From: Piromyces finnis finn
Lineage: Eukaryota; Fungi; Neocallimastigomycota
Direction of reading: 5' to 3'
Assembly (NCBI GenBank): GCA_002104945.1
Contig: MCFH01000004.1
Location: 1,240,001-1,304,000, forward strand
Length of the DNA stretch: 64,000 nt
Shown here: in pieces, positions 1-64,000 of the stretch
Numbering within the stretch: position 1 is the first letter of the stretch
How the letters are laid out: every line of letters starts with the position of its first letter
Notes under the pieces: model-generated
The model's database searches: none
The model's input: the letters and a program-made list of their open reading frames with translations, nothing else
Told to the model about the DNA's origin: nothing
Program-made: the position numbers and the translations under genes

Positions 1-609
1 ATCATCTATTTTTAGTGTTTTTTCTTCAGGATGCTGTACTCTTACAAATCAATATTAAATATAAAATTAATTTATAAATTTTATATTGAATTAAATTATG
101 AGATTTAATATTACCTATAACCAACATTTATTACATCTCGAATTTTTCTGTTCACTTCATTTGATTTACAAGCAAGATATAAACAAGTGCAACATAGAAG
201 CTATTATTATTGCATATTTTATTTATTTAATTTGTCTATATTTTAATTTTTATATCTACATACTATACTATATATAATAATTATAATTATATACTTCATT
301 ATCAAGTGGTGTATCAATTTCAGGGTCAATAATTTTCTCCTTTATTTGATTTTCTTGATTGTTTATATTTTTTAATTTATAGTGATTATTAAATTTATGA
401 AAAAATGTTAATGCCAAAGAAAACGTTTGCTGAGATCTTAAATATTGTCAAAAATAATAAAATAATAATAAAATATTAATTTAATTTATATACATATATA
501 TATATTTTAACTATTTTGACATGAAATTTAATTAATTTTATTACATTTTTAATAAATCAGAACATTTCTTCATATATTTTATATAATAAGCATATTCATA
601 CTGGTTCAT
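1..609 (-). CDS. Transcriptional cyclin (cyclin L/K/Q[FAM58A]-like), 5' part only; runs off the window start
   Basis: Spliced by eye: ATG at 609, MNQYEYAYYIKYMKKCSDLLK | SQQTFSLALTFFHKF...DTPLDE | LLCCTCLYLACKSNEVNRKIRDVINVGYR | VQHPEEKTLKIDD, with GT-AG introns. The motifs LALTFFHKF and YLACKxxE...RDVINV are typical of the N-terminal cyclin box. Confidence 0.75.
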
Positions 610-1670
610 TTTAATAATAATTTGGATGTGTTATTAATTCTTTTATTTTATATTTTGTATATAAGTATGATATCATAAAAATATTAACATTTATTTTTTT
701 TAAATGAAATGTCTTTGAAATCTAATTTTAAATATTTTAATTATAAATAAATTATTTTTAATCATAGTAACATAATAAATTCAATATGTATCATACATTT
801 TATTAATTATAAAAAATAATAAATAAAGTTTAATATACCAATACAATTAAAAGATAATTGTGATATAACCATTTTAAAAGTTATTTAATTTATTAAATAC
901 TTTTAAAAAAAGAAATAAAAGAATAAAAATAAAAATAATAGAAAAAAAAATATTAATTTAACCGAAAAATAATAAATAAGAGTATAAACAAGTAAATAGC
1001 ATTTATTTTCGATAAAATAGTAAATTAAAAAAAAAAAAAAGATAAAAAATAAAAAAGAATAGAAAAAAAAAAAAAAAAAAAAAGAGTAAACAAAAATAAA
1101 TAATAAAAATAATAAATCAAAGATTGATTATAAAATAAAGAAATATTATATATATAATATTGTTATTATTAGAACAATTTGAAAAGATTCATATATATTT
1201 TTTTATTAATAGAATAAATTGAAAAAAATTGAAAGAATAAGCTTAAAAACATATCTATTTTATTATTCAATATTTATTTCATTTATTTATTATTAATTTT
1301 AAATTAAAAAATAAAACAATAACAACAATAATAAAAACGAAAGCAAATACAAAAACAATAGAAAAAAAAAAATAATAAAAAATAAATAAAAAATAAATAA
1401 AGAAAAAAGTAATAATAAATAAAAATAAAAATAAATAGTAATAACATTATTATTATAAAAGAAATTATTAATCCCATTTTATATATTTTAATAAAATTCC
1501 GCAAATTAAAAATAGACAAAAAATATATATCACAATATTATATATATAATAACAAATACAGGAATAATAATAATATCTTTAATAATAAAGAATATTAGAT
1601 AAATTCTTAAATTATTGAATTATTATAATTATCATTTTTGTAAATATTATTTATAGGATAATTAAACATA

Positions 1671-4600
1671 ATGCTCACCTGGTGGGCTTTTGGTAATATC
1701 TGCTTATTTGCAGGTTTAATTTATATATTTTTACAGTATGGTATTCCAATTTTATGGGATAAGCTTCAAGAAAAATATGGATTTAAAATAGGATTATATA
1801 ATTTTTATAAATATAAATTTGAATTTTCGGCTGATAAGATTCATGGTATTAATAAAGGTCTTATTATAAACAATGTTGGTTCTATTGAAAAAATTAATAT
1901 GACAGCTTTAAGAATATTGCCAAAAATATCCTTTTCAAGATTAAATAAGCATTGGTTTACAGTTGAAATCCAAAATCTCTGTATATTAATTGATGGTAAA
2001 AAGATCAAAAAAAATATTGGGAATATTAAAAAAAATAAAACGAAAAAAATAAAACCTAAAAAAAATAATAAATTAAAGAAAAAATTAAATAAATTATTTA
2101 ATAATTTTATTAATAGTATTTTAAATAACAATGCACTTCATTTTATTCTTAATAATGTAATAAAACACCTATTTGCAATTAGTATTGAAAATGTTGACAT
2201 TCGTTATATTACTTCACAAAATACTTTAATAAATTACCGCCAGGATTTCATTTATATCTATTCAGGAATAGAACCTTCAACCATTATAAGTGTAAATACT
2301 GAAAATTCTAATAATTATCAGGACTTTTTCCTCAGAGTTCTAATATCACCATTTTCTATTAACCATTACCAAAATATTAAACTCTTACCTGATGAAAAAC
2401 TTGTATATGATTTTAATTATCAATTAACAGAACCAATATTCGAAAATATTAATAAAGTGACCCCATTATTGATGTCTGAGGAATCAACTGAATTTACATT
2501 AAAATGGACTAGCAAAATTAATTTTAGAAGAAATATCGAACTTGGTATTTATATTAATGGATTTACTATTGAAATAAATGAAATTAAAAAATTGATGAAA
2601 ACATTAAAACAACAAAATAATAAATATAATAGTAGTTCAATTAGTGAAGATAAAATTATTAATGATACTGAAGAATTTAAAGATATTATTGATAATAAAG
2701 ATAATAAAGTAACTCAGTCAATAAAAACTACTAATGAAGTAAAAGATGACTTCCTTGTTCAAAATTCAAATAACGAAGATGATATTAATTATGATATAAT
2801 TGAGACAGTTTTAGATTACTTAGATGCTTTGAATATTCATTTAAAATTTAATATTAATCGTTTAGCAGTTATTAAAACAAATAATAAACTTTATTCACTA
2901 CCATCAATTTTATTAACATTGAATAAATTATCTCTTGAAACATCAATTGTTTCGGTCCCTGAAACAGAGAGACAAATTATTCACGATTCAACTTTTGAAA
3001 TATATGATCTTGTAGTCGATCTTTTCAATGGCAAAATGTCAGCTATATACCTTGAAAATAATGAAATGCAATTATTCCGTTTACCTTATTTTTCGACAAT
3101 TATTAATAATTCATCAATAAAGGATATTCGAAAAATTGAAGACGTTTTTAATTGTTGTAATCTTTTTCAAATATTAGTTGATTCTCCAGAAATAAATGTA
3201 TGCGAAACTTATGTTTCAATGATTTTAGAAGAATTATTCTGTAGTAAAAATATAAATAATGAATTAAAAGTAAGAAGAGGACCATCCATGTCATTTTCAT
3301 CAGCAACCTCGAGCTTTGAAAATATTAGTGAAAATATTATTAATGAAGAAATTGAAATGAAAAAACAAAAAAAGCCTATAAGTTCACCTCAAAATAAATT
3401 GATTTTAACAATTTTAGAGTTTTTAACAATATATACTTCAATACATATTGTCAATCCCAGTTTTAAAATGAGGTTGTCAAAAAATACTGTTCGAAGTCAT
3501 TTACCAAAATTTCCATCTCATCATTTTTTAGTTTTCGCTACTCATATTGATGAAATATATATTAAAGGAATTGCTCATAATATTATTTCGAGTAAAGAAT
3601 ATCATTCATATATGGAAAAATTAAGATCTAACAATATGAATAAAAGTAGTACTGAAAAATCACCAAAAAATCTTAAAATTGATAGAGATGTATTATATAA
3701 TATTCTTAGAAGTGATTTATATGATCCTGATTCTAATATAAATTTTAATATTGTATTTAAAAATTTTTATGTTGACACCAAATTAGTTAAGCAGGGTGAT
3801 GTATATAATTTATCATATAGCAATGAAAAAGATTTACATATGGATAATTTTCAAATAAATTTAAGTCTTTCTCTTCCTAAAATTAATAGATTTGGAAATG
3901 TAGAAAAAAATATACCTACAAAAGGTAAGTTATTATTATATTTTAAAAATATTTTAATTGTTTTTATTTTTAATAACATATAAATATATAACTATTTATT
4001 AATTAACTATTTAAATATTTAATATGCTAAATTTATCGAAATTATTAAATAAATATATGATTTGAATTTAAAATAGACGATTTAAAAACAGATATTATTT
4101 TATATTTCAACATGAATGAAATTATTGTAAATTTTACAAATTCTCTTGCAGCAACTAAATATTATTTGGTTTTTGCAACTAGTTTAATGAAATGGAAGTA
4201 TATATTAGAAAGTAATAAATTATATGTAAGATCAAGAAGTTCAAGTATATCATCATTAAGTAGGAGAAGTACAAATGCATCAATTGATTCGCATCAAATA
4301 AAATTAGACAATGAAATTTTGTCAACTGATTTATATAATGATATGAAAAAAAATACAACAAAAGACCAAAAATATAAAATTTATAAAAAGAATGTTAAGA
4401 ATAATAAAGAGGAACTAAATATTGAAAAAATAATTCAAATGTTTATGAGTAATGTTGAATTGTCTACTGATATTTTTTTATCAAAAATAAGTTTTTCATT
4501 ATTTGATTTATATGATACTAGTGGTATAAATTTAGAAATAAATGATTCATTAATATGGCTAAAATTATTAAATAATAAATCAAATCATTTAAATGATATT

Positions 4601-7600
4601 GATAATAAATTAATAGAAGAAGAAAATTATAATAGGGTTAAAAGCGAAAGGTATACTAATTCAAAAGATAATACTAATATAGAAGGTCATTTTTCAATGA
4701 GCGAGATATGCGGATATATACAGGATGCATCAAAATGGAATGAACCTGAAAATATGCAACATAGATTTTTAAGGTTAACTAAATTAGAAGGAGATTTGAA
4801 TAATAAAAACATTATTAAACCAGAAGACAATAATAATGATATTTTCGAAACAATAGAAGATAATATTAGTGATGATTGCTTAAATATAAGTGTAAATCTT
4901 GAAAAGTTAGAAATATTTTATTCAATTAATATTCATTATGCATTATTTTCAACATTCGTTAGTTTAACAAAATGGTCAAGTATTATTAAGTCTAAAATTA
5001 ATCTTCCTTATGGGAAGCATAAGAGAAATCTTTCTTATATTAATAATATTAATCTTACAAAGAAAAGAAGAGATTCAAAATCTGATCATGTAGTAGAACT
5101 AGAATCTCTTACTAATATTCATGAAGAAAAAGGTGATACTCAACAAAAAAAGAAAAAAATAATATTGTTTTCATTAGATATTAAAGCCATTGATTGCGAA
5201 TTAGAATTACCCAATGAAATTCGTTTGTATCTGTTTATTCAAAATATAAAATTTAATATGAATAAAAATAAAGAAATAGGTGTTTCCATTAAAAAAATCA
5301 CAGTTTTAGTTCCTCCTCAAATTGATGGAGATAGAGATCTATTATTAATTACTGAAATCAATGCTAATATATATAAAAGAGAGGATAAAAATAAACTAAA
5401 AAACATATTGATTATTGATATTGGAGGTGATAAAATATCAATGACAGTTCCATTTGGATATATTTTTTCTGATATTATTGAGAATGGTGTAAATATGTTT
5501 AAGTCAACAAAACAAATTGCTGTACGTTTAGTTAATACAGCCGTTAATCCTGTTACCCATATCAATCCAAATAATATCCCAGAAGTTAATGTTTTTTTCA
5601 ATACATTTTCACTTTTCTTCCTTGACCAGAAATTTGAATCGAAATTAGGTAGAAATTATAAAGAAAGTTTCAATGAACAAATTAGTAGATTAGCCAGAGA
5701 TATTGCCTTTAATAGAAAAGTTGAAGCATTAAGAAGCGTTTATAAACAAGAGCAGTTGAAGAAAAATTATGATGAAAATAGAAAATCAAATAATGAGGAT
5801 ATTGGAAATTATATAAAAGATCAATATGATGCAAAAGAAAAAGAATATGTTAATAAAGTAATTGGTGAAGAACAATTAAATACTATAAATAATTCTTCTA
5901 GTGAGGTAGAAATTGATAGTGCAAGTAGTAATAATAATAATAACAACAACAACAACAACAACAATAATAATAATAATAATGTTAATTTAGATTTAAGTTA
6001 TCAACAACTAGAGAAAAAAATTGAGAATATTTGGTATCTTCTTCAGGAAATGAATTCTAAATTGTGGATAAAATGCATAAATAAATTGAAAGGTGAAAAA
6101 TTTAAACCAATGGTTTCTGGAAAAATGACCGATTTAAGTATTAAATTAAGACCACCTGAATTATTAGCTCCTACAGTACAAGAAACTATTCATATTATAG
6201 ATAATTATTGTTCAAAAGACAGTAAATATGATCTTTTAGTTCCAATAAATATATATGTTTCTGTGAGTAGTTTCTCAATTAATTTAAGAGATTATCCACT
6301 GCCATTGATTAATGTTCCGATTATTACTGATAAACCTCATTCATCAAGTTTAACATTGTCTGGTTTATTAATTATTGCAGAACAAAAAGCATTCAAAGAA
6401 TGTATTAGATATGTTAAAGTTCCTATTTTTCCAAATACCGAACCTGTTCATGTATCTCGTACTATTAACCCAATTAAAATGTATACTCGTTTAAAAATGG
6501 TATGCTCTTCTCCACAAAAAACATTTATATCTTGGGGTTTCTCAACTGATCCTGCTTTAACAGATATGATTCGGGTTATTGATGGTTTTACAAAGGTGAA
6601 TGTTGATATAAGTGAAAACATTATTTGGTGGGATAAAATCCGATTAAATATGCATGGAAGATTTGGATTAGACTTTGTTGGTGGTGCAAACTTACATGTA
6701 AGGTTATTAGGTTCTTTATCTCCATATTTTGATGGTTTGTATCATTCAGGTACGGATGGTATTGAATTTGTATTTTCAAAAGGGGCTTCTGTTACATTAG
6801 GTGATACTGGTATTCCTAATACTCAATTGTATATTAATTGTGGGGAGTTTAAATGTGTTGTACCAAGAGCTAAATATGAATCTGTTATTAACCCAAGTGA
6901 AAATTTATTAAATAAAGTTATTGATCAAATTGATGAAGAAACTGTCATTCGTTTTTCAGGTGATGTCCGTCTATCTGTTGGTTTTGAATTTGTACCAATA
7001 TGTGATGAATATTTCACTAAACCTCGTAAACATAATGAAATTGTGTTAAAGGTTCCACAACATGCTGTTCTATACCCAAATACAAAGGTAGATAAAAATA
7101 TAAACTAGTTATATTAATATTATTTATTATATGTATTATTTTTTTTAATATTACTAAAAAATATTTTAAAATTTAACAATAGAAATTTGATTCCTATGCA
7201 GGTTTTCGATCAAAAGAAATTTTAGTATCATTATTTATTGCATCACCTCCACCACTATTTTCTTCTCTAAATTATCCATTAAATTCAATACATTTATCAC
7301 CATTTTCTCTTAACCATATTTCTTCATTAATGCCGTATTTCTCATCACCTATAGGATCTCTTCCAATTCGTATAGGTAAAATATTTAATGTAATGTTACC
7401 AAGAAAGAGACCAGCATCATTTAAGAGTGTAACTTTAAAGGCATATTTATTACCAGCAATATTGGGTTATGTTAATGGTATGAATGTTAATGAAGGTGGT
7501 GTAGGTTTACGTATTAGATCTCAAAATGCTGATATTGCTATATGTTGGAAAAAAGTGGATAGAGAAATTATTGATAATGATATTGATTCTTCAAATAAAA

Positions 7601-10600
7601 ATGATACAGAAAATAATGAAGAGGATGAAAAAAATGATCCACCTCAATTTGTTACTCAAAAATGGGTCATTCAATCATCCAAAGTAACATTTACAACAGT
7701 TGAAGGACGTACAGTTGGACTAGGAAGCTGGGTTAAAGAAATGGATAAATTAAATGAAGATGACGAAGTTCCAGACTTAGATATGGAAGGTTATAATTAT
7801 GATGATTATAATGATGGAGAAAATGATGAGTTAGAATGGATGACTGATTATGATTTCTTCTGTATAAGAAATAATTATCCATTAAAAATGGAAAAGTTTA
7901 TTTGGTCACCTCGAGTTATTTATATTAAGCGTAAATATGAACAAGAATTAAATTCATCTAATATTTCTGATGATCTGATACTTGAAAGAGATATAAAACG
8001 AACACAGTTGCAATTAGCACAAAATAGATATTTGGAAATTAAACAAGAATTAGGAAGACTTTTAGAAATTCAAAATGATATTGAAATGAAAATAAGAATG
8101 ATACAGGAGGGTGATTTCCATGAAAAACAAGAAGGAATTAAGAAAGATTCATTATTAGAACAATCAATAGAAGTAACAAATAAAATAAATATTCTTTTAG
8201 AAAAGAGAAACACTATGAGCAGTTATTTAAAATCTAGTGTTAATAGTTTTAATAATGATGATGATTTAAAATATATTAATAATGCAAATCGTAATAATCG
8301 TATGTCATTTCTTCCAACAAGTGATCATATTTCTTCATTATCAGAAAAACAGTCTCAATTTAATTATTATTATATAATTCATAATGTAAAATTAATCTAT
8401 AAGACAAGTGTTCGTAATACAATATTTAAGTTATTAGATTTACGAAATCAAGAATCATCTATGAATTATTTTACATCTAATGCTTTAATGAAAAGAATAA
8501 AACAATTACTTGTGGTGGATGATAAAGATAAAAATAATAATGTTGATTCTCAAAATATTAATAATGATGCTCCTCGTGAAGAAGATCACATTAAAACTCA
8601 ATATTATGAACAAAAATTAGCTCAAGATTTATTGAATCACTTAATTAATGAACAATACGATAATAATATAGTTCCAAATGAATTAAGTAGCTCAGATAAT
8701 AATTTACATCATCACAAAACAATGATTAATAATAAAAATATTATGTCCCTTGATTCCTATTATCCATCAAGCGATCCTGAGTCACCTGATTATGTACCAC
8801 CAAATAGTACATTCTTCAGTTCATATCTTGTTCATTTCCTGAATCCGCAAATTAATTTTGAATTAAGAAGTAAAATACATCCTAATCAATACGAATCAGC
8901 TGTTCTAGCAGCAGAAGCAGCTCAATATAAATCTATTCGAATTATGGATAGTAAAGTAAATACAGCTCATTTCACTTCAACCTTAAATCATCGTTTAGTA
9001 AAAACTCGTACAATACTAAATGTTCAGAATTCACAATTATTTTTAACTCAAAAAGGTGAAGTAGAAGAGCTTCTTCCTCAATATGAAAAATATGACAATA
9101 ACAATAATAAACCAAGAGTTCCATGGCCGTTATGGTGTCCATTAGAATGTTTAATTATTGATCAATATTCTCTTAGTAGCTATGGTTATTTAACTCGAGT
9201 AGTTGACAAAATTTCATTTAGTTGGCATAATGCTAGTCCAAATTCATTATATATTAATAAACCTATGGATAAAGGTACAAAACATACTTCTGACCAAAAT
9301 ATTAATGATGATTTGGTTCCAACACATCACGTAACATTCCCAGAATTTGCATTAACTGCTAATTCAACACAGTTTTCAATTTTATATAACATTATAATGG
9401 ACTTAATTGTATATTCAGAACCAGCCCAAAAACAAAGACGAGAAAAAATCCAGTCAATGCTATTAGCACTTGGTCAATTGGAAGACTTATCTTATATATT
9501 AGATTCTGTTCAACAACTTCAAAATATAATTAAAACTCTAGATACAAAATTGAAATATGGTTCTTGGGATGAAGAAAAGCAAGATACAGACAATAATTCA
9601 TATTTGACAAATATGACAACCAATAGATATGATAGCAAAAACAATGAAAAATATCTTGAAATATGTTCTCAATTATTGGAAGCAAAAGAGGAATTGTATA
9701 TTGTTATCGAAGCATTAAAAATATTCCATACTCGGAATAGGAATAAGTATAATATGAAAATATCATCTCGATTAATTATTTCAGCAGATAAAGTATTTTG
9801 GACAATGAATGCAGGAAATAATGATAAAATTTGTCAGTGTGATCTCTCAACGATTGTTTTTGAAATTCAGAGTCAAGAAGACCAAACTAATATTAAAAAA
9901 TTAATTATTAATGAAATTCTTTTGATAAATTTAATGGAAGATGAATTATCTCATTTTAGGAAAGCTTTATCAATTTACAATCCAAAGAAGAAAAATTATG
10001 ATTTTAATCGACATCAAATGTTTAGAGAGTATTGGAGAGAAATAGCTCCAGTAGGTGGAATTTCTATTGTAGATCATTTTGAAATTAATATGTTACCATT
10101 AGAACTTCGATTAACATATGATCTAGGAAGAAAACTTATTTTTTATGTTTTTCCTGAAAAAGATAAAACAAGTACTCATATATATGCATTGAATGAATTA
10201 ACAGAACGCTATAATAATAAAACTGAAATCCAAAATGAATTTTTAATTGGAAATAGTAATAGTCATGAAAATCTAAATGAATTAATGGAAAATCCATCTA
10301 ATGATAATATTAAGAGCGAATTAAATGATTCTGACTTATCAATACCAATTGCAGTTAATAAAGATGATGAAGTTGATAATAAGTTACTAGATACTAATAG
10401 TCGTGTATCAAGTTCAGAAAATATATCTGGAATGACAAATCAAAACAAATTAAAGAATAATAATAAAACAAATGAAAATAATGATAATCAATTAACTCAA
10501 ATGAGAACAAGAGCTCTAAAGAACAAAACATTTATTTATATTAAGGTTCCAGGTGTTCAACATTGCTTAAGTTATAAAGGTCCAAAAACAAAGAATATAG

Positions 10601-11247
10601 TTGATTTATATGATTTCACATTTAAACTTCCTACAATGGAATTTAGAAATAAAACATGGACATGGTTAGACTTATTAATGACTGTCAAAAAAATGGTTAT
10701 TAGTACAGTATTAAGTCATACAGGTTCTTTAGTGAAGACAAAAATCAGTCAGTTAAGAAAAGGTGGAATTCCATATTATGATCCAAATAAAAATGAATTA
10801 TTATCTGTTTCAAATAATAAATTTGATAATTTAAAATCAGCCAAATCAGAATCTGACCTTTATTCTTTGGGTAGAAAACCACCAAGATCAACATCGAAAG
10901 ACAATTATCAAGAATATCATATTGAGGGTGATAACATTGCTTTCGATATTGGTATAAATATTAATGAAATTGATAGTAATCAAGATGATATTTATGGTGA
11001 TTATAATACTAATGATATTAAAGAAAATGATGAAATTAATGCAAAATTCCTTAAAGTTGATACAAATAGAAATTTGGAAAGAAAATCTTCGTCTACTAGT
11101 GAATTAAGTGTTAATTCAGCTAACACTGGAAATAATTCAAAAATACAAAACTTTGATTCAGAAGACTTTAAGAAAAGATTATTATTATTTGGAAAATTTG
11201 AACGAGAAAGGAAATACAGCAATTTTAATAATTCAAATAATAGTTAA
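1671..11247 (+). CDS. FMP27: Fmp27/Hobbit/BLTP2-family bridge-like lipid transfer protein, 3 exons, about 3109 aa
   Basis: Three ORFs join in frame: exons 1671-3924, 4077-7087 and 7183-11247 (GT at 3925 and 7088; AG ending at 4076 and 7182). N-terminal hydrophobic anchor, WWDKIRLNMHG (GFWDK-type domain), FDSYAGFRS, PWPLWCPLE (WPPW-type domain), and an Apt1-like C-terminus (FREYWREIAPVGGISIVDHFEINMLPL; FRNKTWTWLDL). Confidence 0.9.
5928..5980 (+). repeat. (AAT/AAC)n trinucleotide repeat encoding poly-Asn inside FMP27
   Basis: Direct read: aataataataataacaacaacaacaacaacaacaataataataataataat, in frame. Confidence 0.9.
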
Positions 11248-12003
11248 TATTGAAAATATTATATACTAAATTGTAAAAAATATATTAAATAATACCAAAA
11301 TAACTTAATTTTATAAGTCATATCATTATTTGATTTAATAATAATAACATAAAAATAAAATTAATGTAAAAAATATCTCACATTTAACTATTTTTTTTTT
11401 TTTTAAATTTAATTATACATATTTATATATTTATTTTCCATTTATAATAAATATTAAAATATTATAATTATCTAATTGAACAAACCTAATATATAAATAT
11501 AAAAAATCTATTTATAATTATAAAACCATGATATATTATGATTGCTCTTTAATAGCTTTTTAAATAATTTTAATTTTATTAAATTTTACAGCAGTTAGAA
11601 AAATATAAGTTTCTAACTTTACAATAATAATTTTATCATTTTTATCTATTTTGTTGATTAAATTTAATATTTTTTAAAAAAAAAAAAAATTTGTTATGAA
11701 AGGTTAAATGTTTATGTTATTATCGAAAAAATATTATTTATAAAGGTAATTTTTACAATGCTACACAAAATTTTCAATTAATTTTTTTTTTTTTTTTATT
11801 TTCAAATTACTTTTATTTTTTTGAAATAAAAATGAATTCACATTTAAAAGTTACAAAATCAATAATTAATTTCAATTTTTAACTCATTTCAAAATTTCTT
11901 ATTATATTAACTAATATTTTATCTATACATAGTTTTATTTATATAGCATAGTAATATATTGAATATGCATTATTTATTCGGATATAACAGAAATAAATGT
12001 TAC

Positions 12004-12645
12004 TTATTCACCATGCTTTAAAATTCTGGTCCATTCCTTGTAGTTAAATCCGTGAGAAAGATCCATTCCTTTGAACATAATATCTACTTGTTCATCGGTA
12101 AAACGGTCACCCATTGTAGTCATATATTCACGAAGATCGTCCGCATTGATATAACCAGTTTTTTCATCATCAAAACATTCAAATGCCTGTATAATCTCAT
12201 TTTCAGGATCTGTTCCATTCATTTTTTCACCCATTAATGTTAAGAACATTGTGAAATTAATATTTCCCTTAGCTTCGTTAATCATACCATCTATATATTC
12301 TTCAGTTGGATTTTGACCTAAGGAAGCGAGCATATCCTTTAAATCTTCTTTATCTACAAAACCATCAGAATCGTGATCAAACATAGAGAAAGCTTCCTTG
12401 AATTCTCCAATTTGTTTTTGGTCAAACATTGCAAAAACATTGGAATTTTGGCGGACGGCTCTCCTATTCTTTTGTTTTCTGGCAGACTATTATATACAAA
12501 ATATACTGATTAATATGATTAAATATTATATATATTTTATATTTACTTCTATACAAAAATATTTATTTATTTTATTATTTATTATTATTAATGTTGTTCT
12601 ACTATATAACTCCATATATAGATTCATAAAATTATTATTTACCAT
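12004..12645 (-). CDS. Myosin regulatory light chain (EF-hand)
   Basis: ATG-only first exon (12645-12643, followed by gtaaat); exon 2 is 12486-12004, [49 protein letters not shown]...[20 protein letters not shown]. The RxxRxxSNVFAMF phosphorylation motif and EF hands are characteristic of MRLC. Confidence 0.92.
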
Positions 12646-13472
12646 CTTTTATTTTATAATATAGTTTAAAGAAAATAAAAAATATTTAAAATTTATAATT
12701 TTATGACAATTTACTTCCTTTTATAGCTTTTTTCTTAAAACTATAATAATTATATATAAAATTGGAAATATTTTTATAAATATCTTATTTACTTTTATTA
12801 ATATTTTTAAAATATAAAAATATAAAATGTTGCTAATTAATAATAATAAAAAACTTAGCTTCTTTAAATAGATTGTAAAAATATATATTTAAAATTATTT
12901 AATATTTTAAAAAACCTTAATATAATTAATCCTTTTATAAATTATTTAATTTTTTATATTTTAAACTTTTTACAATGATTACAATTCTAGTTTTTTTTTT
13001 CTTTTTTTCTTTTTCTTTTTTTTTTTCTTCTTGTATATATATATATATTATATATCAATATATATCAATGAAATTACATTTTGTATAATAATGAACTTAT
13101 CTTTAATATAATTGAATTAAATAATATTTTACTTTATTATTTGATTGAATTTTATAATTTATTATTTTTTAACTTTTTTTATCATATCGAAATATCAAAT
13201 TAATTTTAATAAAAATATATATTTTCTTTTTATTATTATTTTAAAAATACTTGGTGTTAAATACATCTATATGAATACATTATTTATTAATTTTCTTTTT
13301 GTATTAATTGCTTTATTGATAAATAAAAGTTATATTTACATTTACATGAATATATATATAAATAATTAAAATAATAATTTTAATATTAAAATTTAATTAA
13401 AAATAGAGCTTTGTAGTTATGACAGATGATGAATTGCTGCAACTATAATTTTTTTAATATTATTTCACTTGC

Positions 13473-14905
13473 TTATAAGAACATGTTATCGAAACCACCT
13501 CCACTTGGTGGGAAGTAACTATCATTATCTGGTTCATAACTATAATATTGTAATGAATTTTATTTTAAATAATAAGAAGTATAAGAAGTTAATTAAAATT
13601 AAAAAAATAATATAATTCAATTATATGTTGGAAATAATTATTTACCTGTTAAATCTTCTATTGCTTCCATTATTTCTATTATTACGATTATTAAAATTTC
13701 TGCGACTGGATTGATTACCAAATGGTCCAATAGGGTCAAATCTTGCACCTTCTGGTACTGCACCAAAAGGTAATGTCGTTGGACCACCATAGAAACCTCC
13801 TGGACCTAAATCGTCATCTCCTCCAATATTATTAAAAATAGGATTATTAGGTCCCATAATTAATCCTCCTCCAGCAGATGGTCCCATACTGTTGAATGGG
13901 TTAAGGTCAAAGTTTCCTGGATTTAATGGCATTGGATTTCTAATTATATTTGGTCTATTAATTCTTAAAGAATTTTCAGTTTCTACTTCATTATCATTAA
14001 AATCAATTGGAGGAATTTTTGTTGGTTGTTGTCTTGTTTAATATAAAATATTTTTGAAATAATTTTTATATCTTATTAGTATTAAATATTTTTATAATAT
14101 AGTTAAGTATAAATATTTAATTTATAATATATATATATAAACTTTTTTATTTACTCAGCTAAAATTTCATTATGATATTTTTTTGATGAATGTAAATTAT
14201 CTACTATTTCTTCGGTTACATTATTTAATAAAGGTATTAAGTTTTCTTTATTAAAGAATTGTTTTTCAATTTTTGTTAATGGGAATGAACAATTTTGAAA
14301 TAAATTACTTAATGAAAGTTGAATTGAATAAACTTTTTCAGTCTGAGGATATAAATTAATATATTTTTTTGATAAATATATTAAATATGTTAATAATATT
14401 TCTTTATTTTTCTTTATAATTATTTTACTAAAATGATTTAAAATATAATTACTTACCTTACAAACCATAGCATTAACTGTCAATGTATTCATCATTTTTA
14501 CTATATTGATATAATATTTTTCAACAGTATCCTTGTATTGATAGATAAATACCCAATTATTTGGTAAAGCATTCCATTCTAATGGTAATTTTTCTATTGC
14601 TAATAATCCATATTTTGTTATAATGTTTATTTAAAAGATTACAAATATTTTATTATTAATATATTTAAAATGCTCTTTATTACATTATTATTTTTAAAAA
14701 AATGAATAATTTTTTTTATTTTTTTTATACCCTTCAATTTTTCTTCTTTTTTAACATTTACATCATTTTCTTTTATACTTATTAAGGTGAAATTATTTTC
14801 AATAAATTGAGTATGAATTAATAAAACTAAAAGTTCAGCTTCAGATTTAATTTCGACTTTTTCCAAGGATTTTTCCAAGGAATTTATAAGTGAATCAAAA
14901 CTCAT
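13473..14905 (-). CDS. Proteasome inhibitor PI31 (PSMF1/Fub1-like), multi-exon
   Basis: N-terminal ELLVLLIHTQF (FP domain); Pro/Gly-rich C-terminus with VPEGARFDPIGPF; last exon EPDNDSYFPPSGGGFDNMFL*, resembling the PI31 terminal HbYX-like end. ORF-track pieces 14639-14953, 14151-14495 and 13642-13932 are exons. Confidence 0.85.
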
Positions 14906-15512
14906 AATAGAGACTTTATATATAACAAATAAAAAATTATATGTTAAAAACAATAATGAAAAAAGGATTATATATATATATATTTTAAAATACTTTAAAA
15001 GAAGTTAGTATTAAAAAAAAAAAAAAAAGAAATAGTTTTATTTTGAAAAAAAAAAAGAAAGATTTTTATAATTAATTTTATATCACTATTACCGTTTAAT
15101 TAAGGAAAAAAAGATAAAAAAGAAAGAAAAAATAAAAAAAAAAAAGATTAATAAGCTTTTTGAATAAAGCTTATTAATAATGATGTTTTATTATAATAAT
15201 TGGAATTAATTTATAAAATGGTCATTTATTATTTTTTAAAATTTAAAAATGTGAAATTTTGTTATTTTACAGATAATTAATTAAATTAAATATATATGAA
15301 CATTTTATTTCATATATCCATTAAAAATAATTTAATTTAGAGAGTAATTTATGCGGATGATTAATTTTTTTAAAACTATCAAAATTTAACAAATTATATA
15401 ATTATAATAATTATGAATATTATAAATAATAGTATGATGTATTTAAACAATTTTTTATATTGGAATTATAACATAGTATAACCAATAATTTACTCATTTA
15501 TAGGTTTTATTG

Positions 15513-15548
<36 letters not shown>

Positions 15549-15583
15549 ATATATATATATATATATACATATTGTTTAATTAA

Positions 15584-17323
15584 TTATAGTAATTTACATT
15601 TATCTAATGAAATGATAATTTTATTTGTTATTCTTATAATTGATGTTAATGGTATTTTTAATGTTTCTTGAATATTTTCTTCGTTATATTCATTATTAAA
15701 AACATGTGTATTATTTTCTCCAATATTAACAATTATATTGTTGTTGCATTCTTTATCATTTGTATCTTCATTTATAATAAATTGATTTAATCTTGAAGAT
15801 GAAGAAGTATCATTAATTTCTTTATCGTTATCTATGTTATTATTGCTATTTTTCCCTATATTTATACATTCTTCTGATTCAAAATATCCAATTTTTTGTA
15901 AAATGCTGGTTTCCTTTATATGAAATTGATTAGAATAAAGCTTCATTATACATTGTTTTACAACTCTTTTGACAGTTTTTATTTCTTCTTCACTTAAAGT
16001 TTCCTTTTGATAACCCAAAAATGATAAATGATTTAATAATCTAAGGTATGAATAAACCAAATTTTTATAATTTTTTAGATCAGCTTCACTGTTTGTATAA
16101 TGAATAAAACTATTTCCTTTAAATATCGAAAAATTAATTTCATTTATTGCATAATTAATATCTACAATAATATCATTTAACAATTGATATTTTAATTCTA
16201 AGAAGTAGTTTTCAGGTTCATTAATAAAATCATGAAGGCACATGGTAATACTATTTGAGAAGTGCTTTAGCTAAAGATGTAATATGAAATTAATAGTTAA
16301 TTATATTATAAAGATAACTTCAACTATTTTTTATTTAACAAAATTAATAAAGTTATTCTAAAAACATATTATATTATACCTTAGCTTTAAAAAATAATTT
16401 GTAATAGACTATATCAAAAACTGAATTTATTATAAATGAAGAAACACAACCTATAGTATATATATTTATTTTAAATTTAGTTAGATTTATTTATATGAAA
16501 AGTTATGGAATATATACTACTTTAGTTTTACCTGTGAAAACAGAGAGTAATCTTACTACGAAAGTATGAAGCCATTTTTTATCAGTATATTCTACAAGAG
16601 GATTATATTCAAACAAAGTTAGTTGAACAAAAATAGCCGAGAAAGCTCCTGCTGACAATCCTCCTACATCATCTTCCATGTTACACAAAAACATTCTTTT
16701 TTTTTTTTTTTTTTTTTTATGAATAAGTAAATAATATAAATAATTGATTTTTCGTTATATTTATATATTTATATAAATGTTATTAATGCTACTAAATTCA
16801 TTATTTTTATTACATGTAATATGTAACAGCTGTTCCAAATGGTACTCTCCCTATTAATATAAAAGATTCAAATATTTGAATAATGAATTAATTAAATTTC
16901 TTTTCTTATATACAATTGTGATATTGATAATATATACTGTAATATAATAAAAAAAATTGTGAATGAACTTAGTTTTTTTAACATACATAAGAAAGTTGTA
17001 TCGACACCAAATATGATATTACCAAGGGATGATACAATAGCACCGATACAACACATTAAAAAAGTCGAAACACATGCTTTAATTCCTCTTGTGACGGTAG
17101 TAGATATACATAAAATAGCTGTAAAAGCTGATGATACACTATCTGGATTTTTAGTAATGTAAGTATCAAATAGTAAAGCTAGAAAAATAGCAAAGAATAC
17201 TTTAAGAAGAACAAGATAAGGGGAATAGGAATTATTTTTTAATGTAAATTTATTAATTAGCTTTTTTGAAAAACTTCTCTTCTCTTGTTCTTCATAATTT
17301 AATTTAATAATTGATGCATTCAT
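15584..17323 (-). CDS. Aromatic acid exporter (ArAE_1/DUF939)/FUSC-like multi-pass membrane protein, about 5 exons
   Basis: Joined reading: LKVFFAIFLALLFDTYITKNPDSVSSAFTAILCISTTVTRGIKACVSTFLMCCIGAIVSS...TTFL|WRVPFGTAVTYYI|MFLCNMEDDVGGLSAGAFSAIFVQL...VRLLSVFTG|CVSSFIINSVF..., then a helical soluble C-terminus. The helix pattern resembles FUSC/ArAE proteins; the family call is from recall, not a search. Confidence 0.55.
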
Positions 17324-18111
17324 TTTTTTTTTTTTTTGCTATGCTTATGAAATATTAAAATGAAATTATAAAGTATTTCTCATTTAGACTTTTAAAACAT
17401 AAAGGTTTTTAATAAAATTCAATGTTCAATCATTATATTTCTAAATAATAATAGAAAATCCTATGAGCATCAGTTTTTCAGTTAATATTTATATAAAAAA
17501 AAGTAAAAGTTATATTAAAGTAAGGAAACTTGATAAATATATAATATTATTTTAAATAAATTAATATAAATAATTTATATTATAATTTAAAAATAAGGCA
17601 TGTGTTTATTTTTAAATGAATACAATATACATATAAAATTAAAATATTATTTATATATATTAGAAATTTCTATAATATTTTTTAATGTATATGTAATATA
17701 AATTATTTGTATACATACTTTCTGTATTTTTGAAATATTAACATTACAGGATTATATTCCTAAAATTCCTATAATCTAAAATCTTTATATTAAAAAAAAA
17801 AAGACTAAGTTATTATATTGAAATGTATACATTAATTGTATTGTATTTTTTTAATATATAAATTAATATTTTTTTTTCTTAAAATAATAATTGGAAAAAA
17901 AAAGTTGATATATATAAATAAATAATGATTAATAATTAAAATTTCAAAAAAAAAAAAAAAAAAAAAAAAAAAAGAAAGAAATAAAAATAATAACAGTAAT
18001 AGCAACAACAATAACAATAACAATAATAACAACAATAATAATTAAAATAAAGAGAAGAAATCTAAATTAAAATTTTTAAAAATCATTTAAAATATTATAT
18101 ACCTTATTAAA

Positions 18112-20233
18112 ATGAATAACAAATTATTTTTAACAAAATCTTTAAATATACCAAAATATTTTAATGTACTATCCATAATCAGTATTCCTTTTTATTTTAT
18201 TTTATTTTATTTTATTTTATTTTAATATCAAATTTAACAATTTAAATTATAATAATTAAAAATATATTTACAATATAATTTAAAATTTTTTTATTTTTAT
18301 AATGAATAAAATGAAATATAAAAAACAAATTTTTAAAATTTAAATTTATATAAAAGTTATCATTTAAGATTCAAGCTTCAAACTTAATAAATAGGAGGTT
18401 GTTATCCAATATAAGTCAAGTAGGAAGTTCGAATTATTCCTATACATACCCGAAATCATTATTAGGATTGCCTGAAACTAGAATAACAAGATTAAGTAAT
18501 GGTTTAAGAATAGCAACGGAATCCAATCCAAAATTAAAAACAGCTACTGTAGGGGTTTGGATTGATGCTGGTTCACGTTTTGAAACATTAGGGGATAATG
18601 GTACTGCTCACTTTTTAGAACATATGTCATTTAAGGTAAATATATGAAATATATATTTAATATAAATTATTATTTTCATAATTGGAGAAAATTTTGTATA
18701 ATTGAATTTCTAAAATCAAAAATCAAATGATTAAAATTTTTATGTTTATTCATGAAAGTATAATTGTATTTATATATATAATAATTATATGCTGATATAT
18801 TTTTTTTAATATAATTTTATTGAATCAATTTTAAAAAAAAATTATTATCTTTAATAAAAAAGGGAACAAACAAAAGAACTCAAAAAGATATAGAATTATT
18901 AATAGAAAATATTGGTAGTAATTTAAATGCATACACCTCTCGTGAACAAACCGTATATTATGCTAAAACATTAACAAAAAATATAGCAACATCAATTGAA
19001 ATTTTATCCGATATTTTACAAAATTCAAAATTTGAATACTCGGCTATTACTCGAGAACGTGATGTTATTTTAAGAGAATATGAAGAAGTACAAAAAATGA
19101 AAGATGAAGTAGTATTTGATGAACTTCATAAAATTGCATTTCCACAGTCAAGTTTGGGATATACTATTTTAGGTCCAACTGAAAATATTAAAAATATTAC
19201 TAGAGATAATATCAAATCTTATATTTCAACGAACTATACTGCCGATAGAATGGTTATTATTGGTGCTGGCGGCGTTGATCATGATGAATTGGTTGAATTA
19301 GCCAAAAAGTACTTTGCTAATGTTCCACAACCTACTAATAATAAAGAAATTTATGATAAATTTAAGAATGCAAAATTTGTTGGAGGAACAGCTTTAATAA
19401 AGGTAATTAAATTTTGAATTATTTTAAAATACTTTAGTGAGTTATTTTCAAAATATCAAAATTGATATTCAAGTTTATGTTTTTATGCTTATTTTTATAA
19501 TATTCAAATTTATTATAATTATTTTCTTTACATCATTTTTAAAATAAAAAAAAGTAGCAAACAAATATTAAAATACTATTTTTTTTTAACTTTTCACAAA
19601 CAGAATGAATATCCAACGAACCATATTGTACTTTCTGTTGAAGGTGTAGGTTGGTCTAATCCAGATTATTGGTCTCTTTTAGTTGCTCAAAGTATTATTG
19701 GTTCATGGGATAGAACCTTAGGTGCTGGTGATCAAGTTGGTTCTAAACTTGCAAAGGAAATATCCAAAAATAGTTTAGCTAATTCCTTTATGTCTTTCAA
19801 TACTTCTTATACTGATACTGGCCTTTTCGGTGTGTATTTTATCACTGAACCAAGTAGTAATTTGTATGGTGCTTGTAAGGCTATTATTAATGAGTGGATG
19901 AGACTTTGCGATGAAGATAATATTAGTGAAGAAGAAGTTTCTCGTGCTAAGAATCAATTAAAAACTTCACTTTTATTAAGTTTAGATGGAACTACACCGA
20001 TTGCTGAAGAAATTGGACGTCAAATGTTAATTTTTAATAAAAGAATGTCTCCATTGGAAGTAGATCATCTTATTGGACAAGTTGATAAGAAAAAGATTGC
20101 TGAAGTTTCAAGAAAATACTTTATAAATAAAGAGTTAGCTGTTGTTGGTTATGGACAAGTTAATCAATTAGATAAACAAGCTCATAAGAAACTTGCTGAT
20201 TTAATGAAATCCAAAAGATGTGCCGTTAATTAA
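18112..20233 (+). CDS. MAS1: Mitochondrial/hydrogenosomal processing peptidase beta subunit (M16 family)
   Basis: Exons start at 18112 ([18 protein letters not shown]), 18369 ([13 protein letters not shown]...[17 protein letters not shown]...WIDAGSRFE...[12 protein letters not shown]), about 18863 (GTNKRTQ...[12 protein letters not shown]) and about 19605 (to the end). The HxxEH zinc motif is intact, and [13 protein letters not shown] and [18 protein letters not shown] are present. Confidence 0.93.
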
Positions 20234-20614
20234 TCGTTTTACATAAAAACAGTAATTTTAATATTAAAAAATAATAAGAGTAAAAATTTTTTTTCTTTTT
20301 TCTTTTTTTTTTTTTTTTTAAACCACTTTTAATATATCTGAAAATCATAATGAATGTATTCTTTTTACATATAAAATAATGAAAATAAAAGTAGAAAAAT
20401 TTTTTATTTGTTAAATGATCATTTCATTTTAATATAATGGTTAATCATAATGAGTCCATGATAAATTACAACACTACAACTATGACTTAATAATTTTTAA
20501 AAAAAAAAAAAAAAAAAGACTTTTAAATATTGAATTATTTATATTTAATCATTTTTAATTAATATTTAATTAATAACAACATGTGATTTTTTTAAATCCA
20601 TAGTAAAAATGGTT

Positions 20615-20861
20615 CCCTCTTGGGAACGTGCCTTCATTTATTTAATAAATGTAGTTTCTCAAGGGGGTCTACTCATGCTCATGGTACTGAGAGAGTAGAA
20701 AGAATTAAATCCAAGTATTGCGCAATGGATGCTTGGTGCCCTCTTAGGAATGTGCCTTCATTTATTTAATAAATGTAGTTTCTCAAGGGGGTCTACTCAT
20801 GCTCATGGTACTGAGAGAGTAGAAAGAATTAAATCCAAGCATTGCGCAATGGATGCTTGGT
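20615..20861 (+). repeat. Two tandem 124-bp monomers at the 5' end of the LINE
   Basis: Unit 1 is 20615-20738 and unit 2 starts at 20739 (ccctctt...). I count 3 substitutions across the aligned part. A third partial copy of the gctcatggtactgag hairpin is at 20892-20907. Confidence 0.95.
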
Positions 20862-21509
20862 TAGTCTTCAAGGGAAAATTATTAGGACTAAGCTCATGGT
20901 ACTGAGCGATTAAAAAACATTTTATTCATCGAATTTAAGTATTTGATGAATAAGTTGAATGTTTGATATTCAGGTAAGTTTGTATAGTATTTAATTAGAA
21001 GAGTAATACATTTTGTTGCTGTATTTTTTCTTTTATTCATGTATTCTTGTAGTACTACTCTTCTCTTGTAAGAATCCAATGTAGTCAACTTTAGCATTTG
21101 CATTGTACTTATATATTCATGTAGCTATTGTTGTATTGTTTCTTGTAAGAGACTGATTCACTCTACATCATGTAAAAATACTATTCACAAGCTTTCTGGT
21201 GTCGACATTCTTGATTCAAATTTTTTACCAATTTAAATATTTAATGAAAAGTAAAGTCAAACAAGTTTAGTGTCAAAAAGCGATTCGAATTTACTAACAA
21301 CAAACCAAAACTAGAATTTTTAAAAAAAGTTAACAACTAGAATTCAAAAAAAGAAACTTTAAACTTTAAACAAAGTATCGTAACAATTTTTGTACTATCC
21401 AGTACTTTTAAGAAGAGAGAGAGAGACAGATTTTTTCCATATACGTTATATTTATAATTTTTATTAGTATTTATTTTATATTCAATTTTTTTAATTAGAA
21501 TTAATTATC

Positions 21510-24500
21510 ATGTCAGTCCTTTATATTAAAGATAAGAATTATATCAGACGTGGTACCCGGTCTTATGGTATCCCCTTAGATGATATTCGCTCCTTCTTTA
21601 TCCGTGGTATTCGATCATGGTCAGTAAATATGCTATGGGAAAAACTCGAGGTTATTCTAGAAGATAAATTTAATTCAGTTATTAGTGTTAAATATTTTCA
21701 GACTTTCAATGATCACTTTTTCTTAGTCAAGGTTCATGGTTCATCGAAAGATTGTATTAAAATCTTACACATGTTAAAGAAGAAACTTTCAGTTACCTCA
21801 ATTTCCTTTTCAGCTCGTAGTAGAAGGAATCACAAATACACTTTTTCCACTCTCAAACGTAAAATTTTAGTTTCTAATAAACATCAACATTCTATTCAAC
21901 AACCATTTCAACAATCAGTTCAACAATCTCATCAACAATCCGATCTTCAACTAGATCTTCAACAAGATCTTCAACAAGTTTCCAATCATGAAAATATTCC
22001 AGATCTACAGCAAACACAATTTCAATCTCAACATTCAACAATTAATTCTAATAGCTCTATCAACTCTGATAACAGTTCAATAGTTGATAGTTCTTCAGTT
22101 TCACAGCCATCTAGTAATAGTTCTACTTATTCCTCTGATGCATCATCCATTAATAACGATGACTTTAATAATAATAATAATAGCAACGATTCTTCCTCAT
22201 CCAACAAGCCTGATAACTTTTCTTTTTGTCTTAGTTGGAACACCAATGGGTGGAATCACGAAAAGAGAGATAGTATTAGCTATTTCACAGCTATTTTCAA
22301 ACCATTATTTTTATGTTTCCAAGAAACTGGTAATGGTTCTGGATCGAATACAGATTATCCTTGTCGTGTTACTTTGCGAAACTATAGACACTTTTTCAAG
22401 AAAGCTGACGAATCAGTTCCGGGAATGAGAGGTTTATATTTAGGTTTTCACAATTCATGTCAAGCCTCACTTGAAAACTTCTCTGGAAAGTATATTATTT
22501 CTATTTATACTTTTAGTCTCTGGAATAGATTCAAATGCTCGATTGGTAATGTTTATATGCCTCATAGTCATCACAACATCTATGTTGATCATGCAAAGTT
22601 AGAAGTTCGCTTGTGGTTACAAACTCATTCATCCCATCCATCGATTCTTGTTGGTGATTTTAATATGTCTAAAGTAAAATTATCCAACTGGTTATCAACT
22701 AATGGATTAGGAGATTGGGAAATTCTTCCGCTTAGAGGGTCTACTATCTCTTGGACTCGAGGTGATCAATCTTCCGACATTGACCATGCTCTTATCAATT
22801 CGAAGATGAAAGATCTTATTCACTCAGGATCATTTATAAATAATTTTTATCCTGTATCAGACCATAAGCCACTTCTTATTAATGGTAAAATTATTCCTAT
22901 GGAAGATTTTTCTAATGACTTTAATGTTCCTAAGAAAATTCTGAAATGGAATAGATTAAAATGTATTGAGGAAAAGGAATCTATTCTCAGTCATAATAAA
23001 TTCCAAATACTTTCAGCAAAATCCAACGATCCTAATGTTTCTACAGATGAACTTTCCAAAGAGTTTACTTCAACTGCTTTTTCAATTGTAGACGAGCTCA
23101 GTATTACTTCAGCAAATAATGTTATAAAGTCTTCATTTCATATTTCACAACAAATTTTTAATCTTCAAAAAATCAAAATGAAGTTGTATAAGAGATTTAA
23201 AAAAGAAAGAATTTATGATATAGATGAATTTATTAAAAGAATTAAAATCTACCGTAAACTCATTGATTACATCCACAAAAGATGTAATGAATTTAGGAAG
23301 CAAGAATATCTTCATTGGATTAAAACAGGATGTGAGTATATGAAGAGTCATAATCCTAAGAAGGCCTGGAAATGGATCAAGAAAACTGCAAAAATTGGAA
23401 AAGATTCTTTCTTTATTGCTCAACCAATTAAAAATAAAAATGGAGAATTAGTTGTTGCTACGGAAGAACAACTAGAAGTGTGGCATGATCATTTCGAAAA
23501 GCTTGCATCAGATCCAAGTGGTGTAAGTCTTGATTTGGAGCATTGGTATGAAGAACCAATGAATAAACGTTTTTCACTTCCTATGCTTGATGAGTGGGAT
23601 ATCAACCAAGATATTAGTATTGATGAAGTCAAGTCAGCTATCCTCACTACTCCAAATTATAAAGCATCAGGTCCGGATGGTATTCCAATTGAATTTTACA
23701 AAGCATTAGTTCCATCAAGTAATGATTCTAATAATGCTACAGATAATAATTCTTCTGGTAATACTACTTCAGATAATGATGCTCATGGTTTAAATTTTAT
23801 TCTTAAATTATTCAACCGTATTTGGGATGGAGATTTCCCCAACTCATGGAATGAATCCAGTATTGTTTCTATTCCTAAGAAGGGAGATTTGACAGATTGT
23901 GATAACTATCGAGGTATATCACTTATCAATAATGGTATTAAGTTGATTTCCAAAATTGTCACCACTAGAATCTCAGAATATGGTCTAAAGAATAATTTCA
24001 TTAGACCTGAACAATTTGGTTTTCGAAAAAAGGAAGAAAGTATTAGTCTTTTCATTTCAATCCAAGAAATATGCCGTAGACGTCAATTAGATAATAAAGA
24101 GACATATTTGGCCTTTTTAGATCTCAGGAAAGCATACGATTCAGTCCCAATCGGTAATATTCTCCATAAATTAGATTGTTTAGGAATCCGAGGTAAGAGT
24201 CTACAATTTATCAAAAATTTATATTTAACATCTAAGGCTAATGTCAAATTAGATGGACAATTCTCGAAATCTTTTGATGTGAAGAAAGGAGTCCGTCAAG
24301 GATGCCCTCTTTCTCCTATTCTCTTTAATCTCTTTATTAATGATATATTTAGAGAGTGCGAAGATCTAGGAGTCAGTTTAGGTGACACTCGATGCTGTGG
24401 TGGACTTTTTGCAGATGATATAGTTATTTGTGCTCCAACAAGAGGATGCTTAAAAAAGATGCTTAGAAGAGTTAATGAATGGGCACTGTATAATGAAATG

Positions 24501-26033
24501 GAATTTGGTATCCAGAAATGTTCAACGATGGTGATTCGTCCTGAATCAATAGAAAATCAGAACAAGAGAGATCCAACATTTTACTTAGCAGGACAACCCA
24601 TTCCAACTACTGATTGCTATACTTATCTTGGTGTTCCATTTGATAAGAATCTGTCCCTTAAACCAGTAATTAAAGCTCTTAATAACAAGGTTTTGAAAGG
24701 ACTTTTCTCAGTCAGTAAATTCTTAAGAAATCCTAATATTCCTATTCCTTTCAAAAAACTAGTACTTAACTCACAAGTAATCAGCAGAGTTTCATACTTT
24801 GCACCATTACTTGGATCCAACAAAGCTAGGTCTAGAATTGCTCAGAAGCATGTTAACAAAGGAATACGATGGGTTGCCGGAGTTCATAAAGCTGTATCGT
24901 TTATATCTTTATACTCTATCTCAAAAGATTTGAATATTCCTCCATTGTCAGCCAAATGTGCGTTAGCTCAGGTTAGATGTTTTAACAAATGGAAAAACTC
25001 AAATTGTATTATCTCACACCTTGTCAATTACATTCCTAAATTTAGAAAATACACGTGGTGCAAATCAAGTAGGACACTTGATAAAAAACTAAAGAAACAT
25101 GGAGATGTTAAAGCAGTTAAAAACTTTTATTGGAAAGATCTCAAAGGGAATTCAATCAAAGCGCAATATTATGATGATAATAAATTTATTGAAACTAAAG
25201 ATTTTATTAAATTATGTTATGAATACCCAGAGTTTGCCTATGGCTTCTACTGGCTATTGAAAGCAAGAAGCGGATACAAGTTGGATGCTAGAGTTGCCAA
25301 AGCTGCCAAATTTGTTGATCCAGTTTGTCCTAACTACTGTCCATGTTGCAAGTGTGGTGTTCAAAGTATTAAACATTGGTTATTAGATTGTCCAACATTT
25401 AGAGATATCCGTATTAAACATTATGATTCCATAGTTCAGCTATTAAATTTTTTCAGTCAACGTAATTCCAATAGTCCTATCAATAATAATGAAATTGATA
25501 ATATCAGTAGAGATAGTAATAACATTAATAGTAATAGTAACAATAGTAGTAATAACAATAGTAATAGTAACAATAGTAATAGTAACAATAGTAATAATAA
25601 CAATAATAGAAATAATAATATTAGTAATGATAGCAATAGTGAAGATAATAATTCTAATTTAGATAGTAATTTAGTTAATGATAGTAATAGTTCTAATAAT
25701 CCGGTGAATATTAATGTGTATGATTATTCTAGTGTGTACAGTAAAATATTTAAATTCCTTCTTGGGGGAAGAAGTTTTAACAATATTAATTACAATTCAA
25801 GGGAATGGAAAGAACTTTGTAAGCGTCAGATTCAATCTGATACTAACGAAGGAACACCATTCTTGACGGTAACCGCGGAACTTCTAACCAAAATCATGCC
25901 TTTTGCTATTGGCCAGCAATGGACAATGTTCAAAAGGTTTGAAGCAACATCCAAGAGCGTCAATGCTGAAGAAACAGTAAGACAGGCCAGGAGGGCCAGC
26001 GCAACCAATGGAGATCATAATTTTGTTCCATGA
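21510..26033 (+). CDS. LINE polyprotein: putative RRM-like N-terminus, apurinic-like endonuclease, reverse transcriptase, C-terminal CCHC zinc knuckle
   Basis: APE motifs SWNTNG, FQET, GDFN, SDIDH, SDHKP. RT motifs GPDGIPIEFYK, IPKKGDLTDCDNYRGISL, QFGFRK, AFLDLRKAYDSV, GVRQGCPLSPILFNLF, FADD, YLGV. Zinc knuckle CPCCKCGVQSIKHWLLDCP. Confidence 0.97.
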   Translation: MSVLYIKDKNYIRRGTRSYGIPLDDIRSFFIRGIRSWSVNMLWEKLEVILEDKFNSVISVKYFQTFNDHFFLVKVHGSSKDCIKILHMLKKKLSVTSISFSARSRRNHKYTFSTLKRKILVSNKHQHSIQQPFQQSVQQSHQQSDLQLDLQQDLQQVSNHENIPDLQQTQFQSQHSTINSNSSINSDNSSIVDSSSVSQPSSNSSTYSSDASSINNDDFNNNNNSNDSSSSNKPDNFSFCLSWNTNGWNHEKRDSISYFTAIFKPLFLCFQETGNGSGSNTDYPCRVTLRNYRHFFKKADESVPGMRGLYLGFHNSCQASLENFSGKYIISIYTFSLWNRFKCSIGNVYMPHSHHNIYVDHAKLEVRLWLQTHSSHPSILVGDFNMSKVKLSNWLSTNGLGDWEILPLRGSTISWTRGDQSSDIDHALINSKMKDLIHSGSFINNFYPVSDHKPLLINGKIIPMEDFSNDFNVPKKILKWNRLKCIEEKESILSHNKFQILSAKSNDPNVSTDELSKEFTSTAFSIVDELSITSANNVIKSSFHISQQIFNLQKIKMKLYKRFKKERIYDIDEFIKRIKIYRKLIDYIHKRCNEFRKQEYLHWIKTGCEYMKSHNPKKAWKWIKKTAKIGKDSFFIAQPIKNKNGELVVATEEQLEVWHDHFEKLASDPSGVSLDLEHWYEEPMNKRFSLPMLDEWDINQDISIDEVKSAILTTPNYKASGPDGIPIEFYKALVPSSNDSNNATDNNSSGNTTSDNDAHGLNFILKLFNRIWDGDFPNSWNESSIVSIPKKGDLTDCDNYRGISLINNGIKLISKIVTTRISEYGLKNNFIRPEQFGFRKKEESISLFISIQEICRRRQLDNKETYLAFLDLRKAYDSVPIGNILHKLDCLGIRGKSLQFIKNLYLTSKANVKLDGQFSKSFDVKKGVRQGCPLSPILFNLFINDIFRECEDLGVSLGDTRCCGGLFADDIVICAPTRGCLKKMLRRVNEWALYNEMEFGIQKCSTMVIRPESIENQNKRDPTFYLAGQPIPTTDCYTYLGVPFDKNLSLKPVIKALNNKVLKGLFSVSKFLRNPNIPIPFKKLVLNSQVISRVSYFAPLLGSNKARSRIAQKHVNKGIRWVAGVHKAVSFISLYSISKDLNIPPLSAKCALAQVRCFNKWKNSNCIISHLVNYIPKFRKYTWCKSSRTLDKKLKKHGDVKAVKNFYWKDLKGNSIKAQYYDDNKFIETKDFIKLCYEYPEFAYGFYWLLKARSGYKLDARVAKAAKFVDPVCPNYCPCCKCGVQSIKHWLLDCPTFRDIRIKHYDSIVQLLNFFSQRNSNSPINNNEIDNISRDSNNINSNSNNSSNNNSNSNNSNSNNSNNNNNRNNNISNDSNSEDNNSNLDSNLVNDSNSSNNPVNINVYDYSSVYSKIFKFLLGGRSFNNINYNSREWKELCKRQIQSDTNEGTPFLTVTAELLTKIMPFAIGQQWTMFKRFEATSKSVNAEETVRQARRASATNGDHNFVP

Positions 26034-26259
26034 CAAAATTTTGATCTTTGGCTCGGTGTCCCATTGGAAGTCAAATACAATTATTATACTTTAGTATGAT
26101 AGTGGCTTTCTTACTTTAATTAAAATTACTAGAATACATTATACCCAATTTTTATTCATTTGTGTTTATTTAAACATATTTTTTTTTATATTTAATTTTT
26201 TTATTACATGTATTATAATTTTAATTAAATTAATAATAAAGTTTAAAATATTTGATGCC

Positions 26260-26306
<47 letters not shown>

Positions 26307-26694
26307 GTAAAAATGGTTTATCAAATAAAAAAATTATATTTAAAATTTATAATTATTTGATTATGAAAAAACAACTTTTTTTAACCTATCATCAAATAAA
26401 ATTTTAATAATTTTAGGTTTCATACATTTTAATTCTTCCAGATAAATAATAATAATAAAAAAAAAAATAATAATATAAAAGAAAAACTAATTTCAAGTTT
26501 TTAAAATTCAAATTTCGAATTTCATTTTAATATTAATAAAACAATAAATACATTGTTTTATATTCATTTTTTTAATATTTAAATAAGGAACGGCAACAAC
26601 GACAACATATATATATATAATATCATTTTTTTTTATTATTATTATTGAAATATTTAGAATATCGTAAAGTTTATTAAAAAATACAAAATTCAAT

Positions 26695-27857
26695 ATGACG
26701 TATAATAAAAACAGAAAGAGAAAGTCATTTAATGTTCATTTAATTCGTTTTCTCTGTTCAGTTGGTGGTACAGATAAAGTGTTAATGGTAAGATTATTAT
26801 TATTATTATTATTTTTTTTCAAATACTTTAATAATAAATCATATTAAGTAGAATATTTCACTTTAAATATATATATATATATTTTTTGAAAAAAATAATT
26901 TAACAAACATTTAATAATATATAATTTATACTAATTTATATATGGTTTCTTCTTCTTCTTCTTCTTTTTTTTGTTATATAATTATATACATATACGAAAA
27001 ATAAATATAATTTAATATATATTATCATTATAATTTTTTAAACATATATTAATATGTTATTAAAAATTTTAAAACTATTTTTTATTCCTTTAAATTAATG
27101 GAAAATTACTATTTTCAAAAAAAAAAAAAAATTTTTTTTTCATAATTAATTATATTCATTGAAAAATTATCATAACAATACATATTATATTAAAAAGACT
27201 GTTCAATATGCATCACGTATTGTATTTTGGCATTGTATGAAATCAGGAAATAAATCTTTAGCTCTTCGTTTTAAAAATTTAGAAGAACCAATTGATGATT
27301 TTAGAGTTCTATTAAGGTATTATGGTTTAGTACCCTTAGTTCAATGGATAGTTCACGTAGAATCTAATCCACCACCCTCCAAACTTTTATTAAACATAAA
27401 TCGTATGCAAAATTTTGTAAATGTTTTTTATTATCCATTAGAACATGCCTATTGGCTTGGTAAACACAATGTTCTTCCTATTTCTAAAGAAAAAACCAAA
27501 AAGCTAAGAGAATGGTCTTGCCGTCTCTGGGCCATTTATATAATTTTACAATTTTGGAATATATGGGAAGAATACAAGTTGTTACGACAAAGAGAAAATT
27601 ATGTAAACGGTGTAGAAATGAGTGATCCTAAAACAGAGGAAGAACTTCGTGAAAAACATTCTCTTAAAAAGGTTAAATATCAACTTGAAAGAGAAAAGCT
27701 AACTATTGCAATGAATTTAATAATTAATACTGCTTATCTTCCTCTCACTCTTAGTTGGTCATTTAAAAGACTTCGTATATCTGATGCAACAGAGGGATCA
27801 TTGGGATTAATAGCTGCACTTTGTCAATTCTTTACAAGTTGGGTAGCGACTTCTTAA
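26695..27857 (+). CDS. PEX11: Peroxin-11 family protein (Pex11C/PEX11gamma-like), 2 exons
   Basis: Exon 1 is 26695-26787 (MTYNKNRKRKSFNVHLIRFLCSVGGTDKVLM, then gtaag); exon 2 is 27198-27857 (TVQYASR...IDDFRVLLRYYGLVPLVQW...YYPLEHAYWL...WSCRLWAIYIIL...NTAYLPLTLSWS). DKxLMTxQY, DxRxLxRxxGL and YYPLEH are Pex11C-type motifs. Confidence 0.8.
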
Positions 27858-29106
27858 TTTTCTTTCTTTATTTATTTACTTTTTTTTTTTTTTTGGATTT
27901 TTGAATATATATGTTCTTAAATAGTATATTAATCATCATACAGAACAAAAATAGAATTTCAAAAAGTAAAAGAAAAACAAAATAAAACAAAGCAAAGCAA
28001 GAACAAAAAAAAAAAAAAAAAATAAGAAAGCGAAAAGATAAAATTTACCAAACAATAAAAAAAAAAAACTATTTATTTATTTTAGATTTTATATTTAATA
28101 ATTTCATCAGCTATTTTTATAGAACATTATACATTAGAAACTTAATACAACAATACTTTAGTAGTAAATAGTTTAGAAATAACTATCTAACAGAAAAATG
28201 CATACAAATATAATAAAAGTCAAATAGAAATAAAAATTTTTGTGAAAAATAAACAATGATAAAAAAAAAAAAGAAGAAAAGAAATTAAATTTATTATAAG
28301 TACACTGAAAATACTAGCACAATAACAACATCAATAAATAATTAAAAAGCAAAACAAAACAAAATATATTTACATATATTTTAACAATACCATCAATATC
28401 CAATATCAATGTATAGTAATAATAGAAAATAATATTCATGGATAGCCCCAATTATATTATTTCAAATTACCATTATAAATAAATAAAAAAAAAAATCAAT
28501 TAAAATAAGGAAAAAAAAAAAAAATAGTAATAATAGTAAATATATTATTAAGCATATCTTCTATAAATCAAAAAAAAAAAAAAAAAAAAACATTAATAAT
28601 GATTATTATTGTAAAAAATGAAATATACCATCAATTTTATATTATTATAAATAATAATAATAAGTAATTATTAGTATAATAATAATATTATTATTAAATC
28701 ACAATATTAATTATTTATATTTTTATATAAAATATAAAAATACTACTTTTTTTCTTTTCTTTTTCTTCTTTTTCTTTCAATAGTTATTTATAAATTTTAT
28801 AAAAAATTATTTTTTTCTAAAACTAGAAAATAAATTAATTTTCTTGTTTTTGTATAATTAATTATTGTATATACATTTGATAAAATAATTTTTAAACACT
28901 TATACATAAAAAAAAAAAAAAAAAAAAAAGAATTAAATAATAAAAAAGGAAATATATAATAAAAAATAAATATGTATACTATTATTTAAATACTAATCAT
29001 AAGAAAATGTATCTGGAATAATATTTATTATACTTTGTTATGAGTTAATAATATCTATCATAAAATATCCATTCAAGTGCCTTTTAAATTTGTCATATAT
29101 ATTTAT

Positions 29107-29141
<35 letters not shown>

Positions 29142-29497
29142 AAATCTAAAGTATTTTTTTTTTTTTCTTTTCAAAAAGTAATTTTTTTTTTTTTAATAAT
29201 ATAATTATACATTTAGTAATGCTCTCAAAATTTTTATTAATATATATATATATTTTTTCGATTAAGCAAGATAAAATTTTTAAAAATAAGTTATTAATTA
29301 TTTTTTATTCTTTAATTAAATTCTTTATTTTAAAAATTATTATCTATATGCATAATGAAGTAGTTATTATGCTATGATAATTATAGGATAGTTACACTAT
29401 TATATTTATATTATTATTACATATTATTAATTTCGAATGATAAATAGTAATATTAATAAAATGGTTTATTTTTATTGTTTTTATCTTTTTTATTTTT

Positions 29498-30296
29498 TTA
29501 AACAATATTTTCTAAAACTTTCCAAATATCTTCAAAAGTGGTGTAAGGATAATATGGAATTTTTTCTTGTTCGCACCAACGTTGTAAAGTACGACCTTCT
29601 TTTGCAAATAAATAATCAGCATGTTTAGAAGCAGAAATGTCTGATATGCCGTCACCAATAAATATAATCTTTATATCACTATCTTTATCCCTGACTTCTT
29701 GAATAGTTCTTCCCTTATCATGTCCAAGTTCGCTTTTTAATATTTATATTAATATAGATATTAATTATTCAAAATTTAAATAGTTTTCTTTTTAATAAAA
29801 TTACTAAAATAATATATTTATTAATTATTATTATCGTCGTTGTAGTTGGTATATGAAACTACAGTTTACCTATCATCTCTGTAAATAATTTTCCAGTGAC
29901 CATTTTCAGCAATTGTATGATCATTTGCAAAAATTTGAATTTTTTCTAATTCTTCTTTTGTTAAAAATTTATTGAGAACCTCGTGAATTAGTTTTATAAG
30001 ACCAGAACTAAGAATTGCAATAGGTATATTATGTTCATTACAGTGATTTTGGAACTAATTATTTTTATATTTAAATGATGAAAAATGTTTATAAAAATTA
30101 ATATATATATATATATAATATTAAATACTTATTGAGAATATTATTGTTCTCATATTATTTAAATGTATAGAATTATAGAATTATTGAAATATTGTTTCGA
30201 TACTTTTTTTTTATTGTCAAATTCTATGAAATATTAATATTAATTATTATTATTATTATTATTACTATTATCGACTTTCTCTACATCAATATTAAG

Positions 30297-30331
<35 letters not shown>

Positions 30332-30889
30332 TTATCATTTTTATTATTAGGATATCAATGAAAGAAAAAGAATTTGATTATCATTTTTCTTTTTAATTTT
30401 ATTTATAAAATAAAAAAGAATGGAAAAAGATATTTATTATTTCGAAATTTACCTCTTTGAAATATGGGTCGATTTTTGCATCTTTAATAAGTTCTTTAGC
30501 TTCATCCCATGATATATTAACACTATCCCACATTTCAGCAACACAATCAGTATAAGTTCTTACTTTATCTAAAATTAGTTTATCAAATGCTTTTCTATTG
30601 TCATAACCGAAACAAACGTCGATTACTTTGGCACCAGTATCAGTTAAAGATAAAGTACCATCAAAATCTTTTATACATAAATATATTTGAATATAAGTGA
30701 TAATAAGTTTATAATTTAAGATTCCATTTTTTGTATTGAGATTTACATTAATTATTATAAATTGTATATAATATTAATTAATTATTTAATAATTAAAGGA
30801 ATTAAGTATTAACCATCAATTTATAATATAATAGATTACGTATTCATATTAAACATTTATATACCTGTAAAAACAAAATATTTAACCAT
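29498..30889 (-). CDS. HAD-superfamily phosphatase (MtnX/YNL010W-Pyp1-like), about 5 exons
   Basis: Spliced: MVKYFVFT|DFDGTLSLTDTG (motif I DxDGT) ... IPIAILSSG (motif II) ... LGHDKG (motif III) ... IFIGDGISDISASKHADYLFAK (motif IV); ends ENIV*. Confidence 0.85.
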
Positions 30890-31928
30890 TTTTTATATTG
30901 ATATTATTAAAATTAGGATAAGAAATTTTTATATAAATTTTAATTTTTATAGTAAAAAAAAATTTTTTTATTATTTAAAATTTAGATATAAATTTAGCAA
31001 TGTAATATTTTACAGAAATTATAACATGAATCATTCTTTTAAATATATTTTTTTTTTTTTACCTATTTATAAAAGTTTAATAATATTTACTCATTCAATG
31101 TTTTGTATCAATTAAAAATCGTTTGATATCTTTTTCTATTAATGATATTACTTTTTTTTTTTTTTTTTAAAAAAAAAAACAACCCAATATATACATAGTA
31201 TACAAAGTATTCTATATTTTTTTTGTTGTGATAAAACATTTGAAATTTGAGAAATTAAATTATATATATCTTTGTTTTTTTTTTTTTAAAAAAAAATTCA
31301 CTTTATAATACGATATCATTTTACAACAACAATTACATCAATAAATTATTAAATAGTTTTATTATATAAAATGATAAGAAATTATTTTATATTTAAAATG
31401 TATTTTTTTTTTTATTGTTATATTATTTGATAAATATATATAACTTTTTTTTTTTTTTTTTTTTTAAAATTTTATATATATTCCTTTCTATTTTGAAGAG
31501 ATTGATTTTATTATAGAATCTAAATCTCTATAGTTAACTCTATAATTATATTATTAATTGCTATATAAAATAGTTTTATTATTATTATTTTTTTTTATAT
31601 TTATTCCTTTCTATTTTGAATAAAGATTGACTTTATAGAATCCATCTCTATTTTGATTCCATTTTTCATATTTTTCTTAATTATTTTTTTTAGTTTCTTT
31701 ATCTTTTTTTAACTTTTTTTTTTCTTTGCTTTTTATTAAATTTCTTTTTAATTTAAAAAAAATTCATAACAATTTCCAATAGGTTAAATAATTATTATTA
31801 TTATATATATATAATAAAAAAAAAACATATATTTAAATAATTGATAAAATTATTTATATTAATAATGTATAATAGAAAAATTAAAATTCACTTTTTTTTA
31901 ATAAAAAACTTAAATTGGCTTTTTATAT

Positions 31929-33517
31929 TTAGTCTTCATATTCTTTTAAATAACATAATGGAACAATACCAGTTTTGTTTGTTCTTCTATTATAACCATT
32001 GCACCAACCATCATCAAACTTTTTCTTAATTTCAATGACATCACCAGCCTTAAGTTCTAATTCATCTGAAAGTGATGGGGCATAATCCCAATTTGCGACA
32101 AAAAGTTCTTCTGGAGCATCAACTGGTTCCTTTTGTTTTTCATCAACCTTTACATTACTTCTTCTAGATGATTTTCTACGTAAAAGGGTTGGATTTTCCT
32201 TTACAGCGTTAATTAAAATTGGTTGGTTAATTATTTTACTATTTTGTTCATCGTCATCGTCATTATCAGTAGTCATGGTATTATAGAGAGATGGATGGGC
32301 TTGAATATTTTCTTGTTCAAAGGTTGTATTGGCATCCTTTTGATTATTTGAAGTATTATTAATGTTCTCTTCATTGGTAACATTATTACTAACATTGCCA
32401 CCATAGGCATTATTATAGTTGTTAATAGCTGCTTCTTCAATTTCTTCATTGTTTATATCAGAAGCTGGAGCTGGTGGACCGGAAGCAACAAATGGTGATA
32501 TTTGAGGTTTTGATACAGCAGAAGGGGCTTCATTTTTAATATTAATTTCAACTTGCTCTTCTTCTATTTCAATTTCCTTTTTTTCTTCGTTTTTAACAAT
32601 TGGTAATATTGATTTTCTGTCCTCATTATTACCTCCCTTCTTACCTTTTCTGCTCATTAAAAAGAAACCAAGAGCACCAATTATTAAAAGTGCAGCAACA
32701 CCAATTAAAATATATGGCCAAACCTTAGTACCATTACTTTTTCCATTATTACTAAAACTGTTTGAGAAATTTCCAGAAGCGCCATTTTTACATGATGATT
32801 TACAAACATCAGGAATAAAATCATATGGGCTACTTTCATAAGAAGCACATATTGGTGTGTTTGAAAAGTTACATCCTGAAATATTAGATTGGAATGCTCT
32901 TTGTGGCATTCCTGTTATTTTTGTATTTGAAATATCTAATTCTTTTAATTTTGTAGCATCATATAAAAATGTTGGGAAATTAGCTGAAGAAATACCTGAA
33001 TTACTTAAATCAACTTTTTCTAAATTTTCAGTACTAAGAGTATAAATATCATTTATATTCTGTTGACCACGAATAGAACTGTCATATATAAACAATTATT
33101 TTAATTAATAAATAATACAAATTTTATTTACATACACATAAACAACTACTTTTTTTAAAGAATAAATATTTATATTTAAATAATATTTATAATATTTACA
33201 ATTCTCTAAGATGGGTTAAAAAAGCAATAGTTTGTGGAAATGGTCCAACAGTGCTTATACCATTATAATTGGAAAAATCAATTTTTTCAATGTTTCCATT
33301 ATTATCACATCCAACCATACTCCAGGTACTATTAATATGATTAATATAATAAGTATTATATTTTTTATTTTAGATATTTTTATATTTATTATTTATTTAT
33401 ATTTTTCATTATTTCATATAAAATATAATGTTTTTATTCATACCAACAATCGCCAGTATTGGTATCAGCTGGATTAAGTTCTTTTATTATTGTTTGAAAG
33501 TATACACAATCACTCAT
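31929..33517 (-). CDS. Single-pass membrane protein: Cys-capped LRR ectodomain, TM helix, low-complexity linker, C-terminal SH3
   Basis: Upstream exons MSDCVYFQTIIKELNPADTNTGDCC | ...VGCDNNGNIEKIDFS...GPFPQTIAFLTHLREL; LRRs LEKVDLSNSGIS and LKELDISNTKITG; TM VWPYILIGVAALLIIGALGFFLM followed by RKGKK; SH3 VANWDYAPSLSDELELKAGD...DDGWCNG...GIVPLCYL. The true start may lie further upstream because no signal peptide was found. Confidence 0.75.
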
Positions 33518-35336
33518 TTTTTATTATTCTTATTGATTTTATTTTCTATATAACTACATTAAATAAATAAATAAAATAATATAATATATTTATATATTAC
33601 TTAGTTTTTATTGTTTTATATATATTTCAAACATTTATTATCACTTTTTGTTATTATTATTATTATTATTATTATGCAACTTTCTTACCTTAATGATTAA
33701 ATTAATAATGAATATATTAATGAATATCTAGATATTATATAAATAATTATTTTTCTTTACTAATTATTTTATTTAAAATTTGGAAATTGTTATAATAAAT
33801 TGGGAGAATATTATAACTATAGAGTTTTTTTTTTTTTTTTTAAGGAAAAAGACTATATACTTTTTTTTATATATATTTAATAATAAAATATATTTATTTT
33901 TTTCCTATATATCCCTTAAGAAAAAAAAGTATTAACTTTTTTTTTTTTTATTATGTTATGAACTTTATATGTTTTAATTTTTAATAATAATTATATAATC
34001 TTTTTTTTTTTTTTTTATAATTTTAAAAAGAAATTTATAAAAAAAAAAAAAAAATTATATATATGATATAGAGTATCTGGTTAAAGTAAAACAATAATTA
34101 AAATTTATTATTTAATAAAATTCAATACAATAATAAAAAATCAAATTGTGGTATGAATAAAAGAAAAAAAAATAATATATTTTCATTTCATAATAAATAA
34201 ATAAACAAATATATAATTAAATAAATAAATATTAAATTCATAATTGAAGTTTCAATAAAAAAAATAAAAATTTAATTATTTTATAATTATTCATTCATTT
34301 ATTTTTCATAAGGAAAATAAAAATTAATGAAAAAAGTTGAGATAGATTATTTAATATATTATAATATATTATTAAATAGATTAAAATTGAATTAATTAAA
34401 TTGAAAAATTAATTACATGACTATAAATTTATATATTTTTAATTATTAATCGATTATTATAAATATATAAAATAAAGTTTTTAACCTGATTTTATTTCTT
34501 TTTTTTATTTATACAATATATTATTAAATAAAAATTAATATACATATAATCTAATATTTCATATATTAGATATATTAGATTAATATATTTTATAGAGTCT
34601 TTAATAATATATTAATGTTTAGTATTAAATAGAGTTTCTTTTTGAAATAAAGAAATGTTTTTTTTAATATACGGCCAATATTTAATATTTATTTCCATTT
34701 ATAATAATATACGTTAAATTAATTGTACATATATTATTTTAAATATTTATATTAAATTTTTAAAAGTTTATTTATAATAAATGGTTTAACTTACACAAAC
34801 CAAAAGAATAGAAATTAACACATCCCAATACAATAGTACTTCCTGTTGATTCTACAATTATTATAATAAATATTAAAATAGAAAGATAAAATAATATATA
34901 ATGTAACCTATTATATATAAATATATTTATATCCATAATCAACTTTAAATTATAATGGAATGTTTAAAAGACATTTATTTGAATAAAAAAAAAGATTCTT
35001 AGGTTATTTTACTGATGGGAAGGGACTGTGGAATTAAATTTAATAAATAGATAATTAATTAATAAATTAGATAAATTTATTAATATTTAATTTAATAAAT
35101 AAGTAATAAGATTAAATAAATTTATAAAAGTGGAAAAATAAGAACTTTTTTTTTATATATAATAATACAACACCTTTTTTCGTTATTAACTTGTCCATTA
35201 ATACATAAAAAATTACAATGCTTATAAGATCAATATAATTAACAAGAAATATATTATAAAAATACAAAAATACAATATTCAAAGTTTATATTTAAATTTA
35301 TTATCTTTAAAATAAAAGTATTAGATTTGTAATACT

Positions 35337-35344
<8 letters not shown>

Positions 35345-35371
<27 letters not shown>

Positions 35372-35435
35372 GGCATCAAATATTTTAAACTTTATTATTA
35401 ATTTAATTAAAATTATAATACATGTAATAAAAAAA
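35345..35435 (-). mobile_element. Extremely 5'-truncated copy (3' end plus poly-A) of the same LINE, with TSD
   Basis: The reverse complement reads tttttttattacatgtattataattttaattaaattaataataaagtttaaaatatttgatgccgtt followed by poly-A, matching the last ~70 nt of the full copy (about 26195-26262). Flanked by acttcaaattt at 35334-35344 and 35436-35446. Confidence 0.9.
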
Positions 35436-36324
35436 ACTTCAAATTTATTATTACTTTATTTTCATTTTGTAGCTCTTAGTATCTATTAAGGTGTTATTAC
35501 ATCTAGTTTACCTCCTAATTTACTATAAACTATTTTATTCTTTTTATTTATGTGTTTATAAATTCAAATAATAACATCAAAAATTCATTTTTATAATACA
35601 CTTTTCCTTATTTTTCTAACTCAATTTTCTAACTTTCTAAATATGGATTTAATTAAAAAATGTATATATATTTTTTAAAAAAAAAAAAAAGTTTACTTGA
35701 AAGTTGAAATTTAAAATATTATTTATTATTATTATTTTTTTTTTAAAAAAATAAAAAGAAATTCAAAGCTATTCTCTACAATACTATAATATGAATTATA
35801 TATTTTAATTTAAATTAAAACTGTATTTAAAAATTTAAAATTATTTTTATTTATGCATATATACACTTAATTATCATAATAAACTCTTGAAAAAAAGTAT
35901 TTCTTTTCCCTTAATTCCTTTAATTCTCTACTGTTAAATATTAATTATTATTATTATTATAATTATTATTATAGTTATTATTATTTTTTACCTAATTAAC
36001 TAGATTTTAAAGAAAAATGTTATAAACACTATATTAATAATATTATTAATACTAATAATAATAATAAAAATAATAAAAATAATAAAAATGGTACACTTTT
36101 TACTGAATTAAAAATTACAATAATTAATATTGTTTTTTTTTTTTTATATTGAACTTTATTAAATTTTTGAATATTGATTTGTAATAAAATAATACTTGAT
36201 AGATTTTTAATGCATAATAATAAATTGTTATATTTAATAGTAATATTAATATTATTGATGTTATTTAAAATGTTATTTATAATTTAAGTACATTTTTGCT
36301 TTAATAATAACAATAATGCTCATC

Positions 36325-37458
36325 CTAAATAGCAAGTGATTTTAAACGTTTTTCAATACCGTCAATATCACTGGTTTCAACTCTTATGACTTTTTCTCTG
36401 CTCTTCATGCCTCCAATTAAACTGACTTCAGATTTTTTTACTCCAAGAGCCTTTAAATATCATGAACATTCATTAATATATCAATTATAGTATTGAATTA
36501 GGCGGATGTGGATGAGAAATGCAATAAAATATAATTAATATTTGATAATTTAAAATATTAATGTTATTATTGCATATATTTGATATTTATATTAGAAATG
36601 TATATTAATACAAGAATATTTAAATATTAATACGTATAATATAAATGATTATAGATTATAAAATTAAAAATAGATTTCTCTTTTTTTTTTAAAAAAAAAA
36701 AAAAAGTAAATGTATTTTTAAAAATAAATAAATATTTATTTGTATTATTAATAAAATATATTACTTCAGCCATAAATTTGACACATTCTGTATTAGCTTC
36801 TCCATCTTTTGGAGGAGCACTTAACTATTTATAATAACAGTAATAAAAAAAATCATCCATAATTATTATATATTATTATTATTATTATTAATTAATGTAT
36901 AAATTTATAATTAATATTTAAAACATAGAAAGAATATTATATTTTATCTTTACATACTTGCACACCAACATAGTCATCAGTATATTCAACTACTTGAGAT
37001 ATTTGAGCATTTGGTTTGACCTTTTATTCAAAAATTAAAAAAAAAAAAGTATATAATATAAAAAAAAAAAAAAGTGTGTGAATTTCGAATTTAAAATGTA
37101 TTGTTAATTATTAAAATTAAAAACTTTACTTTATAAATTTAAATGTTATCTATTAATATCATATCTATCATTTTCTGAAACATTATATATTAATAATAAT
37201 AAAAAGAGTAACTTAAAATATAAATAGATTGTAGTATGGAATTTAAAATTATTAATTTAGGCTTTTGTTAATTATATAAAAAAAAATATAAAAAGTTTTT
37301 TTTATAATTACTTGCAATTGAATACGTAGAGTATTATCTTTTAACATTTGAAGAGGTCCTTTTTTAATTTCATTAGATTCCTTTTCATTGCCTTTTCCTT
37401 TGGAATTACCTTTGGTATTTGCTTTAGCATTACTTGCTTTTCCTTTATTTTTAGCCAT
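36325..37458 (-). CDS. DUF167/UPF0235 (YggU, C15orf40-like) protein, 4 exons
   Basis: MAKNKGK...LRIQLQ|VKPNAQISQVVEYTDDYVGVQ|LSAPPKDGEANTECVKFMAE|ALGVKKSEVSLIGGMKSREKVIRV...*. VKPNA, APPxDGEAN and GxKSRxK are DUF167 signatures. Confidence 0.88.
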
Positions 37459-37488
37459 TTTTTTTGGTATATGTAAAAAAATATAAAA

Positions 37489-37526
<38 letters not shown>

Positions 37527-37890
37527 AAATTAATTTCAAATTACATACCATCAAAGTAGTACAAAACTAATTAATCAAAAAACTATAAAATTAAAACTTT
37601 GAAAATTAAAATATTTTTTTTTTAATAGCTTTTTATTTTTTTTTTACTTTTTTATTTTTTAAAAATTATAATAATAAAAATTTTCTTTGATAAAATATGA
37701 ATACAAAAATGAGTAATGTATCTATAATTTTTATTTTACTTTTTTTAATTTTATTTTTTATTTTTATTTTTTTTTTTTTAATTCTAATTTTATTATATTT
37801 TTATTTTATATTATTTAATTTGATTTATTTTTTTTTTTTTTTTTAGTTGTATTTTTTCTCCTTTTATAATTTTACTTTATTTTTTTTTTT

Positions 37891-38926
37891 TTAATTTTCT
37901 TGTCCTAAAATATTTAATTGTTCAATAAATTCTTGAGCAGTTAAAAGTTCAGTAGTACCATAAGTAATAGTCTTTGGTGGGTTTTGACGCTAATAAAATA
38001 AATATTAAAATGTTAAAAGTATTATTAATTTTTAAACTTTAATTTTTTTTTTTTTTAATTGTTTATTCATTATTGTCAATTTTTGCTTTTTGACTTTATT
38101 TTTTTTAAAAAAAAAAGGACTTACATTAGCGTATTCTAATAAATTTTGATATTCATTATAATTACCACCACCAACAACAAAGACAATAGCATCTTGGAAT
38201 TGCATTCTATTATTTGGAACTTTAGTTGGATCAGATCCTTTAACGGATTTTGGATCATAGAAAAGATAGTCATCATGATCTGAAGAAGAATAACCACCAA
38301 TGTCTAATAAACTATCTACAATTTTTGTAATTGGTAAATCTTTACTGGCTGGGAAAATATTCTTTACACCGGAAATTAAATTTTCTATACGACCTTCCTT
38401 TAGCTATAAATATAAAAAATATATAAATATTAAATACAATAAATGAAATAAATAAATACTTTTACCTCTTCCTCATTTAATTAATATAATAAATAATAAT
38501 AATACTACTAATAATAAAATTACCTTACTACCAAAGGAACTAAATTTTCCTAATAAATCACCAGCATTTTGATTATTTGATATATTAGACATTTTAGTGA
38601 AAGCATTAATCCTATATGCATTTAAATATTAAATTAAATAGAAGAAACAGAAATATAAGATATTTTTATTTTAAACTTTTTATTTAATAATGTATTTAAT
38701 AAAAATAGTACTAAAGCCCTTACTTTCTTAAGTAATCTAAACATTCTACTTTACAGCCTGCATCTATTAAAGCATTTTTGTATTCAACAAAGTCTTCTTG
38801 GGTGATATTTTCAACTGAAAGTAAATACATAATAAATAATCTTAACTTATCTTCCGGTTTACCCTTTTCTGGATCATTAATCACTTCAAGTAATTGTGAT
38901 TTATTCTTAATTATACATATATATTA

Positions 38927-38968
<42 letters not shown>

Positions 38969-41900
38969 TGTATTTCATTAATTATCTTCAATTGTCATCA
39001 ATTAAACTAACTCTTTCTATCAATTTCAATACAAAGAAAAATTAATTTACTAATTTAACAATGGTTTCTTCCAATGAAAAGAATTCATCAATCTTTCTTT
39101 CTTTAATTGCGTTTAATAAACCAGTTGCAATATACATATGCATATCAATAGTTCTTTTTCTTTCAGTTAATTCTGGTAAAGCAGTAATTGCGGATTTTAA
39201 ATGTTTAGCATTTGATGAGAAATCACTATGTTTAAATAATATAGATAATAAAATATGTTATATAAATAAATAATAAATAAAATGCATTATTTCTAAAATT
39301 TAATATTAAAATTTACTTTGGATCAACTTCATCTAATGAGTTAACACCACATTGTTTAGTAACATCCTCAACATCTTTCTTATATTTATTAATTTCAATA
39401 TCAACATCCTCTAATTAAATTTCGTTTATATAAAAATTGTATAAATCATAATTTAGATATATGTTAAAATAACTAAAATTATATATATTATAATATATTA
39501 AATTATATAAATATTTATTTTATACTAATTTTAATTTTCAAATTTACCTGCAACTTTTGGGAATGGACTAGATAAATTCTTTTTCCAAAAATAATCCGAA
39601 ATATCGTGGTCAAATGTCTTTTTCGATTTTTGACCATTTTCTTCAGTCTATAAAACCAGAAAATTAAATGTATAAGCATTATTAGATAGTAAATATATAA
39701 AAAGAAATAATAAAATTAAATACAGTTATTTAAAAAATATTATATATATATATATGTAATATAAATACCTCTACAACAACTCTATTAAGTTTCATATTTA
39801 ATACATCATGAATAAGAGGAACATAGGTCCAAGTATGACTTACTAATGAGGTCATGTCAATGTTTCTATCTAATATTACTAAGACTATATTTATACAAAA
39901 ACCAGTAACATTGTTTCAATGATTATTATTATATTTATATAATAAAATAATTGGTAAGTTATGAAGTATTGAATTTAAATTAAATTGCACTTTTTCAATT
40001 AATTTACCTGGACGGTTAAATGAACTAATGTTATTATTAAATTTTGATGAACGGTTATTCAATAAATAATCTCTTAATTTATTATCTAATTTTTGAGCAA
40101 TGATTTCCGAAGCAGTTCCTTTAGCACATCTAATGATTGGTATAGTATCTATTATAAATTAAAATAAATAAAAAAAAAAAAAAAAAGAACAAATTTCATT
40201 ATTAATATATAATTATTTATATAAGTATATAAATAATTGTATTTATTATCATATTTATTATAAAGAATAATAAACTTACCCATTGTAATTATAGTAGAAT
40301 ATAATGAATCAACGATTTGATTAATTAAACCTTCAATGGCAGTTTCTGATGTTGCTGGATTATTTAAATTGAAATATGTTTTTTCTAAATTTAAGCTGAA
40401 AAGTCTATCTTCTAAACATATGAAATTCAAATATTGATCATAAATCTACAAAATTATATTTTTAAATTGTAGAAAAAATAAATAAAGTATAAATATTTTG
40501 TTAAATATAAAACGTTAAGAATTTCTATCTATCTAATATGAAAATATTATAATATTAAAAGTATAAAATTTTATATGTACTTGTTTAATTTGATTATGAA
40601 CACCAGCATTAATAGAAGCAGTAGCTAAATCTTCTAATAATAAACGGGAAACTGATGATAAGAAATTAATAGAATAAGAATCATATAAATGTTTTTGGAA
40701 ATCCTATAATGATAACATTTAAATATTATGTGAAAAAGAATGAATGAATAAAAGTTTTATTATTATTATTATTATACTCAAGGGTTCTATTTATAACAAT
40801 TATTTTTAAGATATTGGTATCAAAATTACTTCGCTTATCTTTGCAATATTTTGGGCAGTTGGTTCAACAAAATAAATAGCTGGAACATCTGGAATTGGTT
40901 GTCTATCACTGAATAAAGGCCTAATAAATTAAAATCGAAAATATGTAATTTCCTATTAGTTTTTATTATTAAAAATTAAAAATTTTTTGATAACAAGTAA
41001 TTTTGAGGAAATTGATTTTATATTGAATTTGATATTGATACTTTTATATTTTATTATAGAATAAATTATTTAACTTACATATGAACAGTAATTCCATTTT
41101 CTCTTAATTGATTAACTTTAAGTAATGGTGATATAATACTTTGACCTTTTTTATCATAAATTAAAACTTTCCATATTAATTCTGGTTGAGTTTGTTGAGT
41201 CAAATCATTATTATTGACAGGAACATTTAAATTGAGCATATTTACAATAGCATCTGTAAAATAAAAATAAATAAATAAATTTTAATTTAAAATTATTAAA
41301 ACATTCATATTCATTAATTTCATAAAGTTTTAATATAATAATACAATAAAGAAATAAAGAAAAGAGAAAAATGAAAATGAATTTCAGATTTTTAATTTAT
41401 ATTGAAAGCATTTCAAATTAAATTATCTATGCATAAAAAGATTTTATAATAGATTAATTTATCTATTCACAAAATGGAATTTATGAAATCGTTGAAATTT
41501 GAATACTATTTCCGAAAATTTATTTTTTTTTTTTTAAAAAAAAAAGGGGGGGAGTTATATAGGTAACTTTTACAATTCCAATTTGTATAGCATTTATATC
41601 AATTTTTTATTATTTTAATAATACTCGGAATTTTAATTTAATTTGCTTTTGTTTATTTGAATTAAAAATTACTTTAATTGTCAATAATAAGAATTTATTT
41701 AATATCCTTTAAATATTGTTGATTATTGTGTTTAATTTTATTTGAAATTAATAAAATACAAATTTTCAAAATGTGGATTAAATATAAAATATTAATTAAC
41801 AGAATTAATAATTTTATTGATAACAATATAAATTTTAATTGCATTATTGAGGCATAAGATTTCCATAAAATGTATAATACTGTGTTTAAATATATTATAT

Positions 41901-42035
41901 TTCCTTCCATTATTGTTTTATTTTTCATAATTTTTTTTTTTTGAAAATTAAACATATACATAATATTATTTATTTTTATTTACCAATTTGATTCTCACGA
42001 AGAGATTTTACAGCAACATTTGTTGAAGTAGACAT
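37891..42035 (-). CDS. SLY1: Sec1/Munc18-family protein Sly1 (SCFD1), many exons
   Basis: Exon reads: [120 protein letters not shown]. Confidence 0.92.
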
Positions 42036-42566
42036 TTTTCTACTGTTTATTTCTAAATGTAATTCAAAAAAATAAATTAATTATTATATTGATAAAAAAT
42101 AAATAAATAAATAAGTTAATATGGATTGAAATTAATAAGATAGAAAACCATTTCATTCTAAATAAATTTTCTATAATATCAGCATTTATTATTCTAAAAC
42201 TTTCTATAGTATATATCAATTTTTAGGTAAATTATTTCAATTTCTAATTATTATACTATTTTAAAAGTTTTATTATTACATAATTTCTGCATTAATATAT
42301 ATTATTCTATTCTTAATTATTTATTAATTATCTTATTGTATCTCAAATACTAATATACCTTTTTTTAAATAAAAAGATAAACTTTATTAATAAAATTAAA
42401 AAAAAAAAAAAGAAAAAAAAAGGATATCCAGCAAGTTAGGTTTTTAAAAGAAAAATAAAAATACTTAATAAATGAAACAATATTTTATTAAATTTTCAAA
42501 AATATAAATATATTAAAATAATTTTTATAGTAAACCATATATTTATTGAAAGTTAATAAATCATAC

Positions 42567-42727
<161 letters not shown>

Positions 42728-43288
42728 GATAGTAAATTCGAAAAAGAAACTTATAAACTACAATATTTTTAAAAAAAGCATTAACTCAAAGCCTTTAATT
42801 ATTATTATTTATTTATTTATTTTTTATTATTTTGTTAGTATTATTATTATTTATTATTATATTATTTTTATTAATACAAGTTTTTTTTTATTAACATTTA
42901 TTTTTTTTATATAAATTATATTTTTTTTTAATAAATAAAAAAAAAAAAAAAAGATATATTATTTAGAAGAAATTACTTTTAATCTTTTCTTTAAAAATAA
43001 ATAAAATAAAATTTATCGAAAATTTATAATTAATTTATTCTTTTTCTTCTTTTGTATTTATATAATATATAATTATTCTCTATTTATCTTTTCTTTTTCT
43101 TTATCATTTATCGAACAAATAAAGATAAAAAAAATCCAATAATAAAAAGTAAAAAGAAAAGAAAAGAAATGAATTAATAATAGAGAAGAAAATGAAATTA
43201 AAAACTATAGAAAGTTTTCGTTTTTTTTTTTTTTTTTTTTCTTTAGCTGTAAATTAATATATTAAAGTTATATTATTTTAAGAGCATC

Positions 43289-44724
<1,436 letters not shown>

Positions 44725-47021
44725 TTTAGCTTATAAATTTCTATTATTTTAAAATTATATATATCTTAAGAAAAATATAAATAAATATGTAAAGGTTAAA
44801 ATTTTTAGTTTGATTTATCTATTAATTTTAAATAAATTTTAAATAAATAGAAAGTAATTAAAATAAATCCACTATTTTATCTTAAGTATATTCATATTTT
44901 CTTTTATTTTTCAAAATTGAATTATAATCTACTATTATTTTAAAATTATAATACATTATTTTTATATTTTATTTACTGCATTAAATATTTATTTATTAAT
45001 ATTACTCAATTTTTATTAAATATTATATCTATTTAATATACTTTATTAAATTTAAATAGCTTTTATTGTTTTTTTTTTTTTTTTTTTTAATCTACTTATA
45101 CTTTATGATTATTTCAAAGAAACTTTATATTAATATTATTACATTTATAATATATATTAATAGAAATTTACTTTTATTAATTTAGATTTGTCTTTTATTA
45201 AATATTTATTGATTATTTTTTTTATTTACTTTTGATTTTTATTATTAAAAAAATTTACTATAAAAGAGGGAAGAGTTATAATATTTATTTTTTAATATAG
45301 TTTTTTTTATTATTATTAATACAATTGATTATATATATTATAAAAATAGTATATTATATATTGTAAAATACTTACCTTTATATTATATTTATATTCTTAA
45401 TATAATATTAAATAAAATAGATCAATTTTAAATTAATTTTAATTTATTTTTATTATTTCAATACAAATAAATTGGATTAAATATAAAAATAGTAAAAAAA
45501 AAAAAAAAATTTAAGTTTTCGTAAAATAATTATATCAATATATACAATAATATTAAATAGTATGAATATTTATTCTCTATTTACTTAAAAATAAAAAAAA
45601 AAAAAAAAAATATCGAAGATATTTAAAGACTTTTATATCAATTTTATAATAATATAAATCATTTATTTAATTAATTAAATAATTTATATAATAAAATAAA
45701 GGAAGTTTTTATATATTATATATTAAATTTTAATTACTTAATTTCTATTATTTTAATCTAAATAAAAACATTCTAATTTAAATAATAATTTCTGCTTTTA
45801 TAATAGAGAATAAAGTATATCAAAGGAAATTTTAAAACTTTTATATAGATGTTATTTTAAAAAATTATAGTTGTATTAAATTACGTTTCTTTTTTAAAAT
45901 AGATTTTAATAATAAATAAAATATTTTTAATATTATTAAAAAATATTATCAAAGATACCTAGAATTTTTATAAATTCTAATTGTAAAAGATACTAAGAAA
46001 CTTTTATAAATTGTAATGAGGAATTAATTGCAAAGTATCTTTTATAACGGCCTGTATTTTGTATGATTTTATTAACTCTTTATTGATACTATTATTAACC
46101 GTTTTCTAATTTTTCTACTAACAATGCGGCATCAACTAGTTTTATTAATGTAATGAAAAATTAATATTAATGTAATTGGTAATGTAAATTAAAGAAAATA
46201 TAAAATTTTAATATAATATGATATATCCAATTAAATGTATCCAACAATAATTATATTGAATAGAATAATTTTTATTAATATTTTTCTCAATATAAACTTC
46301 ATTTTTATAATATAGCTACATTAATATTAAATAATTTATCAATTTCAAAAGATAAAACATTAAAAGTTATAATAAAGATACTTATATTATTATTACTTTT
46401 ATATATAAACACTACTATAAAGATAAATTAATAGATATTAATGGTGTCGAATAATAAACAAACTACTACCTATTAAAACTTAAATGTTATTATTGTCATT
46501 ATAATACTATACACTATTAAAAGCAATTAAAAGGCAATTATAAAAACATTTTAATCTTTTCAGAATTTGATTTAACAAATTTAGAATAAATTAAATTTAG
46601 AATAATCTTTTCTAATAATATTAATTAAAAAAAAAAAACGTGTATTAAACATTTTGTACTACAATAAAATCAGGACTAATTAAAATTGATAAAAATATTA
46701 TTTAATAATCATAGAAAAAGAAACATTTTTTACATTAACTAGATTTTTATTATTATTATTATTATTATTACTATTTATTAATATTAATAAAATGGTTTGA
46801 TATATTGGGATTTTTATTAACCACTGACAAACTTAGATTAATATTATAAATTAAATAAATTAATATTATTATATTATTTAATTAAGGATATTATAATTAA
46901 TATTTGTATATTTTTATTATTATAATTTCGATGTTGATTTTTATATAAATTGTTATTATTGCTACAATTTTATTCATTTTACTTATATTAAAATGGTTTT
47001 TTTTTTGATATATTATACATT

Positions 47022-48702
<1,681 letters not shown>

Positions 48703-49518
48703 TTTAATAGTATTTTATATATGCATGTATATGTATATAATTTATGTTATTGTTTATCAAAATTTAGATTATTCTCAAAATAAAAATTTCTAAATAAAAT
48801 AAAAAGGAGTGAATTATATTGATATACAATTATTTAAAATTAATTGTATGCAAAATTATTTCTTTATTTATTATTAAAAAAAAATATTTTTTCCTTCTTT
48901 TCTTATATTATTTAAAAAGATACGAAAATTCCAATTTGGAATTTCTAATAATTTAAAAGTTTATTAATTATCTTTTTTTACTAATTGTTTTAAATTTAAA
49001 ATTAATTTTAATACTAATCTTTATTCAATTATTTATTTGAGTGTTTTGTTTAAAATGTTTGTAGTAAATTGATAATTGATTTTAACTAATTGCTTACTAT
49101 AAATATTATATAGTTCATATTTATTTAGTCTTCAATATAATTAAAAAATAATAATAATAATAATAATTTGATATATAAAAATAAAATAACACAATATAAA
49201 TAAATATTTATGAATGTAATTTATTAATTTTTAAACTTTCAAAATTTTTTAATAATAATATAATAATGTAATTTTCAATTATTTAGATTATATATAAATT
49301 CTAAAATAATTAAAATTTTATTATATCAATAAAAAAATAAAGAAAAATAAAAAAACTAAGTTTTTTTTTATACTCATTTTGAAATATAATATTTGAAATT
49401 AAATTTCTTCAAAAAATAAACATAACATAAATAACTTCGTTTATTAATATTATATAACGAAAGTATATTCATTATAAATTTAAATTGAATTGAGATTTTC
49501 TTTATTAATTATTAAACA

Positions 49519-50874
49519 ATGTCTGATTTTACTGCTAACAATAATGAAAACACAGAATTTTATGATAATCAAAATGAAATGTAAGACTCATCTTTAAAAA
49601 AAATAATAATAAATATATATAAAATAAATTAAATAAGAAGAAGATATTTGAAATCCATAAATAAGAATTGAAAGGAAATTATTAAAATTGAGAAATAAAA
49701 ACATAATTTTATTAAATTGAAATGTATATTTAACATAATTTCCAAAAGATATTCCTTTTTTTTATGTAATTATTAATGAATATTAATGAAATAAATGCTC
49801 ATCAATAATTTAATTGATAAAAAAATAAATATATATGAAAAATTTTAAATCTTACAAATTTTACTTAATTATAATGAAATTTCACTATTTTTTTTAGAAG
49901 AAAAAGGGTAAAATAATGATAAAAAAAGTAAATAGAAATTATAATATTTATAAATTTTATTACATCATCGCTATTAATAATAAAGGAGCAATAATAAATT
50001 TATTTCAAATATGTTAAAAAAATATTTTAAATTTATTACTGATAATGTTAGAAAATTGTATATACATTAAATCAAAAATAATCTAAAGTGATTTAAATCT
50101 AATTATTTTTACCCTTTTATTTAATATGTAAAAACTTATATATATTTATTTATTTAAATACTCTTATAATGTAAAGTAATAATGATGAAATAACTGATCA
50201 AAATAATAATAATCAACAAGAATTAAATTATACTGAACAAAGTGGTAATACAAATGGATTAAGTGAAATTGAGAAAAGAAAATTAAGAGCTAAGCGTTTT
50301 GGGATCCCATTGAATGATGTAAAATTGACAGAAAAAGAAAAAATTGAGCAAAGAAAAAAACGTTTTGGAATAACAGGAAAAGAAGAAAAAAAAAGTAAAA
50401 GTAATAATGGTATGTAATAACAATAAATATTGTATAATTATTAAGAAAAAAATTTCAAGTATTAAAAATATAAAAAAAATATTTAATGTTTAATAAACTA
50501 AATTATCATTAGGAAATAAGGTAAATTAAAAGAAAATTAATAATTATATTATTTTAATGATGATTTGTATAATAAATTAAATTTTTTTTAGTATAATTAT
50601 ATTTGAAAACTATATTAAAATAATTAATTATATATTTTATATTTAAAAAAAAAAAAAAAGACTGATATTGAAAAAGTAAAAAGAAGACAAGAACGTTTTG
50701 GGGTTACAAAAGGCCTTTCAAAGAAGTTTTCAAGTGTTATAGAAGAAGAAAAGAGACAGGCTAGATTAAGAAGATTTAATGTAAGCATATTATATATATA
50801 TTAAGCAAAACACTTATAAATTAATTAACATTTGTTATTTTTGTATTATTGTTCTATCATAGCAAAACAAATAA
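49519..50874 (+). CDS. Tho1/MOS11/CIP29-like mRNA export factor (KxRAxRFG repeats), apparently lacking a SAP domain
   Basis: Exons: MSDFTANNNENTEFYDNQNE; ...EIEKRKLRAKRFGIPL...KIEQRKKRFG; DIEKVKRRQERFG...EEEKRQARLRRFN; QNK*. The repeated RxxRFG motifs are typical of the Tho1/MOS11 C-terminal region. Confidence 0.7.
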
Positions 50875-53079
50875 ATGAATTTAAGAAAATCGAAGCAATT
50901 ACATAAATTATTGCTATTATAAATTTATTAATACTTAAATATTTTATTTTTTTTTAGATAAAAAAATACTATATGTGACTTATGGGTATTATATATAATT
51001 ATGTTTAAAAATATTTGTTTAAAGCAAGTTGTTAATAAATCATTTATTTAATTAATCTAAAATTTCATACTTATTAATTCTAAAAATATAAAATTAACAT
51101 TATAATTAAAGAGAATACCACTAATGATAGAACAAAAAAAAATAATTTTCATGGAATTGTTAAGTAAAATATGTTAATATAGTTGTATAATAGTTGATAA
51201 AAAATTATATATAATTTTAAAGAAACATAATTATTCAATATTAATTATTTTCCTTAACAATTTTAATTTAATTTAATGTGGATTTTCCACACTTTGAAGA
51301 TTAGTTTTTTCATAATTATTTTATTTTATAGCATTAATACATTAATTAAAATATTTATATTTATGTTAAAATATATATTATCATAATTTTATGTAAAATA
51401 AATAAATATCATATGATAACTAATTTACTTTAATCTTAAAGCTTTATACTATTTGAATATTTTGATATTATGCCTATAATTAACCACTATAAATTTTATA
51501 CTATTCAATAGTTTTAATGAATTTAAAGTTCATTTGATTGGATGTATGTATTTCCATCAATTAAAATTTAAAATACATCATCATTATGTTATGATTGGAT
51601 AAAATTTTTATATGACATTAAACTTTATTGTTAGTAATATAATACTAATACATTAGAATATATTAAAATTATATTAAATTTTGTTTTAAATATAATTTAA
51701 TTTACAATATTCTTGTATAGATCTAAAATCCATAATAAAAATTAAAAATTATATATATATATTATAATTAAATCATTTAATATAAAATAGTATATTAAAC
51801 ATATATTTTAATAGGTAGAATATTTTATACTTGATTAATATAATTTTAATTGTTTCATATATTATCATTACAATATAATATAGCTTATTTATCATTATTA
51901 TTTATTCTTTCAAATAATACATACATAAATCACATATTCTAACCTTTTGTAATTTGTTATTTAATAATTATCTTATATTAAAAAGATAATAAAATTATTA
52001 GAATATTAATAAATAAATAATGGATAATGTTTTAATCGCAAATATTTATTTATATAATATTTATCATTATTTTATAGATAATAAATAATACTTGCTTTAT
52101 TTCATCATTTTTTTTTTAATGATATATATTTATAATATATTTATTAATTAAATATATATAAGATTAATAATATTAAATTGAAAAGTTATTTTAATAAAAT
52201 TTTATAATTTTTTTTATTTTTTTTTTAAAAAAATTTAAGAAAAAATAAGAATTTATATTTTCAATATTGGTAAAAATCATAATTTAAAGAAACTTATTTA
52301 ATGAATATTTAAAATCTTAGAGAAAGAAAGAAGAAAGTTTTGATATAACAATATAAAATAATAACTATATTACTATTAAATCAAACTATATAGTATTCAA
52401 TAATTAATATCGATAAAATTAAAATTTAACATTTGGAAAGAAATTCATCGTAATTTTTAAATCAAATATTTTTAAAAACGGAAGAAAAATAAATATTAAT
52501 TGGATATAAATAATAATTAATTAATAATTATAAAAGCAATAATTTAAAAAATTAAATTATATATAATATATTAACATGCATAACAAAAGAGAGAATTATT
52601 ATTCAAAACAAAAATATATATATCAAATTTCGATGTTAATAAAATTTTTGTAATTTGAATTTTCTTATTAAATGATATATCTTAAACTAACCGTATAATT
52701 TTTTTTTATGAAATATTTTAAATATATAATATCAATATGAATTAAATAATATTAATATTTAAAGAAAATTTAAGTCAAGGTATATATTTATTTATAAAAA
52801 TAAAATTTATACATACCGAGGAATTTGGAATAGATATTAAATTAAAGCTTTAAATTTTAATATAATACAAAAATTGTATTTTATAAATATTTCAATTTAA
52901 AATTATGTAATTGTAATTAAATTATTTACAATAATTAAAATTTTAAAGCTAAATATATGTAACTCTATTTCTATTAAACCCTCAACATTTAAAAAAGATA
53001 TATTTATTGATATTATTTATTGATTATTAAAATTTACATTCCATTAAACTTAATAATTATTAAATAATTATGGTTATAG

Positions 53080-54959
53080 ATGTCATCAGTCTTTGTTATT
53101 TCTGCTCCAGCTGAAACTACTAAGGAAGAAGTTGTCAACAGTCTTCGTTCTAAGATTTCTGGACAAGCCGAAATTCGTCCATTCAGATTACCAGATTTCA
53201 AGGTAAATTTATTATTTTTAATATAATAAAATATAAAAATTAAATGCTCATCAAAAATAACGATTTTTATATAAATATTATATTTAGATCGGTACTTTAG
53301 ATTCTCTTGTTGTTCTTTCTGATGATTTAGGTAAATATGACCAAGCCTTTGAAGGTATTACTGCTAAGATTGCTGAAAATCTTAAATCTTTAGTTCATGG
53401 TGATGTCGAACAATGGAAAAACAACTTAATTGTTGATGACAGTAAATATCAAAAATTGATTTTAATAAAAATATATATTAACATTTTTAAAAAATTCCTA
53501 TTAATAAATTATATTGCAATAAAATAATTTTAATTTCAATTTTAATAGAGAGTGTTGACGATTACCTTCAAAGTTTCCAATGGAATGATATGAAATACCG
53601 TACTGACAAGAGTTTACGTGAAATTTGCGATATTATTGTTCAAGTAAATAAAAAAATCAATAATAATAATAAATTAATGAATTCAATTTTTAACAAATAC
53701 ATTATTGTATGAAATTTAATTTTAAAAAAGGATGTTAACTCTATTGATTCTCTTATGAAATCAAGAATGACTAAGTACAACTTAGTTAAATCCCAACTTA
53801 CTTCTTTACAAAGAAAGCAAACGTAAATAATCATTTTAATTATCAATGTTTTTATTTTTATTTAATGAAATATGGAAATAACTTTAAACAAAATAATTAA
53901 TTTAAAATATTTAAATTTATTAGTGGTAATTTAGCTGTTAAGAGTTTAGTTGATATTGTTAAGAAGGAACACTTTGTTTTAAATTCTGAATATCTTACTA
54001 CTTTAATTGTTGCTGTTCCAAAGTAAGTGATAATATAAGCTAATATAACTAAGTTTAAAATTCAAATTGTTTTAAATGAAATTAAATCTATAATTGATAT
54101 TAAAGGTCACTTGTCAAGGAATGGTTAGCTTCTTACGAAACTTTAACTCAAATGGTTGTTCCACGTTCTTCAGTGTAAATATTAGATATTTAACGAAAAG
54201 AATTTTATTTAAATATAACAAGTATATATTTAATGCTAATATAAACCTTTATCTTTATATTTCCATAAAAAATAGATTAATTGATCAAGATGATGAATAC
54301 AGTCTTTACAACGTTACTTTATTCAAGAAGGTTGTTGATGATTACAAGAAGGCTTGTAGAGAAAGAAAATTCCAAGTCAGAGAATTTACTTTCGATGAAA
54401 ATAAGATTAGTCAAGAACAAAAGGATCTTGCTGCTATTTCTGCCGAAGAAAAGGATCAATGGGTATGTAGAAATAATAAAAAAATATAGTATAATAAGAA
54501 AAAGTCTAAAATAATACTTATTAATAATACCATAAAATATTATAATAGCAAACTTCCTTACGTTTATGCAAAGCTAACTTTGGTGAAAGTTTCTCTTGCT
54601 GGATGCACATTAAGGCCTTAAGAGTTTATGTTGAATCTATCTTACGTTATGGTCTTCCACCAAACTTCCAACCAATGATTATTAAGGTAAATATTTTATA
54701 ATTTTGTTTTTTAAATTAAAAAGTTTAAACTTTAAATAAATGAAGAAATATTAATTATAATTTTAATAATAATTAGCCAAAGAACAAGAGCGAACGTAAG
54801 GTTCGTGAAATCTTAGCTCAACACTATGCTAAACTTGGTGAAAAGAATGGAGAAGAAAAGAAGAAGAAGAAGGAACAAATTGATGAAAACATTCAAATGT
54901 TATTAGGTGACAAGGATTACTATCCATATGTCTCTTTCGATATTAACTGGAAGTTCTAA
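53080..54959 (+). CDS. VMA5: V-type ATPase V1 subunit C, about 9 exons
   Basis: FRLPDFK|[18 protein letters not shown]; FQWNDMKY; [33 protein letters not shown]; FQVREF; [27 protein letters not shown]; DYYPYV. Confidence 0.95.
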
Positions 54960-55723
54960 ATTTAACAAAATTAATTTTTAAATTATAAAAAAATAATTTA
55001 TAATATACATAAAAAAGATAATATAAATTCATTTTAGAGAGAATTTTTTAATATACATTAATTAAAAAAATAATAACAATAAAAAAAAAACCTTTTTTAA
55101 AAGGAAAAATTAAAAGGATAAAGAAAAAAATTAATAAACTTATTCTTTTGATATTTTAAAAAATGTTTTTTCTTTTATAAAATAATATATACAAATATTA
55201 CTCAAACTAATAATAATAATAAACCAAACAATAGTATAAAATTAATTAATAAATAATAAAGCAAAATCAAGATAATAAATAATAATATTATGGAAAGAAA
55301 AAAAATAATAATAAAAAAATAAAAAAATTATAAAAAATTAAATAAATACCAACAATATATAAATTAAATATAAAAGAAAGTTTATTTTTGTGATATTTTT
55401 TAAAATTTTAAATTTTTAAAAAAGAAAAAAAGATGATTAATACAAAAAAATTTTAAAATAAAGCTACAATACAAATTAGAATTTCTGTATAAATATATAT
55501 AATTTAAATAATCTATTTTAATTATATTTTTTTTAAATAGATGGTATATACTTCTTTTTTATTTTTGCTTTTTTAATTTTTATTACTGTTTTAAATTATA
55601 TTTAAATGATTAAATGGATATATAAATAATATATAATGATAAATAATAGTGTTATGAGTATAAAATATGAGGGTCTTTAAAAAAAATAAAAAATAAAAAA
55701 AAATGATAATAATGTTTTTATAT

Positions 55724-57169
55724 TTATAATATAGTAAGCTTAATTGTTAATATATGAGTTTCTCTATTAAATTGTGCAGTTCCTTCTTCTGTATCAATTA
55801 ATATTGGTAATTTTAATTCAAGTAAATATTTATCCTTTGTTTTAAATATAATTTTATCCTTTTCAATATCTACACTGGATTCTTTCATATTTTCCTTTTT
55901 TATTAAAATATCATATAAATTATTAAGCATTAATAATAATTAATAATCTTTTAATATTTTGTTTTTTAATTAATTTTTTCATTATTAATTTTTCTTACAA
56001 CATCCTTTAGCTTAATATCAATTATAATATGTGTTGCATTTTCTCCTTTTGGTTCTTTCCTTATCTCATAATCTGGCTTTGGAAGAGTCTTTTTTGACTT
56101 TTTCTTTATATTTGTAGTGTCAGATATTACATTATCAATTTCGGAAATTGAAGGTCTTTCTGGTCTTCTAATAAAATGCTTTACAAGCTTTCCCTTTGCT
56201 CTCATTTTTGGTAAAGTAAATTCTGTTGTTCCATGAATATTTCAATTATGATGAAATTTACAAAATAGCATTAACATGTGTTATAATTTTTTTATCAATA
56301 TTCCATATACCAATAATACTTTTAAATTAGATTAAAATATATTTAATAAAAGAGTGTTAATATTACCTCTACTTAATTTTAATTTATATTTTTCTTCAAC
56401 CCATTCTATTGCCAATTCAATTAAAAAAAGTTTATAATCAAAGTCTTTTGTTGCTTTAATGATTGGATTTGTGTTAACACATGCATCAAAAACTATACAT
56501 GTTTTACCGGCTTTTATTTTTTTATTTTTTTTTTTATAAAGAATAAATTAACTATTTTACTTATTATAATTATTAAATTATAAAATACAATAATTTACCT
56601 TTATCAAGGTCTGTTCTTGGAACACTTAAACTCAATGGGACCTTATATTTAGTATTATCTTCAGCTTCTACAGCTTTTCTTATTTCTTCATCTGTTGCAA
56701 TTGGTGGTGGTGGAACTTTACCACTATGACAAATATTAATAAATATCTATTAAAAAATTAGTATTTATAATTGATGTTTATTCGTATCATATTTAAAATA
56801 ATAAATATAAACTACAATATTAATGAATTAAAATTCAATTAATAATATGTTTGTTTAAAAAAAAAATACCTTTAAGCCTTCAGTAAATCCTTCTACATCT
56901 TTTAAATTGTGTGTTTTAATTACAAATCCAGGTTCAGGTTCAATTTCCATTCCTAATGAACCATTTACATTATTATTAATTGTAGTTGGAAGCTTAATAT
57001 CGGTTTTTTGTTCGGTTTCTGATTTTAATGCAGTTAAAGCTCCTAATAAAGAACCAATTGAATCAGGATTATTTCCTGATATTTGATTCAATATTTTTTG
57101 AACTTCAGGATCTTCAAGAAAACCTGGTGGTAAATCATTTATATTAAAATCATTATTATTTGATAACAT
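55724..57169 (-). CDS. PIH1-domain protein, most like Pih1/Nop17/PIH1D1 (R2TP subunit), about 5 exons
   Basis: IEPEPGFVIKT...K|VFINICHSGKVPPPP...YKVPLSLSVPRTDLDK|AGKTCIVFDACVN...FLIELAIEWVEEKY; C-terminal CS-like YLLELKLPILIDTEEGTAQFNRETHILTIKL. Its short length and DxxVN motif favour PIH1D1 over kintoun/DNAAF2, but this is not resolved. Confidence 0.82.
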
Positions 57170-57680
57170 TATCTTAAAAAGTTTTCCTTTTATTAATTTT
57201 TAAATTTTAATTTAAATCCTTTAATTCAATATTTAAAATTCAAATAATAATACTACAAAATAATAATTTTTTAATATATCTTTAATTAAAATTTTTACAT
57301 TTTTAAATTCTATTTATTTATTATAATTTTAAATATTCATTATTTATAGTTTTACTTTATTTATTACAGTAACCTTTATTTTATGTATTATCTACATTAA
57401 TTAAATTTATGTATCATGTGTTTAATAACTTATTGTATATTTATTGACTCTTCTATATTATTTGCTACTATTTTTATATTCGATGCTTTGATTGGCTATT
57501 ATTTGATAATTAATTATTCTGAATATATTTAAATGCTTGAAAATTTTATTTTATTTTGTTCCTCCTACCTAGTTTTAATAATAATAATAACGATTAAAAA
57601 AAAGAGAATTTTAAAATTATTAGTATTTTTATAAATAAATAAAAATTTTTAAAAATATTAATAAATAATTATTTGAAAGT

Positions 57681-57761
57681 AATTAAATGATGTTTGCATA
57701 AACAAACTAGAGTTTCTGAATCATATTTTGTGATTATAAACTTTCATGCCCTGATTTAATT
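57681..57761 (+). ncRNA. snR78: Box C/D snoRNA, snR78 homolog (LSU rRNA Um, yeast about U2421)
   Basis: Box C atgatgt at 57687; guide caaactagagt is antisense to LSU ACUCUAGUUUG; D' ctga 57716-57719, with the +5 rule selecting a U; D ctga 57751-57754; terminal stem aattaaa/tttaatt. Confidence 0.88.
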
Positions 57762-57870
57762 ATCTTTTAAATAATCATTTACCATTTATTAAATTAATAT
57801 TAAAAAGATTTATATAAATTTATGTAAATTTTTTAATTATTAATTTAAAATATTTAAATATGTATTTATG

Positions 57871-57958
57871 TCAGAAATGATGAAAACTTCAGATAAACAT
57901 AGCTGGAATTACCGGCTGAATTAAGAATGTTGAGAATATCTGGGCACATCTGATTAAT
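57871..57958 (+). ncRNA. snR77: Box C/D snoRNA, snR77 homolog (SSU rRNA Um578)
   Basis: Box C atgatga at 57877; guide agctggaattaccg is antisense to SSU CGGUAAUUCCAGCU; D' ctga 57916-57919, +5 nucleotide pairs the U of GGUAA; D ctga 57950-57953. Confidence 0.9.
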
Positions 57959-58059
57959 GATATAAATAATTTAAATTTTATTAATAAATTTATTGATATT
58001 AATTAATTATTAATAAAATTGTTAATAAAATTAATATATTTATAGCATATTATTATATT

Positions 58060-58156
58060 TTTAAATGATGGTGCGTCTTAGGACGCACTGGGCGCTGAAT
58101 ATATTTAATGTGTAGATAAAAATATAATGACCTTCAGAAAGTCATTCTGATAAAAA
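58060..58156 (+). ncRNA. snR76: Box C/D snoRNA, snR76 homolog (LSU rRNA Cm, yeast about C2197)
   Basis: Box C atgatgg at 58065; guide gcactgggc is antisense to LSU GCCCAGUGC; D' ctga 58095-58098, +5 selects a C; D ctga 58147-58150. Confidence 0.85.
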
Positions 58157-58260
58157 TATAATTTAAATATGTATATATATTGATAAATTTATTATTGATT
58201 CTAAATATATAAAATATTTAGTATAATAATAAATTAAATATTTTTAAATAAAAGAATATA

Positions 58261-58347
58261 ATCGAGATGAGGACTACTGATGACGAGTCAGAAGAGTTAT
58301 TCACTGTTGATAACCTTTTTTCTACCATTCATGCAAAACTGATCGAT
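58261..58347 (+). ncRNA. snR75: Box C/D snoRNA, snR75 homolog (LSU rRNA Gm, yeast about G2288)
   Basis: Terminal stem atcga/tcgat; box C atgagga at 58267; guide gatgacgag is antisense to LSU CUCGUCAUC; D' caga 58289-58292, +5 selects a G; second element ccattcatgc is antisense to nearby LSU GCAUGAAUGG; D ctga 58339-58342. Confidence 0.9.
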
Positions 58348-58452
58348 TGTATTTAATAAAAATTAATACTAATTAATTTTTAAATATTTTATTATAATTT
58401 AATATTATTTTTAATTAATTAGTATAATAATTATTTGTATAAAAATTGTTTA

Positions 58453-58535
58453 TCTTTAATGATGACAATATTTAAAAATAGACAAGCATATGTCTAAATA
58501 TTTTATGTTGAAAATATTTTAAAGTCTGAATTGAT
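58453..58535 (+). ncRNA. snR74: Box C/D snoRNA, snR74/U27 homolog (SSU rRNA Am28)
   Basis: Box C atgatga at 58459; guide agacaagcatatg is antisense to SSU CAUAUGCUUGUCU; D' ctaa 58494-58497, +5 selects an A; D ctga 58526-58529. Confidence 0.9.
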
Positions 58536-58620
58536 GATAAATGGAATTTAATATGATTTTAAAAATAATTTATATAAAATAATTATTTAAAATTATATTT
58601 GAGATATTGTAAATAAGGAA

Positions 58621-58705
58621 CTTTAATGATGAATTAATTTTTCACGACGGTCTAATGAAATATAATGATTAGACTGCCTGTGACAAGGCTTTAATACTGA
58701 TAAAG
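58621..58705 (+). ncRNA. snR73: Box C/D snoRNA, snR73/U35 homolog (LSU rRNA Cm, yeast about C2959)
   Basis: Terminal stem cttta/taaag; box C atgatga at 58626; guide tcacgacggtcta is antisense to LSU UAGACCGUCGUGA; D' atga 58655-58658, +5 selects a C; D ctga 58697-58700. Confidence 0.9.
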
Positions 58706-59409
58706 TTTCTTTTAATTTTTTGATAAATTTGTTATTATAAATATAGTATTAAATTTTTTATTTAAATTTTTATTGTCCAAAAATTTATTATTGATGTCCG
58801 AAAATATAAGTTTTAAAAGATGTGTTAAGTCCATGTGAATAATTTTAACAATATAAAATTATTAATTGTTCAAATTTTTATGTTAAAATGGAAAAACTGA
58901 GTAGTTTTTAAATTATAACTATTATAAAGTTGTATGAATTATTTTTTATATTTAAATTATTTCTAAATATGAAAATGTATATTTCAAAGATATTTATTAT
59001 TTGTTATTAATTTTATATGAAATGAAAAAATTATAATGTAAATTTAAAAAGTTATATTTAACTTTATTCAAAAATGACTATTATTATTTTTATTATTTTT
59101 ATAAGTAATTGATTTTTTAATATGAAATTTAATATCTTAAATTTATTATATATTCCAATTACTTTTAATGATTCAAATAAATTAGAAAAAAGAATAGGTG
59201 ATATATTTAAGATTGGTTCTAATGCTGCATGTTTCTTAGAAGAATATGTTGTCTAACAAAAATTAAGATGTTAAAAAATTTTTTGATGGGTTTAGTAAGA
59301 CACCTAATATAATCAAGAGTGTCGACGTCCTACCGCTATGGTAAAGGAAAATTTTTAATGTTCCGCACAGAGTTAAGTGTTTGTACTTCTTTGAATGAAA
59401 ACATTATGA

Positions 59410-59827
59410 ACTAACGATTTTATTAAATTATGTTATGATTACCCAGAGTTTGCCTATGGTTTCTATTGGCTTCGATTGAAAGCAAGAAGTGGATACAAGT
59501 TGGATGATAGAGTTGCCAAAGCTGCTAAATTTATTGATCCTGTTTGTCCTAACTACTGTCCATGTTGCAAGAGTGGCGATTAAAGTATTAAACATTGTTT
59601 ATTAGATTGTTCAACTTTTAGAGATATCCATATTAAACATTACAATCCCATAGTCCAGTTATTAAATTTTTTTTCAGTCAACGTAATTCCAACAGTCCTA
59701 TCAATAATAATGAAAATGTTAATAGTAGTAGAGATAGCAATAACATTAATAGTAATAATAATAATTTTAATAATAGTAGTAGTATGAATAGTAGTGAAGA
59801 TGATAATTCTACTTTAGATAGTAATTT

Positions 59828-59883
<56 letters not shown>

Positions 59884-60480
59884 GCGGTGAATATTAATGT
59901 GTATGCTTATTCTAGTGTGTGCAATAAAATATTTAAATTTCTTCTTGGAGGAAAAAGTTTTAACAATATCAATTACAATTCAAGGGAATGGAAAGAACTT
60001 TGCAAGTGTCAGATTCAATCGGGCACTAATGAAGGAACACCATTCTTGACGGTAACCGCAGAACTTCTACTAACCAAAATCATGCCTTTTGCTATATTGG
60101 TCAGCAATGGTCCATGTTCAAAAAGTTTGAAGCAACAGCTAAGAGCGTCAATGCTGAAGAAACAGCAAGACAGGCCAGGAAGACCGGCGCAACCAATGGA
60201 GATCCTAATATTTGTTCCATGATAAAATTTTGATCTTTGGCTCGGTGTCCCATTGGAAGTCAAATACAATTATTATACTTTAGTATAATAGTGGCTTTCT
60301 TACTTTAATTAAAATGACTCGAATACATTATACCCAATTTTTATTATTTGTGTTTATTTAAACCTTTTTTTTTTTTTTTTTTTTTTTATAACATGTATTA
60401 TATGTATTATAATTTTAATTAAATTAATAATAAAGTTTAAAAATAGTTGATGATGTTAAAACAAAAAAAAAAAAAGAAAA
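59410..60480 (+). mobile_element. Decayed, 5'-truncated copy of the same LINE (zinc-knuckle region, 3' UTR, degenerate poly-A)
   Basis: Aligns by eye to about 25195-26303 (gattttattaaattatgttatga...; cctaactactgtccatgttgcaag; gatctttggctcggtgtcccattggaagtc; aataataaagtttaaaa...gttaaaa followed by A-rich tail). Contains a nonsense change (caa to taa near 59581) and indels. No TSD found. Confidence 0.93.
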
Positions 60481-61237
60481 TCATGGGAGAGCCTAATACT
60501 ACTTTTTTTTTTTTTTATTTCCTTTAGTAGGAAGTAAATAAATTAAATTGCAGAGTTCATTGAACTTTTATGCAACCTAAATTATTTTATTTTCTTTTAT
60601 TTTTATATATATTTTTTTATTATTTTTATTTATCATTATAATGAAATTTCACAAATTAAATAAATACAAAAAGAAAAGTGTATTCTCTTCCTAATGAAAA
60701 AAAAAAAAATAGATTTTAGAATTAAAGACAAAGATAACAAAATTATTTAAACATATTTACATAGAGAATAAAGATTTTATAGTTTAAATTTTTTTAATAG
60801 ATTTATATAAACTTAATAAAAAAAAAAAACATTTTCATATAAAAGTATATCATATATATTTATTCTTTTCTTTCTTTAAATATTTATATAAAATAAAATA
60901 CAAAATGCATTATTTTCACATATAATATTATCTTTTACTAAAAGAATTAAAGACATACTATTCAACTAACTAATAATAATACATCATTACTAATATTTTA
61001 AAAGAAAAAAAAAAAAATTAATATTAATAAAAAAAATAAATTATTAAAGATTATTATATTATGAATGCTTAAAATCTAAAATTGCTTTTATTGTAAATGT
61101 TAATACAATGCAATATGTATTTATAAGTTGTTGTTGTTGTTGTTTTTTTTTTTTTTTTTTTTTGATTATAATAAATATACTATATAATTTATAAATGTAT
61201 TATGATAAAATAAAAATATAAAAATTCAATCTAGATT

Positions 61238-63127
61238 TTAAACTGGAGATCTTCTGCCACTGCTGTAGTGATATCTTGGTCTACGATCACGTTCGTATCT
61301 GTCATAACCTCTGTCATAGCCTCTATCATAACGATCATATCTATCATAACCTCTGTCTTGATAGCCACGTTCATATGGTCTATCATAGAATCTATCTTGA
61401 TAGCCACGATCATAGCCTCTACCATAATCTCTACGATCATAACGTGGTTCACGTGGATCATAACGATCAATTCTTGGATCATATCTATCTGGTTGACGGC
61501 GACCCACTATTTAATTAAAAATTATTTAATATTAAAAAATATATAAATTTTATTATTAATAATTTATAATTTATAATATTTATTTCAACTATAAACAATT
61601 ATTTCTTAATTTATTTTTTTCTTATATATTAAATTCATACTATATCTTGTTGGTCTTCTAGCCTTAGCGCCATGGTATCTACCTGGAGTTGGAGTACGTG
61701 GTCTTCCTCTCTTAGCCTATATATTTAAACGATCATATATATTATATATTTTAATATTATTTCTAATAAATAATGATTATAAGAACGTCATTTATATTGA
61801 TATATACCTTTTCTATAGTAATTTTCTTTCCATCGAGTTCATAACCTTGTAATTGTTCTCTAGCCTTATCAGCAGAATTATTTTCTTCAAAAGCAATAAA
61901 ACCAAAACCTCTGAATTTACCAGTATGTGGATCATACATAATTTGGCAATTGCTAACCTATAATAAAATAAAATAAAAATAATAACATTTATTAAACTAT
62001 TTATAACTAATTTATAATTAAAATATTAACACATACCTCACCATACTTAGAGAAAAGCTTCTTTAAATCTTCTGGCTTTGTAGTAGAAGAAATGTTACCA
62101 ACATATAAGTTATTACCCTTGTTTGGTGCATTATCAGCTCTATTTATAATTGAAAATACATAAAAATTACATTAATATTTATTATATTTTTATATTTTTC
62201 ATCCTTTTAAAAAATACTAGAATAAAAAAAAAGAACAAATGTAATTATTAATTTAAAATAAAATAATAATAAATTGTTGTAAAATGATGATAAATATGTT
62301 TATGTATTGAATTCATTTTAAAACACTAATATAATTTATAATGTATTTATATCTTTACATGGGGATAGGTGAATGTGGTGAGTGAGTTCTTTGAAGAGAA
62401 TGAGCTCTTTGTGGTGAATGAGCTCTTTGTGGAGAACGTGACATAGATCTTTCATGTGAGCGTTGTGGTGGAGAATGTGATCTTTGAGGTGAGCGTTGTG
62501 GTGAACGTTGAGGTGAGCGGGACATACGTTGTGGTGAGCGGGACAAGCGTTGTGGAGGTGAACGAGGTGAACGAGAGTCTGCTATTAATGTAAAAAAAAA
62601 TGTTTGATTATTTTGACAACATTTTTTGAAAAAAATATTTGTATGAATGTGGTGATACATAATAAAAATTGAAATTTCATAACTTATAATAAAAATGAAA
62701 TACATAATACAGAGAAATATAAATGTGAAAATAAAATAAAAAATAAAATGTGCTACGTGTAATTTCAATAAATATGCTTTTTTTCTTGCTTCTTAATTTT
62801 TCTTTTCTTTTAAAAAAAGAAAAGTACACATAAAAATTATTCATATTGTTTTTATTGAATTATACGTTTAACTTAATATAATATATTACTTAGATTATGA
62901 ATTTATATGATGTCTTAAAAAAATAATGTACTATGATTATTCATATTTTGTTTTATTGCTATTGTATTATTTTCATTTGAAGCCATTCATTGAAATACTT
63001 GATTTAAAAATAAAAAAAAAATAAAAAATAAAATCTAATAATAATATAAAAAAAAAAAAAAAAGCAATAAAAACAAAAAACAATTATTTTTCTCAATATT
63101 TTTTAAATCCTTACCGGAATCAGCCAT
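61238..63127 (-). CDS. SR-like RRM splicing factor (Tra2/SR45a-like), about 6 exons
   Basis: MADS|ADSRSPRSPPQR (RS/SP repeats); NLYVGNIS (RNP2); FRGFGFIAF (RNP1); ITIEK|AKRGRPRTPTPGRYHG, which is typical of this family; RD/RY-rich tail ending RRSPV*. Confidence 0.85.
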
Positions 63128-64000
63128 TCTAGATAATATATATTAAAAAATATAAATATATTTTGTTAATATAAGAGTTGATTAAAATAAGATTAGTTAT
63201 ATATTTTTTCTTTGATTATAAATTTAATTTTAATAAAGTAAAATTGATCTCTATATATTTCTTTGAAAATACATCATTATTTATAATATTCAATTATTTT
63301 TTAATTGATTGTTTGGTATTTATTTGTCTTAATTATTTCATCAAAAGTTAATATAGATCAAGTTTCTTTTTTAACTATATATGCAATAAAAAAAAAAAGA
63401 GAGAGAGAAAGATTGAACTACATATATAAAACTATATCAATATCCTACTACACTATTATTTTTATTTTAGTTTTCATTTCTACTAATTATTTGATGGTTA
63501 TTTTTATTTTAATTATTATATTTGTTTTCTTTTTTTTTTTTCTTTTTTTTAAAAAAATATTATATATATATATATATACTTTGCAACTTTATTTAAATTT
63601 ATGTATAAATCAAAATATAAACATTTACTTCTTTAATTAAGTTCCAAAAATTTGGTATTCGTAAATAAAATATTAAATTAAATAGATATATAAAAAAAGC
63701 AAAAATAAAAATATACAATTATAAAATATTATAATTTATTTTTACTATAACAAAAAATAAAATGAACAATTTTATTTTATTTCCTATTAGTAAATAAAAA
63801 TAAAATAAAATTATAATAATTTTGATAAAAAAATTTTTTTTTTACTTTGTTTATTTCCAAAAAAAAAAAAAAAAAAAAAAATATTATAATAATAATAATT
63901 CATTAATAATATATTGTATAATATATTTAATTATATTATTGTATTATAACATATATTAATATATATATTATATATATTAATATAACCATACATTAAACAC

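Follow-up and report, generated by a model that had tools for sequence, protein, structure and literature searches.

Does the early-diverging fungus Piromyces finnis (Neocallimastigomycota) carry a counterpart of the yeast snR78-snR73 gene cluster, and how would the RNAs of such a cluster be released from their precursor? The question was raised by a sequence-only reading of 64,000 nt of the P. finnis genome (contig MCFH01000004.1, positions 1,240,001 to 1,304,000, forward strand), here referred to as the window, which had pointed out six box C/D units on the plus strand and likened their order to that of the yeast cluster. Our analysis located all six units at the positions given by that reading: nucleotides 57680-58707 of the plus strand contain six box C/D snoRNA genes in the order 78-77-76-75-74-73, which is the published 5′-3′ order of yeast, in a non-coding context without a long open reading frame (ORF). 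Judged from these sequences, the locus is almost certainly the Neocallimastigomycota ortholog of the fungal "snoRNA cluster I" (snR78-77-76-75-74-73), with six predicted guides for rRNA 2′-O-methylation. Taken as a whole, a cluster I ortholog with an ancient gene order and a release that leans toward a polycistronic mode is likely to be the best explanation of the locus.

Box C/D units and their rRNA targets

All six units, designated U1 to U6, possess a C box, a D′ box, a C′-like box and a CUGA D box, and from U1 to U6 the C boxes read AUGAUGU, AUGAUGA, AUGAUGG, GAGAUGA, AUGAUGA and AUGAUGA. Terminal stems of 6-10 bp close U1, U3, U4 and U6 and are weak in U2 and U5, and the unit starts are regularly spaced, with 168-201 nt between neighbours. 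The guides form duplexes of 9-16 bp with the SSU and LSU rRNA of P. finnis itself. The sequence-only reading had held that position D′+5 selects the expected rRNA nucleotide, and against the genome's own rRNA this register proved correct at six of six sites; the six rRNA segments that it had quoted are likewise all present in the genome's own rDNA (locus L004).

The first unit, U1 (57680-57762), is of the snR78 type, with the C box at 57687-93, the guide at 57703-14, the D′ box (CUGA) at 57716-19, the C′ box at 57730-36, the D box at 57751-54 and an 8-bp terminal stem (57680-87 with 57755-62). Its guide forms 12 bp (11 Watson-Crick and one GU) with LSU 2563-2574 and selects U2566, which corresponds to the yeast U2421 site. 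In Pezizomycotina the snR78 and snR72 guides are fused in one RNA; U1 was rejected as such a 78/72 double guide, as its D side has no complement to the A876 region, and it thus represents a single guide. U2 (57873-57957), of the snR77/SNORD65 type, carries its C box at 57877-83, guide at 57901-14, D′ box at 57916-19, C′ box at 57927-33 and D box at 57950-53; 14 Watson-Crick bp with SSU 576-589 select U579, the yeast U578 site.

In U3 (58058-58157), the C box lies at 58065-71, the guide at 58085-94, the D′ box at 58095-98 and the D box at 58147-50. The guide forms 10 bp (nine Watson-Crick and one GU) with LSU 2338-2347, selecting C2342 (yeast C2197 site), and its 5′ end is overlapped by a 7-bp hairpin at 58071-88. 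A further stem (58127-31 with 58141-45) bears the loop CUUCAGAAA, in which CAGAAA (58135-40) is able to pair with UUUCUG at LSU 2334-39 and is similar to GGCCUAGAAAACC, an element conserved in other fungal snR76 genes. From this sequence match, U3 probably keeps the accessory rRNA pairing known for snR76.

U4 (58256-58352) is the snR75 gene, with a GAGAUGA C box at 58264-70, the guide at 58279-87, a CAGA D′ box at 58289-92, the C′ box at 58304-10, an accessory element at 58325-34, the D box at 58339-42 and a closing terminal stem of 10 bp. Nine Watson-Crick bp select LSU G2433 (yeast G2288 site), and the accessory CCAUUCAUGC pairs with LSU 2452-61, 19 nt 3′ of the target; by its sequence, this predicted pairing is the extra base-pairing described for snR75. 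U5 (58454-58533), of the snR74/SNORD27 type, has its C box at 58459-65, guide at 58480-92, D′ box (CUAA) at 58494-97, C′ box at 58505-11 and D box at 58526-29, and 13 Watson-Crick bp with SSU 25-37 select A28, the yeast snR74 site. Finally, U6 (58619-58707), of the snR73/SNORD35 type, is closed by a 7-bp terminal stem (58619-25 with 58701-07) and contains the C box at 58626-32, the guide at 58639-54, an AUGA D′ box at 58655-58, the C′ box at 58665-71 and the D box at 58697-58700. The 16-bp duplex of its guide with LSU 3097-3112 (15 Watson-Crick pairs and one GU) has C3102, which corresponds to C2959 of yeast, as the selected nucleotide. The registers of U4 and U6 were set by hand from the sequence. 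The LSU target sites are separated by 91, 133 and 536 nt in P. finnis, compared with 91, 133 and 538 nt between the yeast sites 2197, 2288, 2421 and 2959 in published site tables.

The Rfam search proposed along with the sequence-only reading bore out only a part of the family assignments. U4 passed the cut-off of snR75 (RF01185; 57.7 bits, cut-off 40) and U6 just passed that of snR73 (RF01207; 37.6 bits, cut-off 37), while U1 stayed below the cut-off for snR78 (RF01176; 40.1 bits, cut-off 48) and U5 below that for SNORD27 (RF00086; 41.3 bits, cut-off 52). U2 scored 35.8 bits against SNORD65 (RF00571; cut-off 41) and 32.9 bits against snR77 (RF01181; cut-off 50), two families of the same clan, yet it was the genome-wide best match of the snR77 model. 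The matches of U1, U2 and U5 below the cut-offs span the full length with the guide and D′ box in register (E values of 3e-5 to 4e-4 for 2.5 kb searched); these three units are functional and positional equivalents, not family members by Rfam cut-off. The snR76 model (RF01209) gave no match at U3 in a genome-wide search, and the only Rfam match of this unit was snoR118, a clan relative of snR76 (19 bits, E=1.4). A custom covariance model built from nine fungal snR76 genes, the RNAalifold structure of which is doubtful, scored 9.6 bits at U3 (E=0.33). The assignment of U3 as the predicted functional equivalent of snR76 comes instead from its guide and register, its AGAAA loop, its place within the cluster and its conservation in a sister species.

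The six-unit cluster is present in a single copy in the P. finnis genome. Spacer "matches" of 73-83% elsewhere in the genome were rejected as a second copy, as they reflect low-complexity AT similarity.

Sister species and upstream region

A metagenome-derived sister species carries the same six units in the same order. It was located by a protein search with the exon 1 ORF of the neighbouring PIH1-like gene, the exons of which were searched one by one as separate queries; a search with the sister's exon-4 ORF matched only itself. Another PIH1-like protein match (57% identical) falls on a contig that, at 906 nt, does not extend far enough to include a cluster. DNA-pattern scans for relatives yielded only chance bacterial matches among genome contigs and viral contigs, and no AT-rich contig among the matches listed for the metagenomes. 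Between P. finnis and the sister the units are 93-97% identical (U1, 66/68; U2, 74/77; U3, 82/86; U4, 76/79; U5, 66/71; U6, 73/75), with invariant guides, and the spacers are unalignable. The D′ box of U5 reads CUUA in the sister.

These data bear on the reading that the units are chance look-alikes or decayed, functionless pseudogenes. Four of the six do score below the Rfam curated cut-offs, and several D′ boxes are degenerate (CAGA, CUAA, AUGA). Against this, P. finnis and its sister differ at only 19 of 456 positions within the units, in contrast to their randomised spacers; every guide and every C and D box is invariant between the two species, and none of the six sites departs from the expected target register. 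Moreover, antisense 13-mers to rRNA number 24 in the other 63 kb of the window (both strands), mostly against AT-rich expansion segments, and three in the 1 kb of the cluster, all on one strand and adjoining D′ boxes. This contrast, together with the Rfam matches of five units and the conservation of all six in the sister, excludes chance, and we give the look-alike or pseudogene reading practically no credence.

Between the cluster and the divergently oriented PIH1-like gene lies an intergenic region (57170-57679), which was aligned with that of the sister. Pairwise alignment revealed two conserved blocks, TTTGATTGG at 57487-95, which is an inverted CCAAT box, and GTTCCTCCTACCTAG at 57558-72; TATAAATA is found at 57630-37, upstream of U1. 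The region is probably a bidirectional promoter common to the cluster and the PIH1-like gene, in which the blocks would have presumed functions, and the PIH1-family neighbour is a possible box C/D snoRNP assembly factor.

The cluster of S. cerevisiae has a seventh gene, snR72, at its 3′ end. Neither an snR72-like unit nor other snoRNAs were found near the P. finnis cluster by an Rfam E-value scan of positions 50000-64000 and an antisense k-mer scan, and no guide to LSU A876 is present in or near it. A pair of a C-box-like motif and CUGA at 58789-58900 was rejected as a snoRNA, having neither a terminal stem nor an rRNA complement. However, a snoRNA on another contig (C178) contains a 13-bp D′ guide to LSU A1032 (context CUGA*CGUGCAAAU), an A876-type guide. 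The snR72 function is thus predicted to be present in P. finnis but unlinked to the cluster. Absence of snR72 from the cluster has been reported for most fungi (Luo et al. 2013, PMC3596301).

Spacers and release of the RNAs

Five AT-rich spacers of 96-122 nt separate the box-to-box cores on the plus strand (57755-57876, 57954-58064, 58151-58263, 58343-58458 and 58530-58625, spacers 1 to 5). We lean, at about even odds, toward the P. finnis cluster being a largely splicing-independent polycistron that arose from an intron-hosted ancestor, with splice signals surviving in the sister. One non-coding RNA polymerase II precursor would carry all six RNAs and would start in the 510-bp region next to the PIH1-like gene; transcription by RNA polymerase III was rejected, as T4-T6 runs inside U1 and U4 argue against it. 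Release would not need a separate intron for every snoRNA. U2, U3 and U4, at the least, would form one uninterrupted segment, from which endonucleolytic cleavage would separate them; the most plausible agent is an RNase III-type enzyme acting at long spacer hairpins, after which exonucleases would trim back to the terminal stems. Each RNA would then assemble with fibrillarin, Nop56, Nop58 and Snu13, and the 9-16-nt antisense element upstream of the D′ box would direct 2′-O-methylation of one universally conserved rRNA nucleotide.

The same cluster, with the same function, could instead lie in the introns of a non-coding host gene that is spliced and has micro-exons of 0-16 nt, an arrangement that we regard as a tentative possibility. 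U2 and U3 would lie together in one intron, and U1, U4, U5 and U6 would have an intron each; splicing, debranching and exonuclease trimming would free the RNAs, and the spacer hairpins would either be incidental or have the separation of U2 from U3 as their sole role. By the AG-exon-GT rules, P. finnis spacers 1, 4 and 5 permit exons of 16, 14 and only 5 nt, respectively. Five of the six C boxes are preceded, at a distance of 8-53 nt, by GTA motifs, and D boxes are followed by AGs at 53-80 nt (common to both species for U1 at 53 nt, U3 at 71 nt and U4 at 80 nt), a geometry that resembles the clearly intronic metagenome cluster L055, a six-unit version with spacing similar to that of P. finnis. 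Further support comes from the sister, which has five AGGTA motifs on the cluster strand against 0.45 expected per kb; four of these, consensus AG|GTA donors, precede the C boxes of U1, U4, U5 and U6 by 21-44 nt, and its spacer 5 contains a polypyrimidine-CATAG acceptor. A snoRNA host of fission yeast is documented to have tiny exons, among them a zero-length exon in the host of S. pombe snoRNA61, and an intronic cluster I has been described from Euascomycetes, Basidiomycota and Rhizopus (Luo et al. 2013, PMC3596301).

However, no AG precedes a GT in spacer 2 of either species or in spacer 3 of P. finnis. A canonical AG..GT mini-exon is therefore impossible there, and with it an arrangement of one snoRNA per intron at spacers 2 and 3. 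None of the P. finnis GTA motifs upstream of C boxes has a G at position -1, which is found in 11 of 18 inferred real donors in the window (61%, a rough figure, with some false positives among the 18). AGGTA does not occur in 848 nt of P. finnis spacer sequence, the GTA count of the spacers is close to the composition-based expectation, and the sister-specific insertions that carry the best splice signals of spacers 4 and 5 are missing from P. finnis. The caution of the sequence-only reading about an intronic or polycistronic organisation was justified.

On folding, every spacer forms one dominant long A-U hairpin. The z-scores of spacers 1 to 5 were -3.2, -4.5, -1.5, -1.7 and -1.0, and the shares of matched AT-rich background that were equally stable were 0.042, 0, 0.067, 0.025 and 0.26. 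In both species the spacers were more stable than the matched background, with hand-calculated Fisher combinations of about 3e-4 and 2e-3. Two features of the hairpins speak against the polycistron: their strength is not kept between the species at spacers 3 and 5, and they lack the AGNN loop used by yeast Rnt1p, with loops of A and U only. In yeast the spacers form AGNN-capped Rnt1p stems, as at the yeast-like control locus L067, where the loops read AGUA; the P. finnis hairpins are long and purely A-U. The missing AGNN loops have no bearing on a generic long double-stranded RNA substrate for RNase III.

In a third arrangement, which we consider improbable, the six genes would be transcribed independently, each from its own promoter in the preceding spacer, and their order would reflect retained synteny. 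TATA-like strings are indeed numerous in the AT-rich spacers, and in some clusters of Neurospora crassa each gene has a putative promoter, although these genes are co-transcribed. Yet the spacers, at 96-122 nt, are hardly long enough to hold both a terminator and a promoter, their sequence is not kept between the two species, the unit starts are regularly spaced, and the characterised homologous clusters are all co-transcribed.

Returning to the splicing-independent polycistron, a more specific version, which we put forward as speculative and rather unlikely, is that P. finnis is "de-intronising" an ancient intron-hosted cluster, with the PIH1-family neighbour kept head-to-head under one bidirectional promoter. 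P. finnis would then have lost the signal-bearing segments, although its sister still has consensus donors and a polypyrimidine acceptor flanking four units, and the long A-U hairpins would now serve endonucleolytic release.

Relation to known clusters and age

The snR72-snR78 cluster of S. cerevisiae has been reported as polycistronic (Qu et al. 1999, Mol Cell Biol 19:1144), and its deletion and rescue have been described (van Nues et al. 2011, PMC3116282). The P. finnis cluster shares with it the six guide functions, the 5′-3′ order on one strand, short spacers and the absence of exons between at least some units, and it appears to retain the accessory pairing of snR75 and probably that of snR76. 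With about 4.8 exons per gene, P. finnis differs from yeast, in which introns are few. Outside Saccharomyces, the cluster I examples described so far are always intronic (Luo et al. 2013, PMC3596301), with a UHG-like host in that study, further work in N. crassa (Liu et al. 2009, PMC2780460) and the host SPNCRNA.659 in S. pombe (bioRxiv 10.1101/226894). With these the P. finnis cluster has in common the gene set, the order and the non-coding context, and its sister shows matching donor signals before four units; in contrast to their one snoRNA per intron and exons of tens of nt, P. finnis has two spacers without room for an exon and no consensus donors. Rhizopus and Schizosaccharomyces lack snR76, of which P. 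finnis keeps the predicted equivalent.

The cluster was already known outside Ascomycota, from Basidiomycota and Rhizopus oryzae (Luo et al. 2013, PMC3596301). The novelty attached to the locus by the sequence-only reading is therefore confined to the Neocallimastigomycota member: what is new is a deeper member of a known fungal cluster, the cluster type itself being already published and its genes ordinary. We found no snoRNA work on Neocallimastigomycota in the open literature. The same reading had suggested that the gene order has been kept since near the base of Fungi if the host is an early-diverging fungus, and this holds because P. finnis is such a fungus and has the same order. Among the matches listed, at least three of these guides occurred in the same order at 41 of 90 metagenome loci and out of order at three. 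Given the shared gene order, the cluster very likely predates the split of Chytridiomyceta/Neocallimastigomycota from the lineage of Mucoromycota and Dikarya. Canzler, Stadler and Schor (2018, PMC5824354) described the same families (CD_5, 24, 12, 7, 21 and 31) in the same order, traced the cluster back no further than the root of Ascomycota, with dispersed genes at earlier stages, and regarded the 25S-A876 guide as an innovation. Both points are contradicted by the P. finnis cluster and the unlinked A876-type guide, and in the conflict with the wider distribution of Luo et al. (2013) our result favours the older origin.

In practical terms, the analysis adds six snoRNA genes that had lacked annotation, together with the rRNA methylation site predicted for each of them; the unlinked A1032 guide contributes one further predicted site. 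The absence of snR76 from Rhizopus and Schizosaccharomyces would be a secondary loss, and the A876 guide would not be an ascomycete invention. If de-intronising is true, it would represent an independent, convergent repeat, in an intron-rich fungus, of the change described for Saccharomyces. P. finnis and its sister offer a tractable case for the switch between intron-dependent and intron-independent release. Collectively, a synteny block of six non-coding RNA genes would reach back to the ancestor that terrestrial fungi share with the zoosporic anaerobic gut fungi, which would place this cluster among the oldest conserved RNA gene orders in the kingdom.

Six units and their rRNA targets

Six box C/D-type units of the snR78, snR77, snR76, snR75, snR74, and snR73 types (U1 to U6, in this order) lie in tandem on the plus strand at 57680-58707, in a window of 13-33% GC, and their box architecture bore out what had been claimed by eye. 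A single rDNA repeat from the P. finnis genome served as the target reference (Rfam placement: SSU 578-2381, 5.8S 2630-2784, and LSU 3009-6548), and the 20 nt upstream of each D′ or D box were paired against its rRNA. The D′ registers of U4 (CAGA, 58289) and U6 (AUGA, 58655) were set by hand, and the nucleotide opposite position 5 of the D′ guide was taken as the target. All six D′ guides formed duplexes of 9-16 bp that selected the expected nucleotides, namely, LSU U2566 for U1 (12 bp), SSU U579 for U2 (14 bp), LSU C2342 for U3 (10 bp), LSU G2433 for U4 (9 bp), SSU A28 for U5 (13 bp), and LSU C3102 for U6 (16 bp), and the paired segments were exactly those named in the sequence-only reading. 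In published tables, the yeast sites are Um2421 (snR78), Um578 (snR77), Cm2197 (snR76), Gm2288 (snR75), Am28 (snR74), and Cm2959 (snR73). Successive LSU sites, four in all, are separated by 91, 133, and 536 nt in P. finnis and by 91, 133, and 538 nt in yeast, and therefore the targets are homologous nucleotides. Antisense 13-mers to rRNA numbered 3 in the 1 kb of the cluster, all on a single strand and each adjoining a D′ box, and 24 on both strands of the remaining 63 kb, mostly against AT-rich expansion segments.

The cluster was also recovered from a metagenome-derived sister species, which was found by the exon-1 ORF of the neighboring PIH1-like gene: 23 metagenome contigs contained an ORF with 90% identity to it. 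In each of the eight sister loci fetched, all six guides were present, and neither their order nor their orientation with respect to this gene had changed. From box to box, the two species were identical at 66/68, 74/77, 82/86, 76/79, 66/71, and 73/75 positions in U1 to U6, respectively, with all guide nucleotides and all C and D boxes unchanged. The five spacers were essentially unalignable, measuring 122, 111, 113, 116, and 96 nt in P. finnis and 126, 123, 118, 163, and 182 nt in the sister. Conserved units with invariant guides and boxes amid diverged spacers provide strong evidence that the six predicted RNAs are under purifying selection.

The proposed Rfam assignments held in part. U4 and U6 were recognized at the curated cut-offs as snR75 (57.7 bits) and snR73 (37.6 bits), whereas with E-value reporting U1, U2, and U5 stayed below the cut-offs of snR78 (40.1 bits; cut-off, 48), SNORD65, which belongs to the clan of snR77 (35.8 bits; cut-off, 41), and SNORD27 (41.3 bits; cut-off, 52), respectively, and U3 had no snR76 match. 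The three subthreshold matches spanned the full length and kept the guide and D′ in register, and U2 was the top match of the snR77 model in the whole genome (32.9 bits). U4 keeps the accessory element of snR75, CCAUUCAUGC, whose pairing with LSU 2452-61 falls in the top 2.4% of the null distribution. In U2, the D-side stretch AAUAUCUGGGCACAU ahead of box D (57940-57949) is unchanged in the sister. No rRNA target of at least 9 bp was found for it, the sole pairing being that of GGCAC with SSU 563-567, close to U579; the stretch may serve for accessory pairing or act as an orphan guide.

Among the six family assignments, that of U3 is the weakest. A genome-wide search with the Rfam snR76 model gave no match at all, the best Rfam match of U3 was its clan relative snoR118 at only 19 bits, and a custom model built from nine fungal snR76 genes scored 9.6 bits. 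The alignment of these nine genes contains two invariant elements, the guide GCACUGGGC and GGCCUAGAAAACC in a stem-loop ahead of box D. The guide is present in U3, and a 5-bp stem (58127-31/58141-45) carries the loop CUUCAGAAA, for which UUUCUG at LSU 2334-39 is a possible pairing partner that overlaps the target of the guide; this layout is the arrangement given for snR76 by van Nues et al. (PMC3116282). Unlike other fungal snR76 genes, U3 contains a perfect 7-bp hairpin insert (GUGCGUC-UUAG-GACGCAC, 58071-58088), the 3′ arm of which includes the first four guide nucleotides; the sister keeps the stem with an altered loop.

Genomic neighborhood

A distance of 510 bp separates U1 from the start codon (57169) of a multi-exon PIH1-family gene on the minus strand (55724-57169), and this head-to-head arrangement is kept in the sister. 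Searched one by one, exons 56600-56746 and 56368-56508 matched the Pfam PIH1 N-terminal domain (E values of 3e-7 and 7e-8) and the last exon, 55724-55930, matched PIH1_CS (2e-10). The protein may be either a factor of the Nop17/PIH1D1 type, which assembles box C/D snoRNPs, or a paralogue that acts in dynein assembly; if the former, an assembly factor and its client RNAs would share a promoter. Two blocks of the shared intergenic region are kept in the sister amid diverged sequence: TTTGATTGG (57487-95), an inverted CCAAT box, and the pyrimidine-rich GTTCCTCCTACCTAG (57558-72), a candidate start-site or TOP-like element or, alternatively, a 3′ splice site. Downstream of the cluster, both species carry degenerate non-LTR retrotransposon fragments (59160-60300 and, at sister locus L196, 1450-1600) with a zinc-knuckle-like C-terminal motif, and the insertion seems older than their split.

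Release of the RNAs from the cluster

Each P. finnis spacer contains only 4-10 G residues, and every GT and AG could thus be listed. Hosting by a micro-exon gene, which we regard as possible but somewhat doubtful in P. finnis, would allow exons of 16 nt in spacer 1 and 14 nt in spacer 4. However, the sole AG of spacer 2 lies downstream of its sole GT, and this spacer fails in the sister as well; spacer 3 offers an AGT with one G common to both signals and a late AG without a later GT; and spacer 5 permits only a 5-nt exon. Five C boxes are preceded, at a distance of 8-53 nt, by GTA motifs, none of which has a G at -1; among 18 donors deduced from the coding genes in the window, 11 have this G. 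AGGTA is absent from the 848 nt of non-snoRNA cluster sequence. The sister, in contrast, has five AGGTA motifs on the cluster strand (0.45 expected per kb), four of them (taag/GTACTA, atag/GTAAAT, aaag/GTAAAT, and aaag/GTAATT) 21-44 nt upstream of U1, U4, U5, and U6 and the fifth after U6, as well as a TTTTTTTTTCCACTGTCATAG acceptor in spacer 5; the segments bearing these signals lie within insertions relative to P. finnis. Also in favor of splicing, exons of zero length are on record for a snoRNA host gene of fission yeast.

Each spacer forms one dominant A-U hairpin, with z-scores in P. finnis of -3.2, -4.5, -1.5, -1.7, and -1.0 for spacers 1 to 5. The fractions of length- and GC-matched sequence from the same window that folded as stably were 0.042, 0, 0.067, 0.025, and 0.26 in P. 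finnis and 0, 0.125, 0.62, 0.017, and 0.15 in the sister; therefore, despite sequence turnover, spacers 1 and 4 have retained their stability, and spacer 2 has done so in part. At spacers 3 and 5, stability is not conserved. Among control metagenome loci, the yeast-like L067 showed AGUA-capped stems with modest z-scores, and the clearly intronic six-unit cluster of L055 had none.

In our reading of the P. finnis cluster, at least U2, U3, and U4 must be separated endonucleolytically, and we give roughly even chances to its being a largely splicing-independent polycistron; independent transcription of the six genes is unlikely. The ancestral cluster would have been hosted in introns, an appearance that the sister would still retain at four units, and the splice signals would have been weakened or lost in P. 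finnis.

Gene order and age of the cluster

The fungal cluster I (snR78-77-76-75-74-73-72) is known from Ascomycota, three Basidiomycota, and Rhizopus oryzae; its genes are hosted in introns in all but Saccharomyces and close relatives, and it lacks snR76 in Schizosaccharomyces and Rhizopus and is without snR72 in most species (Luo et al. 2013, PMC3596301). Canzler et al. (2018, PMC5824354) placed its origin at the root of Ascomycota, with the A876 guide as an innovation. Our literature search found no published work on snoRNAs of Neocallimastigomycota. A metagenome pattern scan for snR75-type guides gave 90 loci among the matches listed, of which 41 had at least three of the six guides in canonical order, 20 had at least five, and 3 had guides out of order; the other 45 listed loci are probably chance or truncated hits. 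One metagenome contig (L044:4897-6300; GC, 0.38) has 77-76-75-74 in the usual order and a snR78-type guide about 0.9 kb downstream, on the 3′ side, a rearranged cluster.

The function of the seventh yeast member, snR72, is present in P. finnis, unlinked to the cluster. Two neighboring box C/D snoRNAs (1476-1580 and 1806-1890 of locus L130) lie at about 705,330-705,750 of contig C178, and in the first a D′ guide of 13 bp targets LSU A1032 (context CUGA*CGUGCAAAU), the yeast A876/snR72 site, in the same register as metagenome 78/72 double guides. The spacer between them holds AAAAAAG/GTAATA, a candidate back-to-back acceptor and donor.

Collectively, the six-unit cluster is confirmed, and its first reading as a yeast-like order in an early-diverging fungus is supported, the host being P. 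finnis (Neocallimastigomycota). Given the known distribution and the scan, it is thus a deeper member of the known cluster, which supports an older origin. The cluster belongs to a known class of ordinary housekeeping elements, here in a phylum that has received little study, and its main value is evolutionary: it bears on cluster age, corrects the published reconstruction (Canzler et al. 2018, PMC5824354), and is a possible case of intron loss in progress.
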